Of a stretch of DNA of 64,000 nucleotides, positions 1-64,000 are shown piece after piece. This DNA is from an uncultured delta proteobacterium (lineage in GTDB: Bacteria > Desulfobacterota > Binatia > UBA9968): the NCBI GenBank assembly GCA_963755715.1, contig CAVWLW010000057.1:63832-127831 (forward strand), given 5' to 3'. The position numbers were made by a program, and so were the translations under genes. Within the stretch, counting starts at the first letter, position 1. The number at the start of each line of letters is the position of its first letter. The notes beneath the pieces were generated by a model. That model did no database searches. It saw only the letters and a program-made list of their open reading frames with translations, and was not told the origin of the DNA.

Positions 1-597
1 TTGGCCGGCAAGAAGATCGCCGCCAGCGGCTTTGGCAATCTCACTTCCTACGAGATTCAGTTTTTGATCGACCGCTACCGTCTTGGTCCCAAGACAACGA
101 TCGTCTCGGTCATAAGCTCGACCGATCGGCTGATCGCGATGCATAAAGGAATCGCCGACGCGGCGATCATTTCCGCTCCCCTCGATTTGAAAGGCGAAGA
201 GATGGGTTTGAAGCGGCTGTTGCATATGGGAACGATCTTGCAGATTCCCCAAGCGGGTCTCGCTACCACTGAGGAAAAAATCAAAACGAAACGCAGCGAA
301 GTGCTGGACGTCCTGAAAGCCAGCATCGAAGGGCTCGAATACACACTGTCTGAACGCGAAGAGAATAGCGAGATCATCAGCAAATGGATGGCACTCAACC
401 CCAGCCAAGGCGTAAGAGCCTATGATTCCGTGAAGGACACCTTCTCGCGCAACGGTATTCCCACCGACGAGCAAAGCAAAGCCTACATCGCGATGCTTGC
501 CGCGACTGCAGGCGTGAGCGCGGAGCTGAAACCCGAATCGATTTTCGATTTTTCACTCGCTGCCGCAGCGGCCAAAGATCTGGCGCGAAAAAAATAA
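1..597 (+). CDS. ABC transporter substrate-binding protein, NMT1/THI5/SsuA-like (5'-truncated by window edge)
   Basis: C-terminal half with GKKIA, 'RLIAMHKGIADAAIISAP' and terminal 'IFDFSLA' typical of this family. Confidence 0.8.
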   Translation: MAGKKIAASGFGNLTSYEIQFLIDRYRLGPKTTIVSVISSTDRLIAMHKGIADAAIISAPLDLKGEEMGLKRLLHMGTILQIPQAGLATTEEKIKTKRSEVLDVLKASIEGLEYTLSEREENSEIISKWMALNPSQGVRAYDSVKDTFSRNGIPTDEQSKAYIAMLAATAGVSAELKPESIFDFSLAAAAAKDLARKK

Positions 598-654
598 CGA
601 CCTCGTCGAGCCAAGTCTGTCTTTACCTTAAGAATTGCCTCGGGCAATGATAGA

Positions 655-2019
655 ATGAGGCACGACAGCGTGTCGCGCCACCAGCCGCGAACAAATCCCG
701 GATCATTGAACTTGACGACGGAGATCGACTTGCCCAAAGCCTTCGGACTAGACTTCGGCACGACCAATAGCGCCCTCGCCCACGCTGCACCGGACGGAAC
801 TGTTCGGCTGGCACAGTTCAGCGGCGACGCGACGTTTCGCTCGGTGATTTATTTCGATGAGGACGAAGCTCCCGCATCGCGCAAGTACCGTGTGGTCGCC
901 GGACCGGACGCGATCCAGAGTTACCTCAATGCCAAAACACCGGGTCGACTCATCCAATCGACCAAGTCGTATCTCGCTAGCCGCCTCTTTACCCAGACAC
1001 AAATTTTCGGCGAAACCTACTCGCTCGAAGAGCTGATCGGCATATTCTTGCGCTATCTACGAAAGTCCGCTGAAGCGCAGTTCGGCGATTTAGGAACCAC
1101 GCTCGTCGCCGGCCGCCCAGTGCATTTCAGCGGCACTCAAGACGACGGCGACGACGAGTTCGCTGTCGCTCGACTGCGCAACGCCTTTGCCAATGCCGGT
1201 TTCACCGACGTGCAATTTTTACCCGAGCCTGTGGCCGCAGCTTATAAGTATCAGCGTCAGCTTGACCACGAGGAGTTGGTGCTCATTGCCGATTTTGGCG
1301 GCGGCACCAGTGATTTCTCGCTGGTGCAATTGAAACCCGGTGCATTGAGTGCAAGAGAAAGAGCAAACCAAGTCCTCGGCACCGACGGCGTCGGCATTGC
1401 CGGTGACGCCTTCGATAGCAAGCTGGTGCGCCGCCTCGTCGCGCCGATGCTCGGCTTGGGGTCAGAATACAAATCTCAGTTTGGGAATATCTTGCCAGTA
1501 CCGAACTGGCTCTATGAGCACCTGGAACGCTGGCATTACTTATCTTTTTTAAAGACCCGGAAGAACCTGGATCTGCTGCGCCAAATCCTCTTTCAAGCCC
1601 TGGAGCCAAAAAAAATCGCCGCCCTGATCGAACTGGTCGACAACGATCTTGGCTATCGACTTTATCAAGCCGTCGAAAAAACCAAATGCCGGCTCTCGGA
1701 CAGTACAGTCAGCGAATTCCGTTTTCGCGAAGCCGCGATTGCGATCAACGACAGCGTGCGCCGTGAGGAGTTCGAGGGTTGGATCGATCGAGAGCTGCGA
1801 CAAATCAGCGACTGCGTCGATCGCCTACTTGCGCACTGTCAGGTCACGGCGAAAAACGTCGACGCGGTGTTCATGACCGGCGGCTCATCCTTTGTCCCGG
1901 CGATCAGAAGAATTTTTGAGGATAAATTCGGCGCCAAAGTCCCGATACGGGTCGGCCAGGAGTTTACTTCGGTCGCCGAAGGGCTGGCGATCTATGCTTT
2001 GGAGTTGCTGGAAGGATAG
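655..2019 (+). CDS. Hsp70-family protein, YegD-like (true start probably a TTG near 712-730)
   Basis: GLDFGTTNS, EPVAAA, DFGGGTSDFS and TGGSS motifs; lacks the DnaK substrate-binding domain. Confidence 0.9.
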   Translation: MRHDSVSRHQPRTNPGSLNLTTEIDLPKAFGLDFGTTNSALAHAAPDGTVRLAQFSGDATFRSVIYFDEDEAPASRKYRVVAGPDAIQSYLNAKTPGRLIQSTKSYLASRLFTQTQIFGETYSLEELIGIFLRYLRKSAEAQFGDLGTTLVAGRPVHFSGTQDDGDDEFAVARLRNAFANAGFTDVQFLPEPVAAAYKYQRQLDHEELVLIADFGGGTSDFSLVQLKPGALSARERANQVLGTDGVGIAGDAFDSKLVRRLVAPMLGLGSEYKSQFGNILPVPNWLYEHLERWHYLSFLKTRKNLDLLRQILFQALEPKKIAALIELVDNDLGYRLYQAVEKTKCRLSDSTVSEFRFREAAIAINDSVRREEFEGWIDRELRQISDCVDRLLAHCQVTAKNVDAVFMTGGSSFVPAIRRIFEDKFGAKVPIRVGQEFTSVAEGLAIYALELLEG

Positions 2020-2071
2020 GTCAGGAGCGATAAAATGATAAATTCACCGTTGTCAGATCCGATTTACCTTT

Positions 2072-2350
2072 TTAATACTCTGACGGATCATTCGTCGGTT
2101 TCACGGCCTTTTTTGTTTCCTCGCTGACAGCTTTCGCCGCATCACGAGTCCCCTCGCCGATCCCTCTCACAACATCTCGTGTACCGTGACCGATCTCTCT
2201 CGTAACGTCCCGAGCACCATGACCGATTTCTTTGGTCACATCACGAGTCGTGTGGCCGATCGTTCGACCGGCTTCTTTAACCGGAGCGCAACCCCATAGG
2301 ATGCAGCCGACCAGCATCAAAAAAACAATTTTTAGTGAAGGATTGAACAT
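2072..2350 (-). CDS. Small lipoprotein with four 11-aa tandem repeats
   Basis: Signal peptide with lipobox LWGC; IGHTTRDVTKE-type repeats; GGAGG upstream of ATG. Confidence 0.8.
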   Translation of the reverse strand: MFNPSLKIVFLMLVGCILWGCAPVKEAGRTIGHTTRDVTKEIGHGARDVTREIGHGTRDVVRGIGEGTRDAAKAVSEETKKAVKPTNDPSEY

Positions 2351-2448
2351 TATCCCTCCAATGTGTCGCCACCGGATTCGTGGACGTTAGTATACCACGA
2401 TGAAAATCCTTAATCCCGCTTAACTGTCCGTTTCGGAGTAAACGACCT

Positions 2449-2515
2449 TCGGCTCTAAGCCGAGGGGTTCTGAATTGGTCGACTAGAAGTCAACGGTTGT
2501 TCCTGTCATTCCGGC
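2449..2515. repeat. Dispersed palindromic (REP-like) repeat, copy 1
   Basis: tcggctctaagccgaggggttctgaattggtcgactagaa...tcattccggc aligns with 58341..58402. Confidence 0.75.
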
Positions 2516-2699
2516 GTAATCCAGGCTCTTTCATGCCTGATTCAATTCAAAACGACCTGGTTGCCCTAAATTCACAGATCAACTGCAACACTTGTTGTAC
2601 AAGGCGTTGAACGGGACGGCAGGATGGGCAGCTTACATTTGGAACAACGTTGCACGATTGCCCGGCATAGCCAAGCCGGGAAACAACCAATGTACACCT

Positions 2700-3485
2700 T
2701 CAATACAACTCACCTTCACTCTTGCGTTCCTCGCGAGGACGCCAGCGGAGGAGATACGACTCCGCGCGATTGATCACTTCGTTACAGATGACAACCACCA
2801 TCGCGAGAACGAGAATCCCGCCGAGCGCGCCGGTAGTCGAAAACAGCGACGTATTGTAATTGATCAAATATCCCAAACCTTTGCTGGCGGCGATGAACTC
2901 CCCAACGACCGCGGCCACGATCGCGTAAGGCAGACTGATCTTCAGCCCCGTAGTAATCCACGGCACGATTGCCGGCAGCGTGATTTTCATCAGGATCTGC
3001 CGTTCTGTCGCGCCCATGATACGTAGAATATTTTTGAGCTCCTCGTCGACGCCTTTCACGCCGGCATAAGTATTGAAGAACGTCAGAAAGAACACCACGC
3101 TCACAACCAGAATGACCTTTGAAGTCGGCCCGATACCGAACCAGATGATAAACAACGGCGCCAGAGCGATGCGCGGTATCCCGTTGAACGCGACGACGTA
3201 GGGATCGAGAATTTGTGCGAGTGTTTCACGACGACCGAGGGCGAAACCGACACCGATGCCGAAAATAGCCCCGATGAAAAATCCGGTGAAGGTCTCGTAG
3301 AGAGTTATCGCCAGGTGGCCAAAGATGGATCCATCGGCAATCACGCCGTAGAGATACACGAAAACGAGTGACGGACTCGATACCCAGAAAGGATCGATCA
3401 ATCTTCCGGAGCTTAGCTCCCAAAAACTCAGTAGGAGTAAACCAAAGATCAGTCGATAGAGAAACAGGCGCGTGCGGCTGATCAT
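2700..3485 (-). CDS. ABC transporter permease (NitT/TauT family)
   Basis: Hydrophobic; 'IPRIALAPLFIIWFGIG' and 'VVGEFIAASKGLG'. Confidence 0.93.
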   Translation of the reverse strand: MISRTRLFLYRLIFGLLLLSFWELSSGRLIDPFWVSSPSLVFVYLYGVIADGSIFGHLAITLYETFTGFFIGAIFGIGVGFALGRRETLAQILDPYVVAFNGIPRIALAPLFIIWFGIGPTSKVILVVSVVFFLTFFNTYAGVKGVDEELKNILRIMGATERQILMKITLPAIVPWITTGLKISLPYAIVAAVVGEFIAASKGLGYLINYNTSLFSTTGALGGILVLAMVVVICNEVINRAESYLLRWRPREERKSEGELY

Positions 3486-4495
3486 TTCATCAGAAAGTCG
3501 TTGGTGACGATTTCGGAAAACACGACGCGCTTTTTTAATATCCCCGCCTGTTCGAGAATATCTTGCGTGATCTGCACGCTGCGTTCACTGGTCCGCCCGT
3601 CTTTACTGAGCGCCGGTCGAACAGCCTGGACTCCGGCCAGAAGAAGATCCGGTTGAATCGTGGTCATCGACGGTTTAAGTGCCTCGGCCACCTGTTCCGG
3701 CGTGCTTTGCAGCGCCCATTGGTTCGCCTTAGTTAAGGCACGCACCATTCGGCGAATCGTATCTCCATCCTTGGCAACGGTCTCGGGACGCGCAATGAGA
3801 TTTTCCATAAGGAACTCGGGAATCGACGGGTCTTCACCCTTGGCGTTATTGATCAGCAGAATCGCGAAACCGCGGCTGATTGCGGTATCCGGCACGGGTG
3901 GCGCCGTCAAGGCGACATCGACCTTGCGATTTTCCAGGGCGGCAAGCCAGGTCGGCCCCGAACCCACCGGAACAATGTTGACGTCCTGTTGGGGGTTGTA
4001 ACCTGCTTTGCGAATCACGAACGCCGCGAGGTGCGCTGTCAGCGCGCCGGGATTCGTCACGCCGATGGTCAACCCCTTGAGCGCTTTGATTTTGTCGGCG
4101 AGCGGCATGGATTCGGTAACGCCTTTGGATTTTGCTACATCTTTATGCATCGCCCAGTTGATAAACAATTTATTCAAGCCGCTCATCACCATGATCAATT
4201 TCTTGCCTTCCTGCTGGGCAAGAACAACGTTATCACCGGTGGTAAAACTGAAGTCGACATCGCCCGCGATCAGCGCGCGAATGTCAGGTCCGCCACCGTT
4301 TGTCGACGTGACGTCCACCTCCAATTTTTCATCCGCGAAGAAGCCCTTATTCTGTGCCAGAAACACCGGGGTCATCGAGTGTGCGATCACCGGGATCGTG
4401 ATCTTAACCTTTTTTGGAGCTTGCGCTTGCAACGGCAAAGACGAGAATTCCAGATAGAATAAGGCACTGGCCAAAATAATCATGAATCGTTTCAT
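3482..4495 (-). CDS. ABC transporter substrate-binding protein (NitT/TauT, NMT1-like)
   Basis: Signal peptide from MKRFMII; 'KGFFADEKLEV'; overlaps both neighbours by 4 nt. Confidence 0.9.
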   Translation of the reverse strand: MKRFMIILASALFYLEFSSLPLQAQAPKKVKITIPVIAHSMTPVFLAQNKGFFADEKLEVDVTSTNGGGPDIRALIAGDVDFSFTTGDNVVLAQQEGKKLIMVMSGLNKLFINWAMHKDVAKSKGVTESMPLADKIKALKGLTIGVTNPGALTAHLAAFVIRKAGYNPQQDVNIVPVGSGPTWLAALENRKVDVALTAPPVPDTAISRGFAILLINNAKGEDPSIPEFLMENLIARPETVAKDGDTIRRMVRALTKANQWALQSTPEQVAEALKPSMTTIQPDLLLAGVQAVRPALSKDGRTSERSVQITQDILEQAGILKKRVVFSEIVTNDFLMK

Positions 4496-5286
4496 ATCAA
4501 TTCCCCTTTCGCCGATTCGCTTAAAGTGACTTCGGGACGGAGCTGCTGCCACAATCTTTCATAGGCCGAACGAAACTGTGCGTCTTCGTGAATCTTGAAT
4601 ACATCCCGCGGCCGCGGGATAGCGATCTCCTCGATGGACTTGATCCGGCCGGGCCGCGCGCTCATCAGCACGACGCGGTCCGCCAGCGTGATCGCCTCGA
4701 TGAGATCATGGGTGATGAATACGATCGTCTTTTTCGACGCGTACCAAAGTTTCAAGAGCTGATCCTGCAAAACGATTCTGGTTTGCGCATCCAGAGGGCC
4801 GAAGGGCTCGTCCATCAAGATCAGCTCGGGGTCGTAAATAAGCGTGCGAATGATATTGGCGCGCTGGCGCATGCCACCCGACAACTCATGCGGATAATGG
4901 TCTTCGAAGCCGCTCAAGCCGACTTGATCGATCAAGTCCTGCGCTTGGGTGCGCCGCGCGCTCTTCTCAATGGCCCTAATCTCCAACGCGATCTCGACGT
5001 TTTCGATCAGGGTGCGCCAAGGCAGCAGGTTATCCTTCTGCGTCACGTAGCCAATTTTTGTAGTGATACCTTCGATGGGCGCGCCGCGAAATACGATACG
5101 CCCCATGCTCGATCGCATCAGGCCGACGATCAAATTGAGCAATGTCGACTTGCCGCAACCGGATGGGCCGACAACGGTGACGAATTCGCCCTCGGCGATC
5201 GTCAGATCCACCGAGTCGAGAGCTAAAACTTTTTTGCCTCGAACTTGATACTCCTTGCGAACGTTTTCGATGGAGAGCAGTGCCAC
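4492..5286 (-). CDS. ABC transporter ATP-binding protein (NitT/TauT)
   Basis: GPSGCGKST, LSGGMRQR, LMDEPF motifs. Confidence 0.95.
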   Translation of the reverse strand: MALLSIENVRKEYQVRGKKVLALDSVDLTIAEGEFVTVVGPSGCGKSTLLNLIVGLMRSSMGRIVFRGAPIEGITTKIGYVTQKDNLLPWRTLIENVEIALEIRAIEKSARRTQAQDLIDQVGLSGFEDHYPHELSGGMRQRANIIRTLIYDPELILMDEPFGPLDAQTRIVLQDQLLKLWYASKKTIVFITHDLIEAITLADRVVLMSARPGRIKSIEEIAIPRPRDVFKIHEDAQFRSAYERLWQQLRPEVTLSESAKGELI

Positions 5287-5294
5287 TGCGGCTC

Positions 5295-6290
5295 CTAAGG
5301 AGTGATCTGCGCGATCGACGCGCCAATGCCGTCCAAGGCGGACTTGCCGTTCGCATCCATGTTGTCACGGCGCGGCGTATCGTAGTTCGCGATATATGCG
5401 GTATCGCCGATGAAGACGATGGCGGCGGGAAATTCCAGCGGACCGCTGCTGCCGTTTTTGGCGATCTCCTGCACCTGGCCGTCCGGCGTAACGGTGACTA
5501 CGGCATTGCGCTCATTCGCCGCGACCCAGAGCTTGCCGGTGCGATCAAAGTCAAGGCCATCGGCGCCTTCGAGCAACGGACTTTGCGCCAATAGAGAAGG
5601 CTTCCCGCCTTTGCCGTCGGGGCCGATCACCACCGTCCAAATCGCGCCCCGCGAAGTATCGGCAATGTGCAGTAGGCCCTTCGCGTCAAATGCCAACCCG
5701 TTGGCAACGGTCGCCTGCTGTGTCTTGCCGTCGGGAAGTGTGCGCGTGTGCTTTTCTATTTGAACCGCCGGTTGGGCGGCACCGCCACTCGCGCCGACTC
5801 GGTAGACGATTCCGCTGGCGCCGCCTGAGATGAAAAGGTTTCCTTGGCGGTCAAACGCGATTCCGTTAGCGCCGGCTGTCCCTGTCGCAAATGTTTGCGC
5901 CACCCCCGGCTTCGCTGGATTTAGATCAGATCCCCTGACACGCACGACTTCGCCGAAGGGGCCCACGGCTACAAAAAGATCGCCCTGCTGATTGAAAGCG
6001 ATTCCTGCGCCGTCGGCATTGACCTTTTTTCCCGTGATCTCACGCGCTTCGATCCGCCCCACCACAACGGGCTTCGGAACTTTCGGATCGACGCGAAGAA
6101 TATTGCCCGTGACCCGATCAGGTAAGTAGAGCCTGCCGTCTTTGTCCGCTGTGATACTTTCCACGATTACGGTGCGGTCGGCGCTGGCGGGATCGAGGTC
6201 GACTAGGATCGAAACCGCCGGGCTCCGACTTTGGACGGTTGCGCAGGCGCCGAGAAAAAGCGTCAGAACGGCAATCGAAATCAATTGCAT
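5295..6290 (-). CDS. SMP-30/gluconolactonase-family beta-propeller lipoprotein
   Basis: Lipobox LGAC; repeated 'ANGIAFD/ANGLAFD/ADGLDFD' blades. Confidence 0.85.
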   Translation of the reverse strand: MQLISIAVLTLFLGACATVQSRSPAVSILVDLDPASADRTVIVESITADKDGRLYLPDRVTGNILRVDPKVPKPVVVGRIEAREITGKKVNADGAGIAFNQQGDLFVAVGPFGEVVRVRGSDLNPAKPGVAQTFATGTAGANGIAFDRQGNLFISGGASGIVYRVGASGGAAQPAVQIEKHTRTLPDGKTQQATVANGLAFDAKGLLHIADTSRGAIWTVVIGPDGKGGKPSLLAQSPLLEGADGLDFDRTGKLWVAANERNAVVTVTPDGQVQEIAKNGSSGPLEFPAAIVFIGDTAYIANYDTPRRDNMDANGKSALDGIGASIAQITP

Positions 6291-6374
6291 ATCGACCTCT
6301 CCCCTTACGAGCTATCGAACGATTAAGGAGTCATTCCTCTTGATTACAGGACCGGATGCATTATCGCGTTAGGG

Positions 6375-7355
6375 TCAAAGATTCAAGGCTTGCGCCGCGT
6401 TGCCACCGAGGATTTTTTGCCGTTCGCCATCGGCAAGATCGAGCTGCATTACCTTGTTCACCGTATCAAAATCACCCATCCCCATCGGATAGTCCGTGCC
6501 GATGACGACCCGATCCGCGCCGACGACTTGAACTAAATACTGCAGCGCCGAAAGCGAATGAACAATGGCGTCAAAATAAAGTTTCCTAAGATACTCGGAA
6601 GGTTTTTGCGGCAGGGTCTTTCTCAAGTCCGGACGCAATCCGTACGAATGATCTAGACGCCAGATGTTGAACGCAACCAATCCGCCGCCATGAGAAAGGC
6701 ACAGGCGGAGGTTCGGATATTTCTCGAACATACCTTTCAATATCATGCGCTCGATCATCAGGGTGGTGCGAAAAGTAAATTGCAAAACGTTGCCGAGGAT
6801 CGGCGCCAGCGGATCGTCGCGATCCAGCCCGCCTTCGAGAGGATGAACAAACAACAGCAATTCCAACTTCTGCGCCGCTTCAAAAAACGGCTCGAAGATC
6901 GGATCATCCAAAGGCTTGTCGCCCACGGCATTGCCGATCTCCAACCCTTTCAAGCCCATGCTCTTCGCCTCTTCTGCGATGGCGATGGAATCAATCACGC
7001 TTTGCAGCGGCACGCTGCCGAAACCGACGAAGCGATCCGGATGCGTTTGCACGACCGCTTGAATCGCCGCGTTTTGCTTGCGCGAAAAGTGGGCGGCCAC
7101 AGCCGGCTCCTCCCAGTAAAAAAGCAAAATCGGCGACGGCGAAATCGCCTGCATGTCAATTCGCATCTCGTCCAGCGCCTTGATCCGCGCCCCAGGATCG
7201 TACGCCCCGGCACCAAGGCCGGAACGAAATCCGATCTGCGACGTGACCGACAGCTTGCCCTTGTCCAGCACAAGCTTGGGCGCGTGCCTCTCGTACTTGC
7301 CGGGGTTCTGCAACGCTTCCACAGGAAAGAAATGAGAGTGTAGATCGATGTTCAT
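6375..7355 (-). CDS. Amidohydrolase_2 family protein (ACMSD-like decarboxylase/hydrolase)
   Basis: IDLHSH, FVHP, SHGGG and GTDYP motifs. Confidence 0.88.
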   Translation of the reverse strand: MNIDLHSHFFPVEALQNPGKYERHAPKLVLDKGKLSVTSQIGFRSGLGAGAYDPGARIKALDEMRIDMQAISPSPILLFYWEEPAVAAHFSRKQNAAIQAVVQTHPDRFVGFGSVPLQSVIDSIAIAEEAKSMGLKGLEIGNAVGDKPLDDPIFEPFFEAAQKLELLLFVHPLEGGLDRDDPLAPILGNVLQFTFRTTLMIERMILKGMFEKYPNLRLCLSHGGGLVAFNIWRLDHSYGLRPDLRKTLPQKPSEYLRKLYFDAIVHSLSALQYLVQVVGADRVVIGTDYPMGMGDFDTVNKVMQLDLADGERQKILGGNAAQALNL

Positions 7356-7440
7356 GGCGTACTGTTGCCTTTGAATGCTCTCTGCTGGCCCGTCCTTTCA
7401 CATACTCTATACACTAAGGCGTGATTTTCACACTAGCGAT

Positions 7441-7686
7441 TTTCAGAGCCGCCGTCGGCGCGTGATCCGGACCATCGGTGCTCCGATCGAGGTCTCGGAT
7501 TTGGTCGTGACTTTCAGTAACGATTAAAAGTTTAATCCGAAATTGCGTAACCGCTTTCCCGAAGCATCGGGTAATCGGGTGTTCGACCTGCCAGGCGAGC
7601 ACCGAATGATCAAGCCAATCGATTTTGATTATCTCAGCATCGACCGATGCGAGGGACGAGGCAAGGTCGAAATCTACGCCGGCTAA
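7441..7686 (+). pseudogene. Degraded fragment of a DUF2541-like beta-sandwich protein
   Basis: Frame reads ..GAPIEVSDLVVTFSND*KFNPKLRNRF..RVFDLPGEHRMIKPIDFDY..GKVEIYAG*, with in-frame TAA at 7525-7527 and no start. Confidence 0.55.
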
Positions 7687-7737
7687 GATTTCTGATCGTG
7701 GTGCGGCCGGAATCTCCACTTCGATAGTAGAACCACA

Positions 7738-8850
7738 CTATTTCTGTTTCGCCTTGGCCAAAACCTCGTCGACGAGTTTCTGCAACGGCTTTATGTCTTC
7801 GTATTGGGGTAAGCTCGACAAGAGATATTTGCCGCCTTCTTTCGGCACCTGCTCGTCTTTGTAACGAATCATATCTTTCGGGATGTCGGTTCGAAATGAA
7901 TTTCGGCCGGTCAATTTCTGCCAAGCCAATTGCCCGTCGCGGGATAGAAACCAGTTGAGGTAGACTTTGGTCGCGTTCGGATGGGGCGCATTCTTGAAAG
8001 CAATGATGTGCCCCGAGCCTGAGCTGATCGTATCGCCCTCTTTTTCGCTGAAAATTTGCCTTACCGGCAAGCCCTGACTACGGGCGTTTTCCGTGTTCTC
8101 GAATTTTGCCAGAACGTGCATGTAATACTTTCCGGCGCCGAGCCAATCCATCATTTGATGTTCATTGCCGCCGAAAACCACTTGCGCCTCGGTGAGCAAA
8201 CGGGTGATAAACTTTGGACCGAGATCAGGGCTGTAATAGATAAACCGCCAATTGCCGATGTTGCCCGCAGAGTCGGGGTCCGTCATGACGAACTTGCCTC
8301 GATACTTGGACGCGAGCAGATCCCACCACGAGTCGATTTCACCGGCCTTGATAAAGTTCGTGTTGATGGCTCCGATACCCGATCCCGCGTCCCCTTGCGC
8401 CATGAAGACATGCTGCCTTTCGGGATCCGAATAAAGGTGCTTCTTCGACCACCATTTCGTCTGATCCACGACTTCAGGGAGAATCAGTTGCGGCGGCAGC
8501 GCCTGCAGAAGGCCGGCCTTATGATAGACCAGCACCATCGTTCCGCCGCCGCCGATGCTCAGGTCGACGAGATGCTTGTCCGCCCTTTTCTCGGCCATAA
8601 TCTTTTTCGCCAAGTCGCTTCCCGATCCGCCGATGAAATTGATCTTGATCTTGGGATAGGCATCTTTGAACGCAAGAATCGCCTTACCGACCCCCGCGCG
8701 CGATTGCCCATAGATCGTCACCTCCCCTTCCTTTTCGGCCGCGGCGACGGTCTTATCCCAGTCCTGTTTCCAATCACCGCGCACGCGATCCACCACGATC
8801 AAGTTGAGCAGGAACACAGCTAATAGGCTTACCCCGAGTGAATTCTTCAC
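7738..8850 (-). CDS. Extracellular solute-binding protein (Fe3+/polyamine-type fold), orphan
   Basis: Signal peptide; 'AAEKEGEVTIY' and 'APHPNATKVYLNWFLSRDGQ'. Confidence 0.87.
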   Translation of the reverse strand: MKNSLGVSLLAVFLLNLIVVDRVRGDWKQDWDKTVAAAEKEGEVTIYGQSRAGVGKAILAFKDAYPKIKINFIGGSGSDLAKKIMAEKRADKHLVDLSIGGGGTMVLVYHKAGLLQALPPQLILPEVVDQTKWWSKKHLYSDPERQHVFMAQGDAGSGIGAINTNFIKAGEIDSWWDLLASKYRGKFVMTDPDSAGNIGNWRFIYYSPDLGPKFITRLLTEAQVVFGGNEHQMMDWLGAGKYYMHVLAKFENTENARSQGLPVRQIFSEKEGDTISSGSGHIIAFKNAPHPNATKVYLNWFLSRDGQLAWQKLTGRNSFRTDIPKDMIRYKDEQVPKEGGKYLLSSLPQYEDIKPLQKLVDEVLAKAKQK

Positions 8851-9082
8851 ATGACACCTAACCTTTTCAAAGGGTCACTTATCTCAATCCAGCCAAGGTC
8901 GCCTCGCGCTATACGCGACACTCATAGCCAGACCAGTATCTTTAGCCGTTATTGGTAATCAAGAGAAGTGGCTAAGGTTTGGGCACGCTGGAAAGAAAAA
9001 TTTCCTGGAAACAACGAACTGATCACTGGCAGCGCGCTCTGCTAAAAATGAATGAGGGGATTTGCCGGCGGCGTGAAGGACA

Positions 9083-9119
9083 AAAATCCAGCCGCTCAGC
9101 ATGGAAGCGGCCGGATTTT
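9083..9119. terminator. Probable intrinsic terminator hairpin downstream of the hemerythrin/DUF6496 pair
   Basis: aaaatcc-a-gccgct...agcggc-c-ggatttt imperfect inverted repeat with A/T tails. Confidence 0.55.
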
Positions 9120-9198
9120 CGCACACGCGATAATGATGAACAAATAGAACCGACCTTCAGTTGACCGGTTTACACTCTTCGCTGGGTCTCGTCGAGCC

Positions 9199-9387
9199 TT
9201 ATTTCTTTTTCGATTTCTTGCGCGGCACCTTTGCGCCGGCGCGGCGCGCTTCCGAGAGACCGATCGCAATCGCTTGCTTGCGACTCTTTACCTTTTTTCC
9301 TGATCGCCCGCTTTTCAGCGTGCCTCTTTTGCGTTCGTGCATTGCCCGCTTAACTTTTTGCGCCGCTTTTTTACCGTATCTCGCCAT
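9199..9387 (-). CDS. Small basic protein, DUF6496 family
   Basis: 'MHERKRGTLKSGRSGKKVKSRKQAIAIGLSEARRAG'; AAGGAG upstream. Confidence 0.85.
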   Translation of the reverse strand: MARYGKKAAQKVKRAMHERKRGTLKSGRSGKKVKSRKQAIAIGLSEARRAGAKVPRKKSKKK

Positions 9388-9452
9388 AATGCGCTCCTTT
9401 AGAATACTTGTGAGAATATTGAGCACGTCCAAAGGTAAGACCGTCGGCACCG

Positions 9453-9899
9453 TTAGCTCGCCTTACGCATTCGTTTGTGTTTGGCTTCCTCGATTTGTTC
9501 GCCCAACTGCTCTAGCTCCGCGCTGTCGATCAGCCTGCGAATCTTGGGAAACATTTTCCCTTCCTCTTCCTCCTCCGCGTGGTGCTCGACATCGTCTTTC
9601 AGTACTTTGAATTTCGGCTTAAACCGCTCGCTGCTGGGCGAGAGCCGGGACATCTCACGGAGCACCGTTTTAACTTGCTTGTGCTCCTCCAAAGATTCGA
9701 GCACCATGTCCTTCAACTCTTCGTATTCTTCGATCGCTGGATAAAAAATCGTCTCCTCGAGCCGGGTATGTGTTTCGAGCTCGGTCTTGATCTCTTTAAA
9801 AATCTGTTTCTGCTGCTTTTTGTCTTTGGCTGCTTGACATTGTTCGAACAGTTGCTTGACCTTTTGATGATCCTGTTTAAGAAGCTCCAATGCGTCCAT
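9453..9899 (-). CDS. Hemerythrin (HHE) domain protein
   Basis: 'DALELLKQDH', 'HTRLEETIFYP', 'EEH', 'HHAEEEE..MFP'. Confidence 0.9.
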   Translation of the reverse strand: MDALELLKQDHQKVKQLFEQCQAAKDKKQQKQIFKEIKTELETHTRLEETIFYPAIEEYEELKDMVLESLEEHKQVKTVLREMSRLSPSSERFKPKFKVLKDDVEHHAEEEEEGKMFPKIRRLIDSAELEQLGEQIEEAKHKRMRKAS

Positions 9900-9938
9900 T
9901 TTTAATACTTCCGTGAATGACCCTGATACTCAAAAGTG

Positions 9939-9953
9939 GCAAGTCTTATGCCA
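9939..9953 (-). promoter_or_regulatory. Sigma54 -24/-12 promoter
   Basis: Minus strand TGGCAT-AAGAC-TTGC, about 40 nt upstream of the hemerythrin ATG. Confidence 0.75.
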
Positions 9954-10286
9954 AACGGGTTGTGCTATCGGCGAGTGCTGCGATAAGCGCGTTCCGAAAA
10001 CACTTTTCTCCTGGGCCCGTTGATCCGCGCTGGTTTACAGACCCACGCGCCAAGAGTTTTCCTGTCGGCATTTATCCGACGAAGCTTGATTTTTGTATAA
10101 ATTTCGCGACAGAAATTTCTTGTTCGCAAGCATGCATGGTCTTGCCGTCCGGCTTGACATCACTCACAGCCGAGGCTCTGCGCAAGTGATTACTTGACCC
10201 AAGGGCTCACCCTGCCCTATTTTACGCCCACGTCGACTCAACGGAGTCCGGTCAGTCGGCGCAAGCTTCAGAAAAAGAGGCGAGCT

Positions 10287-11282
10287 ATGCGACGATTATC
10301 GATCTGGGCCCTTGTTTCGCTTTTCCTGCTGGAAACGAACGCAGCCGTGCGCGCGGCGGACGCTATGCGCGCGGCCAGCGGCGGCTTCACCACGGCGATT
10401 CACGCCGTCATGTGGGCCGCCTATGATGAAAAGCTTTTCAAGAAATACGGTCTCGATGTCGAATACCTGGCGCTCAACTCCGGTCGATTAGGGATGCAGA
10501 TGCTGCTTTCCGACGACGTACAGACGCTGTTTTCAACCGGCGTTACCGTGGTCACGACCAATTTGCAGAAGGCCGACTTGGCGATCATCGCCGGCGGACT
10601 CAATTTTTTCCCGACGAAGCTCATCGTTCGTCCGGAAGTAAAAAGAGCCGCCGACCTTAAAGGCAAGGTTCTCGCCGTCGGCGGCTTCGGCGCAGCCAAT
10701 CACATGGCGCTCTTGGTCGCGTTGGAAAAGCTCGGCGTCAATCCGAAGGATGTCACAGTCATCCAAGTGGGCGGCGCAGCGGCACAACTGACGGCGCTCG
10801 CCAAAGGCGTGGTCCATGGCCTGATGTTCAATGAGCCCCAAGCAACAATCGCGGTGAGAAAGTTCGGCATGCAAGCGCTCATCGACCTGATGGAAAGCAA
10901 AACCCCTTTCCCGCAGAACTGTTTTATTGTCAAACGAAGCTATCTCGAAGCCAACCGTGAAAAAGTCGGCAACTTCATGAAAGCGGTGGTCGAGGCGATT
11001 TATCTGCTCAAGAAAGACCGGCCGCTGGCGCTGCGGCTCATCAAAAAATATATCCGTGTGAGCGACGAGGAGGCGGCGCTCGGCTACGATTATTACCTGG
11101 CCAAGCACAGCGAGGGCATCTTGGAGCTGCCCGACCGACGCGGTCTTCAGTTTGTCATCGATGAGACCGCGAAGACCAATCCCAAGGCCGCGGGACAGAC
11201 GCCGGAGTCGCTCAAACTGCTCGAACCCGCCGTCCTCGACGAGCTGAAAAAAAGCGGTTTTGTGGAGCGCGCAAAAAAATAA
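10287..11282 (+). CDS. ABC substrate-binding protein, NMT1/THI5-like, orphan
   Basis: Signal peptide; 'LFKKYGLDVE' and 'DLKGKVLAV'. Confidence 0.88.
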   Translation: MRRLSIWALVSLFLLETNAAVRAADAMRAASGGFTTAIHAVMWAAYDEKLFKKYGLDVEYLALNSGRLGMQMLLSDDVQTLFSTGVTVVTTNLQKADLAIIAGGLNFFPTKLIVRPEVKRAADLKGKVLAVGGFGAANHMALLVALEKLGVNPKDVTVIQVGGAAAQLTALAKGVVHGLMFNEPQATIAVRKFGMQALIDLMESKTPFPQNCFIVKRSYLEANREKVGNFMKAVVEAIYLLKKDRPLALRLIKKYIRVSDEEAALGYDYYLAKHSEGILELPDRRGLQFVIDETAKTNPKAAGQTPESLKLLEPAVLDELKKSGFVERAKK

Positions 11283-11498
11283 TTCGCGCTTGGCGCAACG
11301 ATGAACGCGTAGCGATCAGCCCGTTGATGGGCTAAAGACAGCGCCATTCTATGAAATAAACCGCGCCCGTGACAGGTATTCCTTCAAGGGGCCTGCCATC
11401 TTGACGGCCATCGTCGGTTTGCCGTATTCAAGAGGTGAGAATAGTGATAGCGTCTCGGACAAAATTACTTTACGGATAGCAATCAAAAGGAGGTTTTT

Positions 11499-11936
11499 AT
11501 GAGTCTACTCAAAGTCGAAGGCGTGACGCACTGGTCGATTCCGGTGAATAGTCTTGACGAATCCGAAAAATTTTACGGCGACCTGCTCGGCCTCAAACCT
11601 CTCGGTCGACTGGGCAATTCCGGCATGTCGTGCTTTAACGTCGGCGACCACAACATCCTGCTCTGCCAGCGTGCAGCGAACGTCGATAAATCCTTTACCG
11701 AGGACCAGAACGTGCACCATTCCTTCACCGTCAGCCCGGAAACGTTGGTGCAAGCCTGCAAGATCTTCAAAGAGCAAAAAATACCTATTGACCGGCTGTA
11801 CTATCGGGCGAAGGGTTTTTTCACCGGTAGGGAGCTTTATTTCTTCGATCCGAGCGGCAATCGCCTCGAGCTGCGTGATCCGACCTGGAAAGCGGGCATG
11901 CCGGAACCGAGCTTTGAAGAGCTAGCGCACTCTTAG
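11499..11936 (+). CDS. VOC/glyoxalase family protein
   Basis: H..IPV..S.KFY...LG and 'YFFDPSGNRLEL'; AGGAGG RBS. Confidence 0.9.
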   Translation: MSLLKVEGVTHWSIPVNSLDESEKFYGDLLGLKPLGRLGNSGMSCFNVGDHNILLCQRAANVDKSFTEDQNVHHSFTVSPETLVQACKIFKEQKIPIDRLYYRAKGFFTGRELYFFDPSGNRLELRDPTWKAGMPEPSFEELAHS

Positions 11937-12117
11937 CACGATAGTAAACAGGCAGGAGCAGTCTGGCTTGTACCGCTGGGACGCGGCCTGCCCTATTTTG
12001 CCGACGAGCCGCAACGTAGCGGGAAGCGACGGATTATTTCTGCACGACGGCCCAAGACCACCGCCCAAAAAGCGTATAAAAACCCTCTCCATAGACTCGG
12101 CGTTTCGTGAGGTTTGA

Positions 12118-12146
12118 TTGACAACCTCACGAAGCGCCGATAAACT
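12118..12146 (+). promoter_or_regulatory. Sigma70-type promoter
   Basis: TTGACA-17 nt-TAAACT upstream of the cupin gene. Confidence 0.6.
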
Positions 12147-12207
12147 TTTGATGTTTTCGGGTTTTTCGCCGGTACGAGTGACGCACCGCGAGATAAGGAG
12201 CCCCGTC

Positions 12208-12570
12208 ATGATTCTCTCTAAAAATGCTGACGTCCAAGGGGTGATCGTTAAATCCATCGAAGGTAAACCGATGTACGGCGGCGATCTGATCGTCAAACCG
12301 CTGCTCAAAGGCGACGAGATGACCTTTCTCGAGATTCATTATACGCCCGGCGTGGGCGCGCCGCTGCACGTGCACACGCATGAATCGCTCGCTTATGTCG
12401 TCAAAGGGAAAGTGAAGATGACCGTAGGCAAGGAAGAATATATCCTCGGCCCCGGCGATGTGTGCCGCCATCCCAAAGGGGTGCCGCACGGCGTCGAAGG
12501 CATCGAGGAATCGATCGTCGTTGAAATCAAATCGCCCGCCCCCGAGATCGGCAGCTTTCTCGGCATGTGA
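12208..12570 (+). CDS. Cupin domain protein
   Basis: 'PLHVHTHE' and 'PKGVPHG' metal motifs; AAGGAG RBS. Confidence 0.9.
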   Translation: MILSKNADVQGVIVKSIEGKPMYGGDLIVKPLLKGDEMTFLEIHYTPGVGAPLHVHTHESLAYVVKGKVKMTVGKEEYILGPGDVCRHPKGVPHGVEGIEESIVVEIKSPAPEIGSFLGM

Positions 12571-12618
12571 CATTCGATGCGCTCAAGCTAGTAAATCACT
12601 CGAGGAGATGAAAAAATT

Positions 12619-12972
12619 ATGGCGGGCAAGGCAAAATATTTGATGATCGCGACGATGGATATCGATGCCGAGCATGAAGCGATTTTCAATGAAGTGTACG
12701 ACAAAGAGCACGTGCCGAATCTGAGTAAAGTGCCCGGCGTGATCGGCATCACGCGCTATAAACGCGGCACGCTGAAGATGAACATCGGCGGTGAAACCAA
12801 GACTATCGAGATACCCAACGAGCCGGCTTATACGGCGATCTACGAACTGGAAAGTCCGGACGTTTTAACCAGTCCGGGCTGGGACAAAGCGATCGAAGAG
12901 GGCCGCTGGCCCAGTCAAGTAAGACCTTTCACGAAAAACCGCCGCCACGTTCTGCTAAAAATCATGGACTAA
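12619..12972 (+). CDS. Dimeric alpha/beta-barrel protein (EthD/DUF4286-like)
   Basis: 'FNEVYDKEHVP...VPG' and 'YTAIYELES'. Confidence 0.7.
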   Translation: MAGKAKYLMIATMDIDAEHEAIFNEVYDKEHVPNLSKVPGVIGITRYKRGTLKMNIGGETKTIEIPNEPAYTAIYELESPDVLTSPGWDKAIEEGRWPSQVRPFTKNRRHVLLKIMD

Positions 12973-12990
12973 CGACGTTGTCGTGCTGGT

Positions 12991-13464
12991 TTATCGAGCG
13001 GCGCCACCGGCCAAAATTTTTTCAAGCGACGCGCCGATCGACTCCGCTTGCAAGCTTTCAATATGGCGTTCGAAGAGTGGAAATAATTCGCGCTCTTCTT
13101 TGCGGATGTGGCGTTCGAGAAGATCCCCTAAATCGAAGACGAGCTTAGCGACACCGGTGCCGGCCTCAAGCTGGGGCACTGCCTGGCGCATCGCGGCGTG
13201 ATCACGGATCAGCTCGTCGATAACCAACCCGATCTCGGGCAGCGCCGCGCGCAGCGCCGGAAACAGCACTTCCTCCTCGGCGCGAAAGTGCGCTTGCAAG
13301 TTGTTCGTATAAAAAGCGACAAATTCGCTGGCGCGCTCGCGTAAACCGGCAGCGCCCATCGGCTTGATCTGCCCCAGCGCCTGTTTGCGGCAACGCAGCG
13401 CCAAAGCCAAACCATGGTGATGATCGTGCGATAGCGGAATTAAACTGGGGTGGCGGGCGGTCAT
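12991..13464 (-). CDS. Hemerythrin-like cation-binding protein
   Basis: 'RHPSLIPLSHDHH', 'HFRAEEEVLFP', 'HIRKEERELFP'. Confidence 0.85.
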   Translation of the reverse strand: MTARHPSLIPLSHDHHHGLALALRCRKQALGQIKPMGAAGLRERASEFVAFYTNNLQAHFRAEEEVLFPALRAALPEIGLVIDELIRDHAAMRQAVPQLEAGTGVAKLVFDLGDLLERHIRKEERELFPLFERHIESLQAESIGASLEKILAGGAAR

Positions 13465-13520
13465 AAGAAGCCGAGGCAATGGAGTATCGAGATCCCGACA
13501 CCTCCGGTACTCCAATCTTT

Positions 13521-14696
13521 TTATATCGCTTCCTTAGCGCGCAGATCCGAAATCGCCGCGCGATCGAATCCCAGCCCCGTCAAAATCTCTTCCGTGTGCT
13601 CTCCCAGCATCGGCGGCGGCCGATCGATGCTGGGCGGCGTACGGCTCATGTCGACGGCGTTGCCGAGGAGCTTCATTTTGCCCATCTTGGGATGCTCGAC
13701 TTCTATGGGAAAGCCATAGGTCTGCACTTGCGGATCGGCGAACACCTCGTCCAACGTGTTGATCGGCGCGGCCGGAACATCCATTTCGGTTAAACGACGT
13801 AACCAGTCCTCGCGCCGCCCGCCGCGAAAGATCGGCGTCAGTTGCTCGACGAGCGTGTCGTAATTTTCTATCCGTGCTTTACGGTTATTGAACCGCGAAT
13901 CTTCCGACCACTCGGGCTTGCCGACCACCTCGAACATGTTGCGCCAGAACTTATCCGGCGACGACATATGCAGGACAAACGGCAAGCCGTCGCGATCTTC
14001 GAATGCGAAAACTCCCGCCGTGGTCGTGCGGTGCTTGCGCCGCGGCACATGTCCGGTCTCGAAGTAGCGCGCGGCGTTTTCGCCGACGAAGGAAACCGAG
14101 GCGCGCAAAAGCGACGTCTCGACGTGCTGTCCTTCGCCGCTGAGCATGCGGTTCATCAGCGCACTCAACACGCCGTAGCATGCGTACATGCCGGTCAAGT
14201 GGTCGGAGAAGGAAATTCCCATGCCCTGCGGTTTTCCTGGGTCCGTGAGCAGGCTTAACAAGCCGCTACGTGCCTGGCCGACCGTGTCATAACCGGGCAT
14301 ATCGCGGTAAGGTCCCGTCGGACCGAAACCGGAAATCGAGCAATAGACGATTTTGGAATTTAATTTTTTGATATCGTCGTAGCCCAAGCCGCGCTTCTCC
14401 ATCACGCCCGGACGGAAATTCTGGATCAGAACATCCGCCTCAGACGCGAGCCGGAGCGCGATATCGCGCCCCGCATCGACGCGCAAGTCCAGTGTGATGC
14501 TTTTCTTGTTGCGATTTAGACTGCAAAACGTCGCGGCATAATTTCTCTCACCCCAACCGCGAAACGGATCGCCGCGCTTTGGTTCTTCGATCTTAACGAC
14601 TTCCGCTCCCATGTCCGCCAGAAGCTGTGAAGCAAACGGACCGGTAACGTAGCTCGCCGCCTCGACGATCCTGATGCCCGCCAGTGCGCCATTCAT
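13521..14696 (-). CDS. CoA transferase family III (CaiB/BaiF)
   Basis: 'LADMGAEVVKIE', 'NRNKKSITLDL', 'NFRPG', 'PMLGEHT'. Confidence 0.95.
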   Translation of the reverse strand: MNGALAGIRIVEAASYVTGPFASQLLADMGAEVVKIEEPKRGDPFRGWGERNYAATFCSLNRNKKSITLDLRVDAGRDIALRLASEADVLIQNFRPGVMEKRGLGYDDIKKLNSKIVYCSISGFGPTGPYRDMPGYDTVGQARSGLLSLLTDPGKPQGMGISFSDHLTGMYACYGVLSALMNRMLSGEGQHVETSLLRASVSFVGENAARYFETGHVPRRKHRTTTAGVFAFEDRDGLPFVLHMSSPDKFWRNMFEVVGKPEWSEDSRFNNRKARIENYDTLVEQLTPIFRGGRREDWLRRLTEMDVPAAPINTLDEVFADPQVQTYGFPIEVEHPKMGKMKLLGNAVDMSRTPPSIDRPPPMLGEHTEEILTGLGFDRAAISDLRAKEAI

Positions 14697-14869
14697 GAGA
14701 AAACCATCCTATTTCTATTTAAATTTGAAAAAATTGCCGCTCATATGTCGTAGGTTGGACGGCCCGGTAAGTCAAGGCCAAGCGGGCAAACGGATAGCGC
14801 GCCGATCTGCCCCTCGGTGGCAACCAGCGCGCTTCGGTACTCGTGATGGGTTCTAAGTGAGTTGTAGAA

Positions 14870-15073
14870 CTAACGTTCTTCAGTGTGCATCTTGCGCGGC
14901 GGCGGGGTCGTACCCTGAGGTGATACCATAGCGATGATCTCGCTCCGGCTAAAGCGCCAACCGCCACCGAACTTGCGACCCGGTATCGAGCCCTCTTTAA
15001 CCAGCTTGTAGACAGTTCGGGGGTGTATCTGCAAAAGCTCCGCTACTTCGCCGGCCGTTAAAATCTCATCCAT
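14870..15073 (-). CDS. Stand-alone excisionase-family (HTH_17) DNA-binding protein
   Basis: 'LTAGEVAELLQIHPRTVYKL...IPGRKFGGGWRF'. Confidence 0.85.
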   Translation of the reverse strand: MDEILTAGEVAELLQIHPRTVYKLVKEGSIPGRKFGGGWRFSRSEIIAMVSPQGTTPPPRKMHTEER

Positions 15074-15116
15074 AATCAGGTCTCCCGCCTTTCGTGAAAT
15101 CTAGAGTTCCATATAG

Positions 15117-15131
15117 GCAGAATCCGTGCCA
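15117..15131 (-). promoter_or_regulatory. Sigma54 -24/-12 promoter
   Basis: Minus strand TGGCAC-GGATT-CTGC, about 45 nt upstream of the HTH ATG. Confidence 0.65.
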
Positions 15132-15361
15132 GCTCGACAACCTAGAATTAGGTGGCCAAAAAACGACAAATTCAGAAATTGAAACCGCGTCCCGTAGGAA
15201 AGTCCTACAGATAAGTGCAGGAAATGCGAAAAAACGAACAATTGTAAACAACCCTATGAATACTCCGAGCATATCGATCAGGCCGATGAATCCGCGATCA
15301 CAACCGGCAGTTTGTCGCAAAACAGACTTCGCGCGCGCTCTTGTACAACAAACGAAACTAT

Positions 15362-16075
15362 TCATCCCCCTAAGTAAGCGTCGACGATTTTCGCATCTTT
15401 CAGCAGTGCCGCGCTTGCACCGCTCAGCGCAATCCGGCCGTTTTCCATGACGTAGGCACGTTGGGCGATGCTGAGCGCCTGACGGGCGTTTTGCTCGACC
15501 AGGAAAATCGTCAGGCCTTGAAGATTCAGCGTGCGCAGGGTGTGAAAAATCTCCAGCACGACGAGCGGCGCCAAACCCATGGAGGGCTCGTCTAAGAGCA
15601 AGACACGCGGCTTGGCCATCAGGGCGCGGGCTATCGCCAACATTTGCTGCTCGCCGCCGGAGAGGTTTCCCGCCGCGCCATCGAGCCGCTCGCGCAAGAG
15701 AGGAAACAACCCAAGCAACCGTTCTAGATCGGCGGTGATCTCATTTCGATGGGTACGCCGGTAGGCGCCCAAAAGCAGGTTTTCCCTTACCGTCAGCGTG
15801 GTGAGAATTTCCCGCCCTTCGGGCACCTGGACGAGTCCCCGGGCGACGATCTCGTGCGGCGCCAATCGCGTCAACTCGCAATTATCGAATCGAATCGATC
15901 CCGCCGCCGGCTTGATTAAGCCCGACAACGCCAGCAAGGTGGTTGATTTGCCAGCGCCGTTTGCGCCCAAGAGGGCCGTGATCTCGCCTTGTTCCAGTGT
16001 CAGGTCGATGCCTTTGACCGCTTCGATGACGCCGTAGCGAACCTGCAAGCCGGTAACGTTGACAATGGCATTCAT
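15362..16075 (-). CDS. livF: Branched-chain amino acid ABC ATPase (LivF-like)
   Basis: GANGAGKST, VPEGR, LSGGEQQML, DEPSMGLAP. Confidence 0.9.
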   Translation of the reverse strand: MNAIVNVTGLQVRYGVIEAVKGIDLTLEQGEITALLGANGAGKSTTLLALSGLIKPAAGSIRFDNCELTRLAPHEIVARGLVQVPEGREILTTLTVRENLLLGAYRRTHRNEITADLERLLGLFPLLRERLDGAAGNLSGGEQQMLAIARALMAKPRVLLLDEPSMGLAPLVVLEIFHTLRTLNLQGLTIFLVEQNARQALSIAQRAYVMENGRIALSGASAALLKDAKIVDAYLGG

Positions 16076-16851
16076 TGTTTCGGACTCGATACCGCGTCGC
16101 CATCGGTGCCCAAATAAGCTTCGATAACCTGGGGATTCGCGCGCACTTCAGCAGGACTGCCACGGGCGATGATCTGGCCGAAATTCAACACGACAATTTC
16201 CCGGCACAGGCCCATGATGAAACCCATGTCATGCTCGATGATCATGATATTCAAACCGCTCTCATCGAGCTTGACGATTTCACTCATCAACTCGCGTTTC
16301 TCGGCGGCGTTCATGCCGGCGGCCGGTTCATCGAGGAGGAGCAACTTGGGTCGGGTCGCCAGCGCGCGGGCAAGCTCCAATCGGCGCTGCTCCCCATAAG
16401 AAAGCGTGCCGGCTTGGTGACCGGCTTTTTCCACAAGCCCGACGCGCGCCAAAAGCCCGCGCGCCGCGTCCCTCTCGCGCTGCTCGGCGTCACGATAACC
16501 GGGCCAGCGCAGGAGCGCGCGTACGGTGCCGTAGCGCGTCTGATCGACCATCGCTACCAGCACATTTTCGAGCGCCGTCATCTCTTTAAACAGACGAATG
16601 TTCTGAAACGTCCGCGCGACCCCGCATCGGGTAATCTGATAGGGCCGCCGGCCGTCGAGCCGTTGTCCGAAGAACTCAATAGCGCCGGCGTTTGGAGTCA
16701 ATAGGCCGGTGACGAGGTTGAACAAGGTCGTTTTGCCGGCGCCGTTCGGACCGATCAAGCCGAAAATGCCGTGCTCAGGAATCGTCAAATGGATATCTTG
16801 CAAGACGTCCAAGCCGCCAAAGTGTTTGGAAACCGATGAAAGCGTGAGCAT
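16072..16851 (-). CDS. livG: Branched-chain amino acid ABC ATPase (LivG-like)
   Basis: GPNGAGKTT, RTFQNIRLF, LSYGEQRRLE. Confidence 0.9.
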   Translation of the reverse strand: MLTLSSVSKHFGGLDVLQDIHLTIPEHGIFGLIGPNGAGKTTLFNLVTGLLTPNAGAIEFFGQRLDGRRPYQITRCGVARTFQNIRLFKEMTALENVLVAMVDQTRYGTVRALLRWPGYRDAEQRERDAARGLLARVGLVEKAGHQAGTLSYGEQRRLELARALATRPKLLLLDEPAAGMNAAEKRELMSEIVKLDESGLNIMIIEHDMGFIMGLCREIVVLNFGQIIARGSPAEVRANPQVIEAYLGTDGDAVSSPKQ

Positions 16852-16853
16852 AG

Positions 16854-17717
16854 CTAGCTTGTCGTGCTTGGGCGCGGCCGGCGCATCGCGAATTGTAAAA
16901 GCTCCCAAAGCCCTTTGGGCGAATAGAGAATAATCACGATGAGAATGACGCCATTGATCAGCGATCGATAGTGGCCGAGCCCACGCAGGAGCTCCGGCAA
17001 AAGCGTGACCAGTGCTGCGCCGATCAACGCGCCCCACGGGCTCGTGGCGCCGCCGAGCACCCCCATGGCGAGGATTTCCACGCCGCGCTCGAAGCCATAT
17101 TCGTTCGGGCTGATAAAAAACGTGAAATGAGCGTTGAGCGCTCCCGCTAGTCCAGCCAGCGCCGCGCCCAAAACAAAGGAAAATAATTTGTAGGCGCGGA
17201 CATTGATGCCCATCAGCTCGGTGGCCACTTCATCTTGACGGATCGCGGTCATCGCGCGGCCGATCCGCGCATGCGCCAGTCGCAGGAGCACATAAAGCGT
17301 AACGCCGACGGCCAGCGTCACGTCAAGCCAGGTGGTGAGCAGCGGAATACCGTTGAGGCCGAGCGCGCCACCGGTGATCGACTCGGCGTTGAGGATCAAG
17401 ATACGCACGACTTCACCGAAAGCGAGAGTGGCCATGGCCAGGTAAACTCCCGACAGCCTCAGCGTTGGACGACCGATCACGAGCGCGATCAATGCCGGCA
17501 GGAGCGCGCCAGCCGTGATGGCGAAGAAAAACGGAATGCCGCCGTTGATCGTCAGCAGCGCCGCCGCATAGGCGCCGATCCCCATGAACGCGGCGTTGGC
17601 CACGGTGAGAAGACCGCAGGCGAGGGTGAGATAAATCGACAGCGCGAGCAGTATGTTGGTGCCGACGGAAAGCACCAAGGTGCTGTAGGTCGCCCAGAAA
17701 CTATCGAGCCATTCCAT
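16854..17717 (-). CDS. livM: Branched-chain amino acid ABC permease (LivM-like)
   Basis: 'LRLSGVYLAMATLAFGE' and 'TGGALGL'. Confidence 0.9.
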   Translation of the reverse strand: MEWLDSFWATYSTLVLSVGTNILLALSIYLTLACGLLTVANAAFMGIGAYAAALLTINGGIPFFFAITAGALLPALIALVIGRPTLRLSGVYLAMATLAFGEVVRILILNAESITGGALGLNGIPLLTTWLDVTLAVGVTLYVLLRLAHARIGRAMTAIRQDEVATELMGINVRAYKLFSFVLGAALAGLAGALNAHFTFFISPNEYGFERGVEILAMGVLGGATSPWGALIGAALVTLLPELLRGLGHYRSLINGVILIVIILYSPKGLWELLQFAMRRPRPSTTS

Positions 17718-17754
17718 AAGGTTTTGAATCGACGAGCCGATGCCGCCGTCGCGC

Positions 17755-18636
17755 TCAAGCGCGCCGCTGCGCCGTGTGGCCGAACAAACCTTGCGGGCGA
17801 AACAGCAAGATCGTGAAGAGCAGGCCGAACGCCACGGCATCGCGCATGGTCGAGCCGATGTAAGCGATTGAAAATACCTCGGCGAAGCCGAGAAAAAAGC
17901 CGCCGAGCAAAGCGCCGCGGATATCGCCCATGCCGCCGAGGATCACGATCGCGATCCCCTTGTGCAGCATCGGCTGGCCCATGTGCGGGAATACGGCGTT
18001 GGAATAAAGCGCGATGAGGACACCGGCCACGCCGCCGAGCATCGCGCCGACCACCGAGGTCATGCGAAACAAGCCCTCGACATCGACGCCCAAGAGCGCC
18101 GCCGCTTTCGGCGATTCCGATAGGCCGCGCAGCGCGCGACCGAGGCGGGTCCGCTTCAAGCCCCACAGCAACAATGCCATGAGCGCGAACGCGAGCAAGA
18201 TAATTCTCAGCTCGAGCCAAGTGATCTGCACATCGGCCAAGCTCAAAACTTCAGTCGGCATCAGCTCCGCCGGAAAGCGTTTATTCTCGGCGCCGAAGGT
18301 GCCTTCGATGGCGCTGGTCAGCACCATCGCCAAGCCGATGGTCGCGATCATCGGCGCCAGATGCGGCGCTCCGCGTGCGCGGAGCGGCGCGAAGATCCAC
18401 CGATCGAGAATCCAGCCCGCGGCTCCAGTCACAATCATGGCCAGGAAAATCCCGGCGAGCAACGGCAGCCGGAGCGCCACCACCGAGTACAAGGCGGCGT
18501 AGGCGCCGAGCATAAAGAGCGCGCCTTGGGCCAAGTTGATAACGTTCAAGACGCCGAAGACGAGAGTAAAACCGAGGGCAAAGAGAGCGTAAACTCCGCC
18601 GAGAGAAAGCGCGTTGATGAGTTGTTGCGCGAGCAT
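17755..18636 (-). CDS. livH: Branched-chain amino acid ABC permease (LivH-like)
   Basis: 'QQLINALSLGGVYALFALG', 'ILGGMG', 'RPQGLFG'. Confidence 0.9.
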   Translation of the reverse strand: MLAQQLINALSLGGVYALFALGFTLVFGVLNVINLAQGALFMLGAYAALYSVVALRLPLLAGIFLAMIVTGAAGWILDRWIFAPLRARGAPHLAPMIATIGLAMVLTSAIEGTFGAENKRFPAELMPTEVLSLADVQITWLELRIILLAFALMALLLWGLKRTRLGRALRGLSESPKAAALLGVDVEGLFRMTSVVGAMLGGVAGVLIALYSNAVFPHMGQPMLHKGIAIVILGGMGDIRGALLGGFFLGFAEVFSIAYIGSTMRDAVAFGLLFTILLFRPQGLFGHTAQRRA

Positions 18637-18639
18637 GCG

Positions 18640-19791
18640 CTATTTTTGAATCACGTACTGATTCGCCTTGGTCACCATGACGATCGCGGTTTGCACGGCG
18701 TCGTAGCCCGCCGGCTTGCCGTCGCGCCCGACCGCCTGGCGAAACTTGAAAGGTCCGGTTGCGCCGCTCCATTGAGCCGCGGGCAGCGCATCACGCAGCG
18801 TTTTGCGATCCGCTTCGAGCTGTCCCGTGAGCTTAATTTTTTTTAAGGCTTGCGCTGCGATATACATTGCGTCATAGGCCTGGGCCGCGAATTGATCGGG
18901 GAGTGTGCCATGGGCTTTTTGATAGGCTGCGATAAACCGTTTGTTCTCAGTCACCGGATTTTCCACCGACCAAGGACTACCTACCCAGAGATTATCCGAA
19001 TTGTCTTTAGCGAGCTCGAACACCCGCGGTGAGTTCATGCCGTTGCCGCCGATAAACGGCAAAGCGATACCTAATTGACGGGCTTGAACCATGATCGGCG
19101 CGCCCTCCGCCACCAGCGCCGACATTACGATGGCATCGGCCCCGCTCGCTTTGATCTTGGTCAACTGCGGCTTGAAATCCACATCCCCTTTCGCGAACGT
19201 CTCCGTGGTCGCGACCGGGATCTTTAAATCCTGCAGCGCTTTCTTAAAATTATCGTAGCCGCTCTTGGTGAAAATATCGTCGTTGCCGTAAAGCACCGCG
19301 ACTCTCTTCAAGCCGGTCTTCTGCGCCGCGATTTTGAGCGTGACCGGCAAGATGTCCGCTTCCGTGACCGAATTGCGAAAGACGTAGTTGCCGATCGAAG
19401 TAATGCCGTCAGCGGTATTCGAGGTGCCGAAGACGACGACTTTTGCGCCTTGAGCGACGGGATCGGATGCCTGGGCGGAGTTGGATAGAGTCGGGCCGAA
19501 CAACATCAGCACCTTGTCTTGAAAAATCAGTTTTTTGAAAACATTGATCGCTTCCTCTTTCTTGCCTTGCTCGTCCTCGACTACCAGCTCGATCTTGCGA
19601 CCGTTGATGCCACCACTGGCATTGATCTCACTCAGCGCCAGCTCGAAGCCCTTGCGAATCGGCAGGCCGTATTGGGACGCGTTCCCGGTCAAAGCTTCTG
19701 CGGCGCCGATTTTGATCTCAGCGGCGCGGGTCGGACCCGGCAAAACACCGAACACCAAGAAAATCCAGAGAATTACGATTCGCGACCTCAT
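18640..19791 (-). CDS. Branched-chain amino acid ABC substrate-binding protein (LivK/J-like)
   Basis: Signal peptide; 'IKIG...LTG..SQYG', 'INASGGINGRKIELVVED'. Confidence 0.9.
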   Translation of the reverse strand: MRSRIVILWIFLVFGVLPGPTRAAEIKIGAAEALTGNASQYGLPIRKGFELALSEINASGGINGRKIELVVEDEQGKKEEAINVFKKLIFQDKVLMLFGPTLSNSAQASDPVAQGAKVVVFGTSNTADGITSIGNYVFRNSVTEADILPVTLKIAAQKTGLKRVAVLYGNDDIFTKSGYDNFKKALQDLKIPVATTETFAKGDVDFKPQLTKIKASGADAIVMSALVAEGAPIMVQARQLGIALPFIGGNGMNSPRVFELAKDNSDNLWVGSPWSVENPVTENKRFIAAYQKAHGTLPDQFAAQAYDAMYIAAQALKKIKLTGQLEADRKTLRDALPAAQWSGATGPFKFRQAVGRDGKPAGYDAVQTAIVMVTKANQYVIQK

Positions 19792-19947
19792 CACTGATTC
19801 GGAAACCTCAGCTGTGAATTGAACCGGCGCCCCGAAACTTGTGCCGCGTGGCCGATCCACGGGCGAGCCGTGAAGACGACTCGCGGGAAGCAACCTCTCG
19901 CATGACAACACGTCGCAATCACGAGCATAAACTACGCGCGAGGAAAA

Positions 19948-20520
19948 TTACTTCTTACCGGCTTCGACGTGCCAGAGATAAAGAGTATGATCCCAACTCG
20001 AGTCGTCCTTGATCTCCTCGGTTTTAAGCGGTTTCCAGTCGCCCATGTCGAAATCGTGCGAAACGATCCGCGAGCCCGGCTTCATCTGCTTCCAAATATT
20101 GGGGCGAATCATCAGATTGACTTCTGGAAGAAGATACATGGTCAGCACCGATGCCTGCGATAAGTCGACGGTACGGATATCTTGCTGGCGGATCTCGACC
20201 AAGTCTTCGACCCCGGCCTTTTTGATATTTTCATGCGATTCTTTGATCCGTTGCGGATCGATTTCGAAACCGATCGCCTTGACGCCGTACTTTTTCGCCG
20301 CGGTGACGACGATGCGACCGTCGCCCGAGCCGAGGTCATAAACCACATCGCCTTTTTTGACTTGAGCAAGCTCAAGCATGCGATCGACGACGGCTTGCGG
20401 CGTCGGCACATACGGTACGATCTTGCCTTCCTGCGCCTGCGACAAGCTCAGATTTACGCCGCTCGAAACGAACAAACACAGCGCGATCGCCGATAGTGAA
20501 TTCCGTCCAAACCATTTCAT
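19948..20520 (-). CDS. Class I SAM methyltransferase with N-terminal signal/anchor (FAM173/aKMT-like)
   Basis: 'VPYVPTP', 'YDLGSGDGRI', 'YLLP', 'PGSRIVSHDF'; GGAGG RBS. Confidence 0.85.
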   Translation of the reverse strand: MKWFGRNSLSAIALCLFVSSGVNLSLSQAQEGKIVPYVPTPQAVVDRMLELAQVKKGDVVYDLGSGDGRIVVTAAKKYGVKAIGFEIDPQRIKESHENIKKAGVEDLVEIRQQDIRTVDLSQASVLTMYLLPEVNLMIRPNIWKQMKPGSRIVSHDFDMGDWKPLKTEEIKDDSSWDHTLYLWHVEAGKK

Positions 20521-20555
20521 AAGCGCCTCCTGCTTTTGTCGGGAATGGTTGTTCG

Positions 20556-20861
20556 TCAACTATTTTTCTGCCAAAACTTGCCCAACCAACTCGCGCTGTC
20601 TTTCTCCGCCACCTGCTCGAGCTCGCCGGCGTCGAGCCAGATGCCGCTGCACCCGGTGCATTGATCGATCTGAATTTTTTGGAAGCTGCGCTCTTTAAGT
20701 GACGCGCCGCATTTGGGGCACTTCATAGAGGACGCTTTTTGGGCCGCCTCTTTGGCTTCAGCCTCCTGCTTCGATTTTAATTTCTCCAGCAACTCCCGTT
20801 CCTTTTTGACAAAGTACTCGTCTTCCTTCGCCTTCTTGCGCTCGTCCCACTTGTTCGCCAC
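20556..20861 (-). CDS. Zn-ribbon (zf-TFIIB-like) protein with charged N-terminal helix
   Basis: CPKC...CTGC.GIWLDAGEL; GGAGG RBS. Confidence 0.85.
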   Translation of the reverse strand: MANKWDERKKAKEDEYFVKKERELLEKLKSKQEAEAKEAAQKASSMKCPKCGASLKERSFQKIQIDQCTGCSGIWLDAGELEQVAEKDSASWLGKFWQKNS

Positions 20862-20892
20862 GGCTTACCTCCTCGCGTCACAATCGTTGAAT

Positions 20893-21591
20893 TTACGCCA
20901 GCACTTTGCGCAGCCATTTGGCCGTTTTTGCCACCGACTTCTCGGCGGCTTCCCGATTCGCCACATTTTTTGTCTGCGGATTATTCAGGAACGCATGTCC
21001 CGCTCCCGGATACATCGAGATCTCGTATTTCTTTTTGTGCTTATCGAGGCTCTGGCGAAACAGATCGATTTCGGTCTGGGTCGTGCCCGGGTCGTCGGTG
21101 CCGTAGTGGCAAAGCATGGGCGCAGTGATGTCCTTTAAATCTTCTGGATCGGGGAACATGCTTTGATAGTAAATCACCCCGGCAGCGAAAGCTTTGGACT
21201 GGGCGAGGGCGTATAGCGCCAGGCCGCCGCCCATGCAGAACCCCAGCACCGCGACTTTTTTGTCGCCGACCCACGGAAGCTTGCGCAAGTACGGCACGCT
21301 GTCGACAATGTTATGGACAGCCCGTGGAATATCGAGGGATGTCTTTTTCAGGGCGCAGTCTTCAAGGGTATGATACGTCTTGCCATGAAAAAGATCCGGC
21401 GAGAGACAGACAAAACCTTCCTGGGCAAAGCGGCGCGTCACCGCTCTCTGGCCATCGTCCAGGCCGCGATAACCATGAGCCAAAACGATCGCCGGCCGCT
21501 CGCCGCCAGCGCTCGGCCGGGATAAGAACCCGTCGACGACCTCTTTGCCGCTCCGATGAGCGGCATGCATAGAGACGATTCTTTCAGCCAT
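20893..21591 (-). CDS. Dienelactone hydrolase family protein
   Basis: GFCMGG nucleophile motif; 'YPGAGHAF'. Confidence 0.92.
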   Translation of the reverse strand: MAERIVSMHAAHRSGKEVVDGFLSRPSAGGERPAIVLAHGYRGLDDGQRAVTRRFAQEGFVCLSPDLFHGKTYHTLEDCALKKTSLDIPRAVHNIVDSVPYLRKLPWVGDKKVAVLGFCMGGGLALYALAQSKAFAAGVIYYQSMFPDPEDLKDITAPMLCHYGTDDPGTTQTEIDLFRQSLDKHKKKYEISMYPGAGHAFLNNPQTKNVANREAAEKSVAKTAKWLRKVLA

Positions 21592-21639
21592 TCGGGAAAA
21601 TCAAAGTTGCGCGGAAAAACAAGAAACAACTGCCGAGCG

Positions 21640-22254
21640 CTAAGCGGTAAATCCAGTCATATAAGGCAACTTCGCCGCGGTTTTTTTGACCGCGTCGAGA
21701 TTAGCGCGCAATAACGTCGTGGAGTCCCAATAACCCTGGGTCAGCGCCGTGCGATAAGTCTCCGGTAGATCGATAGGAATTTTTTCACCGCCATAGGAAA
21801 TCGTCCTGCTTTCCAGATCGACCGTATATTCCGTGCGCGGATTGTCCTCGACGCTTTTCATCAGTTGCGCGATTTCCTTGGCGTCGACGACTACCGTGGG
21901 CAAGCCCATCATCGTGCAGTTGCCGGCAAAAATCGCCGCAAAGGATTCGCCGACGATCGCCTGGATGCCGAAACGGTACAACGCCTGCGGCGCATGCTCG
22001 CGGGACGAGCCGCAACCGAAGTTCTTGTTCACGAACAAAATCGACGCGCCTTTATACTCCGGGTCGTTGAACGGATGATCTTTCTTTTTTTTCGAAGCAT
22101 CAAAGCGTTCGTCGAAAAACGGATACTCGCCCATGCGCGCGAAAGTGACTTCCTTCAGATAGCGCGCTGGAATGATGCGGTCGGTATCGATATCGTTGCC
22201 CCGGATCGGCACCGCGGTGCCGGCGACTTTGGTAATCTTGACGATCTCGCTCAT
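21640..22254 (-). CDS. leuD: 3-isopropylmalate dehydratase small subunit
   Basis: DIDTDRIIPAR, NFGCGSSREHAP. Confidence 0.97.
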   Translation of the reverse strand: MSEIVKITKVAGTAVPIRGNDIDTDRIIPARYLKEVTFARMGEYPFFDERFDASKKKKDHPFNDPEYKGASILFVNKNFGCGSSREHAPQALYRFGIQAIVGESFAAIFAGNCTMMGLPTVVVDAKEIAQLMKSVEDNPRTEYTVDLESRTISYGGEKIPIDLPETYRTALTQGYWDSTTLLRANLDAVKKTAAKLPYMTGFTA

Positions 22255-22264
22255 AGCTCCTCGC

Positions 22265-23662
<1,398 letters not shown>

Positions 23663-23740
23663 TAAACACTCTCCTTCGCGGAGATAATATCGGTCGCTAC
23701 CAGTGAGATCAAGAGAGGCGAAGAGTCGCGAGATTCCTAC

Positions 23741-23830
23741 TTTCTGGTTCTAGGTTTCAATTTAAAGTCCTCGCAATCGCTCTGCAACGCGCACATCCAA
23801 CTAGAAACTTAAAACTGGGAACGAGAAACT
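23741..23830. repeat. Degenerate heptamer tracts in inverted arrangement
   Basis: AACTAGA AACTTAA AACTGGG AACGAGA AACT (23799-23830) facing TTTCTGG TTCTAGG TTTCAAT. Confidence 0.5.
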
Positions 23831-23838
23831 GCCCAGCC

Positions 23839-24753
23839 TCACAAACATTTTTTCTTCACCCAATCGACGATCTCGCACCGTTTCGCGAACCAAAGATCAG
23901 GAAACGACTTGGCATACTTGATACACTCGTCGTAAACCTTGCCGGTCGCCGGAAAGGCCATTTGGCAATGCATCGCCAAAGTCAGCATCTTGGGCTCGTC
24001 CGCCGATTCTTCGTACAATAGGTCAAATTCGTCCTTGAATGAGTTGAACACATCACGGGCCGTAATCCCGCGGCGATACATGCCGGTGTCGTTGAGTCCG
24101 CTGACCGCGTTCTTATACGGCACGACGATCATCGTCTTACCGTTGATATTCACCGGATAGGGATTGTCATCGTTGACCGCGTCACCATGCCACGCGAAGC
24201 CTTCGTCGGCGAGAATTCCTAATGTTCGCTCCGTATGGCGCATGCCCGACGTGAGCCAGCCCGTCGGCCGCACGCCGACAAAGTCCTGAAACATCTTCGC
24301 ACAAGTGCGGATCTCGTCGCGCTCCTGCTCTTCGGTCAGCTGCGTCAGTTGAAAGTCTTCGGCATAAGAATGACCGACGATCTCATGGCCGCGCTGGTGA
24401 ATCGCTTTGACCGCCTCGGGATAACGATGGATGCAAAGAGCATTCGTATTGAACGACGCCTTCACACCGTATTTGTCCAAGATGCGCAAAATGCGCCACA
24501 CACCGGTCCGCCCGCCGTAGTCATTTTCACTCGCGGTGCGGCAATCGTACTGGGAGACAACATCGTCTTCCTTGATCGGATTCGAGCCGCCGACATGATG
24601 CGTGCGCCGGTGCTTGGGATTGGGGATTTCCGTCCAGGCTTCCAAGATTACCCGCCAACGCGATCGCCATGCGCGCGCCTTGCGGCCATTTGAATCTTGA
24701 GTCTTTTTCGCCTTCGAATAAACGTCGTAGAAGTTATCGTGTTGCGGCATCAT
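23839..24753 (-). CDS. Polysaccharide deacetylase family protein (PuuE/allantoinase-like)
   Basis: 'YGGRTGVWRILRILDKYGV', 'GHEIVGHSY', 'DEFDLLYEES'; compensated frameshift near the N-terminus. Confidence 0.85.
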   Translation of the reverse strand: MMPQHDNFYDVYSKAKKTQDSNGRKARAWRSRWRVILEAWTEIPNPKHRRTHHVGGSNPIKEDDVVSQYDCRTASENDYGGRTGVWRILRILDKYGVKASFNTNALCIHRYPEAVKAIHQRGHEIVGHSYAEDFQLTQLTEEQERDEIRTCAKMFQDFVGVRPTGWLTSGMRHTERTLGILADEGFAWHGDAVNDDNPYPVNINGKTMIVVPYKNAVSGLNDTGMYRRGITARDVFNSFKDEFDLLYEESADEPKMLTLAMHCQMAFPATGKVYDECIKYAKSFPDLWFAKRCEIVDWVKKKCL

Positions 24754-25033
24754 GGCCCGCTCAAGCCTCCTTCAAAAAAACGCCGTCTTGTTTATTTCCG
24801 GTTCCGGTATAAGTAAATCACCACAGGGTGTCAATCTAGAATCTCATTTTGGCAGCGCGCCCGTCGTCGCGAGCAGAGCGATAAACACCGATCAAAAACG
24901 CGGGAAATTGCCCGCTGCGAATCCCCATGTCAAAGCCATGAGTGCTTTGGCGACCAAGGAAGAGCAGATCCACTACGTCAGCCGTCCGAGTCAAGTTTGT
25001 TCCCTTTGTCTTCACAACCAATTGATTCGCCAT

Positions 25034-25765
25034 TCAGTATTTGACTTCCACTAAAAACAATCCATGCGGAGGCGCCGTCGCGCCGGCTTTGGTTCGGTCG
25101 CGCGCTTCCAATAATTCCTTGAACGATTCTGCCGTGCGCAAGCCGCGCCCCACTTCGACAAGCGTTCCGATGATATTGCGCACCATGTGGCGTAGAAACG
25201 CCGTCGCTTCGATCGTGTAAACGAGCAAATCCCCACGCTGGTCCAGAGACGTCCGGTAAACCTCTCGAACCGCATGCTCTGCGTCGCATGCTGCCGCTTG
25301 GAAGGACGAAAAATCATGCTCCCCGAGGAGGCATTGAATAGCTTCGCGCATCGCTTCAAGCTCCAACGACTCATGCAAGTGCCAAGCGCGATGCCGATAA
25401 AATGGCGACGCCGTTGCGCGGTTGAGGATGTGATATTCGTACAACCGGCTGCGGCCATCGCGCCGGGCATCGAATGAGTCGGCAACAATCTCCACTTCCC
25501 TGATAGCAATGTCGTCGGGCGTGAGCGCGTTGAGCGCGCGGCGAATTCGGTGCGGGTTATAGATTTCCGCTGAGAAGAAATTGGCCACCTGTCCGAGCGC
25601 ATGAACGCCGGCGTCGGTCCGTCCGGAACCGGTTACACGGGTGGGCGTTTTGAGAAAGGTCGAAACCGCTTTTTCCAAAACAGCTTGAATCGTCTCGCCG
25701 CGGGGCTGAATCTGCCAACCGTGATAGTTGGTGCCGTCATATTCGATGGTGATCTTGACGTTCAC
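25034..25765 (-). CDS. truA: tRNA pseudouridine synthase A
   Basis: YDGTNYHGWQ, GRTDAGVHALGQ, FLRHMVR. Confidence 0.97.
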   Translation of the reverse strand: MNVKITIEYDGTNYHGWQIQPRGETIQAVLEKAVSTFLKTPTRVTGSGRTDAGVHALGQVANFFSAEIYNPHRIRRALNALTPDDIAIREVEIVADSFDARRDGRSRLYEYHILNRATASPFYRHRAWHLHESLELEAMREAIQCLLGEHDFSSFQAAACDAEHAVREVYRTSLDQRGDLLVYTIEATAFLRHMVRNIIGTLVEVGRGLRTAESFKELLEARDRTKAGATAPPHGLFLVEVKY

Positions 25766-25853
25766 ACAAGAATGGTTTCGGATCTTGGGTTAGCGCTGAG
25801 TCATCCGGTCTTCGGTCACCGGTTCTATAATCGCATTCGTCATTGCGGGCAAT

Positions 25854-26876
25854 CTAAATATAATCGCGGATCAGAATCTCGGCGATCTGCACGGCGTTAA
25901 GCGCCGCGCCTTTGCGCAGATTGTCGGCGACGATCCAGAGATTGAGGCCATTGGCGACCGAATTGTCCTCACGAACTCTGCCGACGTAAATAGCGTCTTT
26001 ACCGGTCGCATCGATCGCCATCGGATAAATGTTTTCTTCCGGCACGTCGGCCAGGATGATACCCGGCGCTTCGCGCAGAATCTGCTTGGCCTCCGCCGCC
26101 GAAAGCTTCACCACGGTTTCGACATTGACGGACTCCGAGTGGCTGCAGAAAACCGGCACGCGCACGGTGGTCGCCGTGACCGGCAGGTTCGGTTCGCCAA
26201 GAATCTTGCGCGTCTCGTCGATCATCTTGATCTCTTCCTTGGTGTAGCCGTTTTCCAAGAAGACATCGATGTGCGGGATGCAATTGAAAGCGATCTGATG
26301 CGGAAACTTGTTCTTTTCAATCTCCTTGCCGTTGAATAACGCCGCCACTTGCTGGCTCAATTCATCCATGGCCTTGCGCCCGGCTCCCGATACGGATTGA
26401 TAAGTCGACACGACAAGCCGCTTGATACGCGCCGCGTCGTGGATCGGCTTGAGCGCCACGACCATTTGAATGGTCGAGCAATTGGGGTTGGCAATAATAC
26501 CGCGGTTTTTGTAACCGGCGATTTCCTTGGCATTCACCTCGGGAACCACCAACGGAACGTCCGGCTCCATCCGAAAAACCGACGTGTTGTCGACAACCAC
26601 CGCGCCCGCATCTACGGCAAGGGGCGCGAATTTGGCGCTCACGGTGCCGCCGGCAGAGAACAAACCGATGTCGATTCCCTCGAAGGAACCCTCATTCAGC
26701 ACTTCAACGCGAAGCTGCTTGCCTTGAAAGGGCAGAAGCTGCCCCGCGGATCTCTCAGAAGCCAGAAGCCGCAACTCACCGACGGGAAATTCGCGTTCTT
26801 CCAAAACTTCGCGCATCTGCTCGCCGACCGCGCCGGTAGCGCCGACGACGGCGACGTTGTACTTTTCTTTCTTCAC
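25854..26876 (-). CDS. asd: Aspartate-semialdehyde dehydrogenase
   Basis: GATGAVG, NPNCSTIQ, DNLRKGAA. Confidence 0.97.
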   Translation of the reverse strand: MKKEKYNVAVVGATGAVGEQMREVLEEREFPVGELRLLASERSAGQLLPFQGKQLRVEVLNEGSFEGIDIGLFSAGGTVSAKFAPLAVDAGAVVVDNTSVFRMEPDVPLVVPEVNAKEIAGYKNRGIIANPNCSTIQMVVALKPIHDAARIKRLVVSTYQSVSGAGRKAMDELSQQVAALFNGKEIEKNKFPHQIAFNCIPHIDVFLENGYTKEEIKMIDETRKILGEPNLPVTATTVRVPVFCSHSESVNVETVVKLSAAEAKQILREAPGIILADVPEENIYPMAIDATGKDAIYVGRVREDNSVANGLNLWIVADNLRKGAALNAVQIAEILIRDYI

Positions 26877-26882
26877 GACTAA

Positions 26883-27971
26883 TTATCCCTTTGCCTTTTC
26901 AATCTTATCGCGGACCAACCGGCCCATTTCCTTGCAGCCAACCAACTTGCAGCCCGGCTCTTGTATATCCGCCGTTCGGTACCCCTCATTCAACACTGCC
27001 TCGACTGCGCTATCGATCCGATCCGCCGCCGCCGCTTGATCGAAACGAATGACGCAACATCATCGCCACGCTCAAAATAGTCGCCAGCGGATTGGCCTTG
27101 TCCTGGCCCATGATGTCAGGTGCGGTGCCATGCACGGGCTCGTACATGCCGACCTTGCCGCCGAGACTGGCCGACGGCAACATACCGATGGAGCCGGTAA
27201 GCATCGCCGCTTCGTCGCTTAGAATATCGCCGAACATGTTCGTCGTCACCACCACGTCGAACTGCTTGGGATTGCGGATCAACTGCATGGCGCAGTTATC
27301 GACCAGCATATGCTCCAGTTGCACGCCGGCGTAGCCCTCGTCTTTATGCACCCGTGTCACCACCCTGCGCCAGAGCTCCGTCACCTCTAATACGTTGGCT
27401 TTATCGACAGACGTCACTTTCTTGCGCCGCTTGAGCGCCGCTTGAAATGCCACGTGAGCGATGCGCTCGATCTCCGGCGTCGTGTACACTTCCGTATTGA
27501 CGCCGCGCTCGGTGCCATCCGGCAGTTTCGTCACGCCTTTGGGCTGGCCGAAGTAAATGCCGCCGGTGAGCTCGCGCACCACGAGCAAATCCGTACCCTC
27601 GACGACCTCGCGCTTCAGCGTCGATGCCGAGGCGAGGGCGGAAAACAATTTTACCGGCCGAAGGTTGGCGAACAAGCCAAGCTCCTGGCGCAAGCCCAAC
27701 AGCGCTCTTTCAGGGCGAATCGAGTAATCGAGGCCGTCCCACTTGGGGCCGCCCATGGCGCCGAGCAATACCGCGTCGCTCTGTTTGGTTAAATTGAGCA
27801 CCGGATCGGTGAGCGGCTTACCGTGCGCGTCGATCGACGCGCCGCCGACAATCCCGTATTCCAGCTCCACGCCGAAGCTATAAAGCTTCGCGACTTGTTG
27901 GAGCACCTGCGTGCCTTCGCCCATCACCTCAGGGCCGATGCCGTCTCCCGGTAAAACTGCAATTTTGTAGT

Positions 27972-27975
<4 letters not shown>
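26883..27975 (-). CDS. leuB: 3-isopropylmalate dehydrogenase (one extra base at about 27043-27045; true end 26883)
   Basis: [25 protein letters not shown]; removing one T gives ..[34 protein letters not shown]. Confidence 0.93.
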
Positions 27976-29528
<1,553 letters not shown>

Positions 29529-29568
29529 TTTACTATCTCCTCGAGGTTTGATCCGTTGGCTCGCCCAG

Positions 29569-29602
29569 AAACAAAAACTCCCGCGGCAGGGCCAACGGGA
29601 GT
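29569..29602 (-). terminator. Intrinsic terminator between pssA and leuA
   Basis: Minus strand ACTCCCG-TTGGCCCTGCCG-CGGGAGT-TTTTGTTT. Confidence 0.75.
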
Positions 29603-29632
29603 ATCAATTTACTTTTGACTAGAGCCAGGATC

Positions 29633-30481
29633 TTACGGCATCGCGTGCGCCGCCTCCCGTCTCCTCTCCCGCTGGTGCTTGTAGGTCGTTAAGCACCATA
29701 ACAGAGGCCCGGATAACGTGTACAGTAAGACGATCGTGAAGAACATAATCTGCCTTTGAGCAATGATCAGTGTAATCAAAATAAACCCGGAAACCAACAT
29801 CCAAATCGGATGACGCCTTTTAACGTCGTTATTTTTCAAGCTGAAGTACGGAATATTGCTTACCATCAATACCGCCAAGCCGTAAATAACCAGCAACAAG
29901 GTCAAATGCCGGCTGGGCGATCCTTCGCCACCCAAAAAGTAATATAGGATCACGGTCGAAGTGATCATTTGCGCCGCCGCCGGGATCGGCAGACCGACAA
30001 AATGACTCTTCGACACCCCTAACGACTGAACGTTGAAACGGGACAATCGCAACGCCCCGCAAACGACGTAAGTACACGCCGCCAGCCAGCCCCAAGTCTC
30101 CCACGGCACCAACGCCCAGAGATAGACCAAAACCGCCGGCGCAACGCCGAACGAAACCACATCCGCCAGCGAATCGAACTCGACGCCGAACTGGCTGGTG
30201 GTCTTGGTCAGGCGCGCAGCATAGCCGTCGATGCCGTCGAACACATTGGCTAACAAGATGAGCAACGCGGCGGTGATGTAATCGCCACGAAAGGTGGCGA
30301 TGATGGAGAAAAAACCGCACATGAGATTGCCCGCGGTAAACAAGCTCGGGATCAAATAAACGCCGCGGCGCAGCTTTTCCTTGGGCATGCGATGGCGCAG
30401 CGGCACGCGCGGCCGGCCACGCCGGCGCAGCAGCCGAACATTGCCGCTCTCCTGGACTGGATTGGGGTCCATCGCACTCAT
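29633..30481 (-). CDS. pssA: CDP-diacylglycerol--serine O-phosphatidyltransferase
   Basis: DGxxAR...FGxxFDSLAD.VSFGVAPA; LRLSRFN. Confidence 0.95.
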   Translation of the reverse strand: MSAMDPNPVQESGNVRLLRRRGRPRVPLRHRMPKEKLRRGVYLIPSLFTAGNLMCGFFSIIATFRGDYITAALLILLANVFDGIDGYAARLTKTTSQFGVEFDSLADVVSFGVAPAVLVYLWALVPWETWGWLAACTYVVCGALRLSRFNVQSLGVSKSHFVGLPIPAAAQMITSTVILYYFLGGEGSPSRHLTLLLVIYGLAVLMVSNIPYFSLKNNDVKRRHPIWMLVSGFILITLIIAQRQIMFFTIVLLYTLSGPLLWCLTTYKHQRERRREAAHAMP

Positions 30482-31107
30482 ACAAACCTCGCTATGATGG
30501 TTTCGCCGCCCTTCACTCGTTGTCCTTCCGTGACTTCGATCCGGCAACCGCGCGGCAGATAAGCGTCCGTGCGTGAGCCGAACATGATCAGACCGAAACG
30601 CTCGCCACGCTTTAGGTTGTCGCCGCGGCTAACCCGACAAATGATCCGCCGCGCTACTACGCCCGCGATTTGCACAACTGACAACGCGCGCCCCTGCTCA
30701 TCGAGAAGCTTTAAAGCGTTCTGTTCGTTGTGCTCTGACGCCGCTTCTTTGTACGCCGCAAAAAACTTCCCCCGCTGGTAATTGACTTGTTCGACCTTCC
30801 CGCTAACCGGACTTCGATTGATGTGCACGTCGAGGGGCGAAAGAAAAATACTCACCCGCGCCGCCGCCTCGGCAAACTTGGGATCGTCTTTGATATTGGC
30901 AATACTCACCACTCTACCATCCGCGGGAGATACGATCAGCCCTTCGCCAGTCGGAATCGTACGTTCCGGATCGCGAAAAAACGCCGCGATTGCCAGCGTA
31001 CATATTCCCAGTATAACGCCGATCGCCACCCAACCAAGCACAAATGCCAAAATCGTGACAACCGCCGCCGCCACGATGAGTGGATAACCTTCCCGTGCGA
31101 TTTTCAT
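30478..31107 (-). CDS. psd: Phosphatidylserine decarboxylase proenzyme
   Basis: FFRDPER, SPADG, HINRSP, FGSRTD cleavage motif. Confidence 0.95.
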   Translation of the reverse strand: MKIAREGYPLIVAAAVVTILAFVLGWVAIGVILGICTLAIAAFFRDPERTIPTGEGLIVSPADGRVVSIANIKDDPKFAEAAARVSIFLSPLDVHINRSPVSGKVEQVNYQRGKFFAAYKEAASEHNEQNALKLLDEQGRALSVVQIAGVVARRIICRVSRGDNLKRGERFGLIMFGSRTDAYLPRGCRIEVTEGQRVKGGETIIARFV

Positions 31108-31151
31108 CCGCTTTCACAGCCTGCTCGATCGATTCGCTCAGAATGCGGCGC

Positions 31152-32168
31152 CTAGTTCCGGGTTTTGTCGACCAGGCGATTTTGCGCCAGCCACGGCATC
31201 ATCGCGCGCAAGCCCTCACCGACCTTTTCGAGCGGATGATTGGCCGCTTCTTTGCGCAGCTCGGTGAAATGCGGACTGCCGCATTTGTATTCGTTGATCC
31301 ACTCCTCGGCGAATTTGCCGGATTGGATGTCCTTCAAAATCTGCTCCATCGCCTGGCGCACCTCGGGTCCGATCACTCGTTTGCCCCGCGTCAAGTCGCC
31401 GTATTCCGCCGTGTTGCTGATCGAATAACGCATGTTGGTCAAGCCGCCTTCGTAGATCAAGTCGACGATCAGCTTGACTTCATGGACGCATTCAAAATAA
31501 GCCATCTCCGGCGGATAACCCGCGTTGACCAGAGTGTCGTAACCGGCTTGGATCAGCGCGCAAAGCCCGCCGCACAAAACCGATTGCTCGCCAAACAGAT
31601 CGGTTTCCGTTTCATCTTTAAACGTCGTTTCGATAACCGCGGCGCGAGCACCACCGATGGCGCTGGCGTAAGCCAATCCGATTTTTTTTGTGTCGCCCGA
31701 TGGATCTTGATGCAGCGCGAGCAAACAGGGCACGCCGCGGCCTTTTTGATACTCGCTGCGGACCAGATGGCCAGGCCCCTTGGGCGCAACCATAAAAACA
31801 TTTACCCCGGCGGGCGGCACGACGCGTTTGAAATGGATGTTGAAACCATGACCGAAAGCGAGATAATTGCCGTTCTTGAGGCCCGGCTTAATTTCCTTCT
31901 CGTAAGCGTCGCCTTGCAGCTCATCAGGCAACAAGATCATTACGATGTCAGCCGCGGCCGCGGCATCCGCTGTTTCCGCGACCTTGAGGCCGGTGGCCTC
32001 GGCTTTTGGCCATGAACTGCTATCGCGTCGGAGACCCACAACAACTTCCACACCTGAATCGCGCAGGTTATTCGCATGCGCATGACCCTGACTGCCGTAC
32101 CCAAGGACGGCAACTTTCTTGCCCTTGAGCACGCCCAGATCGGCGTCTCGATCGTAGTAAACTTGCAT
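31152..32168 (-). CDS. ilvC: Ketol-acid reductoisomerase
   Basis: [26 protein letters not shown]. Confidence 0.97.
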
Positions 32169-32643
32169 TTTTTCTCCTCTTGATTCGCGAATTTCTAATA
32201 TGCCGGTTGCCCGCCCGTAAGTCAACCGCAAGTGTCTGTAAAGACAACAACTTATTGGAACCGTACGGCAAATATAGTTTCTTAAAAAGCTGCATCGGTC
32301 TTAGGCTTAGGTGCGACGAGTGAATATCCCGATCCGAACTCAATTTGTAGTTTTTTACCTGGCAGGCAGGAAGCCTCGCCTTTCTGTTTACTATTGAGTA
32401 ACGACAAATGACCGAATCATCCCGAGAACAGCGGACCAAGTAGGGGCGTGACACAGCCAGCGATGATCAGCACGCCCAACCCAAGCACTGGAACATTTCT
32501 CGTAGCAACTCTCACTTGCACTGATCCGACGATGCTATAAAGTGGCGGACCCGCGAGTCCAACGATAGAGTCATTCGCTTGAGCAAGCAGGAAACTCTGG
32601 TATGGATTAAGTAGACACAATGCAAAGGAGGTTCGCAACTTCC

Positions 32644-32937
32644 ATGGAACGGTTAAGCACCTTTTTCTTGATAGCCTTTGCCGCCGCCAGTTTTTTTTCC
32701 TTAGCCGGCTGCGACAAATCAGATGAAAAATCCGGAGGTCCAGCGGAAAAGGCCGGCGCGACGATGGGAAGAGCCGTTGACCGAGCCGTTGAAAAAGCCG
32801 GACCGGTGATGGAAAAGGCCGGTAAGGCTCTGCAAGAAGCCGGAGGAAAGGCCAAAAAGGAGATCTCTGAGGCCATCGATAACATGAGGCAAGGCGCTGA
32901 TAAGAGCAGTGAGAAAACTTCGGACGACAAAAAATAA
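32644..32937 (+). CDS. Small helical lipoprotein, hypothetical
   Basis: Lipobox LAGC; 'GPAEKAG...DRAVEKAG' repeats; AGGAGG upstream. Confidence 0.75.
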   Translation: MERLSTFFLIAFAAASFFSLAGCDKSDEKSGGPAEKAGATMGRAVDRAVEKAGPVMEKAGKALQEAGGKAKKEISEAIDNMRQGADKSSEKTSDDKK

Positions 32938-33164
32938 AAGCGCGCCCAAGCAGAGATTCGACAATACCAAGCGGGCTTGTTCTAGTTCTCGTTTTTAACG
33001 GTTTATCGATTTGGCGGAGGCAATCGCTACACCCAGATGGGAGCGTTCGCAGCACTCTGTTGTCCTTGGCCCGTTTAAGTCGCGGGCAATTCACGTCGCC
33101 TGCGTGGCGCAAGCGAACACCGCGCGACCCATCTAGAACGGGAGTCGCAACACTAGGGCTTATA

Positions 33165-33686
33165 TCAGCTTTTCAACAGTGCCGGTTCACGCCGCGGCGA
33201 TGCCGTTCGCGTCGTTTCACGCGCTATCGCGATTCGCCCAGTGCGAACCAGATCTTTGATCCCCAAGGGCTGAAGCATACTGATCATCGCTTCCACTTTA
33301 TCGACGTCGCCGGTGATTTCGATGGTATACGTGTTCGGCGAGGAATCAACGATCTTGGCGCGAAAGATGTCGGCCAGCCGGATCGCCTCGTCGCGATGTT
33401 CGGGTTTGGTGTGGACTTTAATCAGCGCCGTCTCGCGGTCGAGGAAGCGCATCTCGGTGAGATCGACGACTTTCAGCACTTCGACAACCTTGTTGAGCTG
33501 CTTCATGATTTGCTCGATAATCCGATCGTCACCCACCGTAACAATCGTAATCATCGAAGTCGTCGGATCCAACGTCGGCGCAACCGACAAACTCTCTATG
33601 TTATAACCGCGAGCGCTGAAAAGACCCGCAACTCTGGCGAGAACGCCAAACTTGTTTTCGACGAGCACCGATATGATATGTTCCAT
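33165..33686 (-). CDS. ilvN: Acetolactate synthase small subunit
   Basis: 'VLVENKFGVLARVAGLFSARGYNIESL'. Confidence 0.95.
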   Translation of the reverse strand: MEHIISVLVENKFGVLARVAGLFSARGYNIESLSVAPTLDPTTSMITIVTVGDDRIIEQIMKQLNKVVEVLKVVDLTEMRFLDRETALIKVHTKPEHRDEAIRLADIFRAKIVDSSPNTYTIEITGDVDKVEAMISMLQPLGIKDLVRTGRIAIARETTRTASPRREPALLKS

Positions 33687-33698
33687 CCGCGAAAATCA

Positions 33699-35477
33699 TC
33701 AGGCAGGAAGAACGCCCTCCCCCTCATCAACCTTTCTCTTATGTGTTCCACCCTTTTTGGCAACCTTGAGCTCAGGAGGATCCTCGAGCATCATTTGGTG
33801 CTGGGCGCCGCCGGCGGGAATCATCGGGTAGCAGTTTTCATAGGGGTCGGTATGAATATCCATCAACACCGGTCCCTTGTGCTTCAGACCTTCTCTAAGA
33901 ACGGCTTCGACCTCGTTCGGTTTGACCGCGCGCAACCCTTTGATGCTGTAGGCATCGGCGAGCTTGACAAAATCCGGCATCTTTCCCAGCACGCTCGCCG
34001 AATACCGACTCTCATAAAAAAGATCCTGCCATTGTCTCACCATGCCGTGCACGCCGTTATTGAGTAAGACAATTTTCACCGGCATCTTATGCTCAGCGGC
34101 AACCACCAGTTCCTGCAAATTCATCTGAAAGCTGCCTTCACTGGTGATGCAGACAACTTGGCGATCAGGAAACGCAAACTGAGCGCCGAGAGCCGCTGGA
34201 AAACCAAAGCCCATCGTCCCGAGACCCCCCGAAGTCAACCAGGTGCGCGGTTTGTTTCCCTTGAAATACTGCGCCGCGAACATCTGATGTTGGCCCACGT
34301 CGGTCGCGACAATCGCTTCGTGTTTGGTCAACTCATAAAGCTTCTCGATGACGAACTGTGGCTTGATGATTTTGTCATCCTGAGTGTAAGTCAGCGGATG
34401 GCTTTCCTTCCACTCCTGGACTTGCCGAATCCACGGAGCCCTCAAAGCCTTGACCTGTGCCGGGTTGCCATCCAACGACCGCAGGATCACGTTGAGCTGA
34501 CGCACAACGGCTTTGACGTCGCCGACAATGGGAATATGCGCGTGAAACGTTTTCTTGATCGACGTCGGGTCGATGTCGATGTGGATGACGCGCGCTTCGG
34601 GACAAAACTCTGAAAGCTTGCCCGTAACGCGGTCATCAAAACGCGCTCCGACGGCGATCAACAGATCCGAGTAATGCATCGCCATGTTCGTCCAGTAGCC
34701 GCCATGCATGCCGAGCATGCCGAGCGACAGTGGATGGGTGCCGGGAAAACTTCCCAATCCCATCAGCGTCATCGTCACCGGAATCTGCGTGATCTCTGCA
34801 AGCTCGCGAATTTCATCGGCGGCATCGGAAAAAACCGCGCCGCCGCCGACGTAGATGATCGGCTTTTTGGCCTTCAGGATCTCTTCGGCTGCCTGTTTGA
34901 TTTGCTGTTTGTTGCCGCCGACCGTCGGGTTGTAGCCGCGCAGATTTACTTTATCGGGGTATTTGAATTCAGCCTTGGCCGTGCTCACGTCTTTCGGAAT
35001 ATCGACCAGCACCGGCCCGGGCCTGCCGCTGGTCGCGATATAAAAGGCCTCTTTGATGGTTTGCGCGAGATCGTTAACATCTTTCACAAGAACGTTATGC
35101 TTCGTGCACGGCCGGCTAATACCGACATTATCGGCTTCCTGAAAAGCGTCGTTGCCGATAAGATCCGTGGAAACCTGTCCGGTAAACGCAACCAATGGAA
35201 CGGAATCCATGTAAGCATCGGCCAGACCGGTCACGATGTTTGTCATACCAGGGCCCGACGTGACCAAGACGACGCCCGCTTTGCCGGTCGCTTTCGCGTA
35301 CCCTTCGGCCATGTGAGCCGCGCCCTGTTCGTGGCGAGTCAATATCAGATCGAGGTCCTTGCGCTGGCAGAGGACGTCGAAAATCTTCAACACCACGCCG
35401 CCGGGCAAACCAAAAATCGTTTTGACCCCTTCGCGCTTTAGCGATTCGCACAAAATTTCAGCCCCGGTCAATTTCAT
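33699..35477 (-). CDS. ilvB: Acetolactate synthase large subunit
   Basis: RHEQGA, TSGPG, SGGLGTMGFG, MVRQWQ. Confidence 0.97.
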   Translation of the reverse strand: MKLTGAEILCESLKREGVKTIFGLPGGVVLKIFDVLCQRKDLDLILTRHEQGAAHMAEGYAKATGKAGVVLVTSGPGMTNIVTGLADAYMDSVPLVAFTGQVSTDLIGNDAFQEADNVGISRPCTKHNVLVKDVNDLAQTIKEAFYIATSGRPGPVLVDIPKDVSTAKAEFKYPDKVNLRGYNPTVGGNKQQIKQAAEEILKAKKPIIYVGGGAVFSDAADEIRELAEITQIPVTMTLMGLGSFPGTHPLSLGMLGMHGGYWTNMAMHYSDLLIAVGARFDDRVTGKLSEFCPEARVIHIDIDPTSIKKTFHAHIPIVGDVKAVVRQLNVILRSLDGNPAQVKALRAPWIRQVQEWKESHPLTYTQDDKIIKPQFVIEKLYELTKHEAIVATDVGQHQMFAAQYFKGNKPRTWLTSGGLGTMGFGFPAALGAQFAFPDRQVVCITSEGSFQMNLQELVVAAEHKMPVKIVLLNNGVHGMVRQWQDLFYESRYSASVLGKMPDFVKLADAYSIKGLRAVKPNEVEAVLREGLKHKGPVLMDIHTDPYENCYPMIPAGGAQHQMMLEDPPELKVAKKGGTHKRKVDEGEGVLPA

Positions 35478-35487
35478 TATCGAGCTC

Positions 35488-35724
35488 CTAGTGAACCGCG
35501 CCCGTTTGACGATGTCGTTCGAGGATTTCCATCATGCGGTCCTTACCGACGAGTTTCAATTTTTGAATTCTTTTCATCTCGAGCTCTTCTTCCGGAGTCA
35601 AGTAATGTTTGTGTTGAAATTCGGCTAGCTTTTTCTCGAATTCCCGATGTTCCTCATAAAACTTTTTCAATTCTGGATCTTTGTCCAAAAGGGAGACAAT
35701 CGCGTGTTCTTCTTTAAATTCCAT
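35488..35724 (-). CDS. DUF465/YdcH-like coiled-coil protein
   Basis: 'YEEH.EFE.KL....LTPEEE....QKLKL.GKD'; AGGAGG RBS. Confidence 0.8.
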   Translation of the reverse strand: MEFKEEHAIVSLLDKDPELKKFYEEHREFEKKLAEFQHKHYLTPEEELEMKRIQKLKLVGKDRMMEILERHRQTGAVH

Positions 35725-35769
35725 ACAGCGGCCTCCTTGATAAATGTAAAAAATTTTTGAGCGGGACTC

Positions 35770-35798
35770 AATTTAACGTACCGAAATATCTTTGTCAA
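35770..35798 (-). promoter_or_regulatory. Sigma70-type promoter for DUF465-ilvBN
   Basis: Minus strand TTGACA-17 nt-TAAATT. Confidence 0.6.
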
Positions 35799-35831
35799 CG
35801 TAGGTTTCCGCGAGATTTCAACAACTTGGTA

Positions 35832-36566
35832 TCAAGTTTTTTTGTTTTCCGCTTCCGAGCGACGAAGATAGACCGGTGCCAACGCACCGAGGTCATCGAC
35901 CGACCCGACGCCGATTCGTTCCTGCGCAAGAAGCGCTACCCGCGAGGCTACCGTTGGATGATTCTCGCTTGGCGCCAGCGTCAAGCTGGCACCGAGTGAG
36001 TCGATCAGAAATTTTTCGTACACCTTCGCACCCTCGCCGATGGCGAGCAGCGACGAGCCATTACTGGTATATTTGCGCATCAAATCGACCGCGGAACTTA
36101 TCGAAGTCACCGATTCACCGCTGACGGCATTGATCGTTTTCCTCTCGCGGCGAAAGAAGCCCAGGTAGACCTCGCTCTTGCGCGCGTCGAGCAACGCACA
36201 AATGGTCTCGTCAAAAGCCAACGCTAAAGCCGCCGTCGCAAGTAATGTCGAGATGCCGACGGCCGGAAGGTCCCAACCATACGCAATCCCCTTGACCGTC
36301 GCCAATCCAATACGAAGTCCGGTAAACGAACCCGGCCCAATCGATACGGCGATCCCGGAAAGATCAGCGACGGTCATATGAGCGTTGCTTAAAACCGACT
36401 GGATAAGCGGCAGGATAATTTCGCCGTGATTTTTCCTAGGTTGGGAAGCTGCGCCATCGGCCGCGCCCTTGGTGCCGCCGTAAACTTCCTCCCCGAGCAG
36501 CGCGCCATCCTCAACCAGCGCGACGCTCGCGCTCGGTGTTGCCGTGTCGACGCCAAGAATCCTCAC
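35832..36566 (-). CDS. tsaB: tRNA threonylcarbamoyladenosine biosynthesis protein TsaB
   Basis: GPGSFTGLRIG, DARKSEVY, P.YLR. Confidence 0.95.
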   Translation of the reverse strand: MRILGVDTATPSASVALVEDGALLGEEVYGGTKGAADGAASQPRKNHGEIILPLIQSVLSNAHMTVADLSGIAVSIGPGSFTGLRIGLATVKGIAYGWDLPAVGISTLLATAALALAFDETICALLDARKSEVYLGFFRRERKTINAVSGESVTSISSAVDLMRKYTSNGSSLLAIGEGAKVYEKFLIDSLGASLTLAPSENHPTVASRVALLAQERIGVGSVDDLGALAPVYLRRSEAENKKT

Positions 36567-37645
36567 CCACCAACCTGTTTCTCAAAGAATCTGACGATGT
36601 CGTTATAGAAGGCATAAATCATCAACAGCGCCAGGAGACAGATACCGACTTGTTGGGCCATTTCACGATATTTGACCGAGACCGGCTTACGGATCACCGC
36701 CTCGACCAGAAAAAACAGCAAATGGCCGCCGTCTAGCACTGGCACCGGCAATAAATTGAGCACACCCAAATTGATGCTCAAAACCGCCAAGAAAGCGAGA
36801 AAACTGCCGAGCCCCTCCTGCGCTTGTTGACCGGCCATCTGCGCGATGAGGATCGGGCCGCCGATATTGCGTGGTGAGACATCGCCGGAAATCATTTTGA
36901 ACAACGCCAACAGCGTCAATTTTGAATAGTCGTAAGTTTGATAAAAAGCCCGCACCACCGCTAAACCGGGATTGCCTTTCTCGATCGAAACTTGACTACC
37001 GATGCCGATAATCCAATCGTCTTTGCGCTCGCCAAAAACAGTGCGGCCCTCTTTTTGGATCGGCTGCACAGTCAAGCTAACGGTTTCACTACCCCGGCTG
37101 ATCTGCAGATTGAGCGGCTTGCCGCCGCTCGCTTTTATGGTTTTCGAAAGCTCGTCCCATTCTTTGACCGGTTTGCCGTCGATGGCGACGATCCGGTCAC
37201 CCTTAGCAATCCCCGCGCGTTCGGCCGGCGAGCCCTTCTCGACGCCGCTGACTTGCGTCGACATCACCGGCACGCCGTAGAAGGTGAAAACAATCATGAG
37301 TAGAAATAACGCCAGCAGCAGATTGAATCCGGGTCCCGCGACCACAATCGCGATGCGCTTGAGCAGGCTTTTATGCGCGAAGGATTTCTCTACGTCTTCC
37401 GGGCGCACTTCTTCATCGGGGTCCTCGCCGACCATCTTGACGTAACCGCCGAGTGGAAAGGCGCTGAGCGCGTACTCGGTTTCGCCTTTTTTCTTGACCC
37501 AAAGCTTGGGACCGAAGCCCACCGAAAAGGTTAAAACCCCCACACCGCATAGCTTCGCCAACAAAAAGTGACCGAACTCGTGAAAAACGATGAGCAAGCC
37601 GAGTCCGATGATCGCTGCCCCGACTGAATAGACCAGATTTTCCAT
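36563..37645 (-). CDS. rseP: RIP metalloprotease RseP
   Basis: HEFGH, PDZ domain, NLLPVPVLDGG. Confidence 0.95.
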   Translation of the reverse strand: MENLVYSVGAAIIGLGLLIVFHEFGHFLLAKLCGVGVLTFSVGFGPKLWVKKKGETEYALSAFPLGGYVKMVGEDPDEEVRPEDVEKSFAHKSLLKRIAIVVAGPGFNLLLALFLLMIVFTFYGVPVMSTQVSGVEKGSPAERAGIAKGDRIVAIDGKPVKEWDELSKTIKASGGKPLNLQISRGSETVSLTVQPIQKEGRTVFGERKDDWIIGIGSQVSIEKGNPGLAVVRAFYQTYDYSKLTLLALFKMISGDVSPRNIGGPILIAQMAGQQAQEGLGSFLAFLAVLSINLGVLNLLPVPVLDGGHLLFFLVEAVIRKPVSVKYREMAQQVGICLLALLMIYAFYNDIVRFFEKQVGG

Positions 37646-37666
37646 TGATATCTCCTTCGGCGCTGG

Positions 37667-38815
37667 CTAGTGGATCCAGGACGAGGCTTTTTCTCTCGCC
37701 CAACGGTCTACTTCCAGGATTTCTCCGACTTCCGTCGCGCGCCGATTGCTATGTTTATGCATCGTCCGGGTAATTATACGATGAATTTCGCGAAATCCTA
37801 TCCGGCGATCCAAGAAAGCCGCGACCGCCACTTCATTGGCCGCGTTAAGCACAGTTGGCATGGTGCCACCCTCGCGTAACGCAGCATAGGCGAGGGACAA
37901 CGCTGGAAAACGTCTCTTTTCCAGCGGCATAAAGTTCAGTTGACCGTGGCGCTTAAGATCCAGCGGCGGCCAACTGCCTTCGAGCCGATGCGGAAATGCC
38001 AGCGCATAAGCGATGGGAATACGCATATCGGCAATGCCGAGTTGAGCGATGATCGAGCCGTCTTGATAGCGCACCATCGAATGCACCACACTCTCAGGAT
38101 GAATGACGACGTCGATGCGGTCGGGCTGCATATCAAACTCCCAACGGGCTTCGATGACTTCCAGGCCCTTGTTCATCATCGTCGCCGAGTCGATGGTGAT
38201 TTTTTGTCCCATCTTCCAGTTGGGATGCTTCAAGGCTTGCGCAACGCTGACTTTATCCAGTCGGCTCAACGGTGTGCGCAGAAACGGACCACCGGATGCA
38301 GTGAGAATAATCTTATCGACCTCGGCGCGGTGATTGCCCTGCAAACATTGGAACACCGCGCTATGCTCGCTATCGACCGGCAAAAGTCGCACGCCTCTTT
38401 GCTTCGCGGCGTCGACGAACAGTTCTCCGGCCATGACCAACGCTTCTTTGTTCGCGAGTGCGATCTCTTTACCGGCGAGAACTCCTTGGAGACATGGCAT
38501 AAGTCCCGCCCCGCCGACGATTGCCGCCAGCACCACGTCGACCTCGGCTGAAGAGGCGACGGCCGACGCGCCCGATTCACCCCACAAAATTTCAACTTTG
38601 TGATTGCCGAGCAGGCGGCGCAGCCGAGGCACATCCTGTTCATTGCGGATGGCGACACAATTGGGCGAAAACTCTTTGACCTGCTTGGCAAGCAGCATCA
38701 AGTTTTGTCCAGCCACCATACCGTGCACTCGAAACCGCTCGGGAAACTCGCGCACCAGCGCCAGCGTGCTGACACCGATGGAGCCCGTGGAGCCGAGCAA
38801 GGCGATTGTTTTCAC
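37667..38815 (-). CDS. dxr: 1-deoxy-D-xylulose 5-phosphate reductoisomerase
   Basis: LGSTGSIG, LANKE, PVDSEH, MNKGLEVIEA. Confidence 0.97.
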   Translation of the reverse strand: MKTIALLGSTGSIGVSTLALVREFPERFRVHGMVAGQNLMLLAKQVKEFSPNCVAIRNEQDVPRLRRLLGNHKVEILWGESGASAVASSAEVDVVLAAIVGGAGLMPCLQGVLAGKEIALANKEALVMAGELFVDAAKQRGVRLLPVDSEHSAVFQCLQGNHRAEVDKIILTASGGPFLRTPLSRLDKVSVAQALKHPNWKMGQKITIDSATMMNKGLEVIEARWEFDMQPDRIDVVIHPESVVHSMVRYQDGSIIAQLGIADMRIPIAYALAFPHRLEGSWPPLDLKRHGQLNFMPLEKRRFPALSLAYAALREGGTMPTVLNAANEVAVAAFLDRRIGFREIHRIITRTMHKHSNRRATEVGEILEVDRWAREKASSWIH

Positions 38816-39618
38816 GCGTGAAATACCCTTAGATAGGCCGTCGTAAATACCGCGGGAAAAATCAAGCTATCGAGCCGGTCAAGCATGCCGCCGTGTCCGG
38901 GCAGCCAATGGCCCGAATCTTTGACGGCAAAAATCCGCTTAATCCACGACTCGAAGAGATCACCGATCTGTCCTAAGATGCTCAAAGCCAACGCCAGTGC
39001 GAGGGTCTCGATCCAGCCGAGGGACTGGAGAAAGAACATTCGACCGATAATTCCTGCGCTCATTCCACCGACCAGGTACCCACATGCGCCTGCGACCGTT
39101 TTTGCAGGGCTCAGTTCCGGCGTAAGCTTGCGTCCGCCGAAACGCCGGCCGACGAAGTATGCCAGGGTGTCGCCTATCATAATCACGGACAAAACCCAGA
39201 ACACCCAGGCCCGTCCATGCGGATAATGAAACAATAAAATCCAATGAGGGAAAAAGTATCCAATATAAAATCCACCGAGCAACGCAACTAAGAGCCGGTT
39301 GAAGCGATCGGGCAATTGCCCGGCGCCGAAAAGATAGGCTGAGAATCCAACCAGCAGCACGACATCGATCCAGACGACGGGATCAAATCGGTCGCCGAGA
39401 AACACCGCGCCCGACAAACAAACGCCAAAGGCTATGCCCACCCATTGGTCTTTCCACCGACGCGGAAAGGCCATGGCAAAATATTCTCGCAATCCGACGA
39501 GCGTCAGAATAAAAAAAACTGCCGAAAACAGCCACGGCGGGCTCCAACCGACCAGCAACACCAGCAACGGTACACCGACGGCCGCGGTTGCGACTCTTGA
39601 GCTAAGATCGGCGTCCAC
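38812..39618 (-). CDS. cdsA: Phosphatidate cytidylyltransferase
   Basis: SPAKT, GDLFESWIKR, KDSG..LPGHGGMLDRLDS. Confidence 0.95.
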   Translation of the reverse strand: MDADLSSRVATAAVGVPLLVLLVGWSPPWLFSAVFFILTLVGLREYFAMAFPRRWKDQWVGIAFGVCLSGAVFLGDRFDPVVWIDVVLLVGFSAYLFGAGQLPDRFNRLLVALLGGFYIGYFFPHWILLFHYPHGRAWVFWVLSVIMIGDTLAYFVGRRFGGRKLTPELSPAKTVAGACGYLVGGMSAGIIGRMFFLQSLGWIETLALALALSILGQIGDLFESWIKRIFAVKDSGHWLPGHGGMLDRLDSLIFPAVFTTAYLRVFHA

Positions 39619-40381
39619 CGGCCTCCACCGAACGAGAGACGATGTCTTTGAGCTGTTCGTCGGTGCGGCCGAATCTGCGCCGCCGCCGCTGGTAGTCGAG
39701 CAGAGCCTGAAGATATTCCCTTTCGCGGAAATCAGGCCATAGCGTCGGCGTCACGTATAATTCGCTATAGGCGATCTGCCAGAGATAAAAATTGCTGATG
39801 CGCATTTCACCGCTGGTACGGATCAAAAGATCGGGGTCGGGCACCCCGTTCGTATCGAGGCGCGCCGCGACGCTCTCTTCGTCGATCTGATCGGGGTCAA
39901 GGTCCTGAGCGCGCGCCTCACGCGCGATTTGTTGGATCAAGCGCACGATCTCGTCGCGGCCGCTGTAACTCAACGCGAGAATCACGGTCATACGCTGATT
40001 ATCGCGCGTGAGCTCGATGACCTTTTCTAAAATGGAGCGAACATTGCTCGGCAACCGTGACCGGTCTCCGACCGCCGTCAGGCGAATGCCGTAACGCATC
40101 ATTTTGGCCTGCTCAACCGCCAGATAATGTTCCAAGAGTCCCATGAGCGCATCGACTTCATCATGGGGTCGAAACCAATTCTCGGTGGAAAAAGCGTACA
40201 GCGACAGGTAGCGGATGCCAATCTTACGGCTCATCTCGACGATCACGCGAACCGAGGTTTTGCCGCGCCGATGCCCTTCGATCCGGCTTTTGCCGCGTAG
40301 CTTCGCCCAGCGGCCATTGCCATCCATGATAATGGCGACATGTTCGGGCAAACGGGATTTATCTAAGCCGTCTAGCTCCAT
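39602..40381 (-). CDS. uppS: Undecaprenyl diphosphate synthase
   Basis: IMDGNGRWA, FSTENW, IRTSGEMRISNF. Confidence 0.96.
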   Translation of the reverse strand: MELDGLDKSRLPEHVAIIMDGNGRWAKLRGKSRIEGHRRGKTSVRVIVEMSRKIGIRYLSLYAFSTENWFRPHDEVDALMGLLEHYLAVEQAKMMRYGIRLTAVGDRSRLPSNVRSILEKVIELTRDNQRMTVILALSYSGRDEIVRLIQQIAREARAQDLDPDQIDEESVAARLDTNGVPDPDLLIRTSGEMRISNFYLWQIAYSELYVTPTLWPDFREREYLQALLDYQRRRRRFGRTDEQLKDIVSRSVEAGGRRS

Positions 40382-40500
40382 CGTGGCTTTATAAGTGGAT
40401 TGGATTTCATGGGTGAGAGGCTCAAGCAATACCGGAAAGAACTCCGGATTATGCGATCAACGCGAGAGATTGAAAAAACGCAACGCCGGGGTGAGCGCGG

Positions 40501-41058
40501 CTAAACTGCCATGACCTCTTCTTCTTTCGCTTTAACAATCTTGTCGATCCGGCCGATAAAATCATCTGTCGCTTTTTGCACGCGGTCATGACCGTGTTTG
40601 GCGTCATCCGCGGTGATTTCCTTATTCTTCTCCGCCTCCTTCAAGTGCTCGAGAGCGACCCGGCGGTGATTGCGCACGGAAACGCGATACTCTTCGGCGA
40701 TCTTTTTGACGTGTTTAACCAATTCCTTGCGGCGCTCTTCAGTCAACTGCGGGATCGGAATACGGATGATCTTGCCGTCATTGCTCGGCGTTAGGCCGAG
40801 ATCCGACTTGAGGATCGCCTTTTCGATTTCCGTCATCGCGTTGCGATCGAACGGTTGAATCACGAGCAATCGCGGCTCCGGCGCGCTCAGCGTCGCCAAC
40901 TGAATCAGTGGGGTCGAGGCGCCGTAATAGTCGACCATGATATGTTCAAGCAGCGCGGTCGATGCCCGTCCGGTGCGAATCTTGGTCAATTCCTTGCGCA
41001 AGGCACTAACCGAACCCTCCATCTCTTTTTGCAAATGGGTAAAAACAGCCTCGTTCAT
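40501..41058 (-). CDS. frr: Ribosome recycling factor
   Basis: [18 protein letters not shown]. Confidence 0.97.
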
Positions 41059-41786
41059 CGCTTTCCTCCGCTAACCAGAGTGCCGATCGGCTCGCCGGAA
41101 ACGACTCGCTTAATGTTACCCTTTTCCATCAAGTTGAAAACGATTATCGGCAAATTATTGTCCATGCACAGAGAAATGGCGGTAGAGTCCATGACTTTGA
41201 GCTCGCGATTCAGCACCTCGATATAGCTGAGCTCCTCGAATTTGTTGGCACCCTCGTGCTTCAATGGATCGGCGTCGTAAACGCCGTCGACTTTGGTCGC
41301 CTTGAGAATCACCTCCGCGCCCACCTCCATGGCGCGCAGACTGGCCGTCGTATCGGTGGTGAAATAAGGATTGCCGGTGCCGCCGGCGAAGATAACGACT
41401 CTGCCCTTTTCCAAATGACGTGTCGCGCGCCGCCGAATGTAAGGCTCGGCCACTTGGCGCATCTCGATCGCCGAAAGCACACGCGTCGAAACGCCCAGTT
41501 TTTCCAAGGCGTCCTGCAAGGCGAGACTGTTGATCACGGTCGCCAACATGCCCATCGTGTCAGCGCTGGCCCGGTCCATGCCGATCTCGCTCGCGATCGC
41601 GCCGCGAAAAATATTGCCGCCGCCGACCACCAGCGCGAGTTCGCAACCCAGTTCCTTGACTTCCTTGATTTCCTGGGCGAATGCCTTGACCGTATTGCCG
41701 TCGATACCGAAATTGTGGACTCCGGCGAAAATCTCGCCGGTGACTTTGAGAATAATCCGTTTATACTTCGGCGCACCGTTATTCAT
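41055..41786 (-). CDS. pyrH: UMP kinase
   Basis: [23 protein letters not shown]. Confidence 0.97.
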
Positions 41787-41806
41787 GGAGGTTTCAAGGC
41801 GCGTGC

Positions 41807-42415
41807 TTATTGTTTCACTGCCGCTTCGCCCAAATGATAGCGCGAGAAACGCCTGATTTGAATATTTTCACCGAGCCGACCGATCGATTCGTTAACGATG
41901 TCGGTGACCTTTTTGTCCGGGTCCTTGATAAAAGCCTGTTCGAGCAAACAGGCTTCGGAGTAGAAGCGCTCTATTTTACCCTCGACAATCTTATCGACGA
42001 CCTTTTCCGGCTTGCCGGTTTCCAGCGCCTGCTGGCGATAGATCGCCTTTTCTTTGTCGAGTTCCGCCGCCGGCACTTCCTCACGGCGCAAATAGCGCGG
42101 ATTCGCCGCCGCTACCTGCATGGCGATATCTTTGAGCAGCGATTGAAACTCCGCCGTGCGCGCGACAAAATCGGTTTCACAATTGATTTCCACGAGCACG
42201 CCGATCTTGCCGCCTGGATGGACATAAGCGCCCACGGCACCGTCCGCCGCCACCCGATCTGCTTTCTTCGCTGCCGCGGCTAACCCCTTCTGGCGCAGAT
42301 AATCGATAGCCTTTTGCACGTCCCCACCGGTCTCGGCTAGAGCCTTCTTGCAGTCCATCATACCCGCCCCGGTTTTTTCCCGAAGGTCTTTTACTGCACT
42401 TGCGCTTACTTCCAT
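41807..42415 (-). CDS. tsf: Elongation factor Ts (short form)
   Basis: [24 protein letters not shown]. Confidence 0.97.
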
Positions 42416-42420
42416 CGAAT

Positions 42421-43200
42421 TTAAGCTCCTGCCGCGGCCACCCCTTCGTGCGCTCCGCTCGCCGAATCGGCTGCGGACCTATCGTCTTCTTTGCCTTTCA
42501 CCAGCGCTTGCTCATGAAGCAGCTTACCTTCGTTAATCGCGTCGGCGATCGACGAGCAAAACAGCCGGATAGCGCGAATGGCATCATCGTTTCCGGGCAC
42601 TTTGTAATCTATCATATCCGGATCGCAGTTGGTGTCGATCACGGCGATCACGGGAATACCGAGCTTGCGCGCTTCTTTAACCGCAATCTCTTCTTGCTTG
42701 GGATCAATAACGAAAATCGCGTCGGGAAGCTTACGCATGGTCTTGATCCCGCCGAGCGATTGTTCGAGCTTGGCCTTCTCGCGTGTGAGCCCCAACATTT
42801 CTTTCTTGGTTAAAGCGTCGACGATCTTGGGATCGTTCTCCATCTCCTCGATCTTGCGCAAACGCTCGATGCTTTGCCGGATCGTTGAAAAGTTTGTCAA
42901 TGTGCCGCCGAGCCAACGATTGTGGACGTGAAACATGCCACAACGCTCGGATTCTTCTCGAATCGCGTCTTGCGCCTGCTTTTTGGTGCCGACGAAAAGC
43001 ACATGACCGCCGGACGCCGCCAAATCGCGCACCACGGTTTCCAGCTCCTTGAACATCGTCACAGTTTGCTGCAAGTCGATAATATGTATGCCGTTACGAG
43101 CGCCAAAAATGTAGGGCTTCATCTTCGGGTTCCAACGGCTCGTCTGGTGGCCGAAATGAACGCCGGCCTCCAAAAGCTGTTTCATTGAAATATCGCTCAT
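42421..43200 (-). CDS. rpsB: 30S ribosomal protein S2
   Basis: [29 protein letters not shown]. Confidence 0.98.
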
Positions 43201-43217
43201 AATCTACCGCTCCTTTT

Positions 43218-43292
43218 GGTTTTGTCCTCCCCTTTCTTCATCTCCGAGTCAAACCGTAGGGGGCACCTCGACGCGGATCGGAAAGGGTGTGA
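43218..43292 (-). ncRNA. rpsB leader (t44 / S2 autoregulatory element)
   Basis: Minus strand CACAC-CCTTTC...GGTGCC...GAAAGG-GGAGGACAAAACC, the conserved t44 pattern, directly 5' of rpsB. Confidence 0.7.
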
Positions 43293-43439
43293 ATTTTTAA
43301 CGAGATAGATGCTCGCATGGTGGCAAAAACCACTCATGCAAGTCCTTAGCACGCCAACAATTTGAAAAGGCTTTGGTAACCCTCGGGGTTTTAACAAAGT
43401 TCGGCGGACGACGCAAGAATGGAGAGGCGGCGCAGACGC

Positions 43440-44741
43440 TTACTGGTTCATGGACTCAAAAAATTCTTTGTTCGTCTTGGTTCCATGCATCTTGTCGAGC
43501 AGGAACTCCATGGCTTCCACCACGCTCAACTGCGACAAGACTTTACGCAAAATCCAGATTCGATTGAGGTCTTCTTTGGTGATCAAAAGCTCTTCTTTGC
43601 GCGTGCCGGATTTATTGATATCGATAGCCGGGAATACCCGCTTGTCCATCAACCGACGGTCCAAATGGATCTCCATGTTTCCCGTCCCCTTGAATTCTTC
43701 GAAGATGACTTCATCCATTCGACTACCGGTATCGATGAGCGCCGTCGCGATAATGGTCAAACTGCCGCCATCTTCTATGTTGCGCGCCGCGCCGAAAAAC
43801 TTCTTCGGTTTATGGAGAGCGTTGGAATCGACGCCGCCGGAAAGAATCTTTCCGCTCGGCGGGACGACCGTGTTATAGGCGCGCGCCAAACGGGTAATGC
43901 TATCAAGCAAAATAACCACGTCCTTGCCATGCTCAACCAGACGCTTCGCCTTCTCGATGACCATTTCGGCGACTTGCACGTGCCGCGTGGCCGGCTCATC
44001 GAAAGTCGAGCTGATCACTTCGCCGTCCACTGAGCGCTGCATGTCGGTCACTTCTTCCGGCCGCTCATCGATCAGCAAAACGATGAGAATGACCTCCTTG
44101 TGGTTGTGTGCGATGGCCTTGGCGACGTGCTGCAGCATCATCGTTTTACCCGTGCGCGGTGCCGCGACGATCAGGCCGCGCTGCCCTTTGCCCACTGGGG
44201 TCAATAAATCGACTATCCGAGTCGTGTAGTCATCGGGCTGGCTTTCCAGGCGCAAGCGCTCATTCGGATAAAGCGGCGTGAGATTATCGAAGAGGATCTT
44301 TTCGCGCGCTCGTTCCGGGTCCTCATAATTGATGGTTTCAACTTTGAGCAACGCAAAATAACGTTCGCCCTCTTTGGGCGGCCGGATATGCCCGGAAATA
44401 ATATCTCCGGTGCGCAGGTTGAACCGTCGAATCTGGCTCGGCGAAACATAGATATCATCGGGACCCGGGAGGTAGTTATAATCGGGGGCGCGCAGAAAAC
44501 CAAATCCGTCGGGAAGCGTTTCCAAAACGCCTTCGCCGTAGATATGGCCATTCTGCTCGGTTTGCGCCTGCAAGATCGCAAAAATCAGCTCCTGCTTGCG
44601 CATGTTGGCAGCCCCTTCGATATTGAAGGTCTTGCCGATCAGCGCGAGATCGCTGATTTTCTTTTCCTTGAGGGCTTTAAGATTCAAACCGTTATCTTCG
44701 ACGGCCTCCGGCTCGGCGGCACGAGTTCTACCACGAACCAT
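43440..44741 (-). CDS. rho: Transcription termination factor Rho
   Basis: [24 protein letters not shown]. Confidence 0.98.
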
Positions 44742-45045
44742 ACGCTATAACTCTCCTTTCAACTATCTAGACAGTACCAGGGACAGCAGCATTACACACA
44801 GTTGCCAGTGAAATCTGTCAAATCGCGCCGGGGCGGCACTTCTTCACGCGCCAAGGCAATCTCGGTAGCCAAACCTTCGTAGCGGTACGGCTTCAGGCAG
44901 AGGCATGTCAATGCGACACGGTATAAGACGCAGACAGAAATCTCTCTTTTAGTAAAAAATCAAACTTTTGAGCACTTAACGCCGGGTGAATTCGTTTTTC
45001 GTGTGGGGAATGATAAGAATTCGAATTGGGCTTCTCTTGTGTACG

Positions 45046-45074
45046 ATAGTATTTTAAAGCGGTACGCTTGTCAA
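45046..45074 (-). promoter_or_regulatory. Sigma70-type promoter for rho with about 300-nt leader
   Basis: Minus strand TTGACA-17 nt-TACTAT overlapping the end of the upstream gene. Confidence 0.55.
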
Positions 45075-46121
45075 CCCCTTTGCGCGCATTGATGACAATT
45101 CTAGCCCCCGATCTTCGATTTCACGCCCTCGCAAACACAGTAACAGCTTTTCAAGATCACTTGGCAGCGGCGCGACGAACTGCATGCGCCGCAGATTTTG
45201 CCCGATCACAAGAGTCAATTTCTCGGCATGGAGCGCTTGGCGCGGAAAGCTGTCAATAATCTGGTCGCCTACTAGCTTCGCAGCATTGCCGTTTCGCTTG
45301 CGGCCATAAACTTTATCACCGATCAAGGGATTGCCCATGTCGGCAAGATGCACTCGGAGCTGGTGCGTTCGCCCCGTGCGTGGCCGCAAGCGCAGCAGTG
45401 TGACGGCACGCAGCGGAGCCGAATGGTGATCAAAAGCGAAGCGTTCCTCAACCCACCATTCGGTAATCGCCTCTCTTGCTCGGCCACCCATGTGTAAGCT
45501 CGACATGCGCTTTCGGTCCGAGCGGTGCCGACCGATGGCGCGATCGATCGTCCCTCGGTCCGCCCTCATCCCGCCCCAAACCAAAGCAATATATTCTTTT
45601 TCGACCGTGCGATTCTTGAATTGGGCTACGAGCTGATGGAAAGCACGCATATTCTTGGCGACGATCATCACGCCCGAGGTGTCCTTGTCCAATCGGTGCA
45701 CAATCCCCGGGCGCCGTTCACCGCCCACACCGGCTAAATCAGCACAGTGATGCAAAAGCGCGTTGACGAGCGTACCGCTGGATCGCCCTGCGGCGGGATG
45801 GACGACGATGCCTGGGGCCTTGTTGACGACAACGCAATCGGCATCTTCATAGAGTATATCCAAAGGCAGCGCCTCGGCGCGAAGCCCTGTTTCACGCGGC
45901 GGCAAAAAATAGATGTCGATCCGATCGTCGGATTTAACGCGTGTACTTGCCTTGGTCACCGCGTTGTTCAGAGTAATTTGTCCTTCGGCGATCAATTTTT
46001 GGATGGCGGCTCGGCTTAAGCCGAGCCGCGGCGCGGTACCATCCATGAATTGCCGGGCCAGAAACAAGTCCAGCCGCATGCCAGCCGCACTTTCGTCAAC
46101 TCGTAATGGGTCAAGCGTCAT
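45054..46121 (-). CDS. rluD: RluA/RluD-family pseudouridine synthase
   Basis: S4 domain; HRLDKDTSG; GRTHQLRVH. Confidence 0.9.
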   Translation of the reverse strand: MTLDPLRVDESAAGMRLDLFLARQFMDGTAPRLGLSRAAIQKLIAEGQITLNNAVTKASTRVKSDDRIDIYFLPPRETGLRAEALPLDILYEDADCVVVNKAPGIVVHPAAGRSSGTLVNALLHHCADLAGVGGERRPGIVHRLDKDTSGVMIVAKNMRAFHQLVAQFKNRTVEKEYIALVWGGMRADRGTIDRAIGRHRSDRKRMSSLHMGGRAREAITEWWVEERFAFDHHSAPLRAVTLLRLRPRTGRTHQLRVHLADMGNPLIGDKVYGRKRNGNAAKLVGDQIIDSFPRQALHAEKLTLVIGQNLRRMQFVAPLPSDLEKLLLCLRGREIEDRGLELSSMRAKGLTSVPL

Positions 46122-46161
46122 TTAGCTAAAGCAATCAATCGAAAAACGGACAATTTGAGCG

Positions 46162-47100
46162 TTAGGAAAATAGATTCAAATCGCGAAAAACACCTCGAGC
46201 GCTACTTACGTCTTGCCCCATTTGTGCGACCAAAGCCTCGACCGACGAAAAGTTTTTTTCTTCGCGGATTCTCTTCACGAAAGAAAGCCGGACGGGTGCG
46301 CCGTATATCTCGCCATCGAAATTCAAAATGAAGCTCTCCACCGTCCTCGGTCCCGCGCCAAAAGTCGGATTAAGACCCACGCTGCTTACGCTTGGCAAAT
46401 CTTTTTCTCCTAGATGAAATATCGTGGCATAAATCCCGTCTAAAGGCACCATTTCCGTGCGCGTGGAGATATTCGCGGTCGGAAACCCCAGATCCCGCCC
46501 GCGCCGATGACCCGTGACGACCCGCCCGGACACAAAGTGATAACGACCGAGGAGCGCTACGACTTCGTCCACATGACCGTCTTGAATCAACTGACGGACT
46601 CGCGAGCTGCTCACTCTGGCGCCGTTGACTAGAATCGGGTCGACGACCGCCACCGAGAAGTCAAACCCGCTGCCCCAACGAATAAGATCGTCGACTTGCC
46701 CTTTTCTTCCCTGACCAAACCGCAAGTCCTTACCAACCCAAACCTTCGCGGCCCTCAAACGCGCGACGAGAAACCGACGGACAAATTCTTCAGCATCGAT
46801 CTTGGCAAAGCTCAAGTCGAAATGTTGCACCACAACGATGTCGACGCCGAGGCTTTGTAAAATCTGCATCTTGTCTTTGTGCGCGAGGATCATTTGAGGT
46901 GCGTGGGCGGGCGCCAGCACCTTCACGGGATGAGGCTCAAACGTCAACACCACCGAAGGTACGCCGAGCTGCCGAGAATCACGGATGGCGCCGCCGAGCA
47001 GGGCTTGATGTCCCAGGTGTATGCCGTCGAAGTTTCCCAAGGTCACGACTGATCTTTCGAGAGCCAGACCCGGGTCATCGATGTGGCGAAAAACCTGCAT
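46162..47100 (-). CDS. ribF: Bifunctional riboflavin kinase/FAD synthetase
   Basis: GNFDGIHLGH, SSSRVR, GFPTAN. Confidence 0.96.
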   Translation of the reverse strand: MQVFRHIDDPGLALERSVVTLGNFDGIHLGHQALLGGAIRDSRQLGVPSVVLTFEPHPVKVLAPAHAPQMILAHKDKMQILQSLGVDIVVVQHFDLSFAKIDAEEFVRRFLVARLRAAKVWVGKDLRFGQGRKGQVDDLIRWGSGFDFSVAVVDPILVNGARVSSSRVRQLIQDGHVDEVVALLGRYHFVSGRVVTGHRRGRDLGFPTANISTRTEMVPLDGIYATIFHLGEKDLPSVSSVGLNPTFGAGPRTVESFILNFDGEIYGAPVRLSFVKRIREEKNFSSVEALVAQMGQDVSSARGVFRDLNLFS

Positions 47101-47198
47101 ATTTTATACGGGCGACTGATAGAAACCGCGCACGCACCGGTGTCCTAGTCTGCGAAACGAAGAATGGTGGAATTCAAAAGCGCGGAGAACCGGCAGCT

Positions 47199-48032
47199 TC
47201 ACGATTCGAGCGATTTGAGCTTCTGCCGTGCTCTCGCGGCCTCTGAAGATTGCGGATACTTCTCGACCAACTCTTGTAAAACCAACCGGGCGTTGAGCTT
47301 CTCTCCCAGTTCCGCAAAGGCAAATCCTTGCCGGAGCAGAGCCGCCCCAACCTTATCACTTTGCGGATATCGTCTCCGCACCTCGTCGAACTCGACGATC
47401 GCTCGGTCGAATTCCTTCAGCCCGAAATAACTCTCGCCGATCGAGTATTGCGCATTCGCAGCCAGTTTGCTTTTGGGATTGCGTTTGAGAAAGTCTTTGA
47501 AGCGAGCAATCGCCGTTCGGTAATCCTTTTTTTCGAAGGCACGCCAGCCGGTCTCGAAATCTTTGCGCACGTTGTCGGACTCCGCTAAAGAAAGGTCGAC
47601 GTAGTTGCTTTCACTCTCGGCTTTCTGCGCTGCTTGTTGCTGCTTCAGCTCCTCCTCACGGCTCTTGAGCAACTCGGCTTGGCTCTTCGCGTCCTCTTCC
47701 AACTTAGCCAGACGCGTCTCCATGTCTTTTACCCGCTGATCGCCATCCCGATTTGTCTGGCCAATCTGGCGGCCAACTTGAACCCGGGTCTCATCGATAC
47801 GTTCCTTGATCGCGCTTAGATCCCGCTGCATTTGCTGAATATTTGCCCGTGTGTCGGCGAGGGTCGAGCGAACATTATCGACATCGGAGCGCAAGGTAGT
47901 CATGTCGCCGCGCAAGCGCCGTTGCTCGCGCTCGAGCAATTCGACCTGCTGCGGGTTGACACAGGACCACAGCCACACGCTGACCAGCAGCACCGATGGC
48001 AAAAAGGTAATACTAAAAATTGAGCGTCTCAC
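47199..48032 (-). CDS. cpoB: Tol-Pal system protein YbgF/CpoB
   Basis: Lipoprotein-like N-terminus, coiled coil, TPR 'NAQYSIGESY'; follows pal. Confidence 0.88.
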   Translation of the reverse strand: MRRSIFSITFLPSVLLVSVWLWSCVNPQQVELLEREQRRLRGDMTTLRSDVDNVRSTLADTRANIQQMQRDLSAIKERIDETRVQVGRQIGQTNRDGDQRVKDMETRLAKLEEDAKSQAELLKSREEELKQQQAAQKAESESNYVDLSLAESDNVRKDFETGWRAFEKKDYRTAIARFKDFLKRNPKSKLAANAQYSIGESYFGLKEFDRAIVEFDEVRRRYPQSDKVGAALLRQGFAFAELGEKLNARLVLQELVEKYPQSSEAARARQKLKSLES

Positions 48033-48046
48033 AACCTTGGCTCCAA

Positions 48047-48640
48047 TTAAGAGGTTGAACGACCTTGGAGGATAACGAAACGCGCGCGCCGATTTTTTGT
48101 CCAACAATCTTCAGTCGGCTCTCGGCAAACTGGGATCTCTTCGCCATAGCTAATCGTCGAAAGCCGGTCGGCGGGGATGCCGAGCGATGTGAGAAATTCG
48201 CGCGCCGCCTGAGCTCTTTTGGCGCCGAGCGCGAGATTGTATTCGTTGGTGCCACGCTCGTCGCAATGGCCTTCGATCTCGACCCGCGCCGATGGATTGC
48301 TTTTCAGCCAATCCGCGTTGGCGCGCAACGTCGCCCGAGCATCCGCGCTCAGATCGTAGCGGTCAAATTCATAAAATACATCCTTCAATGGACTCGATGC
48401 CGGCGTTGCCGAAGACTTTCCCTCCTGCATTTGTTTCAAGCTGCTGCTGCCTGTCTCCGACTCCTTTGTCCCTCCGCGTTGACCTTCTCCGGCGCGTGGA
48501 TCGTTAGCAGAAGTATCCGAATCCGATCGCGGCGCTGGAGTCGCGCCGGGCTTGTCAGTGGTGGAGGGAGCGCAGGCTGCCAAACTGCAAAAAAATATCA
48601 GGCCACAGACGTGCCCTGCCAATCTAATCCGAATTTTCAT
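48047..48640 (-). CDS. pal: Peptidoglycan-associated lipoprotein
   Basis: Lipobox LAAC; EGHCDERGTNEYNLALG; NRRA. Confidence 0.96.
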   Translation of the reverse strand: MKIRIRLAGHVCGLIFFCSLAACAPSTTDKPGATPAPRSDSDTSANDPRAGEGQRGGTKESETGSSSLKQMQEGKSSATPASSPLKDVFYEFDRYDLSADARATLRANADWLKSNPSARVEIEGHCDERGTNEYNLALGAKRAQAAREFLTSLGIPADRLSTISYGEEIPVCREPTEDCWTKNRRARFVILQGRSTS

Positions 48641-48701
48641 CTATGCCTCCTGCATTCACGTGGGGTCGCATTGAATCAGAACTGAAGTGGCGGAGTTGGA
48701 A

Positions 48702-50030
48702 TCAGTCGAGTCGAGGAGACCAATGCGGTTTTGTATCATCCCCCCCAGAACCTGTCAATCTACGTTGGTTATCTCCGCCAGCTTGCATGACATAGAGATG
48801 ATATTTGCCGGCTCGGTTCGACGTAAAAGCGATAAACCTACCGTCGGGCGACCAAGTCGGATCTTCGCTATCGAAAGATTCCGCAGTCAGCTTGCGCGGC
48901 TCACCGCCGTCAACCGAGATCGTAAAAATAGCGAAACGATTAGCGACTCGCCCGGTGTAGACGATGCGATCTCCTTTGGGCGACCATTCGGGCGAAGTGT
49001 TGTAACTGCCACTGTAAGTAAGTCGTCGCGAATTGCCGCTGGCTAAATCCAATATATACAGCTGGGGCGAACCGCTGCGGTCTGAAACGAATACGATTTG
49101 CTTTCCATCAGGTGACCAAGCCGGTGAAACTTCGATTCCCGGATTATTGGTCAGCTGGCGGATCACGTTGCCGCTTCGATCGAGCAGATAAAGATTGGTA
49201 TTGCCACCCGACTCCATGGTCGCGACGATGGTCTGACCATCCGGTGAAAACTTGCCGCTGAGATACCGGCCGCCCCCTCGGGGCGTGAATTTGGTCTCTT
49301 TGCCGCTGTAGAGCTCAAACAAAAATAAAGTTTGATTACGGTCCTTGAAAGAAGAATAAAGAACGGAACGGCCGTCGGGACTCCAGGCCGGCGATAAATT
49401 AATTGTGTGATTATCGGTGACTTGAAATTTTTCACTGCCATCGAGGTGCGAGACGAAGATCTCTTTGAAACGGCCGCCGCTGTTCGACACGTAGGCGATT
49501 CTGGTATTGAAGACTCCCGGCACGCCGGTAAATTGATTGATGATTTCGTCGACGAACTTATGGGCAATGCGCCGATAGTCTCTGACCCGGCCCGTGTAAC
49601 GCTTACCGATGCGCTCCTTGTTCTGGTACACATCAAATAGACGAAGCTCGACGGCTACTTCATCGCCTTGGACTGAAAAGCCGCCCTTGACCAAGCCTTC
49701 CGCGCCAATCGTTGCCCAATCTTTGAAATCAAAGGTTCCGAGCGTGATGCCGCTCGTTTGGGCATTTTCCATGTAGGCTGAACGGTCCAACACTTTGAAC
49801 CAGCCGGATAGCTCAAGATCGTGAACCATCGCATCGGCAATTCCGGTCGACAATCGCGCTGACTCGGCGCTGTTGCCGGCGAGATTTTTTAACGGCGATA
49901 CGGCGATAGGAAACCGTTGACCGCCTTGGCCAACGATCTCGCCGGTAACGCCGGGCGGCGCAGACGCAGCGTGTCCCGTTCCGAATGCCATCAATAGACC
50001 ACAAATCGCCAGCAGCCATTTCAGTGTCAT
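48702..50030 (-). CDS. tolB: Tol-Pal beta-propeller protein TolB
   Basis: 'FNTRIAYV'; repeated PAWSPDG (PD40). Confidence 0.95.
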   Translation of the reverse strand: MTLKWLLAICGLLMAFGTGHAASAPPGVTGEIVGQGGQRFPIAVSPLKNLAGNSAESARLSTGIADAMVHDLELSGWFKVLDRSAYMENAQTSGITLGTFDFKDWATIGAEGLVKGGFSVQGDEVAVELRLFDVYQNKERIGKRYTGRVRDYRRIAHKFVDEIINQFTGVPGVFNTRIAYVSNSGGRFKEIFVSHLDGSEKFQVTDNHTINLSPAWSPDGRSVLYSSFKDRNQTLFLFELYSGKETKFTPRGGGRYLSGKFSPDGQTIVATMESGGNTNLYLLDRSGNVIRQLTNNPGIEVSPAWSPDGKQIVFVSDRSGSPQLYILDLASGNSRRLTYSGSYNTSPEWSPKGDRIVYTGRVANRFAIFTISVDGGEPRKLTAESFDSEDPTWSPDGRFIAFTSNRAGKYHLYVMQAGGDNQRRLTGSGGDDTKPHWSPRLD

Positions 50031-50037
50031 TATAATA

Positions 50038-50979
50038 CTAAGCTCCCAAATCACGCGGCCGAAACGTCAGTTCCACGTCAGCAAAATCTTTCCGATAGCT
50101 TTCCGGTGGCGCTGGCAGCGGACTCGATTTCTTGACTGCCCGAAGCACCGATTCATCGTAGGACGGGTCGCCGGAGGGTTGGACAATTTTGAGCCCGACA
50201 ATTTCACCTGTCTCTTTGACGCCAAAATGAACCACGACTTTCAAATTGCTGCGTTGCCCGACCCATGTCCAGTTGTCCTTGATCGTGCCCAACATACGGT
50301 TTTGATAAATAATAAAATCCATCCCTTTGACGATTCCGGGGCCACCCCGGCCGCCAGGGCCCAATCCCGCTGCTCCCTCGCCTTCGCCTGCGCCGGCACT
50401 GAGTGCGTCCTTCACCGGCTTTTGCGAATTTTCGCGTGACTTCGCCCGATCCACGGCGGCTTGTAACAGCCTTTCGCGTACGCTGTCGGCGGAGGCGGAT
50501 TCGGACTTCGCCTCTTGTTTCATTTCCTTTGCCGGCTCTTTTTTGGCAAGCGCCGGATCGGGCTTGGCGGACTCAGGCTTGGTTTTTTCTTTGATGACTA
50601 TTTTTTTCTCTTCCGCGGTGTTTTTCTCGATCGGTTTCGATTTTTCAGGGGTTTCTTTTTTGACCTCGGGTTTAGGTGCCGGCGCGCTGGCGGCTGGAGT
50701 CGGCTCCGGAGCTTTTGCCGCCGGTTCAGGCGGCGAGCGCATCTCGGTACCAAGCTTCATCCCGCCGATCTTTTCGCCGCCGACAAGATCGACGACGTAG
50801 ACGGGAACTTCCGGAGGAGTGCTCGAGGGCAACAAAGACGCAATAAACAATGCCGCGACAAATATCCCGTGCAAGATTAAGGAAAATAACAGCCACTTGG
50901 GCAATCGATCTTCCGATCCCGCGACCGAAAAAGATCTTTCCCACAAGCTGATAGTTGCGGAAGAAGCCTTTTCTGCCAC
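50038..50979 (-). CDS. TolA/TonB-family protein
   Basis: TM 'SLILH', Pro/Lys/Glu linker, C-terminal 'SGDPSYDESVLRAV..PLPAPP'. Confidence 0.85.
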   Translation of the reverse strand: MAEKASSATISLWERSFSVAGSEDRLPKWLLFSLILHGIFVAALFIASLLPSSTPPEVPVYVVDLVGGEKIGGMKLGTEMRSPPEPAAKAPEPTPAASAPAPKPEVKKETPEKSKPIEKNTAEEKKIVIKEKTKPESAKPDPALAKKEPAKEMKQEAKSESASADSVRERLLQAAVDRAKSRENSQKPVKDALSAGAGEGEGAAGLGPGGRGGPGIVKGMDFIIYQNRMLGTIKDNWTWVGQRSNLKVVVHFGVKETGEIVGLKIVQPSGDPSYDESVLRAVKKSSPLPAPPESYRKDFADVELTFRPRDLGA

Positions 50980-50985
50980 TGACGA

Positions 50986-51420
50986 TTATCCTTCTTCAGA
51001 AGAAACCGGCCGAGTGACCATGCCTAATTTTTCAATGCCCGCCTGCTTGATTTCCGCAATGGTTTTCATAACGAGACCGTAACGCACATCCTGGTCCGCC
51101 CGGAGGTAGATTTGTTTATCGGCTTGGAGTTTTTTGATCGCCTTAAGCTTCTCGCCCAACTCGGCGAGGGACATGGCGTTATCATTGAGATAAATTTTGC
51201 CGTTTTTTGCCACAGTTACAACCAAGTGTTCTTCGGTGCCGGGAATCGCGCTCGATTGGGTCTGCGGCAGATTGACCTGCACACCCTGCTGGATGATCGG
51301 CGCAGTGACCATGAAGATAACCAGAAGCACCAACATGACATCGACCAGCGGCGTGACATTTATTTGCGAAATTGTCGTCGCTTCACGCGACGACGAGACA
51401 TCTCCAGCCATAACCACCAC
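50986..51420 (-). CDS. tolR: TolR
   Basis: INVTPLVDVMLVLLVIFMVTAP. Confidence 0.93.
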   Translation of the reverse strand: MVVMAGDVSSSREATTISQINVTPLVDVMLVLLVIFMVTAPIIQQGVQVNLPQTQSSAIPGTEEHLVVTVAKNGKIYLNDNAMSLAELGEKLKAIKKLQADKQIYLRADQDVRYGLVMKTIAEIKQAGIEKLGMVTRPVSSEEG

Positions 51421-51596
51421 CCCTATTGTGAAAAATAGATAGTTTCCATTTTACGGTGACGCCTACTTATAGCAAACACTTTCAGCGACCGCGGTTCGCC
51501 ATACTCGCCAAACTTGCACGGCTGCGAGTCAAATGATCGTGGCAACTTTGTGACCCACCCAGCACAAATTAACTGTGATTATACTCTATTATTGAC

Positions 51597-52334
51597 TTAC
51601 TTGAAGAAGTGCCGCTCGGCGATATTGAGAAACTCATGGGAGAAATTGTCCATTTCAACGGCTAGGAATTTGACCTGTTGGACGAAATAATTGTAGGCCA
51701 TCAAGGCCGGAATCGCGGCCGCCAAGCCCATGGCCGTGGCGATCAACGCTTCGGCGATACCAGGCGCCACCGCTTGAATACTCGACGAATGGGTAATACT
51801 GAGCCCGCGAAACGCGTCCATGATGCCCCAGACCGTGCCGAACAGACCCACGAAAGGAGCCGAGCTCGCGGTGGTCGCAAGAAACGAACAATTTTTTTCC
51901 AATTTGGTCGTCTCGACGCTGGTCGCGCGTTTCATCGCGCGAGACACGTTCTCCACGCCGCCGAGCTCCGTTGTTAAATTATCGCCGGCAGAATCCTTCT
52001 TTGAGCGGGAAACGCGCACAAGCTCCTCATAACCGGAACGAAACACTTGACCCACCGGGCTGGAGCTAAGCTCCCGGCTAGCATCGTGGATCGACGAAAG
52101 ATTACGCCGCTCCCAAAAAATCTCGACGAACTTGGCCGACTCTCGTTTGGCGCGTCGCATTTGCCAGAATTTTTGTGCGATGATTCCCCAGCTCACCACC
52201 GAAAACAAGACAAGAAGGTACAGAATTGCCTGAACGACGAGCCCGGCGCTGCGAACGAGCTCAAGAATGCCATGCTGTTGCGACGCTGCGATACCGTCCT
52301 GTGCTAACAATTGGAGAGACCAAAAAGAAGACAT
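51597..52334 (-). CDS. tolQ: TolQ
   Basis: PFVGLFGTVWGIM, VAPGIAEALIATAMGL. Confidence 0.93.
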   Translation of the reverse strand: MSSFWSLQLLAQDGIAASQQHGILELVRSAGLVVQAILYLLVLFSVVSWGIIAQKFWQMRRAKRESAKFVEIFWERRNLSSIHDASRELSSSPVGQVFRSGYEELVRVSRSKKDSAGDNLTTELGGVENVSRAMKRATSVETTKLEKNCSFLATTASSAPFVGLFGTVWGIMDAFRGLSITHSSSIQAVAPGIAEALIATAMGLAAAIPALMAYNYFVQQVKFLAVEMDNFSHEFLNIAERHFFK

Positions 52335-52437
52335 CAGATGTTTTGAAAAGCTGATTGAAAAAGTATTACAAGCCTTGTAATTAGTCAATTGAGAAGCAGG
52401 ATTTTCAACAATATAAAATCACCGAACGGAAAATACC

Positions 52438-53616
52438 ATGATGCGCAAACTGCGCGACTTGGAACTCGGCGGCAAAACCGTATTCGTCCGTGTCGACTTC
52501 AACGTGCCGATCGATGACGGCAAGATCGGCGAGCCGCATCGCATCGACAGCGCGTTGCCGACGATCCGCTACATCCTCGACAGGGCGAAAAAGATCGTGT
52601 TGGCTTCTCACCTCGGACGTCCGGAGGGACAGAAGCTTGCAAAGTATAGCCTCGCGCCGGTGCGCGACTACTTGCAACAGCGGTTGAACCAAGCCGTCGT
52701 GCTCGCACCCGACTGCGTCGGTGCCGAGGTCGAGCACATCGTCCGCGACGAACAACATCGAATCGTTCTGCTGGAGAATTTGCGTTTTCATAAGGAAGAA
52801 GAAAAAAACGATGAAGGATTTTCCCGGGCGCTCGCGTCTTTGGCAGACGTTTACGTCGACGATGCTTTCGGCGCGGCACATCGGGCGCACGCGTCGATCG
52901 CCGGGATGGCGGCGTTTATCCAGGCCAAAGCAGCCGGGCTCCTGATGCAAAAAGAACTCGACTATTTATCGCCGCTCTTGGCGCAGCCGGAAAAACCCTT
53001 CGTGACGATATTGGGCGGCGCTAAAGTTTCCGACAAAATCGGCGTCATTAAAAATTTGCTGCCGAAGGTTTCCGCTCTGCTCATCGGCGGCGGCATGGCG
53101 TACACGTTTTTGAAAGCAACCGGCATCGAAGTTGGCAAATCCTTAGTGGAGCAAGACAAGCTCGGCCTTGCCGCCGATCTGATGAAAGATGCCGCTGCTC
53201 GCTCGGTCGAACTCATTTTGCCCGTCGACCATGTGACGGGGAACGCGGAAAAGAAAAATCCCAACACCTGCGACGATCGAATTCCGCCGGATCGAATGGG
53301 ACTCGACATCGGTCCTAAGACCGCGCAGCGGTTTGTCGACAAAATCAAACCCGCCAAACTGGTTCTTTGGAACGGGCCGGTCGGTTTGTTCGAAGTTCCG
53401 CCCTTCGATCAAGGAAGTCGCGTCTTAGCTAATGCATTGGCGGAGAATTTTCCCCGCATCGTTAGCATCATCGCCGGCGGCGACACGGTCGCAGCGGTCA
53501 CAGCCGCAGGTGTAGCAGAAAAAGTCACCCACTTGTCGACCGGCGGCGGGGCAACTTTGGAATTTCTCGAAGGCAAAGAGCTTCCCGGCGTAAAAGCTTT
53601 AGAGGATAGCCAATGA
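52438..53616 (+). CDS. pgk: Phosphoglycerate kinase
   Basis: RVDFNVP, SHLGRP, LENLRF, STGGGA. Confidence 0.97.
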   Translation: MMRKLRDLELGGKTVFVRVDFNVPIDDGKIGEPHRIDSALPTIRYILDRAKKIVLASHLGRPEGQKLAKYSLAPVRDYLQQRLNQAVVLAPDCVGAEVEHIVRDEQHRIVLLENLRFHKEEEKNDEGFSRALASLADVYVDDAFGAAHRAHASIAGMAAFIQAKAAGLLMQKELDYLSPLLAQPEKPFVTILGGAKVSDKIGVIKNLLPKVSALLIGGGMAYTFLKATGIEVGKSLVEQDKLGLAADLMKDAAARSVELILPVDHVTGNAEKKNPNTCDDRIPPDRMGLDIGPKTAQRFVDKIKPAKLVLWNGPVGLFEVPPFDQGSRVLANALAENFPRIVSIIAGGDTVAAVTAAGVAEKVTHLSTGGGATLEFLEGKELPGVKALEDSQ

Positions 53617-54377
53617 CCGTCCCGTTGGTGGTTGGCAATTGGAAGATGAACGGCAGCCAGGCAGAATGCCAGAAACTCGCGCGCGAACTCGCCCGCGAGA
53701 TCCAAAGGAAAGCGACCCGGGCACAGGTCGTCGTGGCCCCACCCTTTACCGCTCTGACGACGGTCGCGCGGGCAATTCGACATAGTAAAATAAAAATGGC
53801 GGCGCAAAATTGTCATTGGCAGGAAAGCGGCGCTTACACCGGGGAAATAAGCGCGCCGATGGTAGCCGAGCTCGGTTGTGAGTTCGTTATTCTCGGTCAT
53901 TCTGAGCGGCGCCACATTTTGCACGAAAGCGATGAAATGATAGCCCGCAAGATCGCGCCGGTGATGGCGCACGGTATGCGTGCGATTCTCTGTGTCGGCG
54001 AAACCTTAGAGGAACGCCGACAGAAGTTGACGGGTCGAGTGATTGCCCGGCAACTACGCTCTGCGTTGAAGGGGTCAACGAAAGATGTTATAGACAACCT
54101 CGAAATTGCCTATGAGCCGGTATGGGCGATCGGCACGGGACAGAACGCCACCACGGCGCAAGTCCGCGAAGTTCACATTCGAATTCGACGATTCCTGAAA
54201 ACATCTTTCGGCAAAGCGGTAAGCGAACGAGTTCGGATTCTTTATGGCGGCAGTGTTAAACCGGAAAACGCGGATACGTTGGCCCAGATCGACGAAGTGG
54301 ATGGTTTATTGGTCGGTGGGGCAAGCTTGAAAGCAGAGTCCTTTTTGCCGATCGTCGCCGCATTCACGAACAAGTGA
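53613..54377 (+). CDS. tpiA: Triosephosphate isomerase
   Basis: GNWKMN, GHSERR, AYEPVWAIGTG. Confidence 0.97.
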   Translation: MTVPLVVGNWKMNGSQAECQKLARELAREIQRKATRAQVVVAPPFTALTTVARAIRHSKIKMAAQNCHWQESGAYTGEISAPMVAELGCEFVILGHSERRHILHESDEMIARKIAPVMAHGMRAILCVGETLEERRQKLTGRVIARQLRSALKGSTKDVIDNLEIAYEPVWAIGTGQNATTAQVREVHIRIRRFLKTSFGKAVSERVRILYGGSVKPENADTLAQIDEVDGLLVGGASLKAESFLPIVAAFTNK

Positions 54378-54383
54378 TCGATT

Positions 54384-54767
54384 ATGATAATTGCGATAAC
54401 CATCGTCCACGTCATTGTTAGCATCGGCTTGATTCTAGTCGTCCTGCTTCAGACCGGAAAAGGCGCCGAGGTCGGCGCGGTTTTCGGCGGCTCCAGTGCG
54501 ACCATTTTCGGCAGCAGCGGCGCTGGGAATTTTTTGACCCGGCTGACTACCGGCATGGCGATCGTCTTCATGATTACGTCGTTGACGCTTGGTTATTTCG
54601 CCGGCAAAAAACCAACTGCGACTATTTTCGATAATCGTGCACCGGCGGCGTTACCCAACTCTCCGGCACCGCAGTCTGCGCCTGCCCAGCCACAAGCTGC
54701 GCCCGAGGGCGGCGCGCAACCGAGCGCTCCCGCCGCGCCGGCGGACACGAAATCGAAAGCTCCATAA
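54384..54767 (+). CDS. secG: Preprotein translocase subunit SecG
   Basis: 'VLLQTGKGA..GAVFGG...FG..G..NFLTRLT'. Confidence 0.95.
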   Translation: MIIAITIVHVIVSIGLILVVLLQTGKGAEVGAVFGGSSATIFGSSGAGNFLTRLTTGMAIVFMITSLTLGYFAGKKPTATIFDNRAPAALPNSPAPQSAPAQPQAAPEGGAQPSAPAAPADTKSKAP

Positions 54768-54771
54768 AAAT

Positions 54772-54858
54772 GCGAGGGTGGCGGAATCGGCAGACGCGCT
54801 AGTTTGAGGGGCTAGTGCCGGAAACGGCGTGCGGGTTCAAATCCCGCTCCTCGCACCA
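54772..54858 (+). tRNA. tRNA-Leu (anticodon GAG)
   Basis: 87 nt; GGTGGCGGAATCGGCAGACGC D-arm, CTAGT-TTGAGGG-GCTAG anticodon arm, long variable arm, GGTTCAAATCC, 3' CCA. Confidence 0.96.
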
Positions 54859-54882
54859 ATGTTTTTAAACACTTCCGTTGCT

Positions 54883-55171
54883 TCACTCACTACCGCCCAC
54901 GGCGCTCTGATTTCCCTGGGAACACGACGGAATATTTTTTGACAGGCATCGGCGGATCTGGTCATCCGAAAAGTCGATGTACCGGCCGGCAATCCCGCGC
55001 AGCTTGTGACCGATGCCGCGCTCGCCGATCTCGAACGGCAGCCCGGCCGCGGGCCCATCTGGTGCGCGCGCAATGGCGAAAATCACGAAACTGGAAATCG
55101 CGGACCTTGGCGTCACTGACAGCCTTTTCAAAGGCATGGCGCAAAGTCGGCTTCGGTATCGGCTTTCCCAA
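54883..55171 (-). pseudogene. C-terminal remnant of a tyrosine recombinase/integrase
   Basis: Joining frames gives ..FQFRDFRHCARTRWAAAGLPFEIGERGIGHKLRGIAGRYIDFSDDQIR (R-H, GH and Tyr motifs); two frameshifts; abuts the tRNA 3' end. Confidence 0.8.
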
Positions 55172-55208
55172 ATAAAAAATTAGCCGGCTCGGACTTTGGA
55201 GCTAACTA

Positions 55209-55505
55209 CTAGTCTTTGTTGAACCGAGCTTTGGCAAGACAGTACTGAAGAACTGACCAAGCTCCCATCGGCCCCTCAGGTTTTGCGAGGATCAAATCCT
55301 TTGGTTCGAGCTGCAATACATCATAACATTGGTTTCGTGCACGCTGCTCAAAACGATAGCGGTCATAAACGTCTAAAACATAAACGAGACACGCTAGGGA
55401 TATACAGGCAAGGCTCACCCCAACCATGATCTTGAGCGTTGTACCCATCAGCGCGGGCAATTCAACATTTTTGAAGAAAACGCGTTTCTCCTCTTTGACC
55501 GACAT
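55209..55505 (-). CDS. Hypothetical membrane-anchored protein
   Basis: 98-aa ORF with one TM segment and paired Cys; no family recognised. Confidence 0.55.
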   Translation of the reverse strand: MSVKEEKRVFFKNVELPALMGTTLKIMVGVSLACISLACLVYVLDVYDRYRFEQRARNQCYDVLQLEPKDLILAKPEGPMGAWSVLQYCLAKARFNKD

Positions 55506-56220
55506 ACTCGATCTTTACCAAATTCACCGGCAAAAGGGTGAGAAAAATAGGCCCACCCCTGCACGCCCTTGTAGATTGCCGCTGTCAATGCGGACAATCT
55601 GAGACCTAAAATCGGAAACTTGTCTAGCTAATCGACTCGGGATTGGGGACGCAAATCGCTGCGTCGAGAAGAAAAAGGCAGGAGTCCTCACGGCGGCTTC
55701 GATTCGTACCGGGACAATAAAGAGGCAAGGCCAAAAGCTCCCCCGCACGAATCTCCGCTGAAAGCCTCGAGCAGTCGCGACCAGAGATCTTTTAGAGCGT
55801 CCGAGGGAAACATCGAAACTCCGCTGCGACGTAATGTTACGTCGGCCCTTTAAAGTTAACGCAACGCAGTTTCATGACCCGCCGGCTCTGCGCTCTTGTA
55901 GCGAGGTCCCGGCAAGTAGAAGACCGAAGGCTGTCGCTCGCGTTCTTGCGGATGGCGGCGCCGATCGCCACCACCTCGTCCGGGGAAAAAGGCGGTCCAT
56001 TGTTCGCGCGGGATTTCTCCGTGGGTCAGAATCCTTTTGCCCGTCGCCTTGTCCCCTCTCGTCAGCGAAACCGTCGATTAAAACCATGTGAAGAGTTAGC
56101 GATAATCCAAGCCCGGGGTGAGATCGCCGAAGACTTCCGTCAGGTTCTGAGCGCGGCCGTAATCAAACCGTCATAGGATCCCGCTTGGGCATTTTTGCTG
56201 ACGGGCGTATGTTAACAACC

Positions 56221-56904
56221 ATGCACATCCTCGTCGTTGAAGACGAAAGGAAAGTCGCGAGCTTCATCAAGCGCGGCCTCGAAGCCACTCACTATTCCGT
56301 GGATGTGGAACACGACGGCGAGGCGGGATTGAAACGGCTCCTGGAAGAGGAATATGACCTCGCGATCCTCGACGTCATGCTGCCGAAGCTGGACGGCCTC
56401 AGCGTGATGAAAAAAATACGTCAACAGCGGGTCAACGTGCCGATTCTTTTGCTCACAGCGCGGGTGACGGTGGCCGACAAAGTCCTGGGGCTGGATCTTG
56501 GCGCGGACGATTATCTCACCAAACCGTTCGTCTTCGAAGAATTGCTGGCGCGCGTGCGCGCGCTGCTCCGGCGCGGGGCTCCTGCTCAGCCGGCCATACT
56601 GACCATCGCGGATCTCAGGCTCGATCCGGTGACCCGTGAGGTTAGCCGCGGCAACAAGCGGATCGATTTGACCGCCAAGGAATTCGCGTTGCTCGAGTTT
56701 TTGCTGCGCAGGCGGGACCAGGTTCTCAGCCGCACGGTGATCGCTCAACATGTGTGGGGCATCGATTACGATAGCTTTACCAACGTGATCGACGTGTACG
56801 TGAACTACTTGCGCAAGAAAATCGACAACGACTTCGAGCCCAAGCTGATCCATAGCGTGCGCGGCGTCGGCTACGTGCTGAAGGAAGAGCCGTCGCCATC
56901 ATGA
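56221..56904 (+). CDS. OmpR-family response regulator (CusR/CzcR-like)
   Basis: ILVVEDE, LDVMLP, GADDYLTKPF, HSVRGVGY. Confidence 0.95.
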   Translation: MHILVVEDERKVASFIKRGLEATHYSVDVEHDGEAGLKRLLEEEYDLAILDVMLPKLDGLSVMKKIRQQRVNVPILLLTARVTVADKVLGLDLGADDYLTKPFVFEELLARVRALLRRGAPAQPAILTIADLRLDPVTREVSRGNKRIDLTAKEFALLEFLLRRRDQVLSRTVIAQHVWGIDYDSFTNVIDVYVNYLRKKIDNDFEPKLIHSVRGVGYVLKEEPSPS

Positions 56905-58322
56905 TTTGGCGGTCGACCACGCTCCGGGGCCGTCTGACTCTTTGGTATACGGGAATTCTGACGGCGACGTTCGCCGTGCTGGGCGCGACATCGGTGCTTC
57001 TGCTCGACCGCGGCCTGCGGCAAAACGTCGATGACTCGCTAGACTCAGTCGCCAACGCCATCGCCGACTCTGTCCAACGTCCGTCTTTTTTCGGTCCTGA
57101 ACTTGAAGATTATCTACAGTCGATGCTCGGTCCCGAACTCGCGGAGCGGTTTTTCCAACTGCTCGACCCGTTGGGCCGGCCCGACCCGCGTCTGCTGCCG
57201 CGCACAAGATCGAAGCTGCCGCTCAGCGCCGAAGCGTTGCGCAATGCGGAAAGAGGCCAGGCGACATTCGAGACGGTACGGGACCAGCCCGGATCCGAAA
57301 AGTCATTCCGCCTGCTGACTCTGCCGGTGGTCAGAAACGGCGCGACGGTAAATATCGTCCAGGTGGCCATGTCGTTGGAAAATGTCGAAGCTTCCCGTAG
57401 AAGGTTTCTTCTCATTCTTCTCATCCTGGCGCCCGTGGCTTTGACTGCCTCGGCGTTGGGCGGATGGTTTCTCGCGCGCCGCGCACTCACTCCGGTGGAT
57501 GCGATGGTGGAGGCAGCCCGGCGGATTGAAGCCGAAGATCTGACGCAACGAATCCCCGCTCCATCCGGCGAGGACGAATTAGCGCGCTTGGCCGCAGTGC
57601 TCAACGACATGTTGGCGCGCCTCGAGCGCTCGTTTGTCGCTGCGCGTCGATTCAGCGCGGACGCCGCTCATGAATTGCGCACGCCGCTTACCATTCTTAA
57701 AGGCGAGATCGAAGTCGCGCTCCGCGCCGCCGAGGCGCCCGCGGACATTCGCCGGACATTGGCGAGTTGTCTGGAAGAAGTGGACCGGCTCAATTCGCTG
57801 GTGGAAGATCTACTCCTGATGGCGCGCATGGAGGGCAATGCCTTAAGCGCACTTCCAAAGCCGGTCAACCTAGCCGAAGTGCTGGAAGACGTCGCTCCCG
57901 CCTTGACTGAGCTGGCGGCAAGGGCCGGAAACGTATGCACGGTCGCTGCGGCTCCGCCGCTGTGGATCGAGGGCTATGACTCGTTGCTCTTTCGCCTCGT
58001 TTTCAATCTCGCTGAGAACGCGATCAAGTACACGCCCAGCGGCGGCAAAATCGAGGTCACTCTCGAACAGCAGGACCACTCGGCGGTTTTGCAGGTCAAG
58101 GACAACGGCCCGGGAATCGCGCCCGACGCGCAAGAGCATATTTTCGATCGGTTTTATCAAGGCGATCCGGCCAGAGAAGGCAGCGGTACCGGGCTTGGCT
58201 TGGCGCTGGTCCGTGCGATCGTTGAGCTGCACCACGGCCAGATTCATTTGTCCAGCGCTGTTGGCAAGGGAAGCTGCTTTCGCGTGACCTTTCCGCTGGC
58301 GCCGGCCGCTTCTTCGTCATGA
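56901..58322 (+). CDS. Sensor histidine kinase (HAMP-HisKA-HATPase)
   Basis: Two TM segments; HELRTPL; NAIKY; DNGPGI; GTGLGL. Confidence 0.95.
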   Translation: MIWRSTTLRGRLTLWYTGILTATFAVLGATSVLLLDRGLRQNVDDSLDSVANAIADSVQRPSFFGPELEDYLQSMLGPELAERFFQLLDPLGRPDPRLLPRTRSKLPLSAEALRNAERGQATFETVRDQPGSEKSFRLLTLPVVRNGATVNIVQVAMSLENVEASRRRFLLILLILAPVALTASALGGWFLARRALTPVDAMVEAARRIEAEDLTQRIPAPSGEDELARLAAVLNDMLARLERSFVAARRFSADAAHELRTPLTILKGEIEVALRAAEAPADIRRTLASCLEEVDRLNSLVEDLLLMARMEGNALSALPKPVNLAEVLEDVAPALTELAARAGNVCTVAAAPPLWIEGYDSLLFRLVFNLAENAIKYTPSGGKIEVTLEQQDHSAVLQVKDNGPGIAPDAQEHIFDRFYQGDPAREGSGTGLGLALVRAIVELHHGQIHLSSAVGKGSCFRVTFPLAPAASSS

Positions 58323-58340
58323 AAGAAAACTGAACGAGTC

Positions 58341-58543
58341 TCGGCTGTAAGCCGAAGGGTTCTAATTCGTCGACTGGAAACTCTGGTTCCAATCATTCCG
58401 GCCCTTATCGGCACCCCGGTGAAAACCGGGGTCCATTCCCATCCCCCTTAACCTCGATACCGTTTTCCAACGATGTGACGGACGCTGTCCGTCACCTGGA
58501 TGCCACCGGGAGTTTATCCTGACTCGACGAAGGGCCGGCATGA
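58341..58543. repeat. Composite REP/MITE-like palindromic element (copy 2 of the dispersed repeat)
   Basis: 58341-58402 matches 2449-2515; 13/14-bp inverted repeat 58393-58406 / 58530-58543; internal ccccggt-gaaa-accgggg hairpin. Confidence 0.7.
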
Positions 58544-58597
58544 CGAAACTCTCACTTCGCCTGAAGGCGAGGCATTTTCAACCATCCCGAGAAAGAC

Positions 58598-58635
58598 ATT
58601 AGAAAATTCTAATCCGCTTTTAATTCTCCTCTCAT
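58598..58635 (+). promoter_or_regulatory. Putative OmpR-family binding site upstream of degP
   Basis: TTCTAAT/TTTTAAT/CTCTCAT at exact 11-bp spacing plus palindrome ATTAGAA-AA-TTCTAAT. Confidence 0.55.
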
Positions 58636-58715
58636 CTTTTCGACTTAAACTCTTGTACGAAAACGTTATCGTGAATCATCGTCGTGGACAGACTCTACAA
58701 ACCAGGAGGAGAAAA

Positions 58716-60179
58716 ATGATATCGAAGAGAGAAACTTTTATCGCGAGTGCGCTGGCGGTCGCTTTGGTTGGCGGCGGGTTCGCCGTGGGGCACGAATCGC
58801 AGAGATTGACGGCCCGGGCGGATGGGCATGCGAATAATGCCGCTGCCGCATCCCCATCTCAACCCGGTGCTTTGCCATCGTTTGCTGATCTCGCGGCGCG
58901 GGTCGCGCCGGCGGTGGTCAATATCAAAGTAACGTCGATTGCCAAGGCCGATTTTCCGGACCAGCTTTTCGGCGAGAATTTTCCTTTTCCAGGCTTCCGC
59001 ATGCCGATGCCCCAGCAACCGGAGCAGTTCAAACGTCAGGGCACCGGATCGGGATTCATCATTCGCAAAGACGGCCTGATCCTGACCAATAACCACGTTG
59101 TGGCCAATGCTCAGGAGATTACCGTGACCCTGAGCGACAAACAGCAATACAAGGGCAAAGTTCTCGGACTCGACCCGAAGACCGATTTGGCGGTCATCAA
59201 GATCGAGCCTAAGGATTCTTTGCCGGCTGTGACCCTCGGTAACTCCGAGATGCTTCGTGTCGGAGACTGGGTGATGGCGATCGGCAACCCCTTCGGATTG
59301 AGTAACACGGTGACCACGGGAATCGTCAGTGCCAAGGGGAGAACGATCGGAGCCGGTCCGTACGATGATTTCATTCAAACCGATGCATCGATCAATCCAG
59401 GCAATTCCGGCGGTCCGCTTTTCAACACGGCGGGTGAAGTCGTTGGCATCAACACCGCTATTTTCAGCCAGAATGGCGGCAATATCGGTATCGGTTTCGC
59501 TATTCCGGCGAACCTCGTGAAAAATCTCGTTCCGGAACTGGAAACCAAGGGCACGGTCACGCGCGGCTGGCTCGGTGTTTCGGTTCAGCCCGTGACGCCT
59601 GATCTCGCGCGCTCTCTTGGCGTCGACAAAGAGCGCGGCGCGCTCGTCGGCGATGTCGTGGCTCAAGGCCCCGCAGAAAAGGCGGGAATCAAACGCGGTG
59701 ATGTGATCGTCAGTTATGACGGGAAGAAAATCGACGAGTCGACGACCCTACCCGGTCTTGTCGCTGCTACGGGGGTGGGTAAGACCGTCCCGGTGGAAAT
59801 TCTGCGTGACGGAAAGATGAAAACCATCAATGTAGCCATCAGCAAGCTCAACGATTCGACCGCGGCACTAAACACAAAGCAGGAAAAGAGTGAGTGGGGA
59901 TTGGCCTTGCAAGACATCCAGCCCGAAGAGCGACGCCAGATGGGTCTCACGGGAAGCGAAGGCGTGATAGTGACTGCGGTCATGCCCGGCAGCCCGGCTG
60001 CGAACGCAGGCATCCACGCCGGCGACGTGATCTTGCAAGTCAACCAAGCTCCGGTGACCTCGGTGCAAGGCGTGAAAGATGAAGTTGCCAAAGCCAAGGG
60101 GGACAAGCCGCTGCTTGTGTTGCTGCGCCGCGCCGATGGCAGCACGTCGTTCGCCGCTTTGTCGCGCAACGTTGGTTAA
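58716..60179 (+). CDS. DegP/DegQ (HtrA) serine endoprotease
   Basis: TNNHVV, DLAV, GNSGGP, two PDZ domains; AGGAGG RBS. Confidence 0.95.
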   Translation: MISKRETFIASALAVALVGGGFAVGHESQRLTARADGHANNAAAASPSQPGALPSFADLAARVAPAVVNIKVTSIAKADFPDQLFGENFPFPGFRMPMPQQPEQFKRQGTGSGFIIRKDGLILTNNHVVANAQEITVTLSDKQQYKGKVLGLDPKTDLAVIKIEPKDSLPAVTLGNSEMLRVGDWVMAIGNPFGLSNTVTTGIVSAKGRTIGAGPYDDFIQTDASINPGNSGGPLFNTAGEVVGINTAIFSQNGGNIGIGFAIPANLVKNLVPELETKGTVTRGWLGVSVQPVTPDLARSLGVDKERGALVGDVVAQGPAEKAGIKRGDVIVSYDGKKIDESTTLPGLVAATGVGKTVPVEILRDGKMKTINVAISKLNDSTAALNTKQEKSEWGLALQDIQPEERRQMGLTGSEGVIVTAVMPGSPAANAGIHAGDVILQVNQAPVTSVQGVKDEVAKAKGDKPLLVLLRRADGSTSFAALSRNVG

Positions 60180-60218
60180 ACTCTCGGAACAGGAACACTA
60201 ACACCGTCAGACAGACAT

Positions 60219-60257
60219 AGGGGGTAGGCCGGTTTTTCGACTCGGCCTATCCCCTTT
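60219..60257 (+). terminator. Probable terminator hairpin after degP
   Basis: AGGGGGTAGGCCG...CGGCCTATCCCCT-TT. Confidence 0.65.
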
Positions 60258-60424
60258 GACGATTCTCGCCTCGCCATCACGAAAGAATTTTCGGATCTCG
60301 CATCGATGCATCCCTGGTTATGCGTCGTAGCGCATTGGAAACCCGCGAAAATACGGCAGGTCAGAATAACGGCTGTCGGCGAACGAAGTTGAGGACAGCG
60401 CAAAATTTTTTGCGCGTATCGACT

Positions 60425-60808
60425 GTGGATCTAAAAACCAAATTGCTGGAATTGTCGGGCGGAAATTACCTCATGATCATCGCTCGCGGACAAGTCGACG
60501 CAGAGGGACTCGAAGAAATTTTTCGCGAGGTCTCGGCGACAAGCAAATCCCGTTTAAATTTTAAGGTCTTGATTGATCTGGCGGACAGCAGAATAAGATT
60601 TGCTCTTCCGGATATCGATGTCCTTGTTAATAGCCTCGAGCATCATTTGTTGCACCGTAACATCCAAGTTGCATTTCTGTCGTCAACGGAGATCCACGAG
60701 TTCGATCGGCTGAGCGTCCTGTGCGCTTCCCTACGCAGCCTGGGTTTGAAGGTCGCGGCGTTCGATGACGCAAAAAGCGCTGTTGTCTGGCTCGCCGATA
60801 TAACCTAG
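60425..60808 (+). CDS. STAS/SpoIIAA-like hypothetical protein (start uncertain)
   Basis: 'KVLIDL', 'VAF', 'GLKVAAFDDAKSAVVWL' pattern. Confidence 0.65.
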   Translation: MDLKTKLLELSGGNYLMIIARGQVDAEGLEEIFREVSATSKSRLNFKVLIDLADSRIRFALPDIDVLVNSLEHHLLHRNIQVAFLSSTEIHEFDRLSVLCASLRSLGLKVAAFDDAKSAVVWLADIT

Positions 60809-60835
60809 CGTCGCTGTGCTGACACGCGAGCAGCT

Positions 60836-60928
60836 TCAGATCGCCGCGCGAGAAAACGCGCAAGTGGGTAGCGGTCTTCTCCGTCGTCTTTGATCCGTCT
60901 CAGGGAGCACCAGTATTTGGGTATACAT
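60836..60928 (-). pseudogene. N-terminal remnant of a universal stress protein
   Basis: GGAGG then ATG; MYTQILV(P)L-DGSKTTEK...ARFLARR recoverable across several indels. Confidence 0.6.
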
Positions 60929-60966
60929 TGGTTTTCCTCCGCTTCAATCTTTTTCGTTCTGAGTGC

Positions 60967-60981
60967 GCAATCACTATGCCA
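60967..60981 (-). promoter_or_regulatory. Sigma54 -24/-12 promoter
   Basis: Minus strand TGGCAT-AGTGA-TTGC, about 40 nt upstream of the USP-remnant ATG. Confidence 0.7.
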
Positions 60982-61057
60982 GGTGATTGCCACGACTTCT
61001 CCGCGATTATAGAGGTGCGATGGAGAAAAAGTTTCCGTCCAACGTCTGTCTACGTCT

Positions 61058-61073
61058 GTCTCATTTGTGAGAC
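61058..61073. promoter_or_regulatory. Palindromic operator/enhancer
   Basis: GTCTCA-TTTG-TGAGAC between the sigma54 promoter and the antiporter gene. Confidence 0.5.
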
Positions 61074-61132
61074 GGCAAAACGCCTGGACTAACTTTTACA
61101 CGCTGATATAGTCGCCGAGTCTGCCGCTGCCT

Positions 61133-62758
61133 ATGGAAGCGTTTAGTCCGCAGTTCTTTATCCTGACCTTAGCCCTGGTGGGCGTGGTGATTATCGTCGC
61201 TGCGCTTCTATCCGGCTTCATCGATCGCAGCGATATTCCTCAGGTCGGTGTTTTCCTCGCGCTCGGCGCGATGCTCGGGCCTGCCGGGTTGCAATTATTG
61301 AATGTTTCTCTCGATTCCCCGATCCTGCGCGTCGTCGCAACCTTAAGCCTTGTGCTGGTGTTGTTTACCGACGCCGTGAGCTTGAGCATCGCCGAGATCC
61401 GGCGTCATCGTCTTTTAGCTTTTCTTGTAATCGGGCCGGGCACTTTGCTGTCGGCGGCGCTCATCGCGCTCGCGGCATGGATGCTTTTGGATTTTTCGCC
61501 GGCGTCGGCGGTGATGATCGGCGCTGCTCTGGCATCGACCGATCCGGTGATGCTGCGCGGCTTGTTGAGACGGCCGGGGCTTCCTGGAACGGTGCGCCTG
61601 GCGTTGCGTCTGGAAAGCGGCCTGAACGATATCGTCCTGCTGCCGATCATTCTCGTCGCTATGGCTACGTTGAGCCATAGCAATCTTTTCGGCGTCGAAT
61701 CCGCGCGCCTTGGGCTTGAGCTATTTCTCCTCGGGCCCGGAGCTGGCGTCACGGTCGGTTTGCTGGCGATCGGAGCGCTGGAATTGGTGCGGCGCAAAAC
61801 CGGCGTGCGCCGCGACTACGAATCTTTATACTCGCTGGGCGTGGCATTTGCGGCTTATGCGGCGGCCGAAGCCGTACATGGTAGCGGCTTCTTGGCCGCT
61901 TTCTGCGCCGGATTGACGATTGCCGCTCTCGACGTGGAACTATGCGACTGCTTTCTCGAATACGGCCAGACCACCGCCGAGATGACGTTGCTCTTCACCT
62001 TCATCCTGTTCGGCAGCTCGCTCATATGGCAAGGGCTGCTCGTGCTGAACCTAATGACTGTACTCTTCGCCGTAACGCTGGTGTTGATCCGGCCGATCGT
62101 CTTCCTCTTGTCTTTGTCGCGCACCAACCTTGAGCGCCGGAGCTGTTTTTTGATCGCATGGTTTGGACCGCGCGGCCTGAGCTCCTTACTATTGATCCTC
62201 GTGCCGGTATTCGCCGGTGTGCCGGGCAGCGAGCAGTTGTTCGTCGTATGCTGCCTCGTCGTCTTGCTCTCGGTGGCGCTGCACGGCGGCTCGTTGATGT
62301 TGCTGGCTCGAACACCGCCGCCGCCCGCTTCTTTGAGCACTGCTCAAATCGACTCGGCAACGCCGCCAGCGAATGACGGCGCGCCGCGGCCAATCGCCGC
62401 TGCGAACGACAGCGATCGTATATCGGTCGAAGAACTCCGCGCGCTGCAATCCGCCGGCGCTCCCTTGTTGATCGTCGACGTCCGCGCCGAGACCAGTTTC
62501 AACTCCAGCCCATTTCAAGCTCAAGGCGCGCTACGAATACCCGCCGACCAAATCGTCCGCCGAATCGCCGAACTCAACGTGCCGCGCCAAACCTGGATCA
62601 TTACGTTCTGCGCTTGACCCGACGAAGCCACCAGCGCCCGTGCGGCGCAGGACCTAAAACGAGCCGGATGGGAGCGCGCGCGGGCGCTAATTGCCGGGTG
62701 GGACGCTTGGCAAGCCGCCGGACTACCGATCGAAGAGAAGCCAAGTCTGAATGTCTGA
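61133..62758 (+). CDS. NhaP/CPA1 cation:proton antiporter fused to a rhodanese domain; probable selenoprotein (UGA at 62615-62617)
   Basis: STDPV, ESGLND, WFGPRG antiporter motifs; rhodanese 'IVDVR...FCA-UGA-PDEATSARAAQDLKRAGWERARALIAGWDAWQAAGLPIEEK'; SECIS-like hairpin. Confidence 0.8.
62631..62651 (+). promoter_or_regulatory. Putative bacterial SECIS element
   Basis: CC-A-GCGCC-[CGUGC]-GGCGC-A-GG hairpin; loop starts after a 21-nt spacer from the UGA and has G at position 2. Confidence 0.65.
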
Positions 62759-62940
62759 TGACGCGCGCTCGCGAGAATCCGTAAATTCATGAGACTTCGT
62801 ATTCTGTCGGATCATTATTCTTTTATTTCTAAATGATTCCGAGTGGCCCGCGACTTGCTCGCTTTAAGATCTGAAATTCAAAACGTCACGACGATTCCGC
62901 TGTATCGTCGCACTAGAGGGATTATCGCCAAGGCGCGCCG

Positions 62941-63082
62941 TCGATTGGTTTGGCGTGAACTATGACGGGACAATGCCGACCATTCTGCTCGCATGCGACG
63001 AGAATTGGTTTGCTCTCTTTCCGGTCGCGCCGCCCAATCCCCCAGCCCATTGTCCCGTCATAGTTCACGCCAAACCAGTCGA
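62941..63082. repeat. 35-bp near-perfect inverted repeat enclosing 72 bp
   Basis: 62941-62975 versus reverse complement of 63048-63082: 34/35 identical. Confidence 0.9.
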
Positions 63083-63227
63083 TTACACAGACGTGGCGTT
63101 GTCTCTCCATACTTCCTCGTAATGCTGCTATTGCTCTCCGCTGTTCACTCAACGCGGCACCCGTTGCTTTGCCAAGCCAATAAATTATTGGTCATTCAGC
63201 CAATCGCCATCCTCGGCTACGCACTAT

Positions 63228-63893
63228 TCATGCGTATTCGCGATAAATGCCGTCGAATTTCGCGATTTTGAATCTAACGGCGTGTTTCGCGATCTCGCGT
63301 ACTCGGTTTTGCTCTTGGGCTGAATTGGCAAAACGCTTTACAACCTCGATGGCTCGTTGGTATGATCTTGATCTGCAACCCAGTGAACCTTAAAAAACTC
63401 CAAAGCTTTCTCCGGCACTGGGTAGTGCTTCGGTAGATGGGTCGCGAACTCTCAGAATATCGGCAGACCATGCTTTCATTGACTAATGCCCAAGTGCGAT
63501 TTTCGCTTGGCGATCCGCAAGCATGCCCCTTAGAGCGGCGCCGGTATGGGACAAACATTCAAAAATAAACAACACGTTTTCAAAGTCGTCATCCTTGAGG
63601 CCTAACGCCACGCCGAATCGCTTAACCAGATCGGGGTGATACTGCTCTTCGTTGTACTGATAGGAGAAATGCTTGTACAAATCGGCGTCGTGGGCGTACT
63701 TGACCATGCAAAGGGCAAAGCCTTTGTTTAGGGCGATGTTGGTAATGTAATGTTGAAGCGAAAATCCCTGGAGTCTACGGATGGAAAGCGTGCCTTGCCG
63801 TAATTCTACGAAGTATTGTGTTTGCATTAAACTCTGAAGCCCAGGTTTCACGATCTCATTGATCAGTGAGCCGACGAAACTATCTTGATTCAT
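63228..63893 (-). CDS. Heme-oxygenase-like diiron protein (PqqC/CADD/TenA-like), broken by three single-base deletions
   Basis: NEEQYH, NES and HWVADQDH motifs recovered across shifts at about 63520, 63450 and 63360; GGAGG RBS; about 222 aa when restored. Confidence 0.75.
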
Positions 63894-64000
63894 TGCTTCC
63901 TCCATCTTGGCGGTCGAAGGTATCAATCAATGACCTCCATCGAAAACAAACCCATCTTTCGTCCCATCGCGCTTCACCCTTGGAACTCTTTTAGTTCTTT

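Follow-up and report, generated by a model that had tools for sequence, protein, structure and literature searches.

Cation:proton antiporters of the CPA superfamily can be gated by C-terminal cytoplasmic domains, and KefC, for example, responds to glutathione adducts. KefC with glutathione, SLC9C1, SOS1 and NHE3-CHP1 follow one plan, a CPA transport module and then a cytoplasmic regulatory module, with regulatory domains of folds other than rhodanese. In Kef-type systems the C-terminal module is a KTN/RCK domain. Rhodanese-like selenoproteins are also described, as stand-alone proteins; NCBIfam holds a model of about 126 residues for them (NF041203, ‘rhodanese_LYCAU’), and reviews of selenoproteomes list a ‘CxU’ form. 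Other predicted selenoproteins are membrane transport proteins with Sec in a short Cys/Sec motif, among them the SO_0444 Cu/Zn efflux protein (UxC), MerT-like proteins, an E1-E2 ATPase (UxxC), YeeE/YedE and Sao ABC subunits, while TsoB, a rhodanese/DsbD fusion, couples a rhodanese to a membrane protein. The accessible text of a 2026 review implicates most predicted transporter-type selenoproteins in metal/metalloid resistance, with Sec as a possible metal ligand. None of the transporter-linked selenoproteins in the accessible parts of these sources is a CPA/Na_H_Exchanger protein. Likewise, the main text of the selenoproteome reviews contains neither a fusion with an NhaP/CPA1 antiporter nor the words ‘antiporter’ or ‘exchanger’, although their supplementary lists may include such a fusion.

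The gene described here, which lies on the forward strand of the window (the whole stretch of 64,000 nucleotides that was analysed), combines elements of these systems. Its ATG-started open reading frame, 61133..62617, encodes 494 amino acids ending in ...WIITFCA and is closed by a TGA at 62615-62617. Past this codon the same frame reads PDEATSARAAQDLKRAGWERARALIAGWDAWQAAGLPIEEKPSLNV up to a second TGA at 62756-62758, with 46 codons in between, giving a total of 541 amino acids. On the evidence of sequence and genome comparison, the gene very probably encodes one 541-residue membrane selenoprotein with an antiporter, a linker and a CxU rhodanese domain. In our searches of the literature and databases no description of a selenoprotein from the CPA antiporter superfamily came up, in line with the original prediction, which had known of no selenoprotein antiporter.

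Domain organisation and genomic setting

The original prediction had proposed a CPA1 antiporter fused to a rhodanese domain with the TGA in mid-domain, and both the reading frame and the Pfam matches agree with it. Na_H_Exchanger (PF00999) covers residues 22-391 (E 6e-37, 127.8 bits against a gathering score of 26.2) and Rhodanese (PF00581) covers residues 431-529 at E 1.1e-6 (29.5 bits, cut-off 22.2). The TGA thus falls inside the rhodanese match. These are the only two Pfam domains of the 541-residue protein, and no KTN/RCK or nucleotide-binding domain was found among its Pfam matches. The start at ATG 61133 is consistent with the N-termini of aligned homologues. The features of the locus are collected in the table.

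Table. Features of the antiporter-rhodanese gene, with positions in the window and the basis of each assignment
Feature	Position	Strand	Basis or remark
Promoter-like TGGACT-16-TATAGT	61085..61112	+	Weak hint only: one site against 0.9 expected in shuffles, not significant
Whole putative selenoprotein gene	61133..62758	+	541 codons plus terminal TGA, residue 495 read as Sec; frame, two Pfam domains, relatives with the same architecture and TGA
NhaP/CPA1-type cation:proton antiporter domain	61196..62305	+	Residues 22-391; PF00999, PaNhaP match, Foldseek, AlphaFold2 helices
T136-D137-P138	61538..61546	+	Broken helix (model helices 123-134 and 138-145); 20/20 aligned sequences; aligned to ATDP of PaNhaP
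N165-D166, ‘ND’ pair of the ion-site helix	61625..61630	+	Invariant in the 20-sequence alignment; aligned to ND of PaNhaP
C271-D272-C273, CxC motif at the start of helix 272-303	61943..61951	+	20/20 aligned sequences; subfamily-specific
Flexible Pro/Ala-rich linker	62312..62407	+	Residues 394-425; pLDDT <50; length differs among homologues
Rhodanese domain, predicted CxU (LYCAU) selenoprotein type	62423..62719	+	Residues 431-529; PF00581; NCBIfam NF041203
Cys493 codon TGC, Sec partner in C-x-U	62609..62611	+	Cys in 74/74 distinct Sec forms; also invariant in the 20-sequence alignment
In-frame TGA, predicted Sec495, in the rhodanese active-site loop	62615..62617	+	Codon comparison; model loop between strand 488-492 and helix 499-510
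Predicted SECIS hairpin GCGCC-CGUGC-GGCGC	62634..62648	+	5-bp stem, 5-nt loop; begins 16 nt past the UGA; RNAalifold
Probable true terminal stop TGA	62756..62758	+	A second TGA follows directly; homologues end 41-58 codons past the Sec codon

The antiporter module resembles structurally characterised NhaP proteins. An AlphaFold2 model, with a mean pLDDT of only 74, contains about 13 transmembrane helices, two of them broken (at 134-138 and 344-351). The best Foldseek matches are PaNhaP and MjNhaP1 (E 1e-11, TM 0.70-0.72 normalised to the target), and phmmer matches PaNhaP 4cz8/4cza at E 5e-10. The PaNhaP (4cz8/4cz9/4cza) and MjNhaP1 (4czb) structures share PF00999, the closest fold and a similar number of helices with the present protein, and the TDP, ND and GPRG motifs of PaNhaP align with it, at an identity of about 20%. 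The PF00999 score, the TDP and ND motifs, the broken helices and the NhaP-like fold together place the module in the CPA1/NhaP group, and its monovalent-cation site, TDP/ND, is intact. The scores do not reach an equivalog-level ion assignment: the best NCBIfam K+/H+ models give 140 and 128 bits, where their cut-offs are 355 and 309, and TIGR00831 gives 41 against 280.

PaNhaP differs from the present protein in lacking Sec, a rhodanese domain and a C-[D/E]-C motif. The last of these, which reads C-E-C in a 44%-identical homologue (G311), is also missing from all four non-fused CPA1 paralogues compared. Helix parity and the positive-inside rule suggest that it faces the cytoplasm. Foldseek structural neighbours also include SLC9C1, SOS1, NHE3-CHP1 and KefC-GSH, with KefC a distant match (rmsd ~13); the likeness to these proteins is one of working, not of membership.

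Judged by its sequence, the rhodanese domain appears to be of the CxU (LYCAU) type, a kind of selenoprotein that had been catalogued before, with an NF041203 score below the cut-off of that model: the match has E 1.9e-24 and spans model positions 15-126 of 126 at 85.7 bits, against a cut-off of 115. In a genome-wide search the domain scored 82.5 bits, and no copy in the genome exceeded the cut-off. The C-x-U motif of NF041203 is present, as FCA-TGA in this gene and as (Y/F/L)C(A/T/S/G/L)-TGA in Sec-form homologues, some of which read literally (L/A)YCA-TGA. The existence of stand-alone rhodanese selenoproteins, which the original prediction had stated, is confirmed by this family and by the ‘CxU’ form of the reviews. 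Unlike the stand-alone model, the present domain is a C-terminal module behind a 390-residue, 13-helix transporter. In the comparison with the transporter-linked selenoproteins, a weak match to NF045694 (E 0.0033) was also recorded.

The modelled rhodanese domain has a pLDDT of mostly 87-93 per ten-residue block, with two blocks at 75-76, and places both C493 and U495 in the loop 493-498. Which of the two occupies the canonical catalytic position is ambiguous from sequence, as HMMER pairs the Cys of 6mxv domain 1 with U495 but that of 1yt8 domain 2 with C493. A search for other architectures with this rhodanese subtype recovered, for the most part, the antiporters again, along with five multi-rhodanese proteins. 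A CxC of the present active-site type is missing from all five, and the C-V-C that one of them carries is unrelated.

Upstream in the window lie genes for a histidine kinase, a DegP-like protease and a 162-aa open reading frame with no Pfam match, none with a functional link to the antiporter gene. In the flanks of 79 homologous loci no neighbour is conserved beyond close relatives, the largest cluster comprising 15 loci. A scan for promoters and terminators gave nothing above shuffles.

Possible roles of the tethered rhodanese domain

In the scheme that we consider likeliest, a cytoplasmic Cys-x-Sec redox or electrophile sensor would gate ion exchange. SelB and tRNA-Sec very probably decode the UGA at 62615-62617, steered by a SECIS element inside the coding sequence. 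In the product an N-terminal NhaP/CPA1-type monovalent cation:proton antiporter is tied to the rhodanese domain at the C-terminus by a flexible linker some 32 residues long. These decoding and architecture steps are shown by sequence and genome comparison; the remaining steps we infer. The rhodanese domain would reside in the cytoplasm, where Cys493 and Sec495 would form a reactive thiol/selenol pair answering electrophiles, oxidants or sulfane sulfur/selenium. Through its state, the tethered domain may then modulate ion exchange, possibly via the invariant C271-[D/E]-C273 on the same transporter face, with a putative contact between CxU and CxC.

The gating idea is backed by the subfamily-specific CxC, by structural neighbours with regulatory C-terminal domains, and by the lack of a conserved neighbour gene that could be a pathway partner. 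KefC would serve as a functional analogy for a thiol/selenol-based gate. We place a gating role of the tethered Sec domain somewhat short of an even chance. The specific form of a Sec switch wired to the exchanger, which would sense oxidants, electrophiles or reactive sulfur and selenium species and open or close the antiporter, perhaps via a selenenyl-sulfide with C-[D/E]-C, is put forward only tentatively. Taken as a whole, a selenoprotein, with gating as its less certain part, is, with good confidence, the best explanation of the locus.

Rhodanese domains are classically sulfur carriers, and the Sec-rhodanese could be a catalytic or hand-off module, with a persulfide, perselenide or thiophilic metal cation passed to or from C-[D/E]-C at the transporter mouth. 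The CPA module would then move or answer something besides plain Na+/K+. The CxC-type motif on each of the two modules fits such a transfer, as do the role in metal/metalloid resistance and the Sec metal ligand suggested in the 2026 review text cited above. The canonical monovalent-cation site is, however, invariant in its TDP and ND motifs, and neither in the window nor in the flanks of the 79 loci is any gene of sulfur, selenium or metal metabolism or handling conserved beside the antiporter gene. The active-site loop of the rhodanese is moreover acidic (P-D/N-E), which would make it unlike thiosulfate-binding loops. We regard transfer through the rhodanese as unlikely.

Decoding of the in-frame TGA

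We inspected the codon aligned to the TGA at codon 495 in the best 80 loci of 467 relatives from species-representative genomes; these 80 span more than ten phyla. The codon is TGA in 75 of these 80 loci, TGT in four and TGC in one, and none of them has an earlier stop. Proteins of the Cys form read FC[AD]CPNEETS or FCTCPDEATS, aligned at the Sec column. Among same-genus matches that reach residue 495, all eight contain exactly one TGA, and LYCA-TGA is retained in the 44%-identical homologue. The Cys forms require at least two changes on a tree obtained by a quick search, which is midpoint-rooted for drawing only and does not give the direction of change. One locus cut by a contig end (L056) was left out of the tree and of the tail-length and entropy counts. 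In a phylum-wide sample, two of 401 genomes gave a match at E <=1e-80, a figure that speaks for patchiness only and not for absence.

The TGA recurs in other data sets. A metagenome DNA contig (X2) over 62300-62841 has three differences, none at the TGA, and a metatranscriptome contig (X16) spans the TGA with no listed difference there, although contigs from RNA libraries are no proof of transcription. X1 and X15 cover the stretch only in part, and gaps in cover carry no evidence. Ten studies of soil and rhizosphere metagenomes contain near-identical sequence.

The sequence past the TGA is also under protein-level selection, in more than ten phyla. The tail is 41-58 codons long in the 79 loci with a measurable end, and in it the residues G, W, A and L stay invariant at positions whose third codon bases vary (1.5-1.9 bits). 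The conservation anticipated for the 46 downstream codons thus held at the protein level.

Bacterial SECIS elements, as described in the accessible text of PMC1088965, are stem-loops that closely follow the UGA and have a G in a small apical loop. The present gene has such a stem-loop at +17 to +31 from the UGA, which is kept in 76 of 76 Sec-form sequences. The RNAalifold consensus recovers it unaided, with 380 of 380 cells paired, including six GU and two UG pairs and one compensatory change from C-G to U-A. The 5-nt loop contains GU in 76/76, with G at loop position 2, and the entropy of the third codon position is 0 at codons +6, +7, +9 and +10. The hairpin occurs at the same place in the 44%-identical homologue and appears to have been lost in the Cys forms, in which only 16 of 25 hairpin cells are paired, no better than slid controls. 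Matches to the block of TGA plus hairpin also occur in a second small gene of the same genome and in many unrelated contigs from metagenomes.

Folding of the single sequence 62606-62680 was undistinctive (z-score 0.27), the minimum free energy structure being a different one without the hairpin, and comparative analysis was therefore used instead. The hairpin is short, and its covariation rests on few events because most stem positions never vary. We describe only the 5-bp stem, since a 3-pair extension (alignment columns 23-25 with 41-43) is poorly kept, with 71, 44 and 10 of 75 cells paired. The middle pair of this rejected extension shows nine both-side changes. Rfam at permissive thresholds returned four chance-level matches and no SECIS family.

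The genome encodes selA, selB, selC and selD, as had been anticipated, with an apparent frameshift of selD in the assembly. The tRNA-Sec scores 76.7 bits with anticodon TCA (UCA), selA 617 bits and selB 416 bits. The selD gene is of the Sec type, with a TGA at its own Sec position, and is split over two frames by an apparent single extra base in a short A/G run, near position 71650 of contig C3 of the assembly. This lesion, if real, would leave the strain unable to make Sec; selD is intact in four of five sister genomes. Across the family, selA was above cut-off in 5/5 Sec-form genomes tested versus 0/5 Cys-form genomes, where its absence is weak evidence because these five genomes may be incomplete and one is only 1.7 Mb.

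Gene callers and the NCBI annotation take the TGA as a genuine stop. The truncation that the original prediction had foreseen is seen in the databases, where 109 of the top 120 entries stop at FC[AST]. On this reading the antiporter would have 494 residues, and the 46 codons that follow would be either a remnant in decay or the source of a separately made peptide. Open tails of this length often arise by chance, with at least 46 codons open past the stop in 14 of 52 long frames of the window (P ~0.17 from base composition), so the open tail by itself is within chance and its significance rests on homology, conservation and the RNA signal. The apparent frameshift in selD would also fit a stop. 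Termination at this codon would, however, cut the rhodanese fold, and no fitting start codon or separate gene is present for the remainder. The protein-level selection on the tail, the Cys codons that replace TGA in five loci, in genomes without detected selA, and the restriction of the conserved hairpin to TGA forms all argue against it. We consider a genuine stop very improbable.

Near-cognate reading of UGA occurs at low levels in bacteria, and the assembly has at least one probable indel elsewhere, in selD. Insertion of one of the standard amino acids Trp, Cys or Gly at this codon, with no part played by a Sec system, or an assembly error, is nevertheless extremely improbable given that the TGA is common to 75 separate assemblies and lies in spanning contigs without a listed difference, that TGA is the terminal stop in 46 of 79 homologues, so that the genetic code is not reassigned, that selA tracks the TGA form, and that the hairpin carries the SECIS hallmarks of the accessible literature, a small apical loop with G. 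The codon comparison and the results above thus uphold the predicted decoding of UGA as Sec.

Implications for selenoproteome surveys and soil bacteria

The gene occurs in many soil bacteria, and nearly all database records give it as a truncated "cation:proton antiporter", so selenoproteome censuses that use stand-alone models can miss the fusion. Its predicted coding-region SECIS, very small, highly conserved and common to stand-alone CxU rhodaneses, would be a useful search pattern for related genes.

An exchanger with a Sec-bearing cytoplasmic domain offers a concrete hypothesis, in which redox state or electrophiles would control pH and the homeostasis of cations. Bench tests of this hypothesis should be feasible, since one carrier genome with the TGA form (L108) has selA and is titled a strain, not a MAG. 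If the hypothesis is true, many abundant soil lineages, most of them uncultured and Binatia, Acidobacteriota and Chloroflexota among them, would have their cytoplasmic pH and K+/Na+ homeostasis tied to selenium status and redox stress. The protein would then be the first selenoprotein of the CPA superfamily, providing a Kef-like protection built on Sec chemistry.

Reading frame and the codon at residue 495

Translation of the antiporter gene bore out the original prediction of a TGA in mid-domain with the frame continuing to 62758. The 494-residue ORF ends in ...WIITFCA at the first TGA, after which the frame is unbroken for a further 46 codons and closes at another TGA, giving a read-through product of 541 residues with the internal TGA at residue 495. 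In this product Pfam assigns residues 22-391 to a Na_H_Exchanger domain (E 6e-37) and residues 431-529, among them residue 495, to a rhodanese domain (E 1.1e-6, exceeding the Pfam cut-off). An equally long or longer open tail follows the stop in 14 of the 52 long frames within the window. The open tail is thus unremarkable by itself, and the argument for the gene must come from comparison.

Coordinates of the antiporter gene, its elements and related loci
Feature	Location	Strand	Details
HAMP-HisKA-HATPase sensor kinase	window 56901-58322	+	upstream of the antiporter gene
DegP/HtrA-like protease	window 58500-60179	+	upstream; two PDZ domains
162-aa ORF	window 60320-60808	+	upstream; no Pfam match
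494-aa ORF	window 61133-62617	+	ends at the internal TGA
C271-D-C273	window 61943-61951		invariant; start of transmembrane helix 272-303
Internal TGA	window 62615-62617	+	residue 495
Hairpin GCGCC-CG(U/G)G(U/C)-GGCGC	window 62634-62648	+	formed by bases of codons with zero third-position entropy
Closing TGA	window 62756-62758	+	part of a tandem TGA (tgatga), 62756-62761
selD (loci L018/L019)	contig C3 of the window's genome, about 71086-72013, outside the window		TGA in KAAG-TGA-AAKLGP
Second candidate rhodanese selenoprotein, periplasmic (locus L119)	contig C75 of the window's genome, TGA at 62658		signal-like hydrophobic N-terminal segment
Short frame VVLYCS-TGA-PNEPTSARVA (locus L122)	contig C50 of the window's genome, TGA at 4263		

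The codon at this position was compared at two depths. Searching 60 relatives and the window's own genome gave matches in 14 genomes. All eight matches that reach residue 495, the window's own counted, carry exactly one TGA (67-100% identity), two further orthologues end at contig edges ahead of residue 495, and four matches are paralogues of 27-28% identity without the rhodanese tail. A species-level scan, with one genome per species, found 467 relatives. Of the best 80 of these 467, six of which are the same records as in the closer comparison, 75 have TGA, 4 TGT and 1 TGC at the aligned position, a distribution that favours Sec. No premature stop precedes it in any of the 80 loci, and the real stop lies 41-58 codons beyond it in the 79 with a measurable end. 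TGA also closes the frame in 46 of 79 homologues, so one and the same gene gives this codon two meanings, Sec and stop.

Going by record titles and tree labels, the lineages with TGA forms are Binatia, Acidobacteriota (Pyrinomonadaceae, Thermoanaerobaculia, Bryobacteraceae and others), Chloroflexota, Verrucomicrobiota, Armatimonadota, Planctomycetota, Gemmatimonadota, Nitrospinota, Eisenbacteria and several ‘delta proteobacterium’ MAGs. Within the window's phylum, a homologue with 44% identity retains VVLYCA-TGA-THEATSARVA. The Cys forms require at least two separate changes on the gene tree. Truncation by standard gene callers had been anticipated, and 109 of the 120 best homologues in the protein database were indeed cut short by them, stopping exactly at FC(A/S/T); several are named just ‘cation:proton antiporter’ by NCBI. 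Of the remainder, six are fragments and five have Cys in place of the stop; one of these five shares 92% identity with the window's protein.

Conservation of the 46 downstream codons was assessed in 74 distinct Sec-form sequences. Little or no amino-acid variation is seen at positions such as G+17, W+18, A+21, A+23, L+24, G+26, G+27, W+28 and W+31, whereas third-position entropy at these codons is 1.6-1.9 bits, Trp excepted because only one codon encodes it. Invariant amino acids with varying third positions indicate that the tail is translated and conserved as protein. Given this selection, a true stop at residue 495 is highly improbable, common as open tails are in the window.

SECIS hairpin and Sec machinery

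Third-position entropy falls to zero at codons +6, +7, +9 and +10 of the same 74 sequences, with AGC at +6 in 74/74. A hairpin composed of bases from zero-entropy codons begins 16 nt downstream of the UGA, and unguided RNAalifold analysis of 76 sequences recovered it with 380/380 stem cells paired, including six G-U and two U-G pairs and one compensatory change from C-G to U-A. Several points count against it: the stem is short with most positions invariant, its outer extension is only weakly conserved, the hairpin is not favoured by single-sequence folding, and its region matches no Rfam family. The loop is CGUGU in 39 sequences, CGGGU in 27 and CGUGC in 10; G at position 2 and a GU dinucleotide occur in every one, and the sole codon combination without GU, CGGGC, is absent from the 76. 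The GU of the E. coli SECIS element is important. In five Cys forms only 16/25 stem cells pair, not above slid registers.

Many otherwise unrelated contigs from soil metagenomes and metatranscriptomes match only the stretch of about 40 nt at 62608-62650, which comprises the Cys codon, the intervening codon, TGA, spacer and hairpin, and their flanks differ on either side. Such confined matches fit a block common to other CxU (Cys-x-Sec) rhodanese genes, with which the antiporter gene apparently shares its Sec site and SECIS core at the nucleotide level.

The prediction had called for selA, selB, selC and selD, and all are present in the window's genome (7.4 Mb, 76 contigs, 93.6% complete), but selD is apparently frameshifted in this assembly. 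The tRNA-Sec scores 76.7 bits (cut-off 47) and is called tRNA-SeC with anticodon TCA by ARAGORN; selA (617 bits) immediately adjoins selB (416 bits), and selD adjoins both. The selD TGA lies at the position of Sec in Sec-type SelD proteins, so the gene looks Sec-type. What looks like one surplus base, in a short A/G run near 71650, divides it between two frames. In four of five sister genomes carrying the antiporter selD is single-frame with one TGA, and in the fifth (92% complete) no selD was found. This points to a local lesion, due either to misassembly or to recent mutation. Across phyla, selA exceeded the cut-off in all five Sec-form genomes tested (L094, L108, L064, L087 and L072) and in none of five Cys-form genomes of unknown completeness (L060, L061, L065, L090 and L104).

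The TGA was also checked in other sequence data. Soil and rhizosphere metagenomes carry near-identical sequence: half or more of the sampled words are present in 14 DNA rows, which come from ten studies. A 1362-nt contig from one metagenome (X2), which may derive from the source sample, spans 62300-62841 with three differences, none at the TGA. A 151-nt contig from a metatranscriptome RNA library (X16) spans 62547-62697, with no difference listed at the TGA, and is not proof of transcription. Alongside these contigs, the hairpin and the Sec genes, we give very little weight to non-Sec read-through or error. Comparison shows a single predicted selenoprotein, decoded via a coding-region SECIS; at the level of sequence it likewise shows the putative Sec form kept wherever the Sec machinery is present and a Cys codon instead where selA was not found. 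The predicted Sec-containing antiporter-rhodanese fusion is a real feature that had been rightly spotted and interpreted.

Antiporter and rhodanese domains

The transporter half is an NhaP/CPA1 antiporter. Its closest solved sequence is PaNhaP (E 5e-10), with which the TDP, ND and GPRG motifs align, and its closest folds are PaNhaP and MjNhaP1 (TM 0.70-0.72, normalised to target). Residues T136, D137, P138, N165 and D166 do not vary among 20 aligned sequences; the nearest NCBIfam models are K+/H+ antiporters, at scores far under their cut-offs. The AlphaFold2 model built from 20 aligned sequences (mean pLDDT 74, pTM 0.64) comprises some 13 membrane helices, of which two are broken, together with a disordered linker at 394-425 and a confident rhodanese domain. 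Arg/Lys-rich loops at 87-95, 144-155, 219-231 and 328-337 match the C-terminus in alternation parity, which with the positive-inside rule points to a cytoplasmic rhodanese domain and, we infer, places C271-D-C273 on the same side. This second CxC-type motif of the protein, besides CxU, is C-E-C in the 44%-identical homologue. Unlike the subject protein, PaNhaP lacks a C-[D/E]-C motif, which is also absent from all four non-fused CPA1 paralogues.

The C-terminal domain matches the NCBIfam model NF041203, ‘rhodanese_LYCAU, rhodanese-related (seleno)protein’ (E 1.9e-24), at 85.7 bits, below the cut-off of 115 bits. The Sec-bearing domain is of an already known kind, as had been claimed for stand-alone rhodanese-like selenoproteins. 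In the model, strand 488-492 leads into the loop C493-A-U495-P-D-E and then helix 499-510, and both C493 and U495 lie within the active-site loop; HMMER matches the canonical catalytic Cys to U495 in one solved structure and to C493 in another. At locus L119 the motif is swapped (VVLY-TGA-A-C-P-H-H, Sec first and Cys third), suggesting that the functional unit is the pair and not one fixed position. The frame at locus L122 has a hairpin-like block behind its TGA that resembles the antiporter's SECIS. With only the second rhodanese half in frame, it could represent either a fragment or a stand-alone gene of LYCAU type that carries a frameshift.

Possible function and distribution

The upstream genes look like an envelope-stress context. 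This arrangement is not conserved beside the antiporter in other phyla, and no conserved partner genes adjoin it in homologous loci.

The Cys-x-Sec pair would be the reactive centre of a cytoplasmic domain linked to the transporter by a flexible tether. We tentatively favour a role for the rhodanese domain as a redox or electrophile sensor that would gate cation/proton exchange, perhaps by way of the C-[D/E]-C motif; many CPA antiporters among the structural neighbours are controlled by C-terminal cytoplasmic domains. The main functional rival, which we consider less likely, is that the domain acts in catalysis or in the hand-off of sulfane sulfur, selenium or thiophilic metals. The canonical ion site and the lack of conserved neighbouring partners also bear on the role of the pair.

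The gene tree intermixes phyla (loci L046, L055, L094 and others), with Verrucomicrobiota and Eisenbacteria rows within the Binatia group and a Gemmataceae row grouping with Acidobacteriota. Within the window's phylum the gene is present in just 2 of the 401 genomes sampled. Together with the mixing, this hints that the gene spread horizontally among soil bacteria.

The claim that no selenoprotein ion antiporter has been described agrees with the literature covered. ‘Antiporter’ and ‘exchanger’ do not occur in the main text of two selenoproteome reviews and the deep-Sep paper, the list of transporter-type selenoproteins in the 2026 review has no CPA member, and the listed titles and abstracts on selenoproteins with rhodanese, antiporter, NhaP or Acidobacteriota gave nothing relevant; supplementary tables may list the fusion. 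The domain itself is already known, and what is new is the architecture that fuses a CxU rhodanese to a CPA1 antiporter, a fusion that occurs widely in soil lineages and is systematically cut short in database entries.
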